Shown: positions 1-53,112 of the stretch, piece by piece | Position numbering within the stretch: the first letter of the stretch is position 1 | Layout of the letters: every line of letters starts with the position of its first letter | Assembly: GCA_046094825.1 (NCBI GenBank) | Contig: JBJTIF010000078.1 | Coordinates: forward strand, 1-53,112 | Reading direction: 5' to 3' | DNA from: Actinomycetota bacterium | GTDB taxonomy: Bacteria; Actinomycetota; UBA4738; HRBIN12 | Length of the DNA stretch: 53,112 nucleotides | Position numbers and translations under genes: made by a program | The notes under the pieces: generated by a model | Database searches by the model: none | The model's input: the letters and a program-made list of their open reading frames with translations, nothing else | What the model was told of the DNA's origin: nothing

Positions 1-108
1 GGCACAGTACGGCGAGCATGCACGGGAAGAGGGCCGACCGTGTGCGGATTCCGTGGCGTCGAGCCGTCTTCGAGGAGCAGTGACCCGCGACGATGGTGAG
101 CCCGATCT

Positions 109-130
109 GTGGGCGAGGGGGGAGTTGAAC
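109..130 (-). repeat. attR-like duplicated 3' fragment of tRNA-Leu (22-bp direct repeat of 5010-5031)
   Basis: GTGGGCGAGGGGGGAGTTGAAC occurs identically at 109-130 and 5010-5031; covers T-loop to 3' end of the tRNA. Confidence 0.9.
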
Positions 131-140
131 TTCCGCTCGG

Positions 141-250
141 ACATTCCGGCAGCGTCCGACGACGTCCCGCCGGGTCCGCTACTTCAATCCATGAGCAGGG
201 ATCGGCGCTCCGAGTCCGGTCGGATCCGGTGGAGTCCGGCGGAGTCCGGT
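141..250 (+). repeat. Degenerate 10-bp-period repeats next to att site
   Basis: 211-250: cgagtccggt/cggatccggt/ggagtccggc/ggagtccggt; 141-180: acattccggc/agcgtccgac/gacgtcccgc/cgggtccgct. Confidence 0.7.
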
Positions 251-352
251 GCGGGCGGTTAGCAGGGGCCCCCATCAACCGTCGGGTACCCGATTCCTGA
301 TGGGACCTGGAGAAGCCGGCGGCCCCCCCGATGGACCCCTACGCGACCAAGG

Positions 353-1786
353 TCAGGTCCGGATCGTGATCACCGTCGACCAGGGACCGTAGCCGACCGC
401 GTTCGTGGCGCGCACGCGCACGTAGTACGTCGTGCCGCGCTTCAGGCCCGACAGCGTGATCGAGGTCGCGGGGGACGTCCCCGCCTCGACGAAGGTGACG
501 GATCGGCTGAACGTGGCGACGGTCGAGTACTGCAGGTCGTAGTCGAGGACAGGAGAGCCCCCGTCCGGCGCGGCCAGGAACCCGATGCGGTACGAGGACG
601 AGGTGACCGGCGTCGCGGTGAGCCCCGAAGCGGCGCCCGGCAGGGACGCCGGCATGAGGAACGCGTTCGACGCGCTCGACCAGCTCCCGGGCCCGCTGCG
701 GTTCTCCGCGCGCACCTGGAAGTAGTAGGTCGTGCCTGCCCGCAGCGAGGCCACGTCGATCCATGCGGTCGTCGTCGTTCCCGCCTCGACGAAGGTGACG
801 CCGCTCGCGAATGAGGGGTCGGTCGACCAGCGGGCGTCGTAGTCGTGGATCTTGCTCGTCCCCGAGGGCGGCTGCGAGAACGCGACGCGCGCGGCGCCGG
901 TCGAGGCCGATTGCACGCTGAGGCTGGTCGGGACGCCCGGCACCGTCGTGGAACCGGCCGCGACCTCGTAGGTGGCGTAGACCGTTCCGAAGCCGTCCGG
1001 ATAGAGGCTCGCCTCGCGGTTCCCGAGGACGTCCTGGACGCTGAACCAGATGATGTAGGTGCCCGGGGCCGCGGTGGCGCTGACGGGCAGCGTCACCTGG
1101 TAGCGACCGTCGCGCGCGTCGCCGCTCACGAGCGTGGGCGGGACGTCGTACCCGAGCCAGAACGTCCCGGCGTCGTCGGTAAGACGACCGTTGGGTCCGT
1201 ACGCCCACGCGATGATGCTCGCGACGCCGGTCGCATCCTGCGCACGCCATGTGAGCGTGAGGGAACCGCCCGCGGCCACCGGCGACGGCGCGGCGGTGAC
1301 CTCGCTCACAACCGGGGGCTGTGCGTCCGACGAACCGCCGACGACCGTGAACGTGTCGATGCCGCCGTTCTCGGCGTAGGTGCCGGTGGTGTCCAGCGCC
1401 GTGATCCACACCGAGTACTCGCCGTTCGGCAGACTCGCCGGCAGCGTGCATGAGGTCGCGTACCGCCCGTCGGTCGCGGTCCCCGACGTCCGGCTCGTGA
1501 ACATCGGGAAGGGGCACCACGACACCCATCCCGGGGGGCCACCGATCTTGGCCCACGTGCCAGGCGCGGTTCCGCCGTCGTTCGTCGTGACGGTGTCGAG
1601 ACCGGCGGCCGCCGCGACCCGCCACGAGAGGTTGAGCACCTCCCCCGGCTGGATCGTCGCGGGGACGGAGACCTCGCTGAGAGCGAGCGTCCCGACGCCC
1701 GACGCGACGCCGGCGGAACCGATCAGGAGGGACGCCGCCATGGCGGCGACGAGGACGGCTGCGGTCACCCGCGCGAACCGCTCCAT
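353..1786 (-). CDS. Secreted protein with two Ig-like repeats and two fibronectin type III domains
   Basis: Signal peptide MERFARVTAAVLVAAMAASLL; repeated SGxAxDGRY modules; two FN3 modules (LRAGTTYYFQVRAEN / LKRGTTYYVRVRATN); TATCCT 6 nt upstream of ATG. Confidence 0.85.
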   Translation of the reverse strand: MERFARVTAAVLVAAMAASLLIGSAGVASGVGTLALSEVSVPATIQPGEVLNLSWRVAAAAGLDTVTTNDGGTAPGTWAKIGGPPGWVSWCPFPMFTSRTSGTATDGRYATSCTLPASLPNGEYSVWITALDTTGTYAENGGIDTFTVVGGSSDAQPPVVSEVTAAPSPVAAGGSLTLTWRAQDATGVASIIAWAYGPNGRLTDDAGTFWLGYDVPPTLVSGDARDGRYQVTLPVSATAAPGTYIIWFSVQDVLGNREASLYPDGFGTVYATYEVAAGSTTVPGVPTSLSVQSASTGAARVAFSQPPSGTSKIHDYDARWSTDPSFASGVTFVEAGTTTTAWIDVASLRAGTTYYFQVRAENRSGPGSWSSASNAFLMPASLPGAASGLTATPVTSSSYRIGFLAAPDGGSPVLDYDLQYSTVATFSRSVTFVEAGTSPATSITLSGLKRGTTYYVRVRATNAVGYGPWSTVITIRT

Positions 1787-1913
1787 GGAACGAGGATACC
1801 GGAACTCTGGAGCACCTGTCGGCGGGTCGGACGCACCCCGCGCCGACGTCCCCGCATCCCCGCCGCCGACCTCCGTCCTCGCCACGCGCGCTCGACGGCG
1901 GCGAGCGAGGGGC

Positions 1914-2507
1914 TCACGAGGGTGACCCCGAGGCGAGGACGATCCGTTCGATGCCGGCCATGAAGCCGTCGATGTCGTCCCCCGAGGCGTACCCCTCGAC
2001 GAGCAGGTTGGCGAACCCGTGCGTCGCAGCCCAGACGACCATGTCGAGGCCCTCGCGGATCCCGGGCTTCAGCAGCCCGCGGCGGTCCAGTTCGTCGAGC
2101 GCCGCGGCGAGCTTGCGGCTCGGTCCGGAGTCGTCCGACCCGGCCTGACCCTTCGAACAGAGCGGTCCGAACGTGAGCTGGAAGAGATGCGTCTCCTCGA
2201 CGGCGAAGGTGAGGTACGCGCGGCCGAGCCCGGCGAACCGCGCGACTGCCCCCTCCGCGGAGTCCTCCGTGTGCGCCGCGAGCGCTCGTGCCATCCGCTC
2301 GTCGAGAGCCGTGAGACCGCAGGCGCCGACAGCGCTGAGGAGCGCATCCCGGTCCGCGAAGTGGTTGTACGCCGCGCTCGGGGAGACCTCGAGCGCCTGC
2401 GCGATCGAGCGCAGCGAGACGTGCTCGGCGCCGTGGACGCGCACCGCCGCCAGGGCCTGGTCGACCATCGCCTCGGCGAGGGCTCCGTGGTGGTACCTGC
2501 GGGTCAT
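1914..2507 (-). CDS. TetR/AcrR family regulator (WHG-type C-terminus)
   Basis: YHHG start, HTH SLRSIAQALEVSPSAAYNHF, C-terminal WAATHG. Confidence 0.9.
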   Translation of the reverse strand: MTRRYHHGALAEAMVDQALAAVRVHGAEHVSLRSIAQALEVSPSAAYNHFADRDALLSAVGACGLTALDERMARALAAHTEDSAEGAVARFAGLGRAYLTFAVEETHLFQLTFGPLCSKGQAGSDDSGPSRKLAAALDELDRRGLLKPGIREGLDMVVWAATHGFANLLVEGYASGDDIDGFMAGIERIVLASGSPS

Positions 2508-2518
2508 CGTGCTCCTAT

Positions 2519-2569
2519 GTTGACACTGTTCACTTGCCGTGCGAGGGTCTGGATATGAACACCATTCAT
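2519..2569. promoter_or_regulatory. Putative pair of TetR operators
   Basis: Two related imperfect palindromes, GTTGACACTGTTCAC (2519-2533) and ATGAACACCATTCAT (2555-2569), between/overlapping divergent tetR and SDR starts; AT-rich against the background. Confidence 0.5.
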
Positions 2570-3370
2570 CCTGCCACGTCGACACGTCATCGGGTCGCGC
2601 TCGTGACCGGGGCCTCCTCCGGCATCGGCGAGGCCCTGGCCGCCGCCCTAGCAGCACGCGGCACACACGTCGCGCTCGTGGCGAGGACTCGGGCGCGCCT
2701 CGAGGAGCTCGCCGCCCGCATCGAGGCAGCCGGAGGTCGGGCGACCGTCCTGCCGGCAGACCTCGCCACCCCTGGTGCGGCAGAACGGATCCACGACGAG
2801 GTGCAGCGGCTCGGCCTCGGCGTCGACCTGCTGGTCAACAACGCGGGCTTCGGTCACTACGGAGCCTTCGAGTCCCAGGAGCCGCAGCGCCTCACCGACA
2901 TGCTGCAGGTGAACATCGTGGCGCTGACCGAACTGACGCGGAAGTTCGCGCCTGCGCTCGTCGAACGTCAAGGCACGATCCTCAACCTCGCTTCCACCGC
3001 AGGCATGCAGCCCGCGCCGTACATGTCGGCCTACGGCGCGACCAAGGCCTACATCCTGATGCTCTCCGAGGCGCTTTGGGCCGAGTACCGCGGCAGGGGC
3101 CTCCACGTGGTCGCCGTCTGCCCGGGTCCCGTCGAAACCCCATTCATCGACGCGCAGGGGGCGGAGTCACGCGGCACGCGGGTGTTCCGGAGCATGCTCG
3201 AGGTGGACGACGTGGTGCGTGACTGCCTCGTCGCACTCGACCGGAGGTCCCCCACGCGGATCGTCGGGCTGCGGAACAGGCTCGTGGTCCAGGCGGCGCG
3301 GTTCTCGACCCGGGGCCTGACCGCCCGGATGAGCGCCCGGATGCTCTCCGCACCATCGTCGAAGGGGTAG
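2555..3370 (+). CDS. Short-chain dehydrogenase/reductase (SDR)
   Basis: TGASSGIG, NNAG, YGATK motifs. Confidence 0.92.
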   Translation: MNTIHPATSTRHRVALVTGASSGIGEALAAALAARGTHVALVARTRARLEELAARIEAAGGRATVLPADLATPGAAERIHDEVQRLGLGVDLLVNNAGFGHYGAFESQEPQRLTDMLQVNIVALTELTRKFAPALVERQGTILNLASTAGMQPAPYMSAYGATKAYILMLSEALWAEYRGRGLHVVAVCPGPVETPFIDAQGAESRGTRVFRSMLEVDDVVRDCLVALDRRSPTRIVGLRNRLVVQAARFSTRGLTARMSARMLSAPSSKG

Positions 3371-3378
3371 TCGGTCCC

Positions 3379-4317
3379 ATGGAACACGTGATCGTCGGAT
3401 CCGGGGGCGTGGGCTCCGCGCTGGCGTCGATCCTCGCGCGCGAGGGGCAGTCGGTGACCATCCTCTCGCGTCGCGGGTCCGGTCCGGAGATGGAGGGCGT
3501 CCGTCGCGCCCCCGCGGATGCATCCTCGCTCGCGTCGCTCATGGGCGCAGCACCCAGGGCGGATGTGATCTACAACTGCGCCAACCCCGAGTACACGGAT
3601 TGGGCACGTGACTGGCCTCCGATGTCCGCCGCGCTCCTGCGGTACGCGGAACTGACAGGTGCGGTGCTCGCGACCTGCTCGAACCTCTACGTCTACGGAC
3701 CGGTGGACGCGCCCATGACCGAGGACATGGCGCTGGCCACGACCGGTGCCAAGGGGCGCGTCCGCGCGCAGATGTGGCTCGATGCGAAGGCTGCGCACGA
3801 CGCCGGTCGCATCCGTGCGACGGAGGCGCGGGGGTCGGACTTCATCTCTCCGTCGGATCAGTCCCGTGTCGGGTCCGAGCGCGTCGTGCCGCGGATCCTG
3901 GCGGGCAGGACGGTCGGCCTCATCGATGCCCTCGACCAGCCGCACACCTGGACCTCGCCGTTGGACGTCGCACGTCTGCTCGCCGTCGTCGGACTGGATG
4001 AGCGTGCGTGGGGCCGGGCGTGGCACGTCCCGAGCAACCCGCCTCGCTCGCAGCGGCAGGCGATCGACGACCTCGCGGATGCGGCGGACGTGCCGCGGGT
4101 GAAGGTCTCGCGACTTCCGGATGCGCTGCTCCGGGCGATCGGACTCCTCAACCCATTGTTCCGCGAGTTCCACGAGACGGCGTACCAGTTCAACCGGCCC
4201 TTCATCCTCGACGACTCGGGGGCGCGATCGACCTTCGGCCTGCAGCCGACGCCGTGGCCGGATATCCTGCGCGACGTGATCGCCGCGTACCGCGCTGCGC
4301 CGACGACCCCCCGATGA
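3379..4317 (+). CDS. NAD-dependent epimerase/dehydratase (atypical SDR)
   Basis: GSGGVG Rossmann motif, NLYVYG, KGRVR; operonic with SDR. Confidence 0.85.
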   Translation: MEHVIVGSGGVGSALASILAREGQSVTILSRRGSGPEMEGVRRAPADASSLASLMGAAPRADVIYNCANPEYTDWARDWPPMSAALLRYAELTGAVLATCSNLYVYGPVDAPMTEDMALATTGAKGRVRAQMWLDAKAAHDAGRIRATEARGSDFISPSDQSRVGSERVVPRILAGRTVGLIDALDQPHTWTSPLDVARLLAVVGLDERAWGRAWHVPSNPPRSQRQAIDDLADAADVPRVKVSRLPDALLRAIGLLNPLFREFHETAYQFNRPFILDDSGARSTFGLQPTPWPDILRDVIAAYRAAPTTPR

Positions 4318-5000
4318 CGGGAACCGGGCCGGTGCGGGTCGTCCGCATCAAGCTCCCGGTCTCCAACGCCTACCTCCTCGTCGGCGAACGGGCGGTGCTC
4401 GTCGACGCCGGCGCGCCCGGTCAGGCCGACCGCATCCTCGATGCGGTGCGTCGCGCCGAGGTCGACCCGAACGACATCGCGCTCCTCATCCACACACACG
4501 GCCACATCGACCACGCGGGGTCCACCGCCGAACTCCGGCGCCGGATCGGCATGCCCGTCGCGGTCCATGCGGGCGACGCGCCGCTCCTGCGCTCGGGGTC
4601 GAACGGCACGGTCCGGCCGCGCAACCTGGAGGCCCGCCTCGTCGCCGCGGTGATGGTGCGCCCCTACGAGCCCGTCGAACCGGACATCGTCCTGACGGAG
4701 GAGATCTCGCTCCGCGGGTACGGGGTGGACGGCCGCGTGATGTTCACCCCGGGACACACCCCCGGCTCGCTCTCGATCGCCCTCCCGACCCGTGAGGCGA
4801 TCGTCGGCGACCTCGTGATGGGCGGGGTGTTCGGCGGCGCGTTGTTCCCTCGACGACCGCGACTCCACTACTTCGTCGACGACGAGGCGGCGGTCCGCAC
4901 GAGCGTCGAGCGGGTCCTCACCGACGGGGCCACGACCGTGATGGTGGGCCACGGGGGACCGCTCCGGGCCGGCGATGTTCGGCAGCGTCTCGCTGGCTGA
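4314..5000 (+). CDS. Metallo-beta-lactamase fold hydrolase
   Basis: THGHIDHAG, TPGHTPGS, VGD, GHG; ATGA overlap with upstream stop. Confidence 0.88.
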   Translation: MTGTGPVRVVRIKLPVSNAYLLVGERAVLVDAGAPGQADRILDAVRRAEVDPNDIALLIHTHGHIDHAGSTAELRRRIGMPVAVHAGDAPLLRSGSNGTVRPRNLEARLVAAVMVRPYEPVEPDIVLTEEISLRGYGVDGRVMFTPGHTPGSLSIALPTREAIVGDLVMGGVFGGALFPRRPRLHYFVDDEAAVRTSVERVLTDGATTVMVGHGGPLRAGDVRQRLAG

Positions 5001-5010
5001 ACCGCCGCGG

Positions 5011-5094
5011 TGGGCGAGGGGGGAGTTGAACCCCCACATCCTTTCGGATACAGGAACCTGAATCCTGCGCGTCTGCCAGTTCCGCCACTCGCCC
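5011..5094 (-). tRNA. tRNA-Leu(CAG)
   Basis: GGGCGAGTGGCGGAACTGGCAGACGCGCAGGATT-CAG-GTTCCTG...long variable arm...GGTTCAACTCCCCCCTCGCCCA; TACGAT -10 at 5107-5112. Confidence 0.97.
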
Positions 5095-5156
5095 GTGGGG
5101 GGACGAATCGTAGCAGTGCCCTCCGTGCGATCGAACGAGACCTCGGAGAGCGACCG

Positions 5157-6566
5157 TCAGGACGCCGCGACGACGCGCGAGGTGACCGGACCCGACGGTC
5201 GGTAGGTCGCGCGAGGCTTCGCGCGCGGCAACCGCGCGCGCACCGGGACCGGTCGCACGCTCCGCGCCATCTCGAGGAGCACGATGCGGCCCTCGAGGAG
5301 CGCGAACTGATCGCCGAGGCACTTCCGCGTCCCCGCGCCGAACGGGAAGTACGCGCCTCGCGGCAGCCGGTCCTCGAGACCGTCGAGCCACCGCTCGGGG
5401 ACGAACTCCTCCGGACGGTCGTAGAGCTCGGGACTCCGGTGCGTCGCGAACTGGCTCACGAGCACGTGCGCACCGCGCGGAACGGGGACGCCGCCGATCC
5501 CGACGTCCTCGAGCGCGCGCCGAGGAGCGACCCAGACGGGCGGCGCGAGGCGGAGCGCTTCGGCGAGCACCGCGCCGGCGACCGGGGCGTCGAGGAGGCG
5601 GCGCGTCGAGGGGGGTTCGCCCTCCGGCAGCGCCGTGCGGGCCTCCTCCGCGAGGGCGGACCACAGATCGTCGCGGTCGCGGAGGTACGCGATCGCCCAC
5701 GTGAGGACGTTCGCCGTCGTCTCGTGGCCGCTCAGGATGAGCGTGAGCGTCTCGTCACGGACCTCGTCGTGGGTCATCGGTCGGTCGTCGTCGTCGCGCG
5801 CGGCGAGCAGCAGGCCGAGGAGGTCGTCGCCACGCGCTCCGGAGGCCACCCTCGCCGCGATGATGTCGTCGGCGACGGCGGCGAGGTGGTCGGCCGAGCG
5901 TCGGAAGGCGCGGAAGTACGGGAACGGCAGCGCGTCGAGACGATCGAGCCCCGGGAGCATCGTCCGCTCGATGCGATCGATCGCGACCCCCATGTGCCGA
6001 CGCACGCCATCGGCGTAGCGGTCGATGTCGGTCGAGAACAGCAGCTGCGCGACGATCCGGAATGTGAGGTGCATGAGTTCCTCGTTCGCGGAGACGCGTC
6101 CTCCCACCGGCCAGCGTCCGAGGTGGTCGCGGACGATCGCCTGCATCTCGGCGGCGAACCCGTCCAGCCGCTCGTGGTGGAACGGTGGCTGCATCATCCG
6201 GCGGTGGCGGAGGTGGATCGGTTCCTCGTTCGTGAGGAGACCGGTACCGAGGACCTTCCGCATCCGCTCGAAGCCGACACCCTTGATGAACGCGTGCTGG
6301 TGCCGGACGGTCACGTCGACGACCGCCTCCGGCGCGAAGACGGCGATGAAGAGCTCGCCCATGAGGAAGAAGGAGGCCGCGTCGCCGTGTCGGCGGTGGA
6401 GATCGAGGAGGAACCCCGGCGTGTCGCGGAGGAACCGCGGCAGCAGCGCCCCGGGGAGTCCCCGCGGGCCGGGTGGCAAGGGGAGCCCCGTCGCGGCGCG
6501 CGCGCCGATCGGCGCGGGGATCGGCGCGTAGTCGACGGGTCGCGGGGCGGCGAACGGGCGCACCAT
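5157..6566 (-). CDS. Cytochrome P450
   Basis: SGHETTAN I-helix, EALR, PERW, FGAGTRKCLG heme motif. Confidence 0.95.
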   Translation of the reverse strand: MVRPFAAPRPVDYAPIPAPIGARAATGLPLPPGPRGLPGALLPRFLRDTPGFLLDLHRRHGDAASFFLMGELFIAVFAPEAVVDVTVRHQHAFIKGVGFERMRKVLGTGLLTNEEPIHLRHRRMMQPPFHHERLDGFAAEMQAIVRDHLGRWPVGGRVSANEELMHLTFRIVAQLLFSTDIDRYADGVRRHMGVAIDRIERTMLPGLDRLDALPFPYFRAFRRSADHLAAVADDIIAARVASGARGDDLLGLLLAARDDDDRPMTHDEVRDETLTLILSGHETTANVLTWAIAYLRDRDDLWSALAEEARTALPEGEPPSTRRLLDAPVAGAVLAEALRLAPPVWVAPRRALEDVGIGGVPVPRGAHVLVSQFATHRSPELYDRPEEFVPERWLDGLEDRLPRGAYFPFGAGTRKCLGDQFALLEGRIVLLEMARSVRPVPVRARLPRAKPRATYRPSGPVTSRVVAAS

Positions 6567-6576
6567 GCGGGCGAGC

Positions 6577-7818
6577 CTAGGGGGCGGTCGCGTCCGCGTC
6601 GAGACGCGCCATGTCCCGGACCTCCGGTTCGAAGAGCGGGAGCACCAGCATCACGACCGCGAGCACGGCCGATGCGACGAACAGCGCCGGGAGCCCGAAC
6701 GCCGCGATGATCGGTCCCGACACCGCGAGGCCGACGGGGCCGAGCACCATCGAGCCGAGCGCGTCGAAGGCGGTCGCGCGGGAGAGCCGGTCGCGCGGCA
6801 CGTGCGTCTGCATCACCGTGGGCCAGAGCACGCCCCAGAACTCGATCTGCATCCCGACGACGAAGAACGCGACCGCGAGCACCGCGAAGGGCGCGGGCCC
6901 GGCGAGCGCGAGCATCGACAGCGGGAGCCCGAACGACGCGAGCATGAGGAAGCGCAACGGGCGTTCGGGTCGCAGGCGCGCCGCGACCGCGGCGCCGACG
7001 AGGAAGCCGACCGCCATCGCGGTCTGGAGGATCGCCCAGGTCCTCGGGCCGTCGAAGGACCGTTCCATGAGGACCGGTCCCCCGACCTCGAACACGCCGC
7101 GGAACACCGCGTTGATGACCGACCACACGGCGACCGACACCCAGAGCCAGCGGAGCGAGATGAACGTCCCCCAGCCCTCGCGGAGGTCGCGCGCGACGCT
7201 CTCGCCGGAGGGCTCGGCGGTCGTCACGGACCGGAGACGGAGCACGAGGAGCCCCGCGACGAGGAAGGACGCCCCGTCGACCGCGAGCGCCGGCCCCGCG
7301 CCGAACGTCGCGACGAGGACGCCCGCGACCGCCGACCCGGCGATGAACGAGAGGTTCGAGGCGACGGCGACGAGCGAGTTGCCGGACTGCAGGTCCCGGT
7401 CGCCGAGGATCGCGGGCACGAGCCCGGGGAACGCCGGCCACCAGAGCGCGTTCAGCGCGCCCGCGACGACGTTGATCGCCGCGACGACCGGCACCGTCGC
7501 CGCGCCGGTCGCGAAGAGGACACCCTCGGCGATGACGAGCGCACCGAGCACGATGTCGCTCACGGCGATGACGGCGGCGCGCGAGCGACGGTCGGCGAGG
7601 ACACCGCCGAGCGGCATGAGGAGCACCATCGGGATCGCCTGCGCCGCGAGGACGAAGCCGAGGTCCTTGCCGTCCGCACCCGGGAGCGCGAGGACACCGA
7701 ACGCGAGCGCGGTCGGTCCCATGCCGTTGCCGAGGTTGGACACGAAGCGCGCGACGAGGAGGCGACGGAACAACGGCCGCGACATCGGACCGCGGGGCGT
7801 CGGCGCGGGGTCGGACAC
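6577..7818 (-). CDS. MFS transporter (DHA3/macrolide-efflux-like)
   Basis: ~12 hydrophobic segments, GGVLADRRSR motif A; GTG start with GGAGGAG SD (alternative ATG at 7785). Confidence 0.88.
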   Translation of the reverse strand: MSDPAPTPRGPMSRPLFRRLLVARFVSNLGNGMGPTALAFGVLALPGADGKDLGFVLAAQAIPMVLLMPLGGVLADRRSRAAVIAVSDIVLGALVIAEGVLFATGAATVPVVAAINVVAGALNALWWPAFPGLVPAILGDRDLQSGNSLVAVASNLSFIAGSAVAGVLVATFGAGPALAVDGASFLVAGLLVLRLRSVTTAEPSGESVARDLREGWGTFISLRWLWVSVAVWSVINAVFRGVFEVGGPVLMERSFDGPRTWAILQTAMAVGFLVGAAVAARLRPERPLRFLMLASFGLPLSMLALAGPAPFAVLAVAFFVVGMQIEFWGVLWPTVMQTHVPRDRLSRATAFDALGSMVLGPVGLAVSGPIIAAFGLPALFVASAVLAVVMLVLPLFEPEVRDMARLDADATAP

Positions 7819-7903
7819 GGGCTCCTCCGGGATCGCGTGGGCGTCGGGACGCAGGCACCGTAGCGCACCCCCGGGGGTACGATGCCGCGGAGGGAGGTGC
7901 TGC

Positions 7904-8590
7904 GTGTCCATCCTGCGCACCGTCGAACGCCGACTCGAGGGCATCGTCGAGGGCTTCTTCGCGAGCACGTTCCGCAGCGGCGTCCACCCGATCGAGATCG
8001 CGAACCGCATCGCGCGCGAGATGGAGGCCGGCAAGGCGGTCGGCCTCGGCGAGGTCCTCGCGCCGAACCGTTTCGTCGTGGCGCTCGCCGAGGCCGACCG
8101 CGCGCGCTTCGCGCAGGCCGAGGGTGCGCTCGCCGCGGAGCTCCGGACGCTCGTCCTCGGGACCGCGGCCGAACGCGGCTTCACCCTCGTCGGCGAGCCC
8201 GAGGTCGTCTTCGACGCCGCGCCGCACCTCGCGACCGGACGCTTCGCCGTCACCGCGACGTTCGAGGAGGGGGTGCGCGTGCCGCCGCCCGCACCGCCCG
8301 CGTCGGCGACGCTCGAGGTCGTCGAGGGCGGCGGCACGCGCACCGTCGCGCTCGGAGTCGCGACGGCGACGATCGGTCGGACGCAGGACTGCGAGGTCGT
8401 CCTCCGCGACCCCGCGACGTCGCGGCACCACGCGCGCATCGTCCCCGTCGAGGACGGGTTCGTCCTCGAGGACCTCGGGTCGACGAACGGGACGCTCCTG
8501 AACGACGAGGCGATCGAGCGCGCGCTCCTCGAGGACGGCGACGTCGTCACGATCGGCACGACGCGGATCCGCTTCCGCCGCACCGGATGA
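7904..8590 (+). CDS. fhaA: DUF3662 + FHA domain protein FhaA
   Basis: ERRLEGIVEG..F..F...VHPIEIA and LAPN N-terminus; FHA GR...SRHHA...DLGSTNGT; first gene of pknB operon; GGAGGTG SD. Confidence 0.9.
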   Translation: MSILRTVERRLEGIVEGFFASTFRSGVHPIEIANRIAREMEAGKAVGLGEVLAPNRFVVALAEADRARFAQAEGALAAELRTLVLGTAAERGFTLVGEPEVVFDAAPHLATGRFAVTATFEEGVRVPPPAPPASATLEVVEGGGTRTVALGVATATIGRTQDCEVVLRDPATSRHHARIVPVEDGFVLEDLGSTNGTLLNDEAIERALLEDGDVVTIGTTRIRFRRTG

Positions 8591-8606
8591 CCGTGCGGAG
8601 GAGCTG

Positions 8607-9044
8607 ATGGACCCGCTCTGGTACACGATCCTGCGGTTCGCGTTCCTCGGTCTCCTCTACCTCTTCGTGTGGATCGCGGTGCGCCAGGTCGTCGTCGGCG
8701 TCGCCGGACGCGGCGGGCCGCGGCGGATCGAGCCCGCGCGCGCGCCGGCACCCGCCTCCGGGGCGTTCCTCGTGATCCGCGAGCCCGACCGCCCGGAGCG
8801 CACGGTGCCGATCGTCGCCGCGGTGCTCGTCGGTCGGGCCGAGGACGCGGACATCACCCTCGACGACGGGTTCGCGTCGCAGCGTCACGCGCGCATCGCG
8901 CCGTCCGACGGCGGGTGGAACGTCGAAGACCTCGGGTCGCGCAACGGCACCGCCGTGAACGGTCGGACGATCGCGTCCCCGACGACGCTCCGGCCGGGCG
9001 ATACGGTGCGGGTCGGCGAGACGACCCTGGAGGTTCGCGCGTGA
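8607..9044 (+). CDS. fhaB: Membrane-anchored FHA protein FhaB/FipA
   Basis: N-terminal TM (LRFAFLGLLYLFVW), FHA DDGFASQRHA...DLGSRNGT; synteny. Confidence 0.88.
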   Translation: MDPLWYTILRFAFLGLLYLFVWIAVRQVVVGVAGRGGPRRIEPARAPAPASGAFLVIREPDRPERTVPIVAAVLVGRAEDADITLDDGFASQRHARIAPSDGGWNVEDLGSRNGTAVNGRTIASPTTLRPGDTVRVGETTLEVRA

Positions 9045-9748
9045 GGATCCGCACCGGTGCGGCGACCGACGTCGGTCGCGTCCGCGAGGGCAACGAGGAC
9101 GCGTTCCTCGTCACGGACCGGTTCGTCGCCGTCGCCGACGGCATGGGCGGCCACCTCGGCGGGGAGGTCGCCTCGAACCTCGCCCTCGAGGTCTTCGCGG
9201 CGCTCACCGAGCGCGGGGAGGGCGATCTCGCGTCGCGCATCGTCGAGGCGAACCGCGCGGTCCTCGAGCGCTCGCGGCGCGACCGAGAGGTCTCCGGGAT
9301 GGGGACGACGTTCACGGTCATCGCGTTCGAAGGCGGCGTCGGTCGGCTCGCGCACGTCGGCGACTCGCGCGCGTACCGGTTCCGCGCCGGCGAGCTCGTC
9401 GCGCTCACCGAGGACCACACGCTCGTGCGACGGCTCGTCGCGGCGGGCGAGATCACGGAGGAGGAGGCGCGCGCGCACCCGCAGCGGAGCGTCGTCACGC
9501 GCGCGCTCGGGGCCGATCCCGACGTCGAGGTCGACGAGGGGCAGCTCGACCTCCGCCCGGGTGACCGCTACCTCCTGTGCAGCGACGGGCTCACCGGGAT
9601 GGTGGCCGAGGACGCGATCGCGGCGGTGCTCGCCGCGGAGGCCGACCCCGACGCGGCGGCGCGGCACCTCGTCGACGCGGCGAACGCGGGTGGCGGCCAC
9701 GACAACATCACCGTCGTGATCGCCGACGTCGTCGACGACGCGTCGTGA
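9041..9748 (+). CDS. pstP: PP2C-family Ser/Thr phosphatase (no TM anchor)
   Basis: GRVREGNED, VADGMGG, HVGDSR, LLCSDGL, GGHDNIT; GTGA overlap. Confidence 0.92.
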   Translation: MRIRTGAATDVGRVREGNEDAFLVTDRFVAVADGMGGHLGGEVASNLALEVFAALTERGEGDLASRIVEANRAVLERSRRDREVSGMGTTFTVIAFEGGVGRLAHVGDSRAYRFRAGELVALTEDHTLVRRLVAAGEITEEEARAHPQRSVVTRALGADPDVEVDEGQLDLRPGDRYLLCSDGLTGMVAEDAIAAVLAAEADPDAAARHLVDAANAGGGHDNITVVIADVVDDAS

Positions 9749-11040
9749 ACCTCCGCGCCGCGCCGGCCGGGCCGCGCGCGGCCCTCCGCAGCGCCGGCCC
9801 ACCGCTCGCCGCGCTCGCGATCGCGCTCCTCGCGTACCTGCTCGCCGGCGTCGGCTCGCGCGGCCAGGTGCCGCGGACCTTCCCGCTCTACGCGGCGCTG
9901 CTCGCGCTCGCGCTCGGCGGCGCATGGGTCGGCGCCCGGCGGCGCGCGCCGGGCGCCGACCCACGGGTCGTGCCCGTCGCGTTCGCGCTCATCGGCCTCG
10001 GGTTCGCGGAGATCTTCCGGCTCTCGGGTGGCCTCGCCGCGGAGCAGGCGACGTGGATCCTCGTCGGCGCCGCGGCGTTCGTCGCGACGCTCTGGTTCGT
10101 CCGCGACCACCGACAGCTCGACGCCGCGACGTACACGATCGGCCTCGGCGCACTCGCGCTCCTGTTCCTCCCGATGGTCCCGGGCATCGGCGCAACGATC
10201 AACGGGGCGCGGCTCTGGGTGCGGGTCGGGCCGCTCGGCTTCCAGCCCTCGGAGATCGCGAAGGTGCTCCTCGTGGTCTTCCTCGCGAGCTTCCTCGCGC
10301 AGCGCCGGGAGCTCCTCGCCGGCGCGGCGGCGGGCCGCGCCGGTCTGCCCCCCCTCCGCCACCTCGCGCCGCTCCTCGTCGCCTGGGGCGCGTCGCTCGG
10401 CGTCCTGTTCTTCCAGCGCGACATGGGGGCGTCGCTCCTGTTCTTCGGCATCTTCGTCGCGATGCTCTGGGTTGCGACCGGACGCACGGCGTACCTCGTC
10501 GTCGGCGTCGCGCTCTTCGCGGTCGGTGCAGGCATCGGCTACGCCGTCTTCGATCACGTGCAGCTCCGCGTCGACGTGTGGCTCCACGCGCTCGATCCCG
10601 ACCGCGTGTACGGCGCGGGCTACGGGCAGCTCGCACAGGCGCAGTTCGGGATGGCGACCGGGGGCATCCTCGGGAGCGGCCCGGGTCGCGGGTCGCCCGG
10701 GCTCATCCCGTTCGCGGCGACGGACTTCATCTTCGCGGCGATCGGCGAGGAGCTCGGACTCGTCGGCACGACCGCGGTGCTCCTGCTCTTCGCGGTGCTC
10801 GTCGGCCGCGGCCTGCGCGTCGCGGTGCGGGCGCGCGACGACTTCGGCACGCTCCTCGCGGCGGGACTCGCGACGATCCTCGGGTTCCAGGCGTTCGTGA
10901 TCGCGGGCGGTGTGACGCGGGTGATCCCGCTCACCGGCGTGACGCTCCCGTTCGTGTCGTACGGCGGGTCGAGCCTCGTCGCGAACTCGGTGCTCCTCGC
11001 GCTCCTCGTGCGGGTGTCGGCCGATCGGCGGGGTCCGTGA
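9745..11040 (+). CDS. rodA: SEDS family peptidoglycan glycosyltransferase RodA
   Basis: NGARLW, FQPSEIAK, RDMG, TDFIF, IPLTGVTLPFVSYGGSS. Confidence 0.93.
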   Translation: MNLRAAPAGPRAALRSAGPPLAALAIALLAYLLAGVGSRGQVPRTFPLYAALLALALGGAWVGARRRAPGADPRVVPVAFALIGLGFAEIFRLSGGLAAEQATWILVGAAAFVATLWFVRDHRQLDAATYTIGLGALALLFLPMVPGIGATINGARLWVRVGPLGFQPSEIAKVLLVVFLASFLAQRRELLAGAAAGRAGLPPLRHLAPLLVAWGASLGVLFFQRDMGASLLFFGIFVAMLWVATGRTAYLVVGVALFAVGAGIGYAVFDHVQLRVDVWLHALDPDRVYGAGYGQLAQAQFGMATGGILGSGPGRGSPGLIPFAATDFIFAAIGEELGLVGTTAVLLLFAVLVGRGLRVAVRARDDFGTLLAAGLATILGFQAFVIAGGVTRVIPLTGVTLPFVSYGGSSLVANSVLLALLVRVSADRRGP

Positions 11041-12533
11041 TGGACGCGCGGATCCGCCGCCTCGGCATCGCGCTCCTCGCCCTGCTGGGACTCGTGTTCG
11101 CGCAGGTGAACCGGATCCAGGTCGTCGCGGCGGAGTCGATCGCCGCGAACCCCGCGAACGCGGCGCGACGCATCGTCGCCGACCTCGAGGTCGCGCGCGG
11201 TCGCATCCTCGCGCGCGACGGCGTGACGGTGCTCGCGGAGAGCCGCCCGGTCGGCGACGGCCGGTACCGGCGCGTGTACCCCGCGGGGCCGCTCTACGCG
11301 CCCGTCACCGGTCACCGTTCGTTCATCTACGGGCCGACGCGGGTCGAGCGCGCGGCCGACGATGCACTCGCGGGGCGGTCGGCCGCCCTCCTGCCCGCGA
11401 CGCTCGTCGACCGCATCCTCGGGACCCCCCGCGCCGGAGGCGACGTCGTGACGACGATCGACCCCGAGCTGCAGCGCGCGGCCGCCGACGCGCTCGGCGA
11501 CCGCCCCGGGGCCGTCGTCGCGATCGACCCAGCGACCGGCGACGTCCTCGCGCTCGTCGCGAACCCGTCGTACGACCCGAACCGCCTCGCCGGGCTGCGG
11601 GGTGAGCCGGTGCGCGCCGCATGGGACGAACTCACCGCCGATCCGGCGCAGCCCCTCCTGTCGCGCGCGAGCGAGGAGCTCTACCCGCCCGGCTCGACGT
11701 TCAAGATCATCACGGCGGCGGCGGCGCTCGCGGCCGGGTACGGGCCGCAGAGCCGCTGGCCGAACCCCACGTCGCTCGACCTCCCCGACACGACGGCGGC
11801 GCTCGACAACTTCGGCGGCACGCGATGCCTGGGTGCCGCCGAGGAGATCACGCTCGCCGACGCGTTCCGCGTGTCGTGCAACGTGACGTTCGGGGAGATC
11901 GGGCTCGCGCTCGGGCCGGAGCGGCTCGTCGCGCAGGCGCGCGCGTTCGGATTCGGCGCGGACCCCGGAGCCCACCTCATCCCCTTCGATCTCCCCGCCG
12001 CGGGCGGCGTCGTCCCCGATGCCACCGCCTTCGCCGACCGCCGCCCGGCGGTCGCGATCTCGGCGATCGGGCAGGCGGACGTCCTCGCGAACCCGCTCCA
12101 GATGGCGCTCGTGTCGGCGGCGGTCGCGAACGGCGGGGTCCTCATGCGGCCGCGCCTGCTCCTCGAGGTCCGCGACCCCTCCGGCGCGGTCGTCGAGCGG
12201 TTCGGGACCGAGGCGTGGGGACGCCCGATGACGCCGGAGGACGCGCGCGCGCTCGCCGAGCTCATGGCGTCGGTGGTGGCCGCAGGCACGGGGACGGCCG
12301 CCGCGATCGACGGCGTCGTCGTCGCGGGCAAGACCGGCACCGCGCAGCACGGGGGTGGTCCGATCCCGCACGCGTGGTTCACGGGCTTCGCCCCGCTCGG
12401 AGGTCCCGTCGCCGCCGTCGCGGTCCTCGTGCTCGACGGCGGTAGCCTTGGCAGCGAGGCGACCGGTGGGCGGGTCGCAGCGCCGGTCGCGAGGGCGGTC
12501 CTCGCGGCGGCCCTCGCGATGGGAGCTCCGTGA
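11040..12533 (+). CDS. pbpA: Class B penicillin-binding protein PbpA
   Basis: RGRI, PGSTFK (SxxK), SCN (SxN), KTGT; TGATG overlap with rodA. Confidence 0.92.
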   Translation: MDARIRRLGIALLALLGLVFAQVNRIQVVAAESIAANPANAARRIVADLEVARGRILARDGVTVLAESRPVGDGRYRRVYPAGPLYAPVTGHRSFIYGPTRVERAADDALAGRSAALLPATLVDRILGTPRAGGDVVTTIDPELQRAAADALGDRPGAVVAIDPATGDVLALVANPSYDPNRLAGLRGEPVRAAWDELTADPAQPLLSRASEELYPPGSTFKIITAAAALAAGYGPQSRWPNPTSLDLPDTTAALDNFGGTRCLGAAEEITLADAFRVSCNVTFGEIGLALGPERLVAQARAFGFGADPGAHLIPFDLPAAGGVVPDATAFADRRPAVAISAIGQADVLANPLQMALVSAAVANGGVLMRPRLLLEVRDPSGAVVERFGTEAWGRPMTPEDARALAELMASVVAAGTGTAAAIDGVVVAGKTGTAQHGGGPIPHAWFTGFAPLGGPVAAVAVLVLDGGSLGSEATGGRVAAPVARAVLAAALAMGAP

Positions 12534-14224
12534 GCGACGAACCGATCCTCCTCGCCAACCGGTACCGCGTCGAGCGCGAGCTCGGGCGCGGCGGCATGGC
12601 GAAGGTCTACCGCGGGACCGACACGGTCCTCGGTCGTCCGGTCGCGATCAAGCTCCTCGCCACGCAGTACGCGGAGGACGCCGACTTCGTCGCGCGGTTC
12701 CGCCGCGAGGCGCAGGCGGCGGCGCGACTGAACCACCCGAACCTCGTCGGCGTGTACGACACGGGCACCGACGAGGGCGTGCACTTCATCGTCATGGAGT
12801 ACGTCGAGGGTCGCACGCTCGCGGACTTCCTCGAGGGCGGCGGTCGCGTCGCCCCGGGACGCGCGGCCGAGATCGCCGACCTCGTCCTGCGCGCGCTCCA
12901 GGCGGCGCACGCGCAGGGCGTGATCCACCGCGACATCAAGCCGGCGAACATCATGATCACGCCCGCCGGAGAGGTGAAGGTGACCGACTTCGGCATCGCA
13001 CGCCTCTCGAGCGGGACCGAGACGCTCGCCGCGACCTCGGCGGTCCTCGGGACCGCGTCCTACCTCGCGCCCGAGCAGGCGCGGAGCGAACCCGTCGACG
13101 GGCGCGCCGACCTCTACGCGCTCGGCTGCGTCCTCTACGAGATGGTGACGGGGCGGCCACCGTTCACCGGGGACTCCGCCGTCTCCGTCGCGTCGAAGCA
13201 CGTCCTCGAGATCCCCGAGCCGCCGTCGGCGCTCAACCGCGACGTGTCGGCGGACCTCGAAGCTGTGATCCTCCGCGCGCTCGCGAAGGACCCCCAGGAC
13301 CGCTACGCGACCGCCGACGAGATGCGGCGCGACCTCGGTCGGGCGATGCGCGGCGAACCCGTCGCGGCGCCGGGGCCGGAGGCGACCGCGACCCAGGTGC
13401 TGCCGCGCGGCGCGTCGGCGGGCGGCCGCGGCGGGGCCCCGGCGCCGCGCCGGAAGCGCTCGTGGGCGCAGACGCTCGTCCTCCTCCTCACGGCGGTCGG
13501 CGCGATCGCCGGCCTGTTCCTCCTCACCCGCGCGATCGTGGGCGACCGCGTCTCGCAGGTCGTCGTCCCGAGCGTCCTCGACCTCCAGCTCACCGACGCG
13601 CGCGACATCCTCGAGGGCGCGACGCTCACCGTCGCGCCCTCGATCGTCGAGGTCGTCGACACGACGCGCGAGCCCGGCACGGTCATCGAGCAGGATCCCG
13701 CCGCGGGCGCGACGGTGGCCGAGGGCACGGCGGTCGTCCTCACGGTCGTCGTCCTGCCCGAGAGCGTCGAGGTGCCCGAGATCGTCGGCCTGTCCGAGAC
13801 GGATGCGAAGGCGGCCCTCCGCGAGGCGGGATTCGTCGTCGGCGACGTCGTGAGCGAGGCGAGCGAGGTCGTGCCCCTCGGCCAGGCGGTCGGGACCGAC
13901 CCCTCGGCGGGCTCGCCGCTCGCGTACGGCGCGACGGTGACGCTGCGGATGTCCTCGGGCGTCGGCACCGTCGTCGTGCCCGACGTCCGGTGCCAGTCCT
14001 TCGGCACCGCGTCCTCGGCGCTCCGCGACGCCGGGCTCAACCCGACGATCTCCGAGACGACCGTCGCGCAGAACCCGCTCTGCCCGAACACGAGCCGCGT
14101 CGCCTCGCAGGACCCGCTCCCCGGGACCGAGGTCGATGCCGGCACGACCGTGATCCTCTACGGCGGCTCGACGGAGACCTCGCCCTCCCCGACGACGTCG
14201 CCGACCGCCTCGCCGACGCCGTGA
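12530..14224 (+). CDS. pknB: PASTA-domain Ser/Thr kinase PknB/Stk1
   Basis: GRGGMA, HRDIKPAN, DFG, APE; TM; about three PASTA repeats (VPSV/VPEIVG/VPDV). Confidence 0.95.
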   Translation: MSDEPILLANRYRVERELGRGGMAKVYRGTDTVLGRPVAIKLLATQYAEDADFVARFRREAQAAARLNHPNLVGVYDTGTDEGVHFIVMEYVEGRTLADFLEGGGRVAPGRAAEIADLVLRALQAAHAQGVIHRDIKPANIMITPAGEVKVTDFGIARLSSGTETLAATSAVLGTASYLAPEQARSEPVDGRADLYALGCVLYEMVTGRPPFTGDSAVSVASKHVLEIPEPPSALNRDVSADLEAVILRALAKDPQDRYATADEMRRDLGRAMRGEPVAAPGPEATATQVLPRGASAGGRGGAPAPRRKRSWAQTLVLLLTAVGAIAGLFLLTRAIVGDRVSQVVVPSVLDLQLTDARDILEGATLTVAPSIVEVVDTTREPGTVIEQDPAAGATVAEGTAVVLTVVVLPESVEVPEIVGLSETDAKAALREAGFVVGDVVSEASEVVPLGQAVGTDPSAGSPLAYGATVTLRMSSGVGTVVVPDVRCQSFGTASSALRDAGLNPTISETTVAQNPLCPNTSRVASQDPLPGTEVDAGTTVILYGGSTETSPSPTTSPTASPTP

Positions 14225-15828
14225 CCCTCTGGTTCGCCGGCGAGACGTTCACCGACGAGGAGCGCGCGCGCCTCGTGCCGTACTTCACCGACCTCGAGGG
14301 TCCGGTGTTCGCGCTCACGAACCTGCCCGAGGTCGTGAAGGGCGCGCTCTTCGCGCGGTACTCGCGGACGACGAAGTCCCTGCGCCGGCTCTTCCTCGAC
14401 GAGTTCGCCGAGCAGCTCGCGACCGGGCACGCCCCCGGGCTCGAGGGCGTGAAGGTGGACGCCGCCGAGCGGCTCTACGAGCGCGTGTTCTTCGAGTACG
14501 GCGACGACTCCGTCGCGCAGCTCGGCGGCGTCCACCTCGCGTGCGAGCAGGCGTCGCAGCTCCTCGCGAAGGTCATCGAACGGGGCCGGATCGCCGCGTA
14601 CCTCGAGCAGTCGACCCGCTACCTGCGCTACGACGACCGCCCCGGCGGCCGCCTGCGCCTCACCGTCCCGCCCGAGCTCGCGGGCACCGCGGCGGGCGAG
14701 CGCTACGTCGAGGCGGCGGAGCGCACGTTCGCCGCGTACGGCGCGATGTTCGAACCGCTCGCGGCGTACTTCCGCGAGCGGTTCCCGAAGGATGCCGCCG
14801 ACCCCGATCCGGTCTACCGGGCGACGATCACCGCGAAGACGTGCGACGCGCTCCGGATGCTCCTGCCCGCCGGTACGCGCTCGAACCTCGGCGTCTACGC
14901 GAGCGGCCAGTCGTACGAGCAGATGCTCCTGCGGATGCGCGCGCACCCGCTCGCCGAGGTGCGCGCCTACGCCGACCGCATCCTCGTGGAGCTGCGGAAG
15001 GTCATACCGGCCTTCCTGAAGCGCGTCGACCTCGAGGACCGGGGCGTCGCCTGGAGCCGCTACCTCGCGGAGACCCGCGTCGCGAGCGCCGAGATCGCCG
15101 CGCGCTACACCGCCGGCATGGAACCCGGACCTCGCGACCTCGTGACGCTCACCGACTACGACCCCCTCGGCGAGGAGAAGGTCGTCGCCGCCGCGCTCTA
15201 CGCGCACACGGATCTCCCCGACGACCGCCTCGGGTCGCTCGCGCACACGATGAGCGGTTCGGAGCGCCTCGCGGTCCTGCGCGCGGCGATCGGCGACCGC
15301 GGCAACCGCCGGCACAAGCCGGGTCGCGCGTTCGAGCGCACCTCCTACCGGTTCGACGTCCTCTGCGACTACGGGGCGTTCCGCGACCTGCAGCGCCACC
15401 GCCCGATGACGATCGAGTGGCAGCGCCTGTCCCCCGCGCACGGCTACGAGACGCCGCCCGCGATCGAGGAGGCCGGCCTCGCCGGCCCGTGGCACGACGC
15501 GATGGCCGACAGCGCGGCGACGTGGTCGGTCGTCGCCGGCGAGGCCGGCCCCGACGTCGCGCAGTACGCGGTCGCGATGGCCTACCGCGTCCGGTTCACG
15601 ATGCAGATGACCGCGCGCCAGGCGATGCACCTCATCGAGCTCCGGTCCTCGCCGCAGGGCCACCCGACGTACCGACGGGTCGCCCAGGCGATGCACGACC
15701 TCATCGCGTCGACCGCCGGGCACCGCGCGATCGCGGCGGCGATGACGTACGTCTCGCACGAGGACGTCGACCTCGAGCGCCTCGAGGCGGAGCGCCGCGC
15801 GGCCGCGCGGCGCGACGGCTCGGGCTAA
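14221..15828 (+). CDS. thyX: FAD-dependent thymidylate synthase, tandem-domain type
   Basis: YGDDSVAQL, ERGRIAAYLEQSTRY, second domain DYGAFRDLQRHR and ELRSSPQGH; ~535 aa; GTGA overlap with pknB. Confidence 0.88.
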   Translation: MTLWFAGETFTDEERARLVPYFTDLEGPVFALTNLPEVVKGALFARYSRTTKSLRRLFLDEFAEQLATGHAPGLEGVKVDAAERLYERVFFEYGDDSVAQLGGVHLACEQASQLLAKVIERGRIAAYLEQSTRYLRYDDRPGGRLRLTVPPELAGTAAGERYVEAAERTFAAYGAMFEPLAAYFRERFPKDAADPDPVYRATITAKTCDALRMLLPAGTRSNLGVYASGQSYEQMLLRMRAHPLAEVRAYADRILVELRKVIPAFLKRVDLEDRGVAWSRYLAETRVASAEIAARYTAGMEPGPRDLVTLTDYDPLGEEKVVAAALYAHTDLPDDRLGSLAHTMSGSERLAVLRAAIGDRGNRRHKPGRAFERTSYRFDVLCDYGAFRDLQRHRPMTIEWQRLSPAHGYETPPAIEEAGLAGPWHDAMADSAATWSVVAGEAGPDVAQYAVAMAYRVRFTMQMTARQAMHLIELRSSPQGHPTYRRVAQAMHDLIASTAGHRAIAAAMTYVSHEDVDLERLEAERRAAARRDGSG

Positions 15829-15840
15829 CCTCCCGGGACG

Positions 15841-15951
15841 ATGGACCGTCAGACCCTCCTCCTCGTCGCGCTCGGCGCGCTCGCCGTCGCCGCCGCGATC
15901 GTCGCGATCGCCGGGTGGGTCCTCCTCGCGCGGAGCCGGCGGTCCCGGTGA
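15841..15951 (+). CDS. Small single-TM protein (36 aa)
   Basis: MDRQTLLLVALGALAVAAAIVAIAGWVLLARSRRSR; host-like codons; GTGA overlap with next gene. Confidence 0.65.
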   Translation: MDRQTLLLVALGALAVAAAIVAIAGWVLLARSRRSR

Positions 15952-16808
15952 GGCTCCGCGGCGCGATCGCGGCGGCGCTCACGCCGCTCGAGGCCGGCGG
16001 CGTCGGCCTCGACGACCGCGCGATCGAGCCGATGGTGGCGTTCCTCGTCGAGGGCGGCGTCGACGGCGTCCTCGTCGCGGGGACGACCGGCGAGGGCGTC
16101 CTCCTCACGCTCGAGGAACGCCGCCGGCTCACCGAACGGATCCTCGCCGCGCGGCCGAGCGGCTTCGCGGTCGCCGTCCACTGCGGCGCGCAGACGACCG
16201 CCGACACCGTCGCGCTCGCGGCGCACGCGCGCGCGACCGGCGTCGATGCCGTCGCGGTCATCGCCCCGCCGTACTTCCCGCTCGACGACGGAGAGGTGTT
16301 CGCGCACCTGCTCGCCGCCGCGCACGCCGCGGACCCGCTCCCGTTCTACGTGTACGAGTTCCGGGCGCGGAGCGGGTACGCGATCCCCGTCGCCGTCGTC
16401 GAACGTCTCCGCGCCGACGCGGGCAACGTCGCGGGGATGAAGGTCTCCGACACCCCCTGGGAGGCGGTCGAGCCGTACCTCCTCGAGGGGCTCGACGTGT
16501 TCGTCGGATCCGAGCCCCTCGCGCTCCGCGCGCTCGGCGCGGGCGGCGCGGGATCGGTCTCGGGCCTCGCGGCGGCGTTCCCGGAGATCGTCGCCGCGCT
16601 CGTCCACGAGCGGAGCGAGGACGCGCACGCGAAGGTGACGCTCCTGCGCGATCGGCTCGCGGGCATCCCGTTCCACGCGGCGCTGAAGGCCGTCCTCGGC
16701 GCGCGGGGCGTGCCGGTCGGCGGCGCGGTCCGGGCGCCGCTCCGCGGCCTCACGGCCGCCGAGCGGGAGACGGCCCTCGCCGCCGCCCGCGAGGTCGGCG
16801 CGCTCTAG
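15948..16808 (+). CDS. Dihydrodipicolinate synthase/NAL-family class I aldolase
   Basis: AALTP, GTTGEG, PPYF, Schiff-base Lys in GMKVS. Confidence 0.85.
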   Translation: MRLRGAIAAALTPLEAGGVGLDDRAIEPMVAFLVEGGVDGVLVAGTTGEGVLLTLEERRRLTERILAARPSGFAVAVHCGAQTTADTVALAAHARATGVDAVAVIAPPYFPLDDGEVFAHLLAAAHAADPLPFYVYEFRARSGYAIPVAVVERLRADAGNVAGMKVSDTPWEAVEPYLLEGLDVFVGSEPLALRALGAGGAGSVSGLAAAFPEIVAALVHERSEDAHAKVTLLRDRLAGIPFHAALKAVLGARGVPVGGAVRAPLRGLTAAERETALAAAREVGAL

Positions 16809-17365
16809 GCGCCGCCCGCGCCCTCCCGCGCGCGCCACTCGTCCTCGAGCAGCCCGTACACGACGAGGTCGTAGAACCCGTCCGTGCCCTTCCCCGCACC
16901 GCGGAGCACGCCCTCCTCGCGGAACCCGAGCCGCTCGGGGATCGCGCGGCTCCGCGCGTTGCCGACGCCGGCGCGGATCGTGATCCGGTGGAGTCCGAGG
17001 CGCTCGAACCCCTCGCGGAGGAGCACCCGCACCGCCTCGGTGACGAGCCCACGCCCCTCGTGGTCGGGGCGGACCCAGTACCCGATCTCGCCGTCGATCC
17101 GGAACGGGTCGACCGTGAGTCCCGCACCGCCGACGACCGCGTCCCCGACGAAGATGCCGAGCCCGTCGCGCTCGTCCGGGTCCATCCGCAGACGACGGAT
17201 CCACGCCTCCTCGTCACGGCTCGATCGGGTGAGCGCGACCCACGGGAACCACGTGCCGAGGCGCGTGCGATCGGCGTCGACGACCGCGAACAGCGCCGCC
17301 GCGTCGTCGATGGTGAACCGGCGGAGCACCGCGCCGCCGGGGAGCGCCGCGGGCAGGTCCGTCAC
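16805..17365 (-). CDS. RimJ/RimL-family GNAT N-acetyltransferase
   Basis: EIGYW, GRGLVTEA, NARSRAIPERLGFREEG. Confidence 0.88.
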   Translation of the reverse strand: MTDLPAALPGGAVLRRFTIDDAAALFAVVDADRTRLGTWFPWVALTRSSRDEEAWIRRLRMDPDERDGLGIFVGDAVVGGAGLTVDPFRIDGEIGYWVRPDHEGRGLVTEAVRVLLREGFERLGLHRITIRAGVGNARSRAIPERLGFREEGVLRGAGKGTDGFYDLVVYGLLEDEWRAREGAGGA

Positions 17366-19092
17366 GACGTCGGCGCAGCCGCGGCGGCCTTCGCCCGCTC
17401 CTCCTCGACGAGCACGCGGCGCAGGGTCTTGCCGATCACCGACACGGGCAGGTCGTCGCGGAACTCGACCGCCTTCGGCGCCCGGTAGCCGGTCAGGCCG
17501 CGCTCCGGGTCGCGCGCCCACTCGAGGAGCTCCGCCTCGGTGACGGCCATCCCCTCGCGCCGCACGACGAACGCCTTCACGGCCTCGCCGGTCCGCTCGT
17601 CGGGCACGCCGATCACCGCGCACTTCAGCACGGCGGGGTGGCGCAGGAGCACCTGCTCGACCTCGGTCGGGTAGACGTTGAAGCCGGAGACGATGACCAT
17701 CTCCTTCACGCGGTCGACGAGGCGGAAGAACCCGTCCGCGTCCATCGTCGCGACGTCGCCGGTGTGGAGCCATCCGTCGCGGATCATGAGCGCGGTCTCG
17801 TCGGGTCGCTGCCAGTAGCCGAGCATCACCTGCGGCCCGCGGATGCAGAGTTCGCCGGGCTCGCCGATCCCCACTTCGCGGTCGGGCTCCTCGAGGTCGA
17901 CGATCTTGCAGTCGGTGTCCGGCAGGGGAACGCCGACCGTGCCGATCCGGCCGGTGCCGTCGGTCGGGTTCACGTGCGTCGCGGGCGAGCACTCGGTGAG
18001 GCCGTAGCCCTCCGCGATGTTCGCCCCGCCGGTGATCTCGTGGAACCGCTCCGCGACGACCGGCGGGAGCGCGGCCGCGCCGGAGACGCACACCTTGATC
18101 GATCGCAGGTCGTGCTTCGCCGTCTTCGGCGACTCGTTCAGCGCCTGGTAGATCCGGGGGACGCCCGGGAAGAGCGTCGGCTTCTCCTTCGCGATGTCGT
18201 GGAGCGTCCGGTCGAGATCGAAGCGCGGCTGGATCACGAGCTTCATCGCGTACATGATCGCGAGCCCGAGCGACCCGGTGACGCCGTACGAGTGGAAGAA
18301 GGGCAGGATGCTCATGAGCGCGTCCTTGCCGTCCTCGATCTGGTCGCCGAACCACACGCCGGCCTGGCGGGAGTTCGTCGTCACGTTGAAGTGCGAGAGC
18401 ATCGCGCCCTTCGATACCCCCGTCGTGCCGCCCGTGTACACGAACGCCGCCGGGTCCTTGCGCGGATCGATCGTCGCGGCGACCGGCGCGACGCCGGCCT
18501 CGGCCAGCCACGAGGTCCAGCGACGGACCGGCGCGTCCGCGGCGACCGGCGGCCAGGGCTTGCCCTCGTGCTTCGCCTCGCGCTTGAACTTCAGCGGGGC
18601 GAGCTGCTTGAGCGGGAACTTCATGTAGTCGGTGACCGAGGTCACGATGACGTCGGTGATGCCGAGGCGCTCGAACACCGGCGCGTAGTTCGCGTAGAGC
18701 TGGTCGAGGCAGATCACGACCTTCGCGCCCGAGTCGCGGAGCTGGTGCTCCATCTCGCGCTGCGTGTAGAGCGGGTTGTTGCCGACGGCGATCGCGCCGA
18801 TCCGGACGGTGCCGTAGAAGGCGACGACGTACTGCGGGCAGTTCGGGAGGATGAACGCCACCCGGTCGCCCTTCGTGACCCCGAGGCCCGTGAGCGCGGC
18901 GGAGAACCGCTCCGCGTGGTCGAGGAGCGTGCGGTACGTCATGTGGGCGCCGAACCAGGCGGTCGCGACGTTGTCGGGGAACCGCCGGACGGCGGCCTCG
19001 AGCATCGAGAACACCGAGATCTCGGGGTAGGGCTCGAGCGAGTGCGGGATGCCCTTCGGGTACGAAGCGAACCACGGGCGGTGCTCGGTCAT
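17362..19092 (-). CDS. fadD: Long-chain fatty acid-CoA ligase
   Basis: YTGGTTGVSKG AMP-binding motif, EGYGLTE, GPQVMLGYW, TGD; GGAGGAGG SD. Confidence 0.92.
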   Translation of the reverse strand: MTEHRPWFASYPKGIPHSLEPYPEISVFSMLEAAVRRFPDNVATAWFGAHMTYRTLLDHAERFSAALTGLGVTKGDRVAFILPNCPQYVVAFYGTVRIGAIAVGNNPLYTQREMEHQLRDSGAKVVICLDQLYANYAPVFERLGITDVIVTSVTDYMKFPLKQLAPLKFKREAKHEGKPWPPVAADAPVRRWTSWLAEAGVAPVAATIDPRKDPAAFVYTGGTTGVSKGAMLSHFNVTTNSRQAGVWFGDQIEDGKDALMSILPFFHSYGVTGSLGLAIMYAMKLVIQPRFDLDRTLHDIAKEKPTLFPGVPRIYQALNESPKTAKHDLRSIKVCVSGAAALPPVVAERFHEITGGANIAEGYGLTECSPATHVNPTDGTGRIGTVGVPLPDTDCKIVDLEEPDREVGIGEPGELCIRGPQVMLGYWQRPDETALMIRDGWLHTGDVATMDADGFFRLVDRVKEMVIVSGFNVYPTEVEQVLLRHPAVLKCAVIGVPDERTGEAVKAFVVRREGMAVTEAELLEWARDPERGLTGYRAPKAVEFRDDLPVSVIGKTLRRVLVEEERAKAAAAAPTS

Positions 19093-19193
19093 GACCCCCT
19101 CCTCCGGTCCCCGCGCCGGCACCGGCGTGGGGGTCCGAGCATCATTCCAGACCCCCCGAGGACGGCACAAGACCGGGGCGGTAGCATCGCCGC

Positions 19194-19442
19194 GTGCCGA
19201 AATCGAAGACCCGCAAGCGCTCGACGCGCAGGCCCTACCTCCCGGCGGAGCAGCCCGTGAAGCGGCCGCGCTCGAGCCCCTCCTGGTACGGCTACCTCGT
19301 GCTCGGCTTCATCCTCGTGGGCGTCGCGGTCATCGTGCTCAACTACATGGGGATCATGCCCGGCGGCACGGAGCCGACGTGGCTCTGGGTCGGCCTCGGC
19401 GGCATCGGCATCGGGTTCGTCGCCGCGACGCAGTGGCGCTAG
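19194..19442 (+). CDS. crgA: Cell division membrane protein CrgA
   Basis: MPKSKTRK start, SPSWY, two TMs, C-terminal ATQWR; TAGCAT 6 nt upstream. Confidence 0.9.
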   Translation: MPKSKTRKRSTRRPYLPAEQPVKRPRSSPSWYGYLVLGFILVGVAVIVLNYMGIMPGGTEPTWLWVGLGGIGIGFVAATQWR

Positions 19443-19474
19443 GCATAGCCGCCGACGCTCCCACGCACGAACGC

Positions 19475-19522
19475 ATCACATCGATGTGATTCCCCACAAC
19501 GTTCTCCACACCTGTGGAGAAC
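19475..19522. promoter_or_regulatory. DnaA-box-like cluster with adjacent 16-bp palindrome
   Basis: ATCACATCGATGTGAT perfect palindrome 19475-19490; TTCCCCACA 19490-19498; TTCTCCACA 19502-19510 and inverted TGTGGAGAA 19513-19521. Confidence 0.65.
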
Positions 19523-19571
19523 CTGGGCGCCACGCACGATCCGGCCTCCGGTCGTGCCGTCCGGGAGCCGG

Positions 19572-19820
19572 TCAGCCGGGGCGACGTTCGACGAGCATCG
19601 GCTCGCCGCAGTGGCGGGGCACCTGGAGCTCGCCGAGGCGGGTCACCTGGAACTCCGTCCCGCACTCCCCGCAGACGAGGTAGACCGCGAGGTGGTCGAC
19701 GTCCTCGACCTCGGGACGTTCGCGCGGACCACCCCCCGAGGCGGCGCGCAGGGCCGTGACCCCGAGCCACAGGATCACGAGCCCGACGAGGATCGCGGAG
19801 AGCGCGACGGCGACGTTCAC
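19572..19820 (-). CDS. Small membrane-anchored metal-binding (Zn-ribbon/desulforedoxin-like) protein
   Basis: N-terminal TM then CGECG...PRHCGEPM; GTG start inferred. Confidence 0.7.
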   Translation of the reverse strand: MNVAVALSAILVGLVILWLGVTALRAASGGGPRERPEVEDVDHLAVYLVCGECGTEFQVTRLGELQVPRHCGEPMLVERRPG

Positions 19821-19876
19821 GGCGCGGGGGCGGACGTCGGAGGGGTGTGCGTCGGTCGGGACGCGGTGCGCGGCAT
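19817..19876 (-). other. Putative leaderless short ORF (19 aa) overlapping next start
   Basis: TACACT(19884-19889)-7 nt-ATG; MPRTASRPTHTPPTSAPAP*; GTGA overlap. Confidence 0.4.
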
Positions 19877-19927
19877 CCTCCCGAGTGTAGCCACGGCCCA
19901 TCTCCGCGCGTACCATCGCAACCCTCG

Positions 19928-21067
19928 ATGCAGCGCCTCCTCCGCCTTCCCCGGCACCGTCGCATCACCCTCGCGCTCGCGTGCGCGGGCCTCTCGGTGC
20001 TCGCCGGCTTCCTCCCGACGTCGGCCGTCGCGCGGACCACGCCGCCGGTCGGCGACGTGAACGTCCCGCGTCCCCCCGAGGACGCGATCTCGACGGACGC
20101 GAGCCCCGGGTTCCGCGTCCGATGGGAACGCATCGCGCCGATCCCCCTCACGACCGAGCGCGCGATCACGTTCACCTTCCGCACGAGCGGGTCGCAGTCG
20201 GGCGGCCGCGTCCTCGCGCGCATCACGACGCTCGGCGGCGAGGCGGTGCGCGAGCTGAACAGCGGGTCGGATCCGCTGCCCGCGATCTCGGTCCTGCGGT
20301 GGGACGGACGCGACGACGACGGCCGTCGCGTCGGCAACGGCGTCTACGAGGTGCAGCTCGTCGCGCTCACGCGCGTCGGCGAGGAATCGCCCACCGCCGT
20401 CCGTCGCATCCGCGTCGAGCGGCCGACGCGCGCGCGCACGATCTACCGGGTCCGCGACGCCGGGCGTCGCGTCGCGCTCACCTTCGACGACTGCAACTTC
20501 GACGACGCCTGGCGGCGGATCCTCACGGTCCTCGAGGAGCGCGACGACCACGTGACGTTCTTCTGCCTCGGCAAGACCGTGCAGCTGTTCCCGCAGCTCG
20601 CGCGGCGGACGGTCGCGCTCGGCCACGACATCGGCTCGCACAGCTTCGACCACCCGAACCTCCGCTACGCGTCGTCGTGGCGAGTCCTCGACGAGCTCGA
20701 CCGCACGACGCGGTCGTGGTGGTCGATCGCCGGGATCACCCCGGTGCCGTACTTCCGTCCGCCGTACGGGGACTTCGACGCGGACGTCCTCCGAGCGCTC
20801 GGGCAGCGCGGCTTCACGGACTGCTTCCTCTGGGACGTCGACCCGAGCGACTGGACCGATCCGGGGCCGGCGACGATCACCGCCCGCGTGCTCGACCGGG
20901 TGCGCCCCGGGAGCATCGTGCTCCTCCACGTGAAGCCCCAGACCGCCGCGGCGCTCCCCGCGATCCTCCGGGGGCTCCGGCGGATGGACCTCGAGCCGGT
21001 GACGCTCACGGAGCTCCTCGCCGCGGGGTCGCCGGTCACCTCGGGCACCGTCGGCCTCCCCTACTGA
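19928..21067 (+). CDS. Secreted polysaccharide deacetylase (CE4/NodB) with FlgD-like Ig domain
   Basis: Signal peptide; WDGRDDDGRRVGNGVY; TFDD, HSFDH, RPPYG, DPSDW, LLH. Confidence 0.88.
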   Translation: MQRLLRLPRHRRITLALACAGLSVLAGFLPTSAVARTTPPVGDVNVPRPPEDAISTDASPGFRVRWERIAPIPLTTERAITFTFRTSGSQSGGRVLARITTLGGEAVRELNSGSDPLPAISVLRWDGRDDDGRRVGNGVYEVQLVALTRVGEESPTAVRRIRVERPTRARTIYRVRDAGRRVALTFDDCNFDDAWRRILTVLEERDDHVTFFCLGKTVQLFPQLARRTVALGHDIGSHSFDHPNLRYASSWRVLDELDRTTRSWWSIAGITPVPYFRPPYGDFDADVLRALGQRGFTDCFLWDVDPSDWTDPGPATITARVLDRVRPGSIVLLHVKPQTAAALPAILRGLRRMDLEPVTLTELLAAGSPVTSGTVGLPY

Positions 21068-21108
21068 GGCCCCGACGCCGTCGCGCTCCGCGGTGAGCGC
21101 GGGGGCCG

Positions 21109-23391
21109 TCAGCCGCGCGTCGCGTCGCGGATCGCGGCGAGGACCCGCTCCGGCGTGCACGGCACGTCGACGTGGACGATGCCGAGGTGCGCGAGCGCGT
21201 CGACGACCGCGCTCTGGATCGCCGGCGTCGACCCGACCGTCGCCGACTCGCCGATCCCCTTCGCGCCGAGCGGGTTCCGCGGGGTCGGGGTCTGCGTGAA
21301 CGCGGTCTCCCACGCGGGGAGATCGGACGCGGCGGGCATCGGGTACGACGCGAGCGTCGTCGTGAGCGGGTTGCCGTCGGGGTCGAACCGCACCTCCTCG
21401 TAGAGGGCCTGCGCCGCGCCCTGCGCGAGCCCGCCGTGCACCTGGCCCTCGGCGAGCAGCGGATTCAGGATCACGCCGGCGTCGTCGACGGCGATGTGGC
21501 GGACGAGCCGCACGTCGCCGTCGTCGAGATCCACCTCGACGACGGCGACGTGCGCGCCGAAGGGGAACGTCGCGTCGTCCATCCGGAACCGCGTCGCCGC
21601 GCGGAGCGGCGCGGGGTCCGGGCGCGCTGGATCGCGTGCGAGCCGGGCGATCTGCGCCCACGTCCGCGCGCGATCCGGCGCGCCCGTCACCCGGACCCCG
21701 GCCTCCGCCACCTCGAGGTCCTCCGCGGCGACCTCGAGGTCCTCGGCGACGAGCGCCTTCGCCCGATCGATGACCGCGACCGCGCCCTCGTGGATCGCCG
21801 AGCCGCCGACCTGGAGCGAGCGCGATGCGTACGTCCCCTGTCCGCGCGGCACGCGACCGGTGTCGGAGTGGACGACCCGCACGCGCTCGATCGGGACGGC
21901 GAGGAGCCCGCCGACGAGCTGCGCGAACGCCGTCTCGTGGCCCTGGCCGTGCGGCGACGTGCCGACGAGGACGGTGATGCCCCCGTCGTCGTCGACCTCG
22001 ACCGTCGCGTCCTCGGGCGAGAAACCGGTGATCTCCACGTACATCGCGACACCGATGCCGAGGACGCGACGGTCGCCGCGCCCGCGTCGGGCGGCCTGCT
22101 CCACACGGAGCGCGTCGACGTCGGCGAGCGCGAGCGCGCGGTCGAGCGCGGCCGCGTAGTCGCCGGAGTCGTAGCGCTCGCCGGTCGCGACCTCGTACGG
22201 GAAGGCGTCGGCGGGGATGAGGTTCCGACGACGGACCTCGATCGGGTCGAGCCCGAGTTCGCCCGCGAGCCGGTCGAGCATCCGCTCGAGCGTGAGCGTC
22301 GCCTCCGGTCGTCCCGCACCGCGGTACGACCCGATCGGCGTCGTCGTCGTCACGACCGACCGGACGCGGAGCGCGATCGCGGGGATGCGGTACGGCCCGG
22401 AGAGCATCCGCTTCGTGTTCGCGGGGAGGTACGAGCCGAGCGGGTGCGCACCCATGTCCGCGACGAGGTCGACGCGCAGGCCGACGATCGTGCCGTCGCG
22501 GCGAGCGGCGAGTTCGACGTCGTGGACCTGTGCGCGACCGTGGAGGAGCGCCGTCATCGACTCGGACCGCGACTCGGACCAACGGACCGCGCGTCCGAGA
22601 CGACGGGCGAGCGCCGCGACGAGGAGGTACTCCGGGTACACGTAGAGCTTCGTGCCGAATCCGCCGCCGACGTCGGGGGCGATGACGCGGATGCGGTCGC
22701 GGTCGAGGTCGAGCGCGTCGGCGAGGTCGTTCCGCACGTCGAACGGCACCTGCGTCGAGACGTGGACGAGGAGCCCGCCGTCCTCGGTGGGCTCGGCGAG
22801 CATCGCGTTCGTCTCCATCGGGACCGGCGCGAGGCGCTGGTGGACGACGCGCTCGCAGACGACGATCTCCGCGCCGGCGAGCACGGCGTCGTCGTCGAAG
22901 CGATCGTCGAAGCCGTCCGCCACGTTCGAGCCCGCCTCGGGGAACAGGAGCGTCCCGGCGTCGTCGAGGGCTGCCATCGGATCGACGAGCGGGTCGAGCG
23001 GGTCGAGGTCGGGGACGACGAGCTCCGCCGCGTCGAGCGCGCGCGCGAGGGAGTCGGCGACGACGACCGCGATCGGCTGCCCGACCCAGCGGACGCGGTC
23101 GGTCGCGAGGAGCGGGAGCGCGAAGGCGACCGGCTCGCGGACGGAGCCCGGCACCGCGATCGGGGGGAGGTCGGCGACGTCGGCCGCGGTCCAGACCGCG
23201 ACGACCCCGGGCGCGGCGAGCGCACCTCCGGCATCGACCCCGCGCAGGTGCGCGTGCGCGGTGTGCGAGCGGACGACGACGGCGCGGAGCGCGCCGGGTG
23301 CGGGGATGTCCTCGACGTAGCGGGCCTCGCCGCGGAGGAACCGGGGGTCCTCCGTGCGGAGCACCGCTCGACCGAAGACCCGATCCGCCAT
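21109..23391 (-). CDS. Xanthine dehydrogenase-family molybdopterin large subunit (CoxL form II-like)
   Basis: EDPRFLRG, VGGGFGTK, SYRGAGRPEA loop, GQGHET, GAKGIGE. Confidence 0.92.
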   Translation of the reverse strand: MADRVFGRAVLRTEDPRFLRGEARYVEDIPAPGALRAVVVRSHTAHAHLRGVDAGGALAAPGVVAVWTAADVADLPPIAVPGSVREPVAFALPLLATDRVRWVGQPIAVVVADSLARALDAAELVVPDLDPLDPLVDPMAALDDAGTLLFPEAGSNVADGFDDRFDDDAVLAGAEIVVCERVVHQRLAPVPMETNAMLAEPTEDGGLLVHVSTQVPFDVRNDLADALDLDRDRIRVIAPDVGGGFGTKLYVYPEYLLVAALARRLGRAVRWSESRSESMTALLHGRAQVHDVELAARRDGTIVGLRVDLVADMGAHPLGSYLPANTKRMLSGPYRIPAIALRVRSVVTTTTPIGSYRGAGRPEATLTLERMLDRLAGELGLDPIEVRRRNLIPADAFPYEVATGERYDSGDYAAALDRALALADVDALRVEQAARRGRGDRRVLGIGVAMYVEITGFSPEDATVEVDDDGGITVLVGTSPHGQGHETAFAQLVGGLLAVPIERVRVVHSDTGRVPRGQGTYASRSLQVGGSAIHEGAVAVIDRAKALVAEDLEVAAEDLEVAEAGVRVTGAPDRARTWAQIARLARDPARPDPAPLRAATRFRMDDATFPFGAHVAVVEVDLDDGDVRLVRHIAVDDAGVILNPLLAEGQVHGGLAQGAAQALYEEVRFDPDGNPLTTTLASYPMPAASDLPAWETAFTQTPTPRNPLGAKGIGESATVGSTPAIQSAVVDALAHLGIVHVDVPCTPERVLAAIRDATRG

Positions 23392-23409
23392 GTCCGCCAC
23401 ACTGTACGG

Positions 23410-24903
23410 GTGACCCGGTGGCTGTTCGGCGACCAGCTCGGCCCGATCTACCTCGACGACGTCCCGGCGGACGAGCCGGTGCTCCTCGCGATCTCGCTCG
23501 GGGCCCTCGGTCGGAAGCGCTGGCACCGCCAGAAGCTCCACCTCCTCCTGTCGGCGATGCGCCACCGTGCGGCGGAGCTCGGCGACCGCGCGACGCTCGT
23601 CGTCGCGCCGACGTACCGCGCCGCGCTCGCGGAGGCGGGGCTCCGCGCCGAGGACCTCACCGTCGCCGAGCCGACATCGCGCTCCGCGGAGTCCTTCGTC
23701 CGCGCGCTCGGCGTCACGGTGGTCCGCAACCGCGGCTTCGCGACGCACCGCGACGACTTCGCCGCGTGGGCGCGGGGCCGCGGATCGAAGCGGCTCCTCC
23801 TCGAGGACTTCTACCGGTCGCAGCGCGAACGCCACCGCGTCCTCCTCGAGGCCGACGGTTCGCCGAAGGGCGGGCGCTGGAACTTCGACGCCGACAACCG
23901 CGAGCGCCCGCCCCGCGGCGCGACGACGCTCGGGGTCGCACCGCCGTTCCACCCGACCGAGGACGCGATCGACGCGGCGGTCCGCGACGACCTCGACCGG
24001 TCGTGCCGCGAGGGCCTCGTCGCACCGATCGGTGACGACGGTCCCCGCTGGTTCGCGGCGACGCGCGACGAGGCGCTCGCGGCACTCGCGACGTTCGTCG
24101 AGCACCGGCTGCCGACGTTCGGTCCGTACGAGGATGCGATCCTCGCGGGCGACCCCGCGATGGCGCACAGCCTCCTCTCCGCGCCGATGAACCTCGGCCT
24201 CCTCCACCCGCTCGAGGTGGTCCGCGCGGCGGAGGCCGCGCTCGACGCCGGCACCGCACCGATCGCGAGCGTCGAGGGCTTCGTCCGCCAGGTCCTCGGC
24301 TGGCGCGAGTACGTGTGGGGCCTGTCCTGGTGGTTCGACGAGGCGTACCGATCGAGCAACGCCCTCGACGCCCGCGAGCCGGTCCCCGAGTGGATGGGAT
24401 CGCTCGATGCGGGCGGTGAAGTGCGCGCCGCGTGCCTCGCGTCGGCGCTCCGCGACGTCCGCGAGCGCGGGTGGACGCACCACATCCCGCGCCTCATGGT
24501 CCTCGGCAACTACGCGCTCCAGCGCGGGATCGATCCGGCCGCGCTCACCGACTGGTTCCATCGGGCGTTCGTCGACGGCTACGACTGGGTCATGCTCCCG
24601 AACGTCGTCGGGATGAGCCAGTGGGCAGACGGCGGCGCGATGGCGACGAAGCCGTACGCGTCGGGCGGTGCGTACATCGACCGCATGAGCGACCACTGCG
24701 GCCGCTGCCCGTACGACCCGAAGGTGCGCGTCGGACCGACCGCCTGCCCGTTCACGGCGGGCTACTGGTCATTCCTCGCGCGCAACCGGGAGCGCTTCCG
24801 CGGCAACCACCGGATGGCGCAGCCGCTCGCCGGCCTCGCGCGGCTCGCCGACCTCGACGCGGTCATCGGGCAGGAGGACGCCCGGGGCACCGCGGCGCCC
24901 TGA
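23410..24903 (+). CDS. FeS bacterial cryptochrome/photolyase (PhrB/CryB-like)
   Basis: LFGDQL, WHRQK, GGRWNFDADNR, HHIPRLM, KPYASGGAYIDRMSDHCGRC...ACPF Cys cluster. Confidence 0.92.
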   Translation: MTRWLFGDQLGPIYLDDVPADEPVLLAISLGALGRKRWHRQKLHLLLSAMRHRAAELGDRATLVVAPTYRAALAEAGLRAEDLTVAEPTSRSAESFVRALGVTVVRNRGFATHRDDFAAWARGRGSKRLLLEDFYRSQRERHRVLLEADGSPKGGRWNFDADNRERPPRGATTLGVAPPFHPTEDAIDAAVRDDLDRSCREGLVAPIGDDGPRWFAATRDEALAALATFVEHRLPTFGPYEDAILAGDPAMAHSLLSAPMNLGLLHPLEVVRAAEAALDAGTAPIASVEGFVRQVLGWREYVWGLSWWFDEAYRSSNALDAREPVPEWMGSLDAGGEVRAACLASALRDVRERGWTHHIPRLMVLGNYALQRGIDPAALTDWFHRAFVDGYDWVMLPNVVGMSQWADGGAMATKPYASGGAYIDRMSDHCGRCPYDPKVRVGPTACPFTAGYWSFLARNRERFRGNHRMAQPLAGLARLADLDAVIGQEDARGTAAP

Positions 24904-24931
24904 CCCCGGGCTCCGGGGCTATCGTGGGGGC

Positions 24932-25408
24932 ATGACGCGCATCCCCGACCTCGGGCCCCGCGGCGAGGGATGGGTGGTGCTGCAGTTCCTCCTCTTCGTC
25001 GCGATCGGCGTCGTCGCTGGGTTCGCCGAACCGTGGGACGACGGCCTGGCCCCGACGCTCCGCGCGCTCGGCACGCTCGCGATCTCGGCGGGGTTCCTCC
25101 TCCTCGCGATGGCGTTCCCGAAGCTCGGCATCTCGACGACGGCGTTCCCGAAGCCGGTCGAGCACGGGCAGCTCCGCACCGACGGCATCTACGGGCTCGT
25201 GCGCCACCCGATCTACGGAGGCGTGTTCCTGCTCGCCCTCGGGTGGTCGTTCCTGCGCGGACCGATCGCTCTCGTGCCGACCGTGGCGCTCGCCGTGCTC
25301 TTCGTCCTGAAGTCGATGCGCGAGGAGGCCTTCCTCATCGAGCGCTACCCCGACTACGCGAGGTACCGCGAGCGCGTGCGCAAGCGCTTCATCCCCGGCA
25401 TCGTCTGA
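24932..25408 (+). CDS. Isoprenylcysteine carboxyl methyltransferase/PEMT-family membrane protein
   Basis: LRTDGIYGLVRHPIY, EE..L...YPDY..Y...V.KRFIP. Confidence 0.85.
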   Translation: MTRIPDLGPRGEGWVVLQFLLFVAIGVVAGFAEPWDDGLAPTLRALGTLAISAGFLLLAMAFPKLGISTTAFPKPVEHGQLRTDGIYGLVRHPIYGGVFLLALGWSFLRGPIALVPTVALAVLFVLKSMREEAFLIERYPDYARYRERVRKRFIPGIV

Positions 25409-25422
25409 CCTGCCGAGGCGGT

Positions 25423-26319
25423 TCAGCCGAGGAGGCCGCAGTCGGGCAACCCGAGCGGATCGGGGCCCCACCCCTCGACCGTCGATCCCGTCCAGCAGAA
25501 GCCGTCGAAGACGAGCGCCTCGAACTCACCCGAACGATCGAAGCGCAGTTCGGACCGGATGCCGTACGGCGTCGTACAGGCATGGCAGTCCTCGTGCATG
25601 CGCCACTCGAGCGGCACGGCGTAGCCCTCCGAGGTCGCGGTCGGCGCATCCATCCCGACGTCCCACCACATCTGGGCCTCGAGTGGCGGATCGGCGTCGT
25701 GGAGCGCGCGGATCTCGGCGAACATGTCGGTAGCCTCGATCGCCGCCCAGAACGCCCACAGTTCCTCCGACGGAAAGGCATCGCGGAGATCGAGCATCCC
25801 GGCGGGCGTGAAGACGAAGAGCCCCCACGCGTCGTTCACGTAGCGCTCGTCCTGGACGGCTCCGCGACCGACGGAGACCGGTCCGACGGAGGTCATCGCG
25901 CCGATGACGATGCTCGTCCGGACGAAGAGCGCGATGGTCGCCTCCGGAACGCTCCGCGACCGCAGGTAGGGCTCCATGCAGACCGCATCGAACCAGCGCT
26001 CGCGCTTGAGGAAGAGGACCGGATCGTCGATCAAGCCCCTCTCCGCACACCACTCCGCGAAGTCGGGGAGGCCGGGTTGGAGTCGATGTCCGTAGTAGAA
26101 GTAGCTGTACGGCGTGTAGTCGTCCTCTGTGAGGTCGGCGGGCCAGACCTCCGGTGTCGAGGGAAGGTCGAGGAACCTCGGCTCCGCGGTCAGTTCGATC
26201 GGTGCGGTCTCGACAGCCTCCGTCGGAGCCGTGGAGAGATCGGCTGGCGTCTGCGCGGCCGACCCCCCGCAGGCCGCCGCCGCGAGGAGCATCGAAAGCG
26301 CGAGTGCCTTGCGGCGCAT
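25423..26319 (-). CDS. Hypothetical lipoprotein
   Basis: Lipobox LAAAAC; CHAC motif; TACACT 7 nt upstream; no family recognised. Confidence 0.7.
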   Translation of the reverse strand: MRRKALALSMLLAAAACGGSAAQTPADLSTAPTEAVETAPIELTAEPRFLDLPSTPEVWPADLTEDDYTPYSYFYYGHRLQPGLPDFAEWCAERGLIDDPVLFLKRERWFDAVCMEPYLRSRSVPEATIALFVRTSIVIGAMTSVGPVSVGRGAVQDERYVNDAWGLFVFTPAGMLDLRDAFPSEELWAFWAAIEATDMFAEIRALHDADPPLEAQMWWDVGMDAPTATSEGYAVPLEWRMHEDCHACTTPYGIRSELRFDRSGEFEALVFDGFCWTGSTVEGWGPDPLGLPDCGLLG

Positions 26320-26337
26320 GCGGCGGAGTGTAGGGGC

Positions 26338-26412
26338 TGGTGGAGACGACCGGGATCGAACCGGCGACCCCCTGCTTGCAAAGCAGGTGCTCTACCGCTG
26401 AGCTACGTCCCC
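26338..26412 (-). tRNA. tRNA-Ala(TGC)
   Basis: GGGGACGTAGCTCAGCGGTAGAGCACCTGCTT-TGC-AAGCAGG...GGTTCGATCCCGGTCGTCTCCACCA; G3:U70; encoded CCA. Confidence 0.97.
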
Positions 26413-26449
26413 ACCCGAGTGTACGCACCGCCCCGGTAGGGTTCGTCCC

Positions 26450-27703
26450 ATGAGCGACGGCGAGGGGTCGCCCGCGGCGCCCGTCCGGCGGCGCCTCGAC
26501 TGGCTCCCGCCCGGCGCCCGCGCGATCGGCGTGGCGTCGTTCTTCTCCGACCTCGGCCACGAAGTCCCCACCTCGCTGCTGCCGAGCTTCCTCACGAGCA
26601 CGCTCGGGGCACCCGCCTCGGCGCTCGGCCTCATCGAGGGGGTCGCCGACGCCGCATCCGGCGTCGCGAAGCTCGCGGGTGGCGCGATCGCCGACGAGCC
26701 GCGCCGGCGCCGCAGCGTGGCGATCGGCGGCTACCTCACGACCGCCGCCCTCTCCTCGGGGATCGGTGCCGCGACGAGCGCCGTGCAGGTCGGGCTCCTG
26801 CGCGCCGGAGCCTGGTCGGCGCGCGGCATCCGGACGCCCGCGCGCAACGCGATCCTCGCCGACCTCGTCGAACCGGAGGTGTACGGACGCGCGTACGGGT
26901 ACGAACGCGCGCTCGACAACCTCGGCGCGATCCTCGGCCCGCTCCTCGCGACCGTCCTCGTCGCCGTCGTCGGCGTCCGGGGCGCGATGGTCGCCTCGAT
27001 CGTCCCCGGCATCCTCGCGGCGGTCTCGATCGCGTACGCCGCGCGCCACGTGCGCGTCGAACACCGCGGCGAGCGCCGGCCGCTCCGCCTCCACGTCCGG
27101 CCGGTGCTCCGCGGGCGGCTCGGTCGCCTCTTCGTCGGGATGGGCGCCTTCGAGTTCGGCAACGTCGCCGCGACGCTCCTCATCCTCCGCGCGACCGAGC
27201 TCCTCGCGCCGCAGCTCGGCACCGACGGCGCGGCGCGCACGGCGCTCCTCCTCTACGTCGGCTACAACGTCGCCGCGACGCTCGCGAGCGTCCCCGGTGG
27301 GCACGTGAGCGACCGGCGGAGCTCGCTCCTCGCGCTCACGATCGGGACGTCGGCGTTCCTCGCGAGCTACCTCCTCCTCGCGGACGGTTCGACGTCGATC
27401 CCCCTCCTCCTCGGCGCGTTCGCGCTCGCCGGCATCGGGATCGGCTTCGTCGAGACGGCCGAGGCGGCGGCGGTCGCGGCGGAGGCCGACGACGCGGTCC
27501 GGGGCTCGGCGTTCGGACTCCTCGCCGGCCTCCAGAGCCTCGGGAACCTCGCGGCGAGCGGCGTCGCCGGGTTCGTCTGGACGCTCGTCTCGCCGCGTGC
27601 GGCGTTCCTCGTGTGCGCCGCGTGGATGGCGATCGCGCTCGTCGCGTTCGCGACGGCCCGTGTCGAGCCGGGGGACCGGAGCGGGAGCGCCCCGCCGGCC
27701 TAG
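26450..27703 (+). CDS. MFS transporter
   Basis: SFFSDLGHE, GIRTPARNAILAD, GRAYGYERALDNLGA; ~12 TMs. Confidence 0.9.
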   Translation: MSDGEGSPAAPVRRRLDWLPPGARAIGVASFFSDLGHEVPTSLLPSFLTSTLGAPASALGLIEGVADAASGVAKLAGGAIADEPRRRRSVAIGGYLTTAALSSGIGAATSAVQVGLLRAGAWSARGIRTPARNAILADLVEPEVYGRAYGYERALDNLGAILGPLLATVLVAVVGVRGAMVASIVPGILAAVSIAYAARHVRVEHRGERRPLRLHVRPVLRGRLGRLFVGMGAFEFGNVAATLLILRATELLAPQLGTDGAARTALLLYVGYNVAATLASVPGGHVSDRRSSLLALTIGTSAFLASYLLLADGSTSIPLLLGAFALAGIGIGFVETAEAAAVAAEADDAVRGSAFGLLAGLQSLGNLAASGVAGFVWTLVSPRAAFLVCAAWMAIALVAFATARVEPGDRSGSAPPA

Positions 27704-27727
27704 CGGCCGCGGATCCGCGCCCGCCGA

Positions 27728-28024
27728 CTAGCGGAAGAGGCGCAGGAGCTCGTCGATCGCGTGTCCCCGCTCGGCCGGGTGGCGGAAGCGACCCCCCTTG
27801 CGGAGCAGGTAGTGGTTGCGGCGGCCGACGCGCTCGCGCGCGAGGTACTCGCCGCGCTCGAGGTCGTCGAGGATCCCCTGGACCGCCCGCTCGGTGATGC
27901 CGACACGCTCCGCGATGTCGCGGACGCGGGCCTCCGGATCGGTCGCGACCGCGATGAGCACGTGCGCGTGGTTCGTGAGGAACGTCCACGTCGGACGCGC
28001 CTCGACCGCTGCCCGCGCGCTCAC
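27728..28024 (-). CDS. Small winged-helix regulator (WTFLTNH type)
   Basis: WTFLTNHAHVL, RDIAERVGITERAVQ, RVGRRNHY; GTGA overlap with terC. Confidence 0.85.
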   Translation of the reverse strand: MSARAAVEARPTWTFLTNHAHVLIAVATDPEARVRDIAERVGITERAVQGILDDLERGEYLARERVGRRNHYLLRKGGRFRHPAERGHAIDELLRLFR

Positions 28025-28947
28025 GCCGCGGCCTCCTGGGGCTCACGCGTCGCGCGGAGGCTGAGGACGATCGACACCGTGATGACGAGGAGGACGACGC
28101 CGAGCGACAGGAGCGTCGGGATCTTCACGACCTCGAGGAGGAGCATCTTCACGCCGACCCACACGAGGACGAGCGAGAGCCCGATCTTCAGGTACACGAA
28201 CCGGTGGACGAGGTCGGCGAGCAGGAAGTAGAGCGCGCGGAGCCCGAGGATCGCGAACGCGTTGCTCGCGAACACGAGGAACGGCTCGCGCGTCACCGCG
28301 AAGATCGCCGGGATCGAGTCGACCGCGAAGATGATGTCGGTCACCTCGACGAGGACGAGCACCATGAGGAGCGGCGTCGCGAGGCGCTTGCCGTTCACCT
28401 TCGTGAAGAGGTGGCCGTTCGCCCAGTCGTCGGTCATCGGGATGAAGCGCTTGAAGAGCCGAGCGGTGCGGGTCTGGCTCGGGTCCTTCGCGTGGTCGTC
28501 CTGCCGCGCCATCTTGATCCCGGTGAAGACGAGGAACGCCCCGAACACGTAGAGGATCCACTGGTACTCCTCGATGAGCGCCGCGCCGAGGGCGATGAAG
28601 ATCGCGCGGAAGAAGAAGGCGCCGATGACGCCGTAGAAGAGGACCCGGTGCTGGTACTCGCGCGGGACCTGGAAGTACGTGAAGAGCATCGCGAAGACGA
28701 AGATGTTGTCGACGGCGAGCGACTTCTCGATCACGTAGCCCGCGAAGTACTGCGCGGCGAGTTCGCCACCGAACTTGAAGGCGATGAGGCCGCCGTACGC
28801 GAGCCCGATCGCGATCCAGACCGCGGACCAGATCGCGGCCTCGCGCGTCTCGACGACGTGGTTGTCGCGGTGCGCGAAGAGATCCACGAGGAGCATGACG
28901 ACGATCGCGCCGATCGTCGCTGCCCAGAGCCAGACGGGAACGTCCAT
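28021..28947 (-). CDS. TerC/Alx family metal-homeostasis membrane protein
   Basis: EKSLAVDNIFVF, TDIIFAVDSIPA, SNAFAILGLRALYF. Confidence 0.93.
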   Translation of the reverse strand: MDVPVWLWAATIGAIVVMLLVDLFAHRDNHVVETREAAIWSAVWIAIGLAYGGLIAFKFGGELAAQYFAGYVIEKSLAVDNIFVFAMLFTYFQVPREYQHRVLFYGVIGAFFFRAIFIALGAALIEEYQWILYVFGAFLVFTGIKMARQDDHAKDPSQTRTARLFKRFIPMTDDWANGHLFTKVNGKRLATPLLMVLVLVEVTDIIFAVDSIPAIFAVTREPFLVFASNAFAILGLRALYFLLADLVHRFVYLKIGLSLVLVWVGVKMLLLEVVKIPTLLSLGVVLLVITVSIVLSLRATREPQEAAA

Positions 28948-28948
28948 T

Positions 28949-28982
28949 CCTGCATCGTACTTCCGGTGCAGGGACTCCGCAA
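28949..28982 (-). promoter_or_regulatory. Sigma70-type promoter of terC with overlapping inverted repeat
   Basis: TTGCGG(28977-28982)-17 nt-TACGAT(28954-28959)-6 nt-ATG; CCTGCA-N12-TGCAGG at 28949-28972. Confidence 0.65.
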
Positions 28983-29013
28983 GTCCTCGGGCTCGATCCC
29001 CTCGGGATCGGCG

Positions 29014-29265
29014 TCAGGCGAGGCCGGCTGCGCGGAGCTTCGCGGTGAGCTCCTCGTCGGAGGGCTCGGTGAGATGGCTCCCGTCCGGGAAGACGATCAC
29101 CGGGATCCGCTGCTCACCACCGTTGTAGCGGAGGATCGCCTCGATCGCGTCCGGATCGTTGTCGGAGTCCACCTCGACGTACGCGACGCCGAGCGCCGCG
29201 AAGACCTTCTTCGCACGGCGACAGTCGCCGCACCAGTCGGCCCCGTACATCGTGACCTCGGCCAT
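29014..29265 (-). CDS. Mycoredoxin/NrdH-like glutaredoxin
   Basis: MYGADWCGDCRRAK, NGGEQRIPVIVFPDGS.L.EPS. Confidence 0.88.
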   Translation of the reverse strand: MAEVTMYGADWCGDCRRAKKVFAALGVAYVEVDSDNDPDAIEAILRYNGGEQRIPVIVFPDGSHLTEPSDEELTAKLRAAGLA

Positions 29266-29288
29266 CCCTGCCTCCCGTCCCGGCTTCC

Positions 29289-29306
29289 CCTACCCCCGGG
29301 GGTAGG
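29289..29306. promoter_or_regulatory. CsoR/CstR-type operator
   Basis: Perfect 18-bp palindrome CCTACCCCCGGGGGTAGG (TAC-C/G tract-GTA) between divergent redoxin and csoR-family genes; TACCAT -10 at 29309-29314. Confidence 0.8.
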
Positions 29307-29353
29307 CGTACCATCCGGCGCGGGCGCCGCCGGCGCCCACCGGGAGGGTACCC

Positions 29354-29617
29354 ATGGAACCGGACCCGCGGATCGTCGAGGAGGCGCTCGTGCGCCTCGC
29401 GAAGGTGGAGGGGCAGGTGGCCGGGGTCGCGCGGATGCTCCGCGAGGGCCGCGATTGCCGGGAGGTCATCGCGCAGCTGAGCGCCGCGGGACGGGCGCTC
29501 GACCGCGTCGGCTTCCGGCTCGTCGCGAGCGGGCTCCGACGCTGCGTCACGGAGGGCGGCGCGGACGCCGAGGCCTCCGCCGAGGAGCTCGAACGGCTCT
29601 TCCTGCAGATCGGATAG
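29354..29617 (+). CDS. CsoR/RcnR-family repressor, CstR-like (probable persulfide sensor)
   Basis: RLAKVEGQVAGVARM...DCREVIAQLSA...SGLRRC; both Cys present, Cu-ligand His replaced by Gly. Confidence 0.85.
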   Translation: MEPDPRIVEEALVRLAKVEGQVAGVARMLREGRDCREVIAQLSAAGRALDRVGFRLVASGLRRCVTEGGADAEASAEELERLFLQIG

Positions 29618-29625
29618 GAGGCGAC

Positions 29626-31017
29626 ATGGCGATCGACTACGAGGTCTTCGTCACGGCGGGGCTCGGGGACAACACGTTCCTCGTGGCCTCCGGCGACGAG
29701 GCGGTGCTCGTCGACCCGCAGCGCGACGCGTGGCGGTTCGTCGCCGCCGCCGAGCGCCGGGGGCTCCGGATCCGGGGCGTGCTCGAGACGCACGTCCACA
29801 ACGACTACCTCTCCGGCGCGCACGAGGTGCGCGCCGCGACGGGCGCCGACATCCTCGCGCCGGCGAAGGGCGGGTACGCGTTCCCCCACACGCCGTCCGA
29901 GGAGGGCGTCGAGATCGCGATCGGCGACCTGCTCCTGCGTGCGTGGGACACGCCCGGCCACACGTACGAGCACATCGCGTGGGCGGCGTTCCGACCGGGC
30001 GATGCGGGCGACGCGACGCCGCTCGCGGTCTTCTCCGGCGGGTCGCTCCTCGTCGGGAGCGCCGGCCGCACCGACCTCCTCGGCCCCGACCACACCGCGG
30101 CCCTCACCGACCTCCAGTTCGCGACGATGGCCCGGTACCGGGCGCTCCCCGCCGCCGTCGACCTCCTGCCGACGCACGGCGCAGGGTCGTTCTGCGTCTC
30201 GACGCTCCCGACCGCTGCGCGTGTGTCGACGATCGGCGAGGAGCTCGGTCGCAACGCCGCGCTCACCGCGAGCGATGGCGCGACGTTCGCCGAGCAGCAG
30301 CTCACCGGGGTCTTGGAGTACGCGCGGTACTACGCGGCGATGGCACCGCGCAACCGCACGGGTCCCCCCGTCCTCGGCTCGACGCCTCGACCGCCGCGCC
30401 TGGACGGCGCGGCGGTCGCGGAGCACCGGAGGCGGGGCACGGTGATCGTCGATGCGCGGGACCGCGAGTCCTTCGCCGCGGCCCACATCCCCGGCGCGCT
30501 GAACGTCGAGCTGAACGAGGGGTTCTGCACGTACGTCGGCTGGGTCACGCCGTTCGACTGCGAGCACGTCCTCGTCCTCCCGGAGAGCGACGACGCGGAG
30601 CGCGAGGCGATCGACCAGCTCATCCGGATCGGGTACGACCGGACGGTCGGGATCCTCGAGGGCGGCATGGCGTCGTGGGCCGGGGAGACGCGCTCGTACC
30701 CGATCGGCACGACGAAGGAGCTCCGCGAGCGGCTCACCGACGGCGAACCGACGACGGTCCTCGACGTCCGGCAGCCCGGCGAGTGGGAGAGCGAGGGCGT
30801 CGTGCCGGGGAGCATCCGGATCTTCGTCGGCGACCTCCCCGAGCGCCTCGACGAACTCGACCCTGGCGCGGAGCACTGGATCTTCTGCACGAACGGCCAC
30901 CGGGCGTCGCTCGCCGCGAGCCTCCTCGACGCCCGCGGGATCCGCGCGCGGCTCATCGCGAAGAGCGGCGTCCTCGGGCTGCTCGACCACCTCGAGCCGC
31001 TCGGCGCGGCGCGGTAG
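29626..31017 (+). CDS. MBL-fold persulfide dioxygenase-like / double rhodanese fusion (CstB-like)
   Basis: ETHVHNDY, TPGHTYEH, PTHGAGSFC, pseudo-rhodanese (DAR...HIPGA), C-terminal rhodanese FCTNGHRA; AGGAGG SD. Confidence 0.88.
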   Translation: MAIDYEVFVTAGLGDNTFLVASGDEAVLVDPQRDAWRFVAAAERRGLRIRGVLETHVHNDYLSGAHEVRAATGADILAPAKGGYAFPHTPSEEGVEIAIGDLLLRAWDTPGHTYEHIAWAAFRPGDAGDATPLAVFSGGSLLVGSAGRTDLLGPDHTAALTDLQFATMARYRALPAAVDLLPTHGAGSFCVSTLPTAARVSTIGEELGRNAALTASDGATFAEQQLTGVLEYARYYAAMAPRNRTGPPVLGSTPRPPRLDGAAVAEHRRRGTVIVDARDRESFAAAHIPGALNVELNEGFCTYVGWVTPFDCEHVLVLPESDDAEREAIDQLIRIGYDRTVGILEGGMASWAGETRSYPIGTTKELRERLTDGEPTTVLDVRQPGEWESEGVVPGSIRIFVGDLPERLDELDPGAEHWIFCTNGHRASLAASLLDARGIRARLIAKSGVLGLLDHLEPLGAAR

Positions 31018-32607
31018 TCAGCGTCCGCGGCGCGAGCGCGGCGCGCCGCCCTCGCGCCGCGGGGCGATCGCCCGTCGGCGGAGGTTGCTCGCGTCCTCGG
31101 CGACCAACGTGACGCCCGGCGCCGCGGCGAGCGTCCGCTCGACGACCTTCGCGGCCTGCGGCGGGACGTCGACGACCTCGACCTCGATGCCCGCCGCCTG
31201 CGCGCCCGTCACGAGGTCGCGGAGCGCGAGCGCGCCGGTGAGATCGACGCGACCGAGCCCACCGAGGTGGAGGACGAGCCGCCGGATGCCGGGGTGGCGC
31301 GCGACGAGGGCGTTCACCTCATCCTGCAGCGCCGGCGCGGACGCGAAGAAGAGCACGCCGTGCGGCTCGACGTGGAGGACGTCGCCCTCGACGCGTTCGT
31401 CGAGCGGGACCCGGACCTCGCGCCAGAGGTGGGCGGCGATGCCCACCCCGATGCCGAGGAGCACGCCCTCGTCGACGCGCGGCGAGAGCGCGATCGTCGC
31501 CGCGAACGTCGTCACCGCGACCCAGAACTGCGCCCGGGCGAGCCGCCGGTACTCCCGGAACGGCGCGGGGTTCAGGAGCGAGACGACCGCCGCGATGACG
31601 ATCCCCGACAGGACCGCGCGCGGGAGCGGCGCGATCGCGTCGGCGAACGGGAGGAACGCGAGGACGACGACCGCCGTGATGACGCCGCTCCAGCGGGTCT
31701 CCGCGCCGGCGAGGCGGTTCAGCGCGCTCCGGCTGAACGAACTGCCGACCGGGTAGGCGCGGAAGACCCCCGCGACGAGGTTCGCGAACCCCTGGCTCAC
31801 GAACTCGCGGTCGGGCTCCCACGCGGTGCGGTCGGCCGCGGCGTAGTGCCGTGCGATCGCCGCGGGTTCGGCGAAGCCCACGATCGCGATCGTGAGCGCC
31901 GGGAGGAGGAGCTGACCGGCGAACGACCACGGGAGGTCGAGCGACGGGAGCGGCAGGCCGGAGGCCACCGCGCCGACCGTCGGCACGTCGATCCCACCGA
32001 CCTCGACCGCGAGGATCCCGCCGACGACGGCGATGAGGACGCCGGGGAAGAGCGGATGGAGCCGTCGTCCGGCGAGCACGAGCGCGACGGTCGCGAGGCC
32101 GAACGCGAGCGCGGGGAGGTTCCACGAGCCCGGGGCGAGCGTCGCGCGCGCCGCCGAGGTAATCGGGTGCGCCGCATCCCCGGTCGTCCCGAGGACCGCC
32201 GGCAGCTGCGTCGCGACGATGAGCACGCCGGCGGCGGCGGTGAACCCCGCGACGACCGGCTGCGACATCAGGTAGGCGACGCGACCGATCCGCAGGAACC
32301 CGAAGAGCGCGCGGATGATCCCGACCTCGAGCGCGAGGAGCGCGGCGAGGGCGACGTACGGCGGTGCGAGGGGCATCGCGAGCCCCGAGAGCGCCCCGAG
32401 GGTGAGGAGCGAGGTGAGCGCGGTCGGCCCGGACTGGAGAGCGACGGAGGACGAGGTGAACGCCGTGATGAGCGGCGCGAGCGCCGCGGCGTAGATGCCC
32501 TGCTCGGGCGGCAGCCCCGCGAGCGCCGCGAGCCCGATCGCCTGCGGCACGATGAGCATCGCGACCGAGATCCCGGCGACGAGGTCGCCGGGTCTCGGCA
32601 GCGCGAT
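31018..32607 (-). CDS. SulP/SLC26 anion transporter with STAS domain (start uncertain)
   Basis: DLVAG...IVPQAIG, SGPTA, SSFSRSA, STAS LFFA...VDLTG; first canonical ATG (32559) falls inside TM1; ATC 32607 or CTG 32622 are candidates. Confidence 0.85.
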   Translation of the reverse strand: MALPRPGDLVAGISVAMLIVPQAIGLAALAGLPPEQGIYAAALAPLITAFTSSSVALQSGPTALTSLLTLGALSGLAMPLAPPYVALAALLALEVGIIRALFGFLRIGRVAYLMSQPVVAGFTAAAGVLIVATQLPAVLGTTGDAAHPITSAARATLAPGSWNLPALAFGLATVALVLAGRRLHPLFPGVLIAVVGGILAVEVGGIDVPTVGAVASGLPLPSLDLPWSFAGQLLLPALTIAIVGFAEPAAIARHYAAADRTAWEPDREFVSQGFANLVAGVFRAYPVGSSFSRSALNRLAGAETRWSGVITAVVVLAFLPFADAIAPLPRAVLSGIVIAAVVSLLNPAPFREYRRLARAQFWVAVTTFAATIALSPRVDEGVLLGIGVGIAAHLWREVRVPLDERVEGDVLHVEPHGVLFFASAPALQDEVNALVARHPGIRRLVLHLGGLGRVDLTGALALRDLVTGAQAAGIEVEVVDVPPQAAKVVERTLAAAPGVTLVAEDASNLRRRAIAPRREGGAPRSRRGR

Positions 32608-32623
32608 GCGCCGACCCTCCAGG

Positions 32624-32860
32624 TCAGGCGCCCTTGCGGACGAGGAACATGAGCGCGCCGTCCTCCTCGCCGGACGACACGATCTCGTTGCCCGTGTCGT
32701 CGGCCCAGGCGGGGAAGTCCGTGAGCGACCCCTTGTCGGTCGCGAGGACCTTCAGCACCTGGCCCGCCTGCATCCCCTTGATCGCCTGGTTCGTCTTCAC
32801 GATCGGGATCGGGCACTGGAAGCCCCGCATGTCGAGCGTCTGATCCACGTGGTCCGTCAT
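32624..32860 (-). CDS. tusA: Sulfur carrier TusA
   Basis: LDMRGFQCPIPIVKT (CPxP), ATDKGS..DFPAW; GAGGGAGG SD. Confidence 0.92.
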   Translation of the reverse strand: MTDHVDQTLDMRGFQCPIPIVKTNQAIKGMQAGQVLKVLATDKGSLTDFPAWADDTGNEIVSSGEEDGALMFLVRKGA

Positions 32861-32870
32861 CGTCCCTCCC

Positions 32871-33431
32871 TCAGATGAACAGCGTGACGTTGGCCTTGCG
32901 CGCCTCGGAGAGGAACGCCGCCGCGCCGCCGTACTCGACGCCGTCGATGAAGTCCTTCTCCGTGTACCCGAACACGTCCATCGTCATCGTGCAGCCGATG
33001 AGCCGAACGCCGCTCTCGAGCGCGAGCGCCCGGAGCTCCTCGACGTCGGCGACGCCCTTCTTCTTGAACTTCTGCTTCATCATCCACGTCGCGCCCGGCA
33101 CCATGCCCGGGATCACCGTCGCGAGCTGGGGCATCGGGATCGGCATCGGCATCGCCGGGTTGCCGGTCGGACCGACCCGCACCGTGCGCCCGAAGTTCTT
33201 CTTCAGGATGTTCAGGCCGTAGAACGTGAAGAAGACCGAGCACTCCATGCCCGCGGCCGCCGCGGCGTTCGCGAGGATCAGGGGCGGGTACGCCCAGTCG
33301 AGCGTGCCCTTCGACGCGATGATCGCGGCCTTCTTCGACCCGGGATCCTTCGCCTTCGCGAGCTCGTCGCGGACGATCGAACGGATCTGCTCCTCGGTGA
33401 GACCGGCGAGCGAGCGTTCATCCTGCAACAT
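32871..33431 (-). CDS. DsrE2-type sulfur carrier (DsrE/DrsE_2 family)
   Basis: KGTLDWAYPP, FFTFYGL, GNPAMPMP, GCTMTMD, FIDGVEYGGAAAF. Confidence 0.9.
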   Translation of the reverse strand: MLQDERSLAGLTEEQIRSIVRDELAKAKDPGSKKAAIIASKGTLDWAYPPLILANAAAAAGMECSVFFTFYGLNILKKNFGRTVRVGPTGNPAMPMPIPMPQLATVIPGMVPGATWMMKQKFKKKGVADVEELRALALESGVRLIGCTMTMDVFGYTEKDFIDGVEYGGAAAFLSEARKANVTLFI

Positions 33432-34275
33432 GCGCCGTCACCTCCTCGGTGATCGTCCGCGCGGTGCGTTCCGCGCGGGCGAGCCACCATCCTGCCACGG
33501 CGTCCGCGTCGACCGGACCGACGCCGTGGATGACCGCCTGTCGGGCGGCCTCCTCGCCGAGCCACGCGACCGTGGCCCGGAGGTCCTGCTCCGCCATCGC
33601 CCGCAGGGCGTAGGCGCGCTCACCCATGCGGATGCCGACGCCGACGGCGCGCGCGCCACGGACGACGTCGGTGCGGGTGAGGACGATGCCGGTGCGCACC
33701 GGGGCGGTCGCCACGGCGAGCACGCCGGCGGCGTCGGCCGGCGGCGGGGCCGCGGCGCGGAGCGCGACCGGCAGGAGGTCGGGGCGGCCGAGGTCGTCGG
33801 CCTCGGCGGCGAGCGCCGCGCGGACGGCGCCGGCCCACGCGACCTGGTGGTCGGTGCCGACGCGCTCGACGGCCGCGAGGAACGGACCGGTCCACGCGAG
33901 GAGGTGCTCCCACAGGAGCGCGCACCGCGCCTCGCGGCGCAGGAGCCGCTTCGCGGGATCGTCCTCGCGGTCCTCGAGATCGGCGAGCGACGCGAGGAGG
34001 CCGAGGAGCGACGCGAGGTGGTCGGGTTCGGCGGGCGGGACGAGGCCGAGCGCGCGCCAGAACCCCGCGATGCGGTCGCGCGCCTCCCCGCCGAGCATCC
34101 CCTCGTCGCCGAGGTAGACGGAGGCGAAGGGGTAGACGTCGAAGAGGAACGTCGCGGTCTCGTCGGCGGGGTCGCCGGGCGCCGGGAGCTCGAGCGCCTC
34201 GGTGAGCCGCGCCGTCTCGGGACCGGGACGCTCGCAGAGCGCGCCGAGCCCGCGGAGGAGGTCGGCGCGGCTCAC
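33418..34275 (-). CDS. TorD/DmsD-family molybdoenzyme maturation chaperone
   Basis: YPFASVYL, EPDHL, EHLLAW; GTGA overlap with Mo subunit. Confidence 0.85.
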   Translation of the reverse strand: MSRADLLRGLGALCERPGPETARLTEALELPAPGDPADETATFLFDVYPFASVYLGDEGMLGGEARDRIAGFWRALGLVPPAEPDHLASLLGLLASLADLEDREDDPAKRLLRREARCALLWEHLLAWTGPFLAAVERVGTDHQVAWAGAVRAALAAEADDLGRPDLLPVALRAAAPPPADAAGVLAVATAPVRTGIVLTRTDVVRGARAVGVGIRMGERAYALRAMAEQDLRATVAWLGEEAARQAVIHGVGPVDADAVAGWWLARAERTARTITEEVTAHVAG

Positions 34276-37205
34276 CGAGGCTCCGGGATCGCGAAGACCT
34301 CGCGCGCGGGCTTCAGCGGACGCATGAACCAGTACGGACGTCGCGTGCCGTCGGGGGTGAAGCCCCGGACGTCGCGCGTCTTCTCGAGCCACTCGCGGTA
34401 GATCGCGTGCGAGCGCTCGGTGTCGACGTGGATGTCGCCGTACGCCTCGTCGGGTCGCGCGCGACGCACGCGGACGGCCTGGTGCCAGCAGTGCTGGCCG
34501 GAGATCGGGTCGGGGTGCACCGGGAACGTGAGGTTCTGGTGGACGCCGACATCGGTCCACCAGATGCGGGCGGTGTCGGGGTCGCTCGAGGCGAACGGGC
34601 GGGTCCCGGAGACGCGACGCATCCCCCAGCGCTCCCCGGCGCGATCGAGGTCGACCGTGGCCATGAGCTGGCGCTGCCCGTCCTCCGCGCCGCGGACCTT
34701 CCACCGGCCCATGTGGTGGCTGCACGCGACGACGCCGGGGCGGATGCCCTCGGTGACCCACGCCTTCACGACCATCGAGCCGGAGTGCGTCTCGACGGCG
34801 ACGAGGTCGCCGGTGCGCACGCCGACGCGCGCGGCATCGCTCGGGTGGAGCCAGAGCGGGTTCGTGTGCGCGATCTCGTCGAGCCACTTCGCGTTCGCGC
34901 TGCGGGTGTGGATCTGCACGGGGAGGCGGAACGTCGAGATGAGCGGCATCTCGCCGTCCTGGAGGGCCGACGGGTGGACGTGGCTCCGGATGTAGCCGGG
35001 GAGCACGTGCTCACGCCAGCCCCACGCGGCCATCGTGCCGGACCAGAACTCGAGCTTGCCGGAGGGCGTCGGGAACCCGCGGAGCACCTCACCGTCGACG
35101 CGCACGCCGACGGGACGACGCCCGGCGTCGTCGGGGTCGGGCGCGCCCATCGGCACGACGTTCGGATCGTCGGGCTTCGGCGTCCGCGTGTACACGCGAC
35201 CGAGGGGGGACTCCGCGACGTCCTCGAGCGCGGCGACGTCGACGGGTTCCTCGAAGATGCGGCCCATCCCCTTGCGGATCTCGAATGCCCCGTAGCGACG
35301 CATGTACCCGAGCGGCGTGAGGCCTTCCGCGGCGGCGGCCTCGGGGAGCCCCGGCACCGAGTGCTCGAACATCCAGCCGTAGTACTCGTCGACGGTGAGC
35401 TTCGTGCCGGGCTGCGCCTTCGACTCGTGGAACCTCCGGATACCGAGCGCGCCGTCGGGGTCGATCCGCCACGAGAGCTCGGTCCAGAACTCGTTCTCCT
35501 CCCAGACCTCGCCGGGGTTCGCCTCGCGGGTGTCGGTGACCGGGTGACCGAGCCGCTCGCGCGCGGTGCGCAGGACCGGCTGGCGGAACCCGATCCACTG
35601 CCCGTCGTACTGCTCGTACGAGTGCGTGTCGTGCCGCTCGGACCCGAGCCCCATCGGGAGCACGTAGTCCGCGAAGTGCGAGGTCTCCGACCACGTCGGG
35701 GTGAGCGCGACGTGGAGCCCGACCTTCGCGGGGTCCGTGAGGACCTCGATCCACGTGAACCCATCGGGGTTCGTCCAGACGGGGTTGTAGACGCGGCTGA
35801 AGTACACCTCGAGCCGACCGCGGCCCTCCTTCAGGAAGTGGGGGAGCAGGTACGAGAGCTCGTTGAGCGCGAGCGGGTACTCGAGTGGCCACGTGAGCTC
35901 GTTCCACGTGTGCGGGTGCGGTGGCGTGTGGATCGGCTTCGGCACGAACTTGTTCCAGGCGTTCGGGTAGAGCCCACCCGGCGTCGCGACCGCACCGAGG
36001 AGGGCGTTCAGGAGGAAGAGCGTGCGCGAGACCTGCCAGCCGCCGAGGTTGCCGGCCGCGGCCGAGCGCCACGAGTGCGTCGAGAACCGCGTCCCGGCAC
36101 CGGCGACCGCCTCCGCGACGCGCGCGATCTGCGCCTCGTCGACGCCGGACTCCGCGGCCGCGAAGGCGAACGTGTAGGCGGCGTAGAGCCCGCGGAGGAG
36201 TTCCTCGAATCGCTCGAAGGTGCCCGGCCCGCCGGCGTCCTCGTTCGCGAGGTACTCCTCCCAGTTCCACCAGCGGCGGACGAACTCCCGGTCGTACGCG
36301 CCGGTCGCGATCACGTGGTTCGCGATCGCGAGGAGGATCGCGGCCTCCGAACCCGGCCACGGCGACACCCACTCGTCCGCGTGCGTCGCGCTGTTCGACA
36401 GGCGCGTGTCGAAGACGATGAGCTTCGCGCCCGCGCCCTTCGCGTCCATGATCCGCTGCGCGTGCGGGTTGAAGTAGTGGCCCGCCTCGAGGTGCGACGA
36501 GACGAGGAGGATCACGTCGGCGTTCGCGTGGTCGGGGCTCGGGCGGTCGATGCCGGTCCACAGGTGGTAGCCCATCCGGGCGCCGGACGAGCAGACGTTC
36601 GTGTGGGAGTTGTGCCCGTCGACGCCCCACGACGCGAGGACGCGCTCGGTGAACCCGTCCTCGCCGGGTCGGCCCACGTGGTACATGACCTCGTTCGGTC
36701 GGCCCTCGGTGATCGCGGCACGGATCCGCGCGGCGATGTCGTCGAGCGCCTCGTCCCACGTGATCTGCTCCCAGCGACCGCCGCCGCGCTCCCCCGCACG
36801 ACGCAGCGGGTGGAGGATGCGGTCGGGGTCGGTGACCTGGTTCATCGTCGCCGGCCCCTTCGCGCAGTTGCGCCCGCGCGAGCCGGGGTGCTCGGGGTTG
36901 CCCTCGAACTTGCGGACGGTGAGCGTCTCGGGGTCGACGTACGCGAGGAGCCCGCACGCGGACTCGCAGTTGAAGCACGTCGTCGGGACGAGCATCGAGC
37001 GCTGCTCGACGCGACGCGGCCAGGCCTTCGAGTCGAGCTCCACCCAGTCGTCCCAGCGCTCCTTCGGCGGGAACGCCGCGAGGTGGATCCGCGAGGCGCC
37101 GGGGTAGAACGTCTCGCCACGCGCCTCGGTGTCGCGGCGCGCGGCGCTCACGCGCTCGGCGGCGCGCTCGACGTCGTCGCGGCGACGGGTGCGGTCGGCG
37201 CTCAT
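34272..37205 (-). CDS. DMSO-reductase-family bis-MGD oxidoreductase catalytic subunit (Psr/Sre/Soe-like), no Tat signal
   Basis: FS0 motif TTCFNCESACG...NCAKG, WDEALD, NSHTNVCSS (candidate Cys ligand), SETSHFADYVLP, TPSGKLE, HTRS; ~977 aa. Confidence 0.92.
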   Translation of the reverse strand: MSADRTRRRDDVERAAERVSAARRDTEARGETFYPGASRIHLAAFPPKERWDDWVELDSKAWPRRVEQRSMLVPTTCFNCESACGLLAYVDPETLTVRKFEGNPEHPGSRGRNCAKGPATMNQVTDPDRILHPLRRAGERGGGRWEQITWDEALDDIAARIRAAITEGRPNEVMYHVGRPGEDGFTERVLASWGVDGHNSHTNVCSSGARMGYHLWTGIDRPSPDHANADVILLVSSHLEAGHYFNPHAQRIMDAKGAGAKLIVFDTRLSNSATHADEWVSPWPGSEAAILLAIANHVIATGAYDREFVRRWWNWEEYLANEDAGGPGTFERFEELLRGLYAAYTFAFAAAESGVDEAQIARVAEAVAGAGTRFSTHSWRSAAAGNLGGWQVSRTLFLLNALLGAVATPGGLYPNAWNKFVPKPIHTPPHPHTWNELTWPLEYPLALNELSYLLPHFLKEGRGRLEVYFSRVYNPVWTNPDGFTWIEVLTDPAKVGLHVALTPTWSETSHFADYVLPMGLGSERHDTHSYEQYDGQWIGFRQPVLRTARERLGHPVTDTREANPGEVWEENEFWTELSWRIDPDGALGIRRFHESKAQPGTKLTVDEYYGWMFEHSVPGLPEAAAAEGLTPLGYMRRYGAFEIRKGMGRIFEEPVDVAALEDVAESPLGRVYTRTPKPDDPNVVPMGAPDPDDAGRRPVGVRVDGEVLRGFPTPSGKLEFWSGTMAAWGWREHVLPGYIRSHVHPSALQDGEMPLISTFRLPVQIHTRSANAKWLDEIAHTNPLWLHPSDAARVGVRTGDLVAVETHSGSMVVKAWVTEGIRPGVVACSHHMGRWKVRGAEDGQRQLMATVDLDRAGERWGMRRVSGTRPFASSDPDTARIWWTDVGVHQNLTFPVHPDPISGQHCWHQAVRVRRARPDEAYGDIHVDTERSHAIYREWLEKTRDVRGFTPDGTRRPYWFMRPLKPAREVFAIPEPR

Positions 37206-38782
37206 GCGAGCGGCACCGACTGGCCGGCCTGGATGAACGCGTGCTCGTGGGCGAACAGCCCGACGAGGGCGGTGATCGCGGCGCCCGCGGCGCCGAGGCC
37301 GGCCGGGACCGGCAGGACGAGGAAGCCGAGCGCCGCGAGCGCGGCGACGACGCCGAGGCGGAACCACCACCGGTACCGCCCGCCGGTCATCTCGTGCGAC
37401 GCGAGCCGCGCGTGCGCGGTCGGATGCGGGAGCGTGACCTCGCCGAGGACGAACGCGAGGTGCGCGACGAGACCGACCGCGAGGGCGAGGGCGGAGGGAC
37501 CGATGGGCTCGCCGGTGGCCGCCGCGACGAGGATCGTCGCCGCCCCGCCGGCGAGGACCGCTTGGACCGCGATGTGCGGGGCGAGGAGCGGGCTCTGCCA
37601 GAGGTCCCGCGCCTTCGACTTCGCGAAGAGGAACGCCGTGTACACCGCGGCCATGAGCGCGAGCGGCCCGCCGGCGATCGCGAGCGGCAGGAGGAGGTCG
37701 TCCCGCCCGAGGATCGTCGCGAGGACGTGCGCCGATGCGACCGCGCCGTAGCCGAGGATGATGAACCCGCCGCGGACGAGCCAGCTCCGCCACTGCGGGC
37801 GCGTGAAGATCATGTAGAAGCGGAGCGGATGCTCGAGGTCCCAGATGAGGACTCCGCCGGTGATCGCGAGGAACGCGAGCCCGAGGACGGGGCCGATCCA
37901 CGTCCAGAGCGGGCTCGACGCGTCGAGCCGGCCGAGGAGGACGAGGAGGAGCGGGACGAGGTACGCGCCCGCGGCGACGTTCTTCGTCCAGGTGTAGAGC
38001 GCGACCCGCCAGTCCCACGGGATCGAGTGGGCGACGTCGTACGCGAGGACCGCCGCCGCCGAGGAGTTCCGACGTTCGCCCGCGGGCATCCCCGAGGTGA
38101 CGGCGTGGGTCCCGGAGGGCTGCTCGGACCACATGAAGATGCCCCCCGTCGGTCGCTCGGCGGCGAGCGGGTCGAGCGTGAACTGCGTCGCCCCCGTGTA
38201 GAAGAGCTTCGGATGCGTCTCCTTCTCCGGACGCCGGACGGCGACGGGCTCGCGCTGCGCGATCTGCGCCGCGAACGAATCCGGGTCGTGGAGGTCACCG
38301 ACGAGGATCGCGTTCACCGGACACACCGTGACGCAGGCGGGCTCGAGCCCCTGGTCGATCCGGTGCGCGCAGAGGTTGCACTTCTCCGCGGAGTGGTCCT
38401 CGGGGTTGATGAAGATCGCGTCGTACGGGCACGCGGCGATGCACGCCTTGCACCCGATGCAGATCGACTTGTCGAAGTCGACGATGCCGTCGTCGCGACG
38501 GTGCATCGCCGAGGTGGGGCACGCGGCGACGCACGGCGCATCCTCGCACTGGTTGCAGCGCGTCACCTGGTACGCGCGGCGCGCCTGGGGGAAGACGCCG
38601 ACGTCGACGTACTTCACGTACGTGCGCGTGACCCCGAGCGGCACCTCGTTCTCCGCCTTGCACGCGGTCGTGCACGCATGGCACCCGATGCACCGCGACT
38701 GATCGAGGACCTTGATCCACTTCGGGGGCGCGGACGGCCCGGACCGCGAGGGTGCGACCGGCGGGTCGAGCTCCGTGACCAT
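37202..38782 (-). CDS. Fused 4x[4Fe-4S] electron-transfer subunit and NrfD/PsrC membrane anchor
   Basis: CIGCHACTTAC, CNQCEDAPC..ACP, CIGCKACIAACP, KCNLC...CVTVCP; then DLEHPLRF...SWLVRG, YTAFL and ~8 TMs. Confidence 0.92.
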   Translation of the reverse strand: MVTELDPPVAPSRSGPSAPPKWIKVLDQSRCIGCHACTTACKAENEVPLGVTRTYVKYVDVGVFPQARRAYQVTRCNQCEDAPCVAACPTSAMHRRDDGIVDFDKSICIGCKACIAACPYDAIFINPEDHSAEKCNLCAHRIDQGLEPACVTVCPVNAILVGDLHDPDSFAAQIAQREPVAVRRPEKETHPKLFYTGATQFTLDPLAAERPTGGIFMWSEQPSGTHAVTSGMPAGERRNSSAAAVLAYDVAHSIPWDWRVALYTWTKNVAAGAYLVPLLLVLLGRLDASSPLWTWIGPVLGLAFLAITGGVLIWDLEHPLRFYMIFTRPQWRSWLVRGGFIILGYGAVASAHVLATILGRDDLLLPLAIAGGPLALMAAVYTAFLFAKSKARDLWQSPLLAPHIAVQAVLAGGAATILVAAATGEPIGPSALALAVGLVAHLAFVLGEVTLPHPTAHARLASHEMTGGRYRWWFRLGVVAALAALGFLVLPVPAGLGAAGAAITALVGLFAHEHAFIQAGQSVPLA

Positions 38783-39087
38783 CAGCCGACCGCCCGTGCG
38801 GCGATGCTCCGGCACATGGCGTCGCAGAGCCCCTCGATCGTCGGGTCGGCGATCGCGTAGCGGACGGACCGACCGTCGCGCCGACGGCGCACGACGCCGC
38901 CGTCCTGGAGGCGGGAGAGGTGCTGCGAGACGTTCGGCAGGGAGGTTCCGACGAGGCGCGCGAGCTCGCCGACCGTGGCCCCGTCGTGCTCGAGGAGCGC
39001 GCGCACGACCCGCAGACGCGTCGGGTCGGACAGGAGCGCGAACCTGCGGGCCGCCTCGTCGAGGACGGCGTCGGGGACCCCGTGCAT
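38782..39087 (-). CDS. ArsR/SmtB-family repressor with C-terminal CxxxC
   Basis: FALLSDPTRL, NVSQHL, RRRDGRSVRY, LCDAMC; TGATG overlap with next gene. Confidence 0.9.
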   Translation of the reverse strand: MHGVPDAVLDEAARRFALLSDPTRLRVVRALLEHDGATVGELARLVGTSLPNVSQHLSRLQDGGVVRRRRDGRSVRYAIADPTIEGLCDAMCRSIAARAVG

Positions 39088-39094
39088 GCGCACG

Positions 39095-39124
39095 ACCCTA
39101 CGCCTCGTTTCAGCGGTCGGTCAA
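39095..39124 (-). promoter_or_regulatory. Sigma70-type promoter of the arsR-Mo enzyme-sulfur relay operon
   Basis: TTGACC(39119-39124)-18 nt-TAGGGT(39095-39100)-7 nt-ATG. Confidence 0.7.
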
Positions 39125-39165
39125 GCGTCGAAATGAACGCGGGGCGGGCGGGGTAGCCTCGGAGC

Positions 39166-39810
39166 GTGGCCGACGTGCTCCGCTTCGACGGGTGGATCCT
39201 CGGCGCGTCGTTCGCCTCGGGGCACACGCTCGTGTTCGGCCGCTGGCACGACTCGCCGTTCGGCGGGTTCGCCGACCTCATGCGGCTCGATCCCGACGGG
39301 GCGCGCACGCTCGTCGCCCCGCTCGCCGAGGTCGAACGGTTCGTGGACGCGCACTACCGGTTCGATCGCGTCGAACGCGCGCCGGTCGCGGTGGAGCGCG
39401 AGGGCGACCGGATCGTCGCGACCGCCGGCGACCTCACGCTCGAGCTCGACGTCGAGGGCGCGGGCCTCGTGTCGCTGCTCCTTCGGCTGCGACCGCGTCC
39501 GCTCCGCACCTGGCCGGCGTGGATCGGCATCGAGGACCGCGTGTTCCGGCCGCTCGTCGCCCCGTTCCTCGGTGGCGGCGGGATGGGCGGCATCCACGCC
39601 CGGGGCACGACGCGCGCGGGCGCGCGCCAGTGGTACGGGATCCACGACCTCCGGTGGGCGCGCGCCCGCGCGCGGATCGGCGATCGCGACCTCGGAGCGT
39701 CGGTCGCGCCGACCGGACCCGCGGGCTTCGGGGCGAGCGAGTTCCCGGGCCGTCCCGCGCTCGTGCGCGTGACGTCGCTCATCGAACGCGTCGGCGCGGA
39801 CGGTTCCTAG
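39166..39810 (+). CDS. Hypothetical protein
   Basis: Host-like codon usage, TAGCCT 6 nt upstream of GTG; W.DSPFGGFAD motif; function unknown. Confidence 0.75.
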   Translation: MADVLRFDGWILGASFASGHTLVFGRWHDSPFGGFADLMRLDPDGARTLVAPLAEVERFVDAHYRFDRVERAPVAVEREGDRIVATAGDLTLELDVEGAGLVSLLLRLRPRPLRTWPAWIGIEDRVFRPLVAPFLGGGGMGGIHARGTTRAGARQWYGIHDLRWARARARIGDRDLGASVAPTGPAGFGASEFPGRPALVRVTSLIERVGADGS

Positions 39811-40448
39811 GAGGGGTCGGCGGGGTCGGCGGGTTCGGCGCCCGAGACCGCGCGCGGTTCGGCGGCGGCGACGTCCTTCGGCAGCACCTCGGGGATCGTC
39901 ACCATCGGCGCCCCCTTCGCGTCGAGGAACTGCAGGACCGGTGTGCCGTCGGTCGTGAGGCCCACGATGCCGCGGAGCTCGCCCTCGGCGTTCAGGAGCC
40001 GCAGGATCGGCGCCCCCTCGGCGGTGAGCCCGAGCCGCGCGCGGACCTTCCCGTCCTCGTCCTGGAGGGAGATCGTCGGCGACCCCTGCTGCGCGAGCGA
40101 GTAGACGAACCCGAGCTCGCCGTTGCGGTTGCGGAGCGCGAGCGTCGGCGCGCCCTCGGTGCCGAGCCCGAACTTCGCGCGGACCTTCCCCTTGCGATCC
40201 ACCATCGCCATGCTCGCGGAGCCGTCCGAGAAGAGCCCGAACGTCGCGCGGACCTTCCCGTCGTCGTCGGCGATCGCGAGGCCCGCCGAGCCGTCGCCCT
40301 GGACGCCGAAGCGCGCGCGCAGACGTTCCTCGGCGCCGTAGAAGGAGAGGAAGGGGCTGTCGTCGGACCCGACGCCGAAGCGCGCGCGGACGCGCCCCTG
40401 GCTGTCCTCGATCTCGATCTCGGATGCGCGGATGCGCTTCTTCGACAT
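39807..40448 (-). CDS. 23-aa tandem-repeat beta protein
   Basis: Seven repeats of approx. D-x-x-G-K-V-R-A-x-F-G-x3-D-G-S-P-x-L-x-L. Confidence 0.8.
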   Translation of the reverse strand: MSKKRIRASEIEIEDSQGRVRARFGVGSDDSPFLSFYGAEERLRARFGVQGDGSAGLAIADDDGKVRATFGLFSDGSASMAMVDRKGKVRAKFGLGTEGAPTLALRNRNGELGFVYSLAQQGSPTISLQDEDGKVRARLGLTAEGAPILRLLNAEGELRGIVGLTTDGTPVLQFLDAKGAPMVTIPEVLPKDVAAAEPRAVSGAEPADPADPS

Positions 40449-40545
40449 GGGGCGCCTCGCCGTCGGGGGGCGAACCCCGCAAGTGTGCCTCCCCCGGGGA
40501 GCCTTGTCCACGCTCCCGGCGTCGCCGCGGGAAGCGTCGGGAGGG

Positions 40546-41655
40546 TCAGCGCGCGATGCGCTCGAGGTGGACGGTCGTCGCGGCGAGGCGTTCGGGGATC
40601 GGCTCGACCCCGATCCCGGGACCGGTCGGGACGGCCATCGTGCCGTCGGGCGCGACCTCGAACGGTTCGGTGAGGTCCTCGTGGAAGTAGCGCCGCGAGC
40701 CCGACGTGTCGCCGGGGAGCGTGAACCCCGGGAGCGCGGCGAGCGCGACGTTCGTCGCGCGCCCGACGCCGGTCTCGAGCATCCCCCCGCACCACACCGG
40801 CGTGCCCGCGGCGCGTGCCGCATCGTGGACGCGGACGGCCTCGGGGACGCCGCCGACGCGCCCCTGCTTGATGTTCACGATGCGGCACGCGCCGAGCTCG
40901 ATCGCCGCGCGCGCGTCGGCCGCGGATCGGATCGACTCGTCGAGGCAGAGGTCGGTGCGGACGAGCGCCTGGAGTCGCGCGTGCTCGACGAGGTCCTCGT
41001 GGTGGAGGGGCTGCTCGACCATGAGGAGGTCCGCGTCGTCGAGCGCGCGGAACACGTCGACGTCCGCGAGCCGGTACGCGGCGTTCGCGTCGACCGACAG
41101 GAGGATGCCCGGGTTCGCGGCGCGGACCGCGTGCACGGGCGCGATGTCGAGACCGGGCTCGATCTTCAGCTTGATGCGCCGATAGCCCTCCGCGAGGTAA
41201 CCCGCGACCTGCTCGAGGAGCTGCTCGGTCGTCGGGGCGATGCCGATCGACACGCCGCACGCGACGCGGTCGGCCGTCGCGCCGAGGTGCGCGGCGAGCG
41301 AGACGCCGCGCGCGCGGAGCTCGGCGTCGAGGACGGCGTTCACGAGCGTCGCCTTCGCCATCGGGTTGCCGCGGACCCCGCCGAGGACGCGGTCGAGGTC
41401 GTCGGTCGTCACGTCGCCGGCCGCGAGGAGGGCCGGGACGAGGAACGCCCGGAGCGCCTCGAGCGCCCCCGCGTTGAACTCCGCGGAGTAGCCGGGGGCG
41501 GGCGAGGCGACGCACTCGCCCCAGCCGTGCGCCCCGTCGGTCTCGACGCGGGCGAGGATGCACTCCTTCGCGTCCTCGACCCCGAAGCTCGTGCGGAACG
41601 GCCGTACGAGCGGGATCCGCACGACGCGGAGCTCGACGGCGTGGACGCGGGTCAC
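40546..41655 (-). CDS. o-Succinylbenzoate synthase / N-succinylamino acid racemase (NSAR/OSBS)
   Basis: PFRTSFG, RIKLKI, VDAN, EQP, LDES, NIKQGRVGG, WCGGMLETG, PGDTS. Confidence 0.92.
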   Translation of the reverse strand: MTRVHAVELRVVRIPLVRPFRTSFGVEDAKECILARVETDGAHGWGECVASPAPGYSAEFNAGALEALRAFLVPALLAAGDVTTDDLDRVLGGVRGNPMAKATLVNAVLDAELRARGVSLAAHLGATADRVACGVSIGIAPTTEQLLEQVAGYLAEGYRRIKLKIEPGLDIAPVHAVRAANPGILLSVDANAAYRLADVDVFRALDDADLLMVEQPLHHEDLVEHARLQALVRTDLCLDESIRSAADARAAIELGACRIVNIKQGRVGGVPEAVRVHDAARAAGTPVWCGGMLETGVGRATNVALAALPGFTLPGDTSGSRRYFHEDLTEPFEVAPDGTMAVPTGPGIGVEPIPERLAATTVHLERIAR

Positions 41656-42422
41656 CGGAGCGACCCCGGCGGCGCGAATCGGTACGCGGAGGTCGCCGCG
41701 TCGAACCCGGCCGCGACGAGGCCGTCGGCGAGGGCTGCCTCGATGCCGCTCGCGACCTCCTCGCGGACGGCGGCCGCGGCCTCCGCATCGGTCGCACGCA
41801 CCGCCGCGTAGTCGGCGGTCACCGGCACGATCCGCGCGCCCGCGGCGAGGCCGCGCGGTCCGGGCGCGCGGTCGAGATCCCAGCGCGCGACGAGCCGATC
41901 GCTGCGCTGGCCGACGTTCATCGCGTCACCCATGTCGCCGTAGAAGTGGCGGTGGAACCGATCGGCGACCGCGCCGAGGCGCTCGAGGTTGAAGACGGCG
42001 TTGCGGGTCACCATCGGATCGAAGGTCCAGCGCACGACGTGGATGTCCTGGTCGAGCGCCTGGGCGCGCTGCGCGAACTTCAGCGCCGCGCCGATCCCGC
42101 GACCGCGATGCGACGGGGCGGTCGCGAGCATGTGCGAGTGGACGTGGAGGCCGTCGGCGTCGACGCCCGCCCACCCGAGGACGAACGCGACGCACGCCGC
42201 GCCGTCGAACGCCGCCCACGCGCGGTTGCCGGAGTGCGCGAGGGCGCGGATCGTCTCCGGCGGGAGGTCCTGGCCGCCCCAGGTCGAACGGATGAGCGCG
42301 CGGATGTGCGCTGCCTCATCGACGCGCTCGATCGGACGGAGCTCGACCCCCGCGGCGCGCGCGGTGGCGTGTGCGAGCTCCCAGGGCGTTACGCGCTCGG
42401 CGGCGGCGGGAGTTCCTGCCAC
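41652..42422 (-). CDS. GNAT acyltransferase, likely D-amino acid N-succinyltransferase (start uncertain)
   Basis: HSHML, GRGIG.ALK.AQR, WTFDP...RNA.FN...LG, FYG, SDRL; overlaps the NSAR/OSBS start. Confidence 0.82.
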   Translation of the reverse strand: MAGTPAAAERVTPWELAHATARAAGVELRPIERVDEAAHIRALIRSTWGGQDLPPETIRALAHSGNRAWAAFDGAACVAFVLGWAGVDADGLHVHSHMLATAPSHRGRGIGAALKFAQRAQALDQDIHVVRWTFDPMVTRNAVFNLERLGAVADRFHRHFYGDMGDAMNVGQRSDRLVARWDLDRAPGPRGLAAGARIVPVTADYAAVRATDAEAAAAVREEVASGIEAALADGLVAAGFDAATSAYRFAPPGSLR

Positions 42423-42544
42423 TCGTCCTCGTCGAGGTCGAGGCCCTCGCGTCGGCGGACCACCGACACGATGGCGCCGATCACGGCGGCGAAGAACGCG
42501 AGTCGCACGAGCCGACCGAAGAAGCCGCGCTTGTCCTCGGACAT
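42389..42544 (-). CDS. Small single-TM protein (51 aa)
   Basis: MSEDKRGFFGRLVRLAFFAAVIGAIVSVVRRR...DEDEWQE; GAGGAGGG SD. Confidence 0.75.
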   Translation of the reverse strand: MSEDKRGFFGRLVRLAFFAAVIGAIVSVVRRREGLDLDEDEWQELPPPPSA

Positions 42545-42669
42545 CGTTCCCTCCTCGTGACGTCGCGGCGCCCCGCTGCGCGGCACGCCGCTTCGGACAC
42601 TCTACCCTTGCCCCGGGGACGACCGTTCGCCGGGCCCATCGGGCCCGCGGTCGCCGCGGAGGGACGCGG

Positions 42670-43395
42670 ATGCACCGGGACCCGGGCACGTTCGGCGCCT
42701 ACGCGCGCGAGCACCTCGCGCGGATCGAGGAGGCGAACGCCGCGACGATCGCGGCGGTCGCGGAGCGCGTCGCCGCGACGGTCGAGGCCGACGGCGTCCT
42801 CTACCCCGCGGGCACCGGCCACTCGCTCGCGCTCGTCCTCGAGACCTTCTCCCGCGCCGGCGGTCTCGCGAACGTGCGACCGGTCCACCACCCCGCGCTC
42901 CTGCCGCTCCACGGCGGCCCGGCCTCGACGCTGCTCGAGCGGGTCGAGGGCTTCGCCGCGCTCCTCCTGAAGGATCTGCCGATCGGACCGAGCGACACCG
43001 CGATCGTCGTGTCGAACTCCGGGGTGAACCCCGTCCCCGTCGAGCTCGCGCGGGGGTTCCGCGCGCGGGGTGCGCCGGTCGTCGCGATCGTGTCGCTCCC
43101 GCACCACGCGGAGGCACCGCGCCGCTCGTCGACGACGCTCGTCGACGAGGCGACGTGGATCCTCGACACCGGGAGCCCCGTCGGCGACGCGGCGCTCGAG
43201 GTCGGGTCGACGCGCGTCGCGCCGCTGTCGAACCTCGCGGGCATCCACCTCTGGAACCTCGTCCTCGCGGCGGCGGTCGGCATCCTCGACGCGCGCGGCG
43301 TCGTGCCCCCGGTGTGGCAGAGTTCGAACGCGCCGGGCGGCGACGAACGCAATGCCGTGCTGCGGGCGCGCTTCGAGGGACGGATCCCGACCTGA
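42670..43395 (+). CDS. SIS (sugar isomerase) domain protein
   Basis: GTGHS, SRAGGL, VSNSGVNPVPVE, P.GDA, VWQSSN. Confidence 0.87.
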   Translation: MHRDPGTFGAYAREHLARIEEANAATIAAVAERVAATVEADGVLYPAGTGHSLALVLETFSRAGGLANVRPVHHPALLPLHGGPASTLLERVEGFAALLLKDLPIGPSDTAIVVSNSGVNPVPVELARGFRARGAPVVAIVSLPHHAEAPRRSSTTLVDEATWILDTGSPVGDAALEVGSTRVAPLSNLAGIHLWNLVLAAAVGILDARGVVPPVWQSSNAPGGDERNAVLRARFEGRIPT

Positions 43396-43423
43396 TGGCG
43401 CGCGACGGCGTGGAGGTGACGCG

Positions 43424-44542
43424 GTGACGAGGCTCGGCGTGGCGGCGGCGCTCGTGGACGGCGAGATCGTCCCGGGCGACGTCGAGGTGGACGGCGGGGC
43501 GGTCGCGGCGGTCGGCGTCGCTCCGGCCGGCGCCGCGGGGCTCGCCGCACCGGGGTTCATCGACGTCCAGGTGAACGGGTACGCCGGCGTCGACTTCCTC
43601 GCGACGGACGCGGCGGGGCTCCTCGAGGCCGGTGCCGCGATGGCGCGGGCCGGTGTCACCGCGTACCAACCGACGCTCATCTCGATGCCCGAGGGCGCGT
43701 ACGCCCCGGCGCTCACGGCGGTGCGCGACGCGCGCGACGCGCGCGACGCGCGGCCTCGCGGAGCGCGCGTCCTCGGCGCGCACCTCGAGGGACCGTTCCT
43801 GTCGCCGAAGCGCGTCGGAGCCCACAACCCCGCGAACGTCGTCGCGCCCGACCTCGCCCTCGCCGCCCGGCTCCTCGACCTCGGGCCGATCACGCACATG
43901 ACGGTGGCGGTCGAGGAGCCGGGCGGCGAGGACCTCGTGCGGTTCCTCGTCGGTCGCGGCGTCGTCGTCGCGCTCGGCCACAGCGACGCGGACGCGGATG
44001 CCGCGCGACGCGGGTTCGATCTCGGTGCGCGGGCCGTCACCCATCTCTTCAACGCGCAGCGGCGGTGGGAGTCCCGCGATCCCGGACTCCCGGGCGTCGC
44101 GCTCACCCGCGACGACGTCTTCGTGACGCTCATCGTCGACGGGTTCCACCTCGCGCCCGAGACGACGCAGCTCGCGTGGCGCGCCGCGGGCGGACGGTTC
44201 GTCCTCGTCACCGACGCGATCGAGGCGGCGGGGATGCCCGACGGACCGTACGTGATCGGCGACCGGCAGACGGTCCTGCGCGACGGCGCCGTCCGGCTCG
44301 CCGACGGCACGCTCGCGGGGAGCGCGCTCACGATGGATGCCGCGGTGCGGAACCTCGTCGACCTCGGCGTCCCCGCGCCGGACGCCCTCGCCGCCGCGTC
44401 ACGCGTCGCCGCCCGGCTGCTGCGCCGCGAGGACGAGTTCGGCGACCTGCGTCCCGGGCTGCGCGCGGACGTCGTCGTCCTCGACGATGCGCTCAGGGTG
44501 CGGCGGACGCTCGTCGGCGGCGACGAGGTCTTCGCCGCCTGA
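43424..44542 (+). CDS. nagA: N-acetylglucosamine-6-phosphate deacetylase
   Basis: PGFIDVQVNG, HLEGPF, GAH, GHS, THLFNA, DGFH, VTDA, LAGS. Confidence 0.93.
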   Translation: MTRLGVAAALVDGEIVPGDVEVDGGAVAAVGVAPAGAAGLAAPGFIDVQVNGYAGVDFLATDAAGLLEAGAAMARAGVTAYQPTLISMPEGAYAPALTAVRDARDARDARPRGARVLGAHLEGPFLSPKRVGAHNPANVVAPDLALAARLLDLGPITHMTVAVEEPGGEDLVRFLVGRGVVVALGHSDADADAARRGFDLGARAVTHLFNAQRRWESRDPGLPGVALTRDDVFVTLIVDGFHLAPETTQLAWRAAGGRFVLVTDAIEAAGMPDGPYVIGDRQTVLRDGAVRLADGTLAGSALTMDAAVRNLVDLGVPAPDALAAASRVAARLLRREDEFGDLRPGLRADVVVLDDALRVRRTLVGGDEVFAA

Positions 44543-44626
44543 CGCGACGTCGGGCAGCGCGTCGCACCCCACGTCGAGCGCCTCGTCGGAGTCGCGACCC
44601 GCGCGGCCCCGTCCCAGGTGTCCCCG

Positions 44627-45646
44627 TCAGTGCGTGAGGGTGATCTTCGTGAGCCCCGCGGGGGCGTCGGGGTCGAGTCCGCGCAGGAGCGTGAGGGCGC
44701 GAGCGACCTGCGGCGCGCGGACGGCCGCGGGGATCGTCGCGAGCGCCTCCGCGAGGTCGGTCGGGACGGGGAGGTCGCCGTCGGCGGGACCGACGACCGC
44801 GACCCGACCGCCGCGCCCGCGGAGTTCGGTGACGAGGTCGACCATCGAGGTCTTCGTCGGCCCCTCGCCCGCGAACGCGAGGACGGGGAACCCGTGCTGG
44901 ACGACGGCGACGGGTCCGTGGAGGAGGTCGGCGGCGGAGTACCCCTCGGCGAGGAGGAACGCCGTCTCCTTGAGCTTCAGCGCCGCCTCGAGCGCGATCG
45001 CGAAGAGGAACCCCCGCCCGACGGTGATGAGCCCGCGCGCATCGCCGATCGACGCCGCGACGCGGTCCGCCGACGCGGTGTCGTCGAGGACGCGCGACAC
45101 CGCGCCGGGCAGCGCGGCCCAGTCCGCGTCGCCCCACGGCACCTCGCCGAGCGCCTCCGCGATGACCGCGAGCGTCGCGACCTGCGCGGTGAAGGTCTTC
45201 GTCGCGGGGACCGCGACCTCCGCCCCCGCGCCGAGGTCGATCGCGAGGCCGGCGGCGGAGGCGAGCGGGCTCGCGGCGTCGTTCGTGAGGGCGATCGTCG
45301 CGGCGCCCGCGCGCGCGGCGGCCTCGAGGAGCGTCACGATCTCGGGCGTCCGACCGGACTGCGACACCGCGATCGCGAGGTAGCCGCGGTAGTCGCTCCG
45401 CGCGCCGTACACGGTGTGGAGGCTCGGCGCGGCGAGCGCGACCGGTCGTCCGCACGCCAATTCGAACGCGTAGCGTCCGAAGATCGCGGCGTTGTCGGAG
45501 GAACCGCGGGCGATGAGGAGGATGCCCGAGAGGTCGCGGGGCACGACCGCGCGCACGGCGGCGACGAGCTCGGCGCGACGCGCGGCGATCGCGGCGAGCA
45601 CGCGCGGCTGCTCGGACATCTCCGCGAGCATCCGTTCGCCGGCCAT
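44627..45646 (-). CDS. Double-SIS GlmS-like protein (glucosamine-6-phosphate deaminase NagB-II type)
   Basis: EM.EQP, ARGSSDNA, SQSGRT, AVPATKTF, EAALKLKE, HGP, PDAP.GL.K.T. Confidence 0.87.
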   Translation of the reverse strand: MAGERMLAEMSEQPRVLAAIAARRAELVAAVRAVVPRDLSGILLIARGSSDNAAIFGRYAFELACGRPVALAAPSLHTVYGARSDYRGYLAIAVSQSGRTPEIVTLLEAAARAGAATIALTNDAASPLASAAGLAIDLGAGAEVAVPATKTFTAQVATLAVIAEALGEVPWGDADWAALPGAVSRVLDDTASADRVAASIGDARGLITVGRGFLFAIALEAALKLKETAFLLAEGYSAADLLHGPVAVVQHGFPVLAFAGEGPTKTSMVDLVTELRGRGGRVAVVGPADGDLPVPTDLAEALATIPAAVRAPQVARALTLLRGLDPDAPAGLTKITLTH

Positions 45647-45655
45647 CGGTGGAGC

Positions 45656-46540
45656 CTAGCCCGCGACCGGACCGGCGAGGCGCGTCGCGCGGTCGACGAG
45701 CGTCGGGTCGCCGAGGTCCTCGGCGACCGCGGCGAACCGCGGCTCGGGGCCGCGCCACACCCAGGACGCGACCGTCCCGACGTCGCACGTCGCGTCGAGC
45801 GTCGCGATCCTGCGGAAGAGCATCGCGTCCTCGCGGGCCCCCGCGAGCGTCGCCGCGAGCTTCGCGGCCCCGCGGACGACGACGCCGTCGGCGGCCCACC
45901 GCGCCGGGTCGTCGGGGATCGCCGCGATCGTGCCGTAGCGCGTGAGGACCGCGGTCGCGGACTTCGCGCCCCATCCGGGGAGCCCGGGGAACCCGTCCGA
46001 TGCGTCCCCGACGAGCCCGAGCCAGTCGGGCACGCCCTCGGGCCCGACGCCGAACCGCGCGCGGACGTCGTCCTCGGTCGTCTCCGCGCCGCTCCGCCGG
46101 TCGACCTGGATGACGCGCGACCCGCGGACGCACTGCCCGAGGTCCTTGTCCGGCGAGAGGATCCGCACCTGCTCGACGCCCGCGTCGGCGTCGGCGACCG
46201 CCGCCGCCGACGCGAGGCCGTCGTCGGCCTCCTCCCGGCCCATCGCCCAGACCGTGACGCCCATCGCGCGGAGCGCCTCCTCGACGATCGGGATCTGCTC
46301 GAGGAGCTCGGGTTCCATCCCCTCGCTCGACTTGTAGCCCGGCCAGAGGTCGTTGCGGAACGACTCGATCACGTGGTCGGTCGCGACCCCGAGGTGCGTC
46401 GCGCCATCGGCGATGAGCCGGAGCGTCGAGCGGAGCACGCCGACCGTGGCCGCGTACGGCGCGCGGTCGGCGCCCGGCTGCCCGTAGTGCTGCCGGTAGA
46501 GCTCGTACGTGCCGTCGACGAGGTGGACGGTGATCCCCAT
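45656..46540 (-). CDS. Stand-alone 5'-3' exonuclease/flap endonuclease
   Basis: LVDG, FRND...YK, EADD, DKDL, LVGDASDGFPGLPGWGAKSA. Confidence 0.9.
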   Translation of the reverse strand: MGITVHLVDGTYELYRQHYGQPGADRAPYAATVGVLRSTLRLIADGATHLGVATDHVIESFRNDLWPGYKSSEGMEPELLEQIPIVEEALRAMGVTVWAMGREEADDGLASAAAVADADAGVEQVRILSPDKDLGQCVRGSRVIQVDRRSGAETTEDDVRARFGVGPEGVPDWLGLVGDASDGFPGLPGWGAKSATAVLTRYGTIAAIPDDPARWAADGVVVRGAAKLAATLAGAREDAMLFRRIATLDATCDVGTVASWVWRGPEPRFAAVAEDLGDPTLVDRATRLAGPVAG

Positions 46541-46623
46541 GGGGAGATGGAACCACGGACCGCGGCGGTGGGGACGGGGAGCGGGACGCCCGTGCCCGGG
46601 CGGGGTGGGTCAGCCCGCGATCG

Positions 46624-47664
46624 TCAGGGTGTGACGGTGCAGGCGTTCGGCAACGTCGCCGACCCGACGCTGAGGTCCCAGACGGGATCCGCCCCGGCCT
46701 TCTTGCGCCCGATCGTGAGCGTCGCCGTGATCGTCGTGTCGCTCACGACGACGACGTTGCGGAGCGAGGGTGCCGGACCGTTGCCGTTCGCGAAGGAGAC
46801 GGCGATGCCCGAGGTGAACCCGGTCCCCGTGATCGTGACGGCGACGGAGGTGCCGATGCGCGCCTGCGTGGGCGAGATCGAGGCGAGGGTCGGCGCCACG
46901 GGCGCGTCGCAGCTGTTCGCGTTCAGGACCTGGACGGTCCTCGCGGCGACCCCGATCCGCAGGAGCACGCACGACCGGTTGTCGGCCTCGCTCGCCTCCG
47001 TCAGCCGGTTCTGCGGATCGACGTCGACGAAGAGCTTGTAGTCGCCGTCGGCGAGGCCGGTGAGGTCGATCGACTGCCCGGCGAGCGTGGAGCCGTACCG
47101 GTCGCCCCACCCGACCGACATCCCCTGCGTCGAACTCCCGCACGTCGTGTAGAAGCCGCTCGTCGGCGACCCCGCGAGCGTCCCGTCGATGCGGTTCGTG
47201 TCCATGACGCAGAAGGTCGTCTTCTGCGACGTGCGACCCGACGCCCCGGTCGCGGCGGCCGGCTGGAGCGTGTAGACCGCGTACCCCTCGAAGTGGAAGT
47301 GGTTGTGGAGCGGGTGCCACACGAACGACCCCGCGAGGCGCTTCGCCTCGCCCCCGCCCTCGAGCTTGATCCACTGCCAGACGTCCTGGCTGTTCGTGGT
47401 GCTGTCGGTGCTGCCCGCGACGAGCGTGAGCGGACCGGTGCCGGCGTTCCAGGAGATCGTCGAGAACCGGAGCTGCGGCGCCCCCGCGGCGTCGACCGCG
47501 ATCGAGATCTCGCGCGCGGGGAGCGCCTGGAGGTTCGGGAGCATCTGGTCCCCGACCGCGGCCTCCGCGCGCCACGTCGGGACGAGCACCGTGCCCGCGA
47601 AGGCCGCCGTCACGGTGACGAGGCCGACGGCGAGGGCGATCGCGACGCGGGGGCGGTGGGCCAT
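46624..47664 (-). CDS. Secreted lysyl-oxidase-like protein with C-terminal IPT/TIG domain
   Basis: Signal peptide; LRFST..WNAG.GP; WHPLHNHFH Cu motif; QKTTFC; GMSVGWGDRY; VDPQN...E.DN; ISP...TITGTGF. Confidence 0.85.
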   Translation of the reverse strand: MAHRPRVAIALAVGLVTVTAAFAGTVLVPTWRAEAAVGDQMLPNLQALPAREISIAVDAAGAPQLRFSTISWNAGTGPLTLVAGSTDSTTNSQDVWQWIKLEGGGEAKRLAGSFVWHPLHNHFHFEGYAVYTLQPAAATGASGRTSQKTTFCVMDTNRIDGTLAGSPTSGFYTTCGSSTQGMSVGWGDRYGSTLAGQSIDLTGLADGDYKLFVDVDPQNRLTEASEADNRSCVLLRIGVAARTVQVLNANSCDAPVAPTLASISPTQARIGTSVAVTITGTGFTSGIAVSFANGNGPAPSLRNVVVVSDTTITATLTIGRKKAGADPVWDLSVGSATLPNACTVTP

Positions 47665-47715
47665 CGGCGGAGGATACCGGGGGGCGGGCCTCGCGCCCGC
47701 AGGTAGCCTCTCCGG

Positions 47716-49683
47716 GTGCGCCGCAGCTCCGTCCGCGACCTCACCCGCCTCGCGCTCGTGTCCGCGCTCACGCTCGGGCTCGTCGGGTTCGGCGTCGTCC
47801 GCGGCGAACGGGCCGACGCGGCGGTCCCCGCGGGGTTCGCGCAGACGACGGTCGTGAGTGGCCTCGCGAACCCGACGGCCATGGCCTTCGCGCCCGATGG
47901 CCGGCTCTTCGTCGCGACGCAGGGCGGGGCGCTCCGGGTGGTGAAGGACGGAGCCCTCCTCCCGACGCCGTTCCTCACCGTGACGGTGAGTTCGAGCGGC
48001 GAGCGGGGGTTGCTCGGGGTCGCGTTCGACCCGAACTTCGCGTCGAACCGCTACGTCTACGTCTACTACACGGCCACGACGCCGGTCGTGCACAACCGCG
48101 TGAGCCGCTTCACGGCGGACGGCGACGTCGCGCTCGCGGGGAGCGAGGTCGTCCTCCTCGACCTCGATCCGCTGTCGAGCGCCACGAACCACAACGGCGG
48201 TGCGCTCCACTTCGGCACCGACGGCAAGCTCTACATCGCGGTCGGCGACAACGCCTCGGGCGCGAACGCCCAGAGCATGAGCACACTCCTCGGCAAGATC
48301 CTCCGTCTGAACGCCGACGGGTCGATCCCGAGCGACAACCCCTTCTTCCTCACCGCGACGGGCCTGCGCCGCTCGATCTGGGCGACGGGCCTGCGCAACC
48401 CCTACACGTTCGCCGTGCACCCGGGCACCGGTCGCATGTTCGTGAACGACGTGGGGCAGTTCACGTGGGAGGAGATCGACGACGGGATCGCGGGGGCGAA
48501 CTACGGCTGGCCGAACTCCGAGGGGCCGACCTCGGCGATCGGCGTGACCGGCCCGCTCTACTGGTACGGGCACGGGACGGGCGCGACGCTCGGGTGCGCG
48601 ATCAGCGGTGGCACGTTCTACGCCCCGGTGACGCCGGTCTTCCCCGCCGAGTACGTCGGTGACTACTTCTTCGCCGACTACTGCGGGAACTGGATCAACC
48701 GCGTGGACCCGGCGACGGGCTTCACGGTGGCGACGTTCGCGACCGGCGTCACCGCGCCGGTCGACCTCGACGTCGCGGCGGACGGCAGCCTCTACTACCT
48801 CGCGCGGGGCGGCGGGTCGTCGACGGGTGTCGTCGGTCGCATCGCGTACACCGCGAGCGGCGCGCCGACGATCGCGCAGCAGCCCGCGAGCCTCACCGTC
48901 TCCTCCGGTGCCCCCGCGACCTTCTCGGTCACCGCGTCGGGGACCGGTCCGCTCACGTACGCCTGGCAGCGCAACGGCGTACCGATCCCGGGTGCGACGG
49001 GTGCGACGTACACGCTCGGATCGACCGCGCTCGCCGACTCGGGAGCGACGTTCCGCTGCGTCGTCACGAACGGCGAGGGGTCGGCGACGAGCCTCGCGGC
49101 GACGCTCACGGTCGTCACGAACACGGCGCCCGTCGCGTCGATCACCGCGCCGACGGCGTCGACGTACCGCGCGGGCTCGCAGATCTCGTTCGCCGGGACC
49201 GCGACCGACGCGCAGGAGACGCTCGCGGGCACGCGGTTCACCTGGGAGATCGTCCTCCACCACGACGCGCACACGCATCCCGCCCTCGGACCGGTGACCG
49301 GGACGAGCGGGACGTACACGATCCCGAACACGGGCGAGACCTCGACGAACGTCTGGTACGAGCTCCGTCTCACCGTGACGGACTCCGGCGGCCTCGTCGG
49401 CACCGCGAGCCGCGCGATCGTCCCCCTGACGGTCACGCTCACCCTCGCGTCGAACCCGGCCGGCCTCGCCCTCACGCTCGACGGACAGCCGTGCACCGCG
49501 CCCTGCGTGGTCGGGAGCGTCGTCGGGATGCTCCGCACGATCGGCGCGGTGACCCCGCAGACCGCATCGGGGACGAGCTACGTCTTCGGGTCGTGGTCGG
49601 ACCGGGGACGGGCGTCCCACACGATCACCACGCCGTCCACGTCGACGACGTACACCGCGACGTTCAAGCGCGCGAAGGCGTAG
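47716..49683 (+). CDS. Secreted PQQ-dependent glucose/sorbosone dehydrogenase-family protein with Ig-like tail
   Basis: GERGLLG.AFDP, NHNGG, GKILR, GLRNP, EEI, NYGWP; Ig domain (GPLTYAWQRNG...DSGATFRC). Confidence 0.9.
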   Translation: MRRSSVRDLTRLALVSALTLGLVGFGVVRGERADAAVPAGFAQTTVVSGLANPTAMAFAPDGRLFVATQGGALRVVKDGALLPTPFLTVTVSSSGERGLLGVAFDPNFASNRYVYVYYTATTPVVHNRVSRFTADGDVALAGSEVVLLDLDPLSSATNHNGGALHFGTDGKLYIAVGDNASGANAQSMSTLLGKILRLNADGSIPSDNPFFLTATGLRRSIWATGLRNPYTFAVHPGTGRMFVNDVGQFTWEEIDDGIAGANYGWPNSEGPTSAIGVTGPLYWYGHGTGATLGCAISGGTFYAPVTPVFPAEYVGDYFFADYCGNWINRVDPATGFTVATFATGVTAPVDLDVAADGSLYYLARGGGSSTGVVGRIAYTASGAPTIAQQPASLTVSSGAPATFSVTASGTGPLTYAWQRNGVPIPGATGATYTLGSTALADSGATFRCVVTNGEGSATSLAATLTVVTNTAPVASITAPTASTYRAGSQISFAGTATDAQETLAGTRFTWEIVLHHDAHTHPALGPVTGTSGTYTIPNTGETSTNVWYELRLTVTDSGGLVGTASRAIVPLTVTLTLASNPAGLALTLDGQPCTAPCVVGSVVGMLRTIGAVTPQTASGTSYVFGSWSDRGRASHTITTPSTSTTYTATFKRAKA

Positions 49684-49690
49684 GCCGGAC

Positions 49691-50545
49691 TCAGCCGACG
49701 ACCGTGAAGGTCGTCGCGTCCTCGGCGACGAGCGCACCGTCCTTCGCCGAGTACTCCGCGGCGCGGAACGTGTACGTGCCCGGCGCGAGCGAGCCGAGGT
49801 CGACCGACCAGGGCGAGCGCACCGGACAGGCCTCCGCGGCCGTCGTCGCGCCCCCGTCGATCCTCGCGCCCGCGGCATCCGTGAGCTCCCACGCGACGTT
49901 CGCCTCGAACGTGCACGCCTCGCCGCGGACGACGACCGGTGCGGCGACCTCCGCGTCCTCCCGGGGTTCGAGCACCGCGACCGGTGCGAGCACCGCGTCG
50001 TCGGGCCCGAGGACGAACGTCCCCGTCGCATCGACGTGGCCCGCGAGCGTCTCGACCGTCCGCCCGTCGACGGTGATGCGGAGCGCCTCGATCTCGGGGT
50101 CGGCGAACGCGATCGTCCACAGGAGCTGGTCGATCGCCCGGAGTTCGCCCTCGGCGCCGACGTTCAGTCGGCCGAGGTGCAGGTCGAGCACCGCGCTCTC
50201 CGCCGACCGCGTGAGCGACCGGACCCTCGATCCGGACCCCGACCACGGCGACGCGTGGGCCCGATCGAGGGGCGCGATCCCCTCGTCGAGCAGCGCGCGG
50301 AGCGCGGCGAGCGCGAGATCATCGTCCACGGGGATGCTCCGCACCTCGGGGAAGAGCCGGAGCCCGAGGGCCGTGTCCCCGACGAAGAAGATCGTGAGGT
50401 CGGTCTGCGGCGGTCCGCTCGGCGACACCGTGACCGAGGGGGTCCGCGACGGCGCGGGGGTCGGCGCGACCGCACCGGTCCCGCACGCGCCCGCGATGAG
50501 CGCCGCGACGAGGAGGAGCGGGACGAAGCGGCGGGTCGCGATCAC
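49691..50545 (-). CDS. Lipoprotein with GerMN and Gmad2-like Ig domains
   Basis: Lipobox IAGAC; AIDQLLWT...ITVDG; GEACTFEANV; SAKDG; AAGGAGG SD. Confidence 0.8.
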   Translation of the reverse strand: MIATRRFVPLLLVAALIAGACGTGAVAPTPAPSRTPSVTVSPSGPPQTDLTIFFVGDTALGLRLFPEVRSIPVDDDLALAALRALLDEGIAPLDRAHASPWSGSGSRVRSLTRSAESAVLDLHLGRLNVGAEGELRAIDQLLWTIAFADPEIEALRITVDGRTVETLAGHVDATGTFVLGPDDAVLAPVAVLEPREDAEVAAPVVVRGEACTFEANVAWELTDAAGARIDGGATTAAEACPVRSPWSVDLGSLAPGTYTFRAAEYSAKDGALVAEDATTFTVVG

Positions 50546-50589
50546 GTCGAACCTCCTTGCTCCTCCAGTACACCACTAGAGTCGGAGGC

Positions 50590-51258
50590 CTGGATCCCAC
50601 CGCGTCGCTCGTCGCCGCAGCGTGCGGCTACCTCTCGGGTTCGGTCTCCTGGACCCGGGTGCTCGCGCGCTGGGCCACACCCGGCGCCGACCTCTCCTCG
50701 ACGCGCTACGCGGTGAGCGCCGACGAGGCGATCGCGTTCGATCGGGTGAGCTCGACCTCCCTCACCGTGCGGGGACGGGGGCGCTGGGGGTTCGCCGCGA
50801 TGCTCGGCGACCTCCTGAAGGCCGTGATCCCCGTCCTCCTCGCGCGACGCTGGGGCGGCGACGCGGCGGCGCTCGCGGCGGGGGTCGCCGCGGTCGTCGG
50901 CCACGTGTGGCCGGTGTTCCACCGGTTCCGCGGCGGGTTCGGCGTCACGACGACCCTCGGCGCGCTGCTCGTCCTCGACCCGCTCGCGCTCGTCGGGGCG
51001 ATCGCCGCGTCGCTCGTCCTCGGCGTCGTGGTCGCTGACCGCGTGGTCGCGTACGACGGGTGGCTCCCGCTGCTCCTCCTCTGGTACGTGGTGGGGGGCG
51101 AGGTCGCCGACGCCGTCGCGATCGCGGTCCTGTTCGCGGTCTCCGCGTGGGTGTCGCGGGAGGAGTGGCGTCGGCACGTGCGGGATCGACGCGACCATCC
51201 GCGACCGTGGCGCGAGCGGCTCCGCGACGTCACGATGGGCTACGTCGGCAGGCGCTGA
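50590..51258 (+). CDS. PlsY-like glycerol-3-phosphate acyltransferase (start uncertain: CTG 50590 or TTG 50557)
   Basis: GYLSGSV, GDLLKA, VVGHVWPVFHRFRGGFGV. Confidence 0.8.
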   Translation: MDPTASLVAAACGYLSGSVSWTRVLARWATPGADLSSTRYAVSADEAIAFDRVSSTSLTVRGRGRWGFAAMLGDLLKAVIPVLLARRWGGDAAALAAGVAAVVGHVWPVFHRFRGGFGVTTTLGALLVLDPLALVGAIAASLVLGVVVADRVVAYDGWLPLLLLWYVVGGEVADAVAIAVLFAVSAWVSREEWRRHVRDRRDHPRPWRERLRDVTMGYVGRR

Positions 51259-51303
51259 CCGCCCCGTGGAGCGGCGACCGTCGCGCCGTCGGCCGGGGCT
51301 CGG

Positions 51304-52050
51304 CTAGCGGATCGCCGTGACGAGCTGCGTGAGGAGGGGCGCGACGACGAGCGCCGGCAGGAGATCGCCGACCGGGACCGCACGCACCTCGAGGATCCGC
51401 AGGCCGACGCCGAGGAGGAGCACGCCGCCGGTCGCGGTGAGCGCGGCGACGGCCGAGGTCGAGAGCGCCGCGCCCGCGAGGATCGCCCCGATCGTCACCG
51501 CCCCCTGCCACACCCCGACGGGAAGCGCCGACGCCGCGACGCCCCAGCCGAGCGAGGCCGCGAACGCGAGCGATGCGAAGCCGTCGAGCGTCGCCTTCAG
51601 CGCGAGCTGATCGATCCCGCGGCCGAGGCCGTCGCTGATCGCCCCGAGGATCGCGAGCGGGCCGATCGTGAAGATGAGCGACGCGTCGACGAACCCCTCG
51701 ACGAACCGCGCGCGCGACAGGTGCTCCGCGCCCTCCGGGGCGAACCGTCGCTGGAGGGCACCCCCGAGCGCCTCGAGCCGGGCCTCGATCCGCAGCGCCG
51801 AGCCGACGATGCCGCCGAGCAGGAGCGCACCGAGGACGACGAGGAGCGTCACGCCGCCACCGACCGCGTCGACGAAGTCCGCGTCGCGGAGCGCGACGAC
51901 GTTCAGCCCGCCGATGACGAGCGTCACGAGCCCGAGCCCGTCGGTGACCGTCCGCGCGGTGCGCTCGGGCAGGCGGTTGCCGAACGCGATGCCCACCGCC
52001 GACCCGACGAGGATCGCGAGGACGTTCAGGACCGTGCCGAGACCCCTCAC
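51304..52050 (-). CDS. DUF554 family membrane protein
   Basis: GTVLN, GFV.ASL.F..G..AILG.I.DG, KATLDG, G..IL.....VG.LLP. Confidence 0.87.
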   Translation of the reverse strand: MRGLGTVLNVLAILVGSAVGIAFGNRLPERTARTVTDGLGLVTLVIGGLNVVALRDADFVDAVGGGVTLLVVLGALLLGGIVGSALRIEARLEALGGALQRRFAPEGAEHLSRARFVEGFVDASLIFTIGPLAILGAISDGLGRGIDQLALKATLDGFASLAFAASLGWGVAASALPVGVWQGAVTIGAILAGAALSTSAVAALTATGGVLLLGVGLRILEVRAVPVGDLLPALVVAPLLTQLVTAIR

Positions 52051-52073
52051 GCGTCGCTCCCCGGTGCCCGCAT
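52047..52073 (-). other. Putative leaderless short ORF (8 aa)
   Basis: TAGCAT(52081-52086)-7 nt-ATG; MRAPGSDA*; GTGA overlap with DUF554 start. Confidence 0.4.
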
Positions 52074-52099
52074 GGGCCGGATGCTACCGGCGCGGTCCC

Positions 52100-52843
52100 T
52101 CACGCCTCGAGCTCGGGGAACACGGGGTCGTGGGGCGCGGCGACCGTGTCGCCCGCGGCCGCCGCCCCGCGCCCGACGACCCCGATCGCGCGGAGACCGA
52201 GCCCGACGGACGGACCGATGAGCAGCGCGAACGCGAGGGTGCCGAGCCCCACCGTCCCGCCGATGAGCCACCCCGTCGTGAGGACGACGACCTCGATGCC
52301 GAAGCGCACGCGCGCGACCGGCCACCCCGTGCGGAGGTGGATCCCCGTCATCCACCCGTCGCGCGGCCCGGGACCGACGCCGCAGGTCAGGTAGCACCCC
52401 GACCCGAGCCCGACGAGCGCGATCCCGACGAGGAGCCAGACCGCGCGGGTGATCGCCCCCTCCGGGTGCGGGAGGAGTTCGACCGCGACACCGAGCGTCG
52501 TCGAGATCACGAGGATGTTCAGGAGCGTCCCGGGGCCGGGCCGCTCGCGGAGCGGGATCCACAGCAGGAGCACCGTGCAGCCGACGAGGAACGTCGCCGC
52601 GCCGATGCTCCACCCGAGCTGGATCGCGAGGCCCTCGGCGAGGACGGTCCACGGGCTCTGGCCGAGGCCGGCGACGACGACGAACGCCTCGCCGAGGCCG
52701 AAGATCGCGAGCCCGACCACGAGCACCGCGAGCGTCGAGGGCCTCGGACGCCACCGCGACTCGGCGCGCCAGCGCACGTCGGGGATCCGCCGCGACGGGG
52801 CGAACCACCGCGCGAGCGTCGAGAGCGGTGTCGCCCTGGCCAT
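52100..52843 (-). CDS. YczE/YitT family membrane protein
   Basis: LGQSPW, PGPGTLLN, GPGPRDG.M, GG.VG.GT. Confidence 0.87.
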   Translation of the reverse strand: MARATPLSTLARWFAPSRRIPDVRWRAESRWRPRPSTLAVLVVGLAIFGLGEAFVVVAGLGQSPWTVLAEGLAIQLGWSIGAATFLVGCTVLLLWIPLRERPGPGTLLNILVISTTLGVAVELLPHPEGAITRAVWLLVGIALVGLGSGCYLTCGVGPGPRDGWMTGIHLRTGWPVARVRFGIEVVVLTTGWLIGGTVGLGTLAFALLIGPSVGLGLRAIGVVGRGAAAAGDTVAAPHDPVFPELEA

Positions 52844-52909
52844 GCGCGAACCCTACGTGATGGGCCCGGCGCGGATGCACCCTCGCGGACGCTCCCTACA
52901 CTCGACGGC

Positions 52910-53112
52910 ATGGCCGTCACGATCCGTGCCCTCACCGCCGAGGAGGCGCGATCGCTCGCGCACGAGCTCGCCGCGCTCGGGACGCGGTCGAAGGGCGCGT
53001 GGGGCTACGACGACGCGTTCATGGAGCGGTTCGGGGCGCAGATGGGTCCGTGGGTCGAGGGGTTCACCGCGGGCATGGCCGACGACGACGGCCGCCTGCT
53101 CCTCGTCGCCGA
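52910..53112 (+). CDS. Probable GNAT acetyltransferase, truncated by window end
   Basis: MAVTIRAL...RSKGAWGYDDAFM; TACACT 7 nt upstream. Confidence 0.65.
   Translation, partial: MAVTIRALTAEEARSLAHELAALGTRSKGAWGYDDAFMERFGAQMGPWVEGFTAGMADDDGRLLLVA

Follow-up and report, generated by a model that had tools for sequence, protein, structure and literature searches.

In the genome of a small freshwater actinobacterium, genes for persulfide handling are joined to those of a membrane-bound molybdenum (Mo) enzyme that appears to face the cell interior. The window, the whole stretch of DNA analysed, is 53,112 nt long. Ten genes are present at the locus, with the domains that the original prediction had named; every domain call is backed by Pfam, and the reading frames were set by third-position GC (0.90-0.99). 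The features are as follows.

38782-39093, minus strand: ArsR/SmtB regulator, first gene of the Mo operon
37202-38815, or from the ATG at 38782 (the likely start; 526 aa), minus strand: 4x[4Fe-4S]-NrfD fusion (Fer4_11, 2.2e-23; NrfD, 3.8e-14)
34272-37205, minus strand: Mo-bisPGD catalytic subunit, 977 aa, 109.7 kDa (Molybdop_Fe4S4, Molybdopterin, Molydop_binding)
33418-34275, minus strand: TorD/NarJ-type maturation chaperone with an extra C-terminal part (Nitrate_red_del, 2.3e-10)
32871-33431, minus strand: DsrE2-type sulfur carrier (DrsE_2, 2e-51; NF047629)
32624-32860, minus strand: TusA sulfur carrier (PF01206, 4.1e-22)
31018-32559 (first ATG), probably extending to 32622 or 32607, minus strand: SulP anion transporter with STAS domain (Sulfate_transp, 6.7e-68; STAS, 4.9e-10)
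29626-31017, plus strand: CstB-like persulfide dioxygenase (PDO, MBL fold) with two rhodanese domains (Lactamase_B, 1.4e-8; Rhodanese, 4.7e-21 over two stretches)
29354-29617, plus strand: CsoR-family, CstR-like regulator (PF02583, 8.6e-20, 71.4 bits)
29014-29265, minus strand: glutaredoxin-fold, mycoredoxin-like protein with a CGDC motif (Glutaredoxin, 4.9e-12)
29289-29306, no strand: perfect 18-bp palindrome, intergenic, a candidate CstR operator

The junctions in the Mo operon are tight. The arsR and FeS-NrfD genes overlap by 1 nt (TGATG), FeS-NrfD and the Mo gene by 4 nt (ATGA), the Mo and torD genes by 4 nt (GTGA) and torD and dsrE2 by 14 nt, while dsrE2 and tusA are 10 nt apart. The coupling first proposed, overlaps or gaps of at most ~16 nt, is thus found from arsR through tusA. 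For sulP the gap is 64 nt with any ATG, GTG or TTG start and falls to 1-16 nt only with CTG (32622) or ATC (32607); one of these two is probably the start, since the open upstream frame resembles a SulP N-terminus. The gene content and order were as claimed, with two corrections of orientation and naming in addition to sulP. The Mo operon and the cstR-PDO unit had been called head-to-head, but they are convergent, with the ends of sulP and the PDO gene abutting at 31018/31017. The glutaredoxin-like gene is indeed divergent from cstR, across an 88-nt intergenic region, but its product is only mycoredoxin-like (TIGR02200, 73.3 bits vs a cut-off of 89.5).

The catalytic subunit has the cysteines of an FS0 cluster (Cys77, Cys80, Cys84 and Cys114, in a CxxCxxxC...C motif) and a putative Mo ligand, Cys205, that aligns with the ligand-Cys region of ArrA and PsrA. 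All five cysteines, together with Ser206, are invariant in 80/80 family sequences. The partner protein carries 16 Cys in its FeS domain and an anchor of the NrfD/PsrC quinone type with eight predicted helices. Neither the Mo subunit nor the FeS-NrfD fusion has a Tat or hydrophobic N-terminal segment, and the hydrophilic N-terminus of the Mo subunit is conserved across phyla. RRxFLK signals are carried by the more distant Azoarcus-type relatives and, for the most part, by the other distant relatives included in the tree. The loops of the FeS-NrfD protein on the side of the FeS domain are rich in K+R (4, 3 and 4 residues vs 1, 0 and 0 on the opposite side), as fits an N-in topology. The lack of Tat signals and these loop charges together place the catalytic/FeS module in the cytoplasm and support a predicted active site facing the cell interior; the Tat-less, cytoplasm-facing enzyme of the original prediction is therefore upheld.

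This enzyme belongs to a very large family, with identities of 55-88% across many phyla. Relatives are encoded in 596 of 600 candidate stretches from species genomes; the best 80 of the 596 are 69-88% identical to the Mo subunit and come from Actinomycetota, Chloroflexota, Acidobacteriota, Gemmatimonadota, Binatia, Myxococcota and others. When these 80 sequences are aligned, 325 of the 977 columns show no more than one deviating residue. In a quick tree the Mo subunit falls in a clade of 22 rows with 100% SH-aLRT, which also holds a haloarchaeal relative (53% identity) and that of T. roseum (63%). The phylogeny suggested earlier, run with PhsA, TtrA, ArxA, DmsA, NarG and FdnG as references, grouped the Mo subunit with none of them: no non-sulfur affiliation emerged, nor any with PhsA or TtrA. 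Scores against named models are low. NCBIfam PhsA gives 197.2 bits (cut-off 694) and TtrA 92.4 (cut-off 1750), the FeS part matches the TtrB model with 173.5 bits, far under its cut-off, and the best match among solved structures is ArrA, with PsrA (2VPZ family) at E 8.5e-30. The best-scoring named models (PhsA, the solved ArrA and PsrA) are reductases, an observation that counts against an oxidase of sulfite. Membership in the periplasmic PsrABC, PhsABC or TtrABC systems was rejected: the twin-arginine signal is absent, scores are under cut-off, and PhsA and TtrA lie outside the clade. PsrABC of Thermus thermophilus and PhsABC share the three cofactor modules with the locus enzyme, but they are Tat-exported and periplasm-facing and only ~25% identical. 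No assay, expression data or genetics for any family member appears in the literature searched, and none of the sequencing runs containing this DNA is on record as RNA.

A substrate without sulfur was also weighed. Formate would follow the 'FqoABC' proposal made for CT0494 of C. tepidum and its complex; other candidates are arsenite, arsenate, selenate and organic molecules. The ArsR-family regulator at the head of the operon and the ArrA structure match point this way, as do some database names that say formate dehydrogenase. A complex that is possibly this one is tentatively named a formate:quinone oxidoreductase in the available text of Calisto and Pereira (PMC8076601), and most loci have no sulfur genes as neighbours. 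However, Cys205-Ser206 of the Mo subunit aligns with C-H in the solved FdhA, so that the Cys/Sec-His pair of formate dehydrogenases is missing from all 80 sequences. The formate dehydrogenase models give 89-146 bits where 666-1400 would be required, and the ArrA and selenate-reductase models are likewise far under cut-off. Identity as a formate dehydrogenase was rejected on these grounds. Given also the separation from FdnG, ArxA, DmsA and NarG, and accessory neighbours that, where they recur, are sulfur genes and not ars or formate genes, a non-sulfur substrate in general is improbable.

The neighbours of the enzyme in 80 related loci bear on its function. In 73 of them the Mo gene is preceded by a fused FeS-NrfD homologue, and a TorD homologue is found in 59, nearly always directly 3' of the Mo gene. 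Next come ArsR (19), PDO-rhodanese (18), DsrE2 (18), TusA (15) and SulP (12); no unrelated real gene family occurs in more than 9 of the 80. Arrangements vary by lineage. For example, on R. jostii pRHL3 a DsrE-TusA pair is upstream of the enzyme, with PDO-type MBL genes, ArsR and a thioredoxin nearby; T. roseum has a CsoR-type regulator directly upstream; and one locus (L094) has the order Mo-DsrE2-TusA-PDO. In another phylum a close SulP homologue comes after TorD in 9 of 30 loci, and SulP also follows the enzyme at loci lacking TusA and DsrE2. The co-occurrence anticipated by the original prediction is therefore seen, in that sulfur-relay, PDO and SulP genes are the commonest accessory neighbours, but the link of DsrE2 and TusA to the Mo enzyme is not obligatory. 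Of the 42 loci flanked by 5 kb or more on either side, 27 have none of DsrE2, TusA and PDO nearby. That count, like the possibility that SulP imports, weighs against the sulfite-oxidase reading.

A sample of 401 genomes from the phylum of the source gave a similar picture. The enzyme is carried by 39, of which 21 encode a DsrE2 homologue too; its gene is within 10 kb of the Mo gene, across seven families, in at least 15 of the 21. DsrE2-like genes are mildly enriched in carriers (21/39 vs 133/362, related genomes not being independent). In one family (f16), 11 of 31 genomes carry the enzyme but none carries DsrE2, and of five carriers examined in other phyla, four (G001, G002, G004 and G005) gave no DsrE2 match.

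These data can be set against the idea that the Mo enzyme itself oxidises the persulfide of TusA or DsrE2 to sulfite or sulfate without O2, with quinone as acceptor, adding a third cytoplasmic system to rDsr and sHdr; where the carriers are missing, a low-molecular-weight persulfide would serve instead. The two carrier genes follow the chaperone gene in the operon, their active-site cysteines are invariant, DsrE2 homologues lie close to the enzyme in the seven families just mentioned, and dsrA and a clear sHdr set were not found in the source genome. Were this so, it would be an O2-independent, energy-conserving oxidation of sulfane sulfur in aerobic heterotrophs, distinct from both known routes. 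But the enzyme is at least 70% identical in the lineages that lack DsrE2 (the four genomes and f16), and conservation of that degree points to a single small substrate shared by all. Direct oxidation of a carrier persulfide at the Mo centre is accordingly given only a slim chance.

The carriers themselves are well defined. TusA has Cys16 in a Cys-Pro-x-Pro motif, invariant in 15/15 homologues. DsrE2 barely meets its NCBIfam cut-off (NF047629, 210.3 vs 210), and its Cys147 is invariant in 20/20 homologues. With a rhodanese supplied by the PDO fusion, they resemble the rhodanese-TusA-DsrE2 relay of Dsr and sHdr sulfur oxidisers; unlike the hosts of that relay, the source genome (90.75% complete) yielded no dsrA and no evident sHdr. 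A hydropathy scan of the locus DsrE2 showed one weak segment only, whereas the DsrE2 of A. vinosum is described with two transmembrane helices (PMC12998232, available text).

The source genome is a draft of 1.53 Mb, in which absence is weak evidence. The observation that the window has no dsrAB or sox genes can be extended to the genome, where neither dsrA nor soxB was found. Also missing from it are a NIR_SIR sulfite reductase, the PAPS/APS reductase family, TauE and any AprA above cut-off. One protein with two CCG domains (a 693-aa frame) does not by itself identify sHdr, and no SQR was identified in the 53,112-nt window. With these absences, no route for removing sulfite other than the one proposed for the Mo enzyme was found, bar one small Oxidored_molyb protein. 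The genome does encode MoaA, a haem-copper oxidase and ATP sulfurylase. The last of these implies some sulfate activation, so SulP could act as an importer.

Import is central to a different proposal, for a cell unable to reduce sulfate: thiosulfate or sulfite would enter through SulP, the sulfane sulfur would be retained by TusA and DsrE2 for use in biosynthesis, and the Mo enzyme would do no more than clear leftover sulfite. TusA-like proteins partner thiosulfate importers in other bacteria, though the NCBIfam TsuB/YeeD model matches only weakly (18.3 vs a cut-off of 147.5). The sharing of one operon by sulP, tusA, dsrE2 and the enzyme would suit such salvage, as would the missing sulfite reductase and PAPS/APS reductase family. 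Yet SulP is no known thiosulfate importer, ATP sulfurylase is present, the absences come from a draft, and SulP adjoins the enzyme where TusA and DsrE2 are lacking; salvage of this kind is rather improbable.

The reading we prefer, at roughly even chances, is that the two convergent units form a cytoplasmic route for the disposal of sulfane sulfur and sulfite. The CstR-like repressor and the CstB-like PDO-rhodanese would sense persulfide and use O2 to turn it into sulfite or thiosulfate; that the product of CstB-type fusions may be thiosulfate in place of free sulfite is a point against this reading. The operon of arsR, FeS-NrfD, Mo subunit, torD, dsrE2, tusA and sulP would supply a membrane-anchored Mo-bisPGD enzyme, its cofactor inserted by TorD, that oxidises the PDO-derived sulfite to sulfate. 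Two electrons would pass through five FeS clusters to menaquinone at the NrfD domain and on to the aerobic chain, and SulP would export the sulfate. TusA and DsrE2 may act as shuttles that bring sulfane sulfur, bound as a protein persulfide, to the PDO-rhodanese; they would be accessories that the Mo enzyme does not require. If sulfite is indeed the substrate, a toxic product would be removed while its electrons feed respiration. Of the two directions first offered, persulfide to sulfite to sulfate or the reverse reduction of polysulfide or thiosulfate, the former is preferred for a cytoplasm-facing enzyme with sulfur genes as neighbours; here we infer the substrate and direction, the parts played by SulP, TusA and DsrE2, and the signals to which the regulators respond.

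The reverse direction would make the enzyme an inverted Psr, Phs or Ttr, a cytoplasm-facing, menaquinol-driven reductase of thiosulfate, tetrathionate or sulfane sulfur, the last as polysulfide or protein persulfide, that lowers sulfane stress and releases sulfide. Its nearest models and structures are those of reductases, sulfane carriers are encoded in the same operon, and at least 15 of the sampled genomes have DsrE2 near the Mo gene. Nevertheless, all named models score far under cut-off, the enzyme groups with neither PhsA nor TtrA, and many genomes carry it without DsrE2. The sulfite/sulfate potential is far below that of menaquinone, and reduction of polysulfide or thiosulfate by menaquinol is uphill. 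An O2-dependent PDO adjoins, in an organism with a haem-copper oxidase, and sulfide made beside a unit that oxidises persulfide would set up a futile cycle. A reductase is thus unlikely, although it keeps some small claim.

Similar architectures have been tied to the oxidation of sulfite. SoeA is ~109 kDa, close to the size of the Mo subunit. The sulfite:quinone oxidoreductase SoeABC of Allochromatium vinosum and Aquifex aeolicus, in the available text of PMC8076601, likewise combines a Mo-bisPGD protein with N-terminal FeS, a 4x[4Fe-4S] subunit and an eight-helix, haem-less NrfD protein, is Tat-less, and has a proposed cytoplasmic orientation; SoeA was compared by its published description. 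It differs in having three genes, soeA-soeB-soeC, where the locus has B and C fused (526-537 aa) upstream of A and a TorD-like gene after. No NCBIfam SoeA model is among the matches of the Mo subunit, and that text places SoeC only in Proteobacteria, Clostridia and Aquificae (Calisto and Pereira).

A further likeness, also by description, is to PSRLC3, or 'cytoplasmic PSR', for which sulfite oxidation was proposed in green sulfur bacteria and others (Wright 2013, PMC3906813). Its available accounts (PMC3906813, PMC6338057) share with the locus a Tat-less PsrA-like subunit, a psrBC fusion, the order psrBC-psrA and a patchy range that includes haloarchaea and Chloroflexi. The hosts listed are green sulfur bacteria, Marine Group A, Marine Group II archaea, Haladaptatus and Caldilinea; the haloarchaeal and Chloroflexota relatives found here are of other genera and, with the common architecture, give the likeness indirect support. 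The combination had been put forward as unfamiliar among characterised systems. The Tat-less, psrBC-fused architecture is in fact in print, while the DsrE2-TusA-SulP partners and the CstR/PDO neighbour are absent from the available text of these accounts.

The regulators complete the picture. The ArsR protein (NF033788, 82.1 bits vs a cut-off of 55; HTH_20, 6.4e-16) has a CxxxC pair, Cys90 and Cys94, in its C-terminal helix, both kept in 12 of 19 clustered homologues, and was rejected as BigR (41.7 bits vs 155). The CstR-like regulator has two cysteines, Cys35 and Cys64, and Gly60, four residues before Cys64, at what we take to be the His position of the CsoR copper site; it therefore lacks the copper-site His if that placement is right. 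It was rejected as the copper sensor RicR (47.9 vs 175). In the PDO fusion the active-site Cys, in a Cys-containing loop, is in the second and last rhodanese. A two-Cys regulator of the CsoR family beside a PDO-rhodanese fusion is also found in the cst operon of Staphylococcus aureus and in ScCsoR-ScPDO-TauE-rhodanese of Streptomyces coelicolor. In the latter, according to the available text of PMC7533328, a CsoR-like sensor of sulfane sulfur controls the PDO-rhodanese, which yields sulfite for export through TauE; no TauE was found in the source genome, where the Mo enzyme and SulP adjoin instead. Like these circuits, the locus has a palindromic candidate operator, CCTACCCCC/GGGGGTAGG, in the region between the glutaredoxin-like gene and cstR. 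TACCC-N(2-8)-GGGTA motifs occur at only 4 loci in 1.70 Mb of related loci, among them one that precedes a cstR-like gene by ~90 nt (L007) and one upstream of a PDO-type gene on R. jostii pRHL3 (L084).

The locus extends over about 29.0-39.1 kb, limits set by flanking genes (TerC, MarR, MFS, CrgA, an enolase-superfamily protein and SIS-domain proteins), none of which is related to sulfur. Since the window has a G+C content of about 73%, reading frames were set by third-position GC, and the accepted frames had values of 0.90-0.99. The gene content and order of the original prediction hold throughout, with every domain call at the locus backed by Pfam.

38782-39093, minus strand: ArsR/SmtB regulator, first gene of a seven-gene series
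37202-38815, minus strand: four-cluster ferredoxin domain fused to an NrfD/PsrC anchor (ATG at 38782, overlapping the arsR stop by one base)
34272-37205, minus strand: Mo-bisPGD subunit, 977 aa (Pfam)
33418-34275, minus strand: TorD-like chaperone (Pfam)
32871-33431, minus strand: DsrE2 (Pfam; NCBIfam cut-off of 210 barely reached at 210.3)
32624-32860, minus strand: TusA (Pfam)
31018-32622, minus strand: SulP (Pfam; upper end by predicted non-canonical start, CTG 32622 or ATC 32607)
29626-31017, plus strand: PDO-rhodanese-rhodanese fusion, 8 nt after the CsoR-family gene (Pfam)
29354-29617, plus strand: CsoR-family (CstR-like) regulator (Pfam)
29014-29265, minus strand: glutaredoxin-fold gene, divergent from cstR

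The tight coupling expected of the minus-strand series (gaps of at most 16 nt) is seen from arsR to tusA, where overlaps of 1, 4, 4 and 14 nt are followed by a 10-nt gap. It fails at sulP if that gene begins at its first ATG, which leaves 64 nt after tusA. The frame is open 5' of this ATG and encodes a typical SulP N-terminal motif, so that one of the two non-canonical starts, either of which would bring sulP closer, is likely. The two units had been described as head-to-head; they are in fact convergent, since the last base of the PDO gene abuts the last base of sulP. The small divergent gene does have a glutaredoxin fold, but its score with the mycoredoxin model (73.3, cut-off 89.5) is too low for the name mycoredoxin.

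The best-supported model for these genes, given an even chance of being correct, leads in four steps from persulfide through sulfite to sulfate. The CstR-like protein would sense persulfide, which the PDO-rhodanese would oxidize. An inward-facing Mo enzyme would then oxidize sulfite with menaquinone as acceptor, and SulP would let the sulfate out. TusA and DsrE2 would handle sulfane sulfur upstream, as accessories in some lineages only.

The regulators and carriers have features that can be set beside this model. The CsoR-like protein has Cys35 and Cys64, with a Gly four residues ahead of Cys64 at what we take to be the His position of copper-sensing CsoR. An exact 18-bp palindrome in the 88-nt region upstream of cstR is a candidate operator. 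Comparable TACCC-N-GGGTA motifs occur about 90 nt upstream of a cstR-like gene in a Micromonospora MAG and also upstream of a PDO-type gene on Rhodococcus jostii RHA1 plasmid pRHL3; in the 1.70 Mb of DNA examined, just 4 loci have a motif of this kind. The candidate operator takes its weight only from the exact palindrome and this recurrence, as its 14-nt core, with three mismatches allowed, is no rarer than chance (2 matches in the window, 1.44 expected). No inverted repeat was found upstream of arsR, whose product has a CxxxC pair kept in 12 of 19 homologues. TusA Cys16 and DsrE2 Cys147 are invariant among homologues. The closest experimentally studied analogue of the cstR-PDO unit in the literature consulted is in Streptomyces coelicolor, where a two-Cys CsoR-like sulfane-sulfur sensor controls a PDO-rhodanese and TauE exports sulfite (PMC7533328).

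The orientation of the Mo enzyme is the part of the model most directly accessible from sequence. The Mo subunit and the FeS-NrfD protein both lack a twin-arginine signal and an N-terminal hydrophobic segment, while the remoter relatives in the tree described below mostly start with RRxFLK-type signals. There are 16 Cys in the FeS domain and eight predicted helices in the anchor, with 4, 3 and 4 Lys+Arg in the loops on the FeS-domain side versus 1, 0 and 0 on the opposite side. Because the FeS domain is covalently attached to the anchor N-terminus, the predicted placement of the whole catalytic module must be cytoplasmic. Loop charges and fusion thus agree with the cytoplasm-facing, Tat-less enzyme originally proposed. 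The same tether provides direct sequence evidence for an inverted NrfD orientation, which for SoeC is no more than a postulate of Calisto and Pereira (PMC8076601). An enzyme so placed might also be a cytoplasmic reductase, a rival to sulfite oxidation that involves the same module.

The N-terminus of the Mo subunit has a feature of its own. Residues ~18-55 (gene at 34272-37205), ahead of the FeS motif, are hydrophilic and strongly conserved across phyla (…ARGETFYPG.SR.HLA.FPP.ERWD…). NarJ docks on the N-terminus of NarG, and by analogy the TorD-like chaperone may dock on this segment.

No specific NCBIfam model fits the Mo subunit (the top one, PhsA, gives 197 against a cut-off of 694). It was placed in a 40-row tree, from a quick search with SH-aLRT support only, made up of the window protein, 11 of 80 loci picked for phylum spread, four plasmid homologues (from T. 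roseum, R. jostii RHA1, Natrinema and the Tat-type Azoarcus protein), 17 full-length proteins of 150 listed representatives, the cluster member P0274, and six references. The Tat-less family falls within a 22-row clade with 100% SH-aLRT support and a long stem, which also holds a smaller group of long, mostly Tat-bearing proteins. All six references (PhsA, TtrA, ArxA, DmsA, NarG and FdnG) lie outside it. A grouping with a characterized non-sulfur clade, which the original prediction had named as counting against a sulfur role, was not seen, ArxA, DmsA, NarG and FdnG being among the outsiders. The family also lacks the signature of formate dehydrogenases: where a solved FdhA has Cys-His in the alignment, it has Cys-Ser.

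The enzyme layout is already in print. The Tat-less PsrA-like subunit, psrBC fusion and psrBC-A order of PSRLC3 are those of the window enzyme too, a likeness of architecture. Two reports give this layout for green sulfur bacteria, as PSRLC3, and for Marine Group A, Marine Group II archaea, one haloarchaeon and one Chloroflexi strain, and propose that these enzymes oxidize sulfite (PMC3906813; PMC6338057). The complex tentatively termed formate:quinone oxidoreductase in another paper is possibly the same one (PMC8076601), a name against which the Cys-Ser of this family argues. The literature search found no assay for any family member, and no account of a Mo operon with DsrE2, TusA and SulP adjoining a CstR/PDO unit. 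No protein named SoeA or PSRLC3 came from homologue searches with the Mo subunit, the divergent representative P0122 or the NrfD part alone, which gave generic names. SoeA did not appear among 10 cluster representatives looked up, in the ESM Atlas, where names were generic, or in the plasmid collection, whose matches were PhsA, TtrA, ArxA, NasA and a Thioclava enzyme unrelated to it.

The Mo enzyme belongs to a very common family, known in databases by generic names only, and its catalytic subunit has close relatives in the thousands. All 8000 scored candidates passed the homologue search; the best 120, every one with a generic name, share 74-88% identity across 97% or more of the length. A full scan of 1.84 billion cluster representatives gave 1081 matches at E≤1e-30, and 596 of 600 candidate stretches in the species-genome collection encode a relative. 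Judged by their record titles, the best 80 of these loci (69-88% identity) belong to Actinomycetota, Chloroflexota, Acidobacteriota, Gemmatimonadota, Binatia, Myxococcota, Dormibacterota, Eremiobacterota-type and other MAGs. Alignment of 79 loci with the window protein leaves 325 invariant columns (at most one exception) out of 977; among them are the four FS0 cysteines, Ser206 and Cys205, the putative Mo ligand. Samples of 401 genomes were taken from two phyla: in the window's own, 39 genomes have the enzyme and span 30 of 248 genera, and in that of the related locus L038 there are 108 carriers; one genome in the phylum tallies, G525, is flagged unpublished. The plasmid collection includes cultured carriers: at 63% identity the T. 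roseum megaplasmid, at 59% R. jostii RHA1 pRHL3, and at 51-54% several haloarchaeal plasmids; the first two make the question one for the bench. The FeS-NrfD and Mo genes are TRD_RS12035/12030 in T. roseum and RHA1_RS43840/43835 on pRHL3. If the enzyme is a sulfite dehydrogenase, surveys tallying only canonical soeABC, sorAB or aprAB would miss part of the sulfite oxidation by heterotrophs of soil and freshwater. Split B/C forms exist inside the family, since three stand-alone NrfD proteins on long contigs (P0440, P0484 and P0499, 292-300 aa) match the anchor half of the fusion at 57-58% identity.

The source genome, G000, is a 1.53-Mb draft in 158 contigs, 90.75% complete. MoaA, a haem-copper oxidase and one small Oxidored_molyb protein are present. 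An ATP sulfurylase (PF01747, 342 bits) lies on contig C72 at 21421-22953, directly after a 79-aa MoaD/ThiS-like gene. Neither dsrA nor soxB was found in this draft, extending to the genome what had been noted for the window, and the same holds for NIR_SIR sulfite reductase, the PAPS/APS-reductase family, TauE, and AprA above cut-off. A search for sHdr by its CCG domain gave one protein, with two such domains in a 693-aa frame, too little by itself to identify sHdr. Absences from a draft carry little weight; taken at face value, they leave the PDO's sulfite with no other evident sink in G000 and make it improbable that SulP supplies assimilatory sulfate reduction. Thiosulfate salvage by the operon is a rival account of the same gene set.

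G000 is a freshwater actinobacterial genome with CrgA (19194-19442 in the window), very small yet 73% G+C, and its genus mates have 1.3-1.6 Mb. Seven freshwater metagenome runs from two studies hold at least half of the sampled words of the window DNA, although the best holders may be the source sample; no RNA runs are among those listed as holding it. Within its family the Mo enzyme has just 2 carriers among 22 sampled genomes, a pattern suggestive of gain or loss.

Neighboring genes were counted as homologues among the best 80 loci. The FeS-NrfD fusion is found at 73 (the seven misses have <1 kb of upstream sequence) and a TorD-like protein at 59, followed by ArsR (19), PDO-rhodanese (18), DsrE2 (18), TusA (15), SulP (12) and CstR-like (2). 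When all GC3-plausible ORFs at these loci were clustered, every other genuine family stayed at 9 loci or fewer; those recurring at five loci each include a rhodanese, an SBP_bac_11 ABC system and a class-V aminotransferase, whose fold is that of cysteine desulfurases. Elsewhere, a close SulP directly follows TorD at 9 of 30 loci in the other phylum sample, and in T. roseum a CsoR-family regulator is immediately 5' of the two enzyme genes.

The association with dsrE2, tusA, sulP and cstB put forward originally is therefore recurrent but partial. Of the 42 loci flanked by 5 kb or more on each side, only 15 have DsrE2, TusA or PDO near the Mo gene and the other 27 have none of them, which counts against the sulfur reading and bears on the rival that the enzyme has a non-sulfur substrate. 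DsrE2 had no match in 4 of 5 carrier genomes from other phyla, and in one genome family of the phylum sample (f16) the Mo enzyme occurs in 11 of 31 genomes and DsrE2 in none. DsrE2-like genes are mildly enriched in carriers (21/39 versus 133/362, related genomes not being independent). What stands out, over mere co-occurrence, is position: in at least 15 of the 21 carriers having a DsrE2 homologue, no more than 10 kb separates it from the Mo gene, across seven families and with varied orders and orientations. Direct oxidation of carrier-bound persulfide by the Mo enzyme, another rival to sulfite oxidation, concerns the same carriers.

Several loci depart from the common arrangement. On pRHL3 and a Natrinema plasmid, an Mrp/NBP35 ATPase after the Mo gene replaces the TorD-like chaperone; the pRHL3 surroundings include two DUF202, three MBL-fold and two ArsR genes and a thioredoxin. 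In L018, L029, L030, L045, L046, L057, L074 and other Pyrinomonadaceae/Acidobacteriota loci, the FeS-NrfD and Mo genes do not overlap and are ~1-3.5 kb apart, with DUF1905/OmdA and other small proteins encoded between them. The Tat-bearing relative on Azoarcus sp. KH32C plasmid pAZKH (33% identity) has its genes ordered FeS, NrfD, Mo, TorD, along with additional FeS and hypothetical genes. Next to it lie a PhnD-like binding protein, a histidine kinase and a sigma-54 regulator; arxA in locus L089 has a similar set of regulators beside it.
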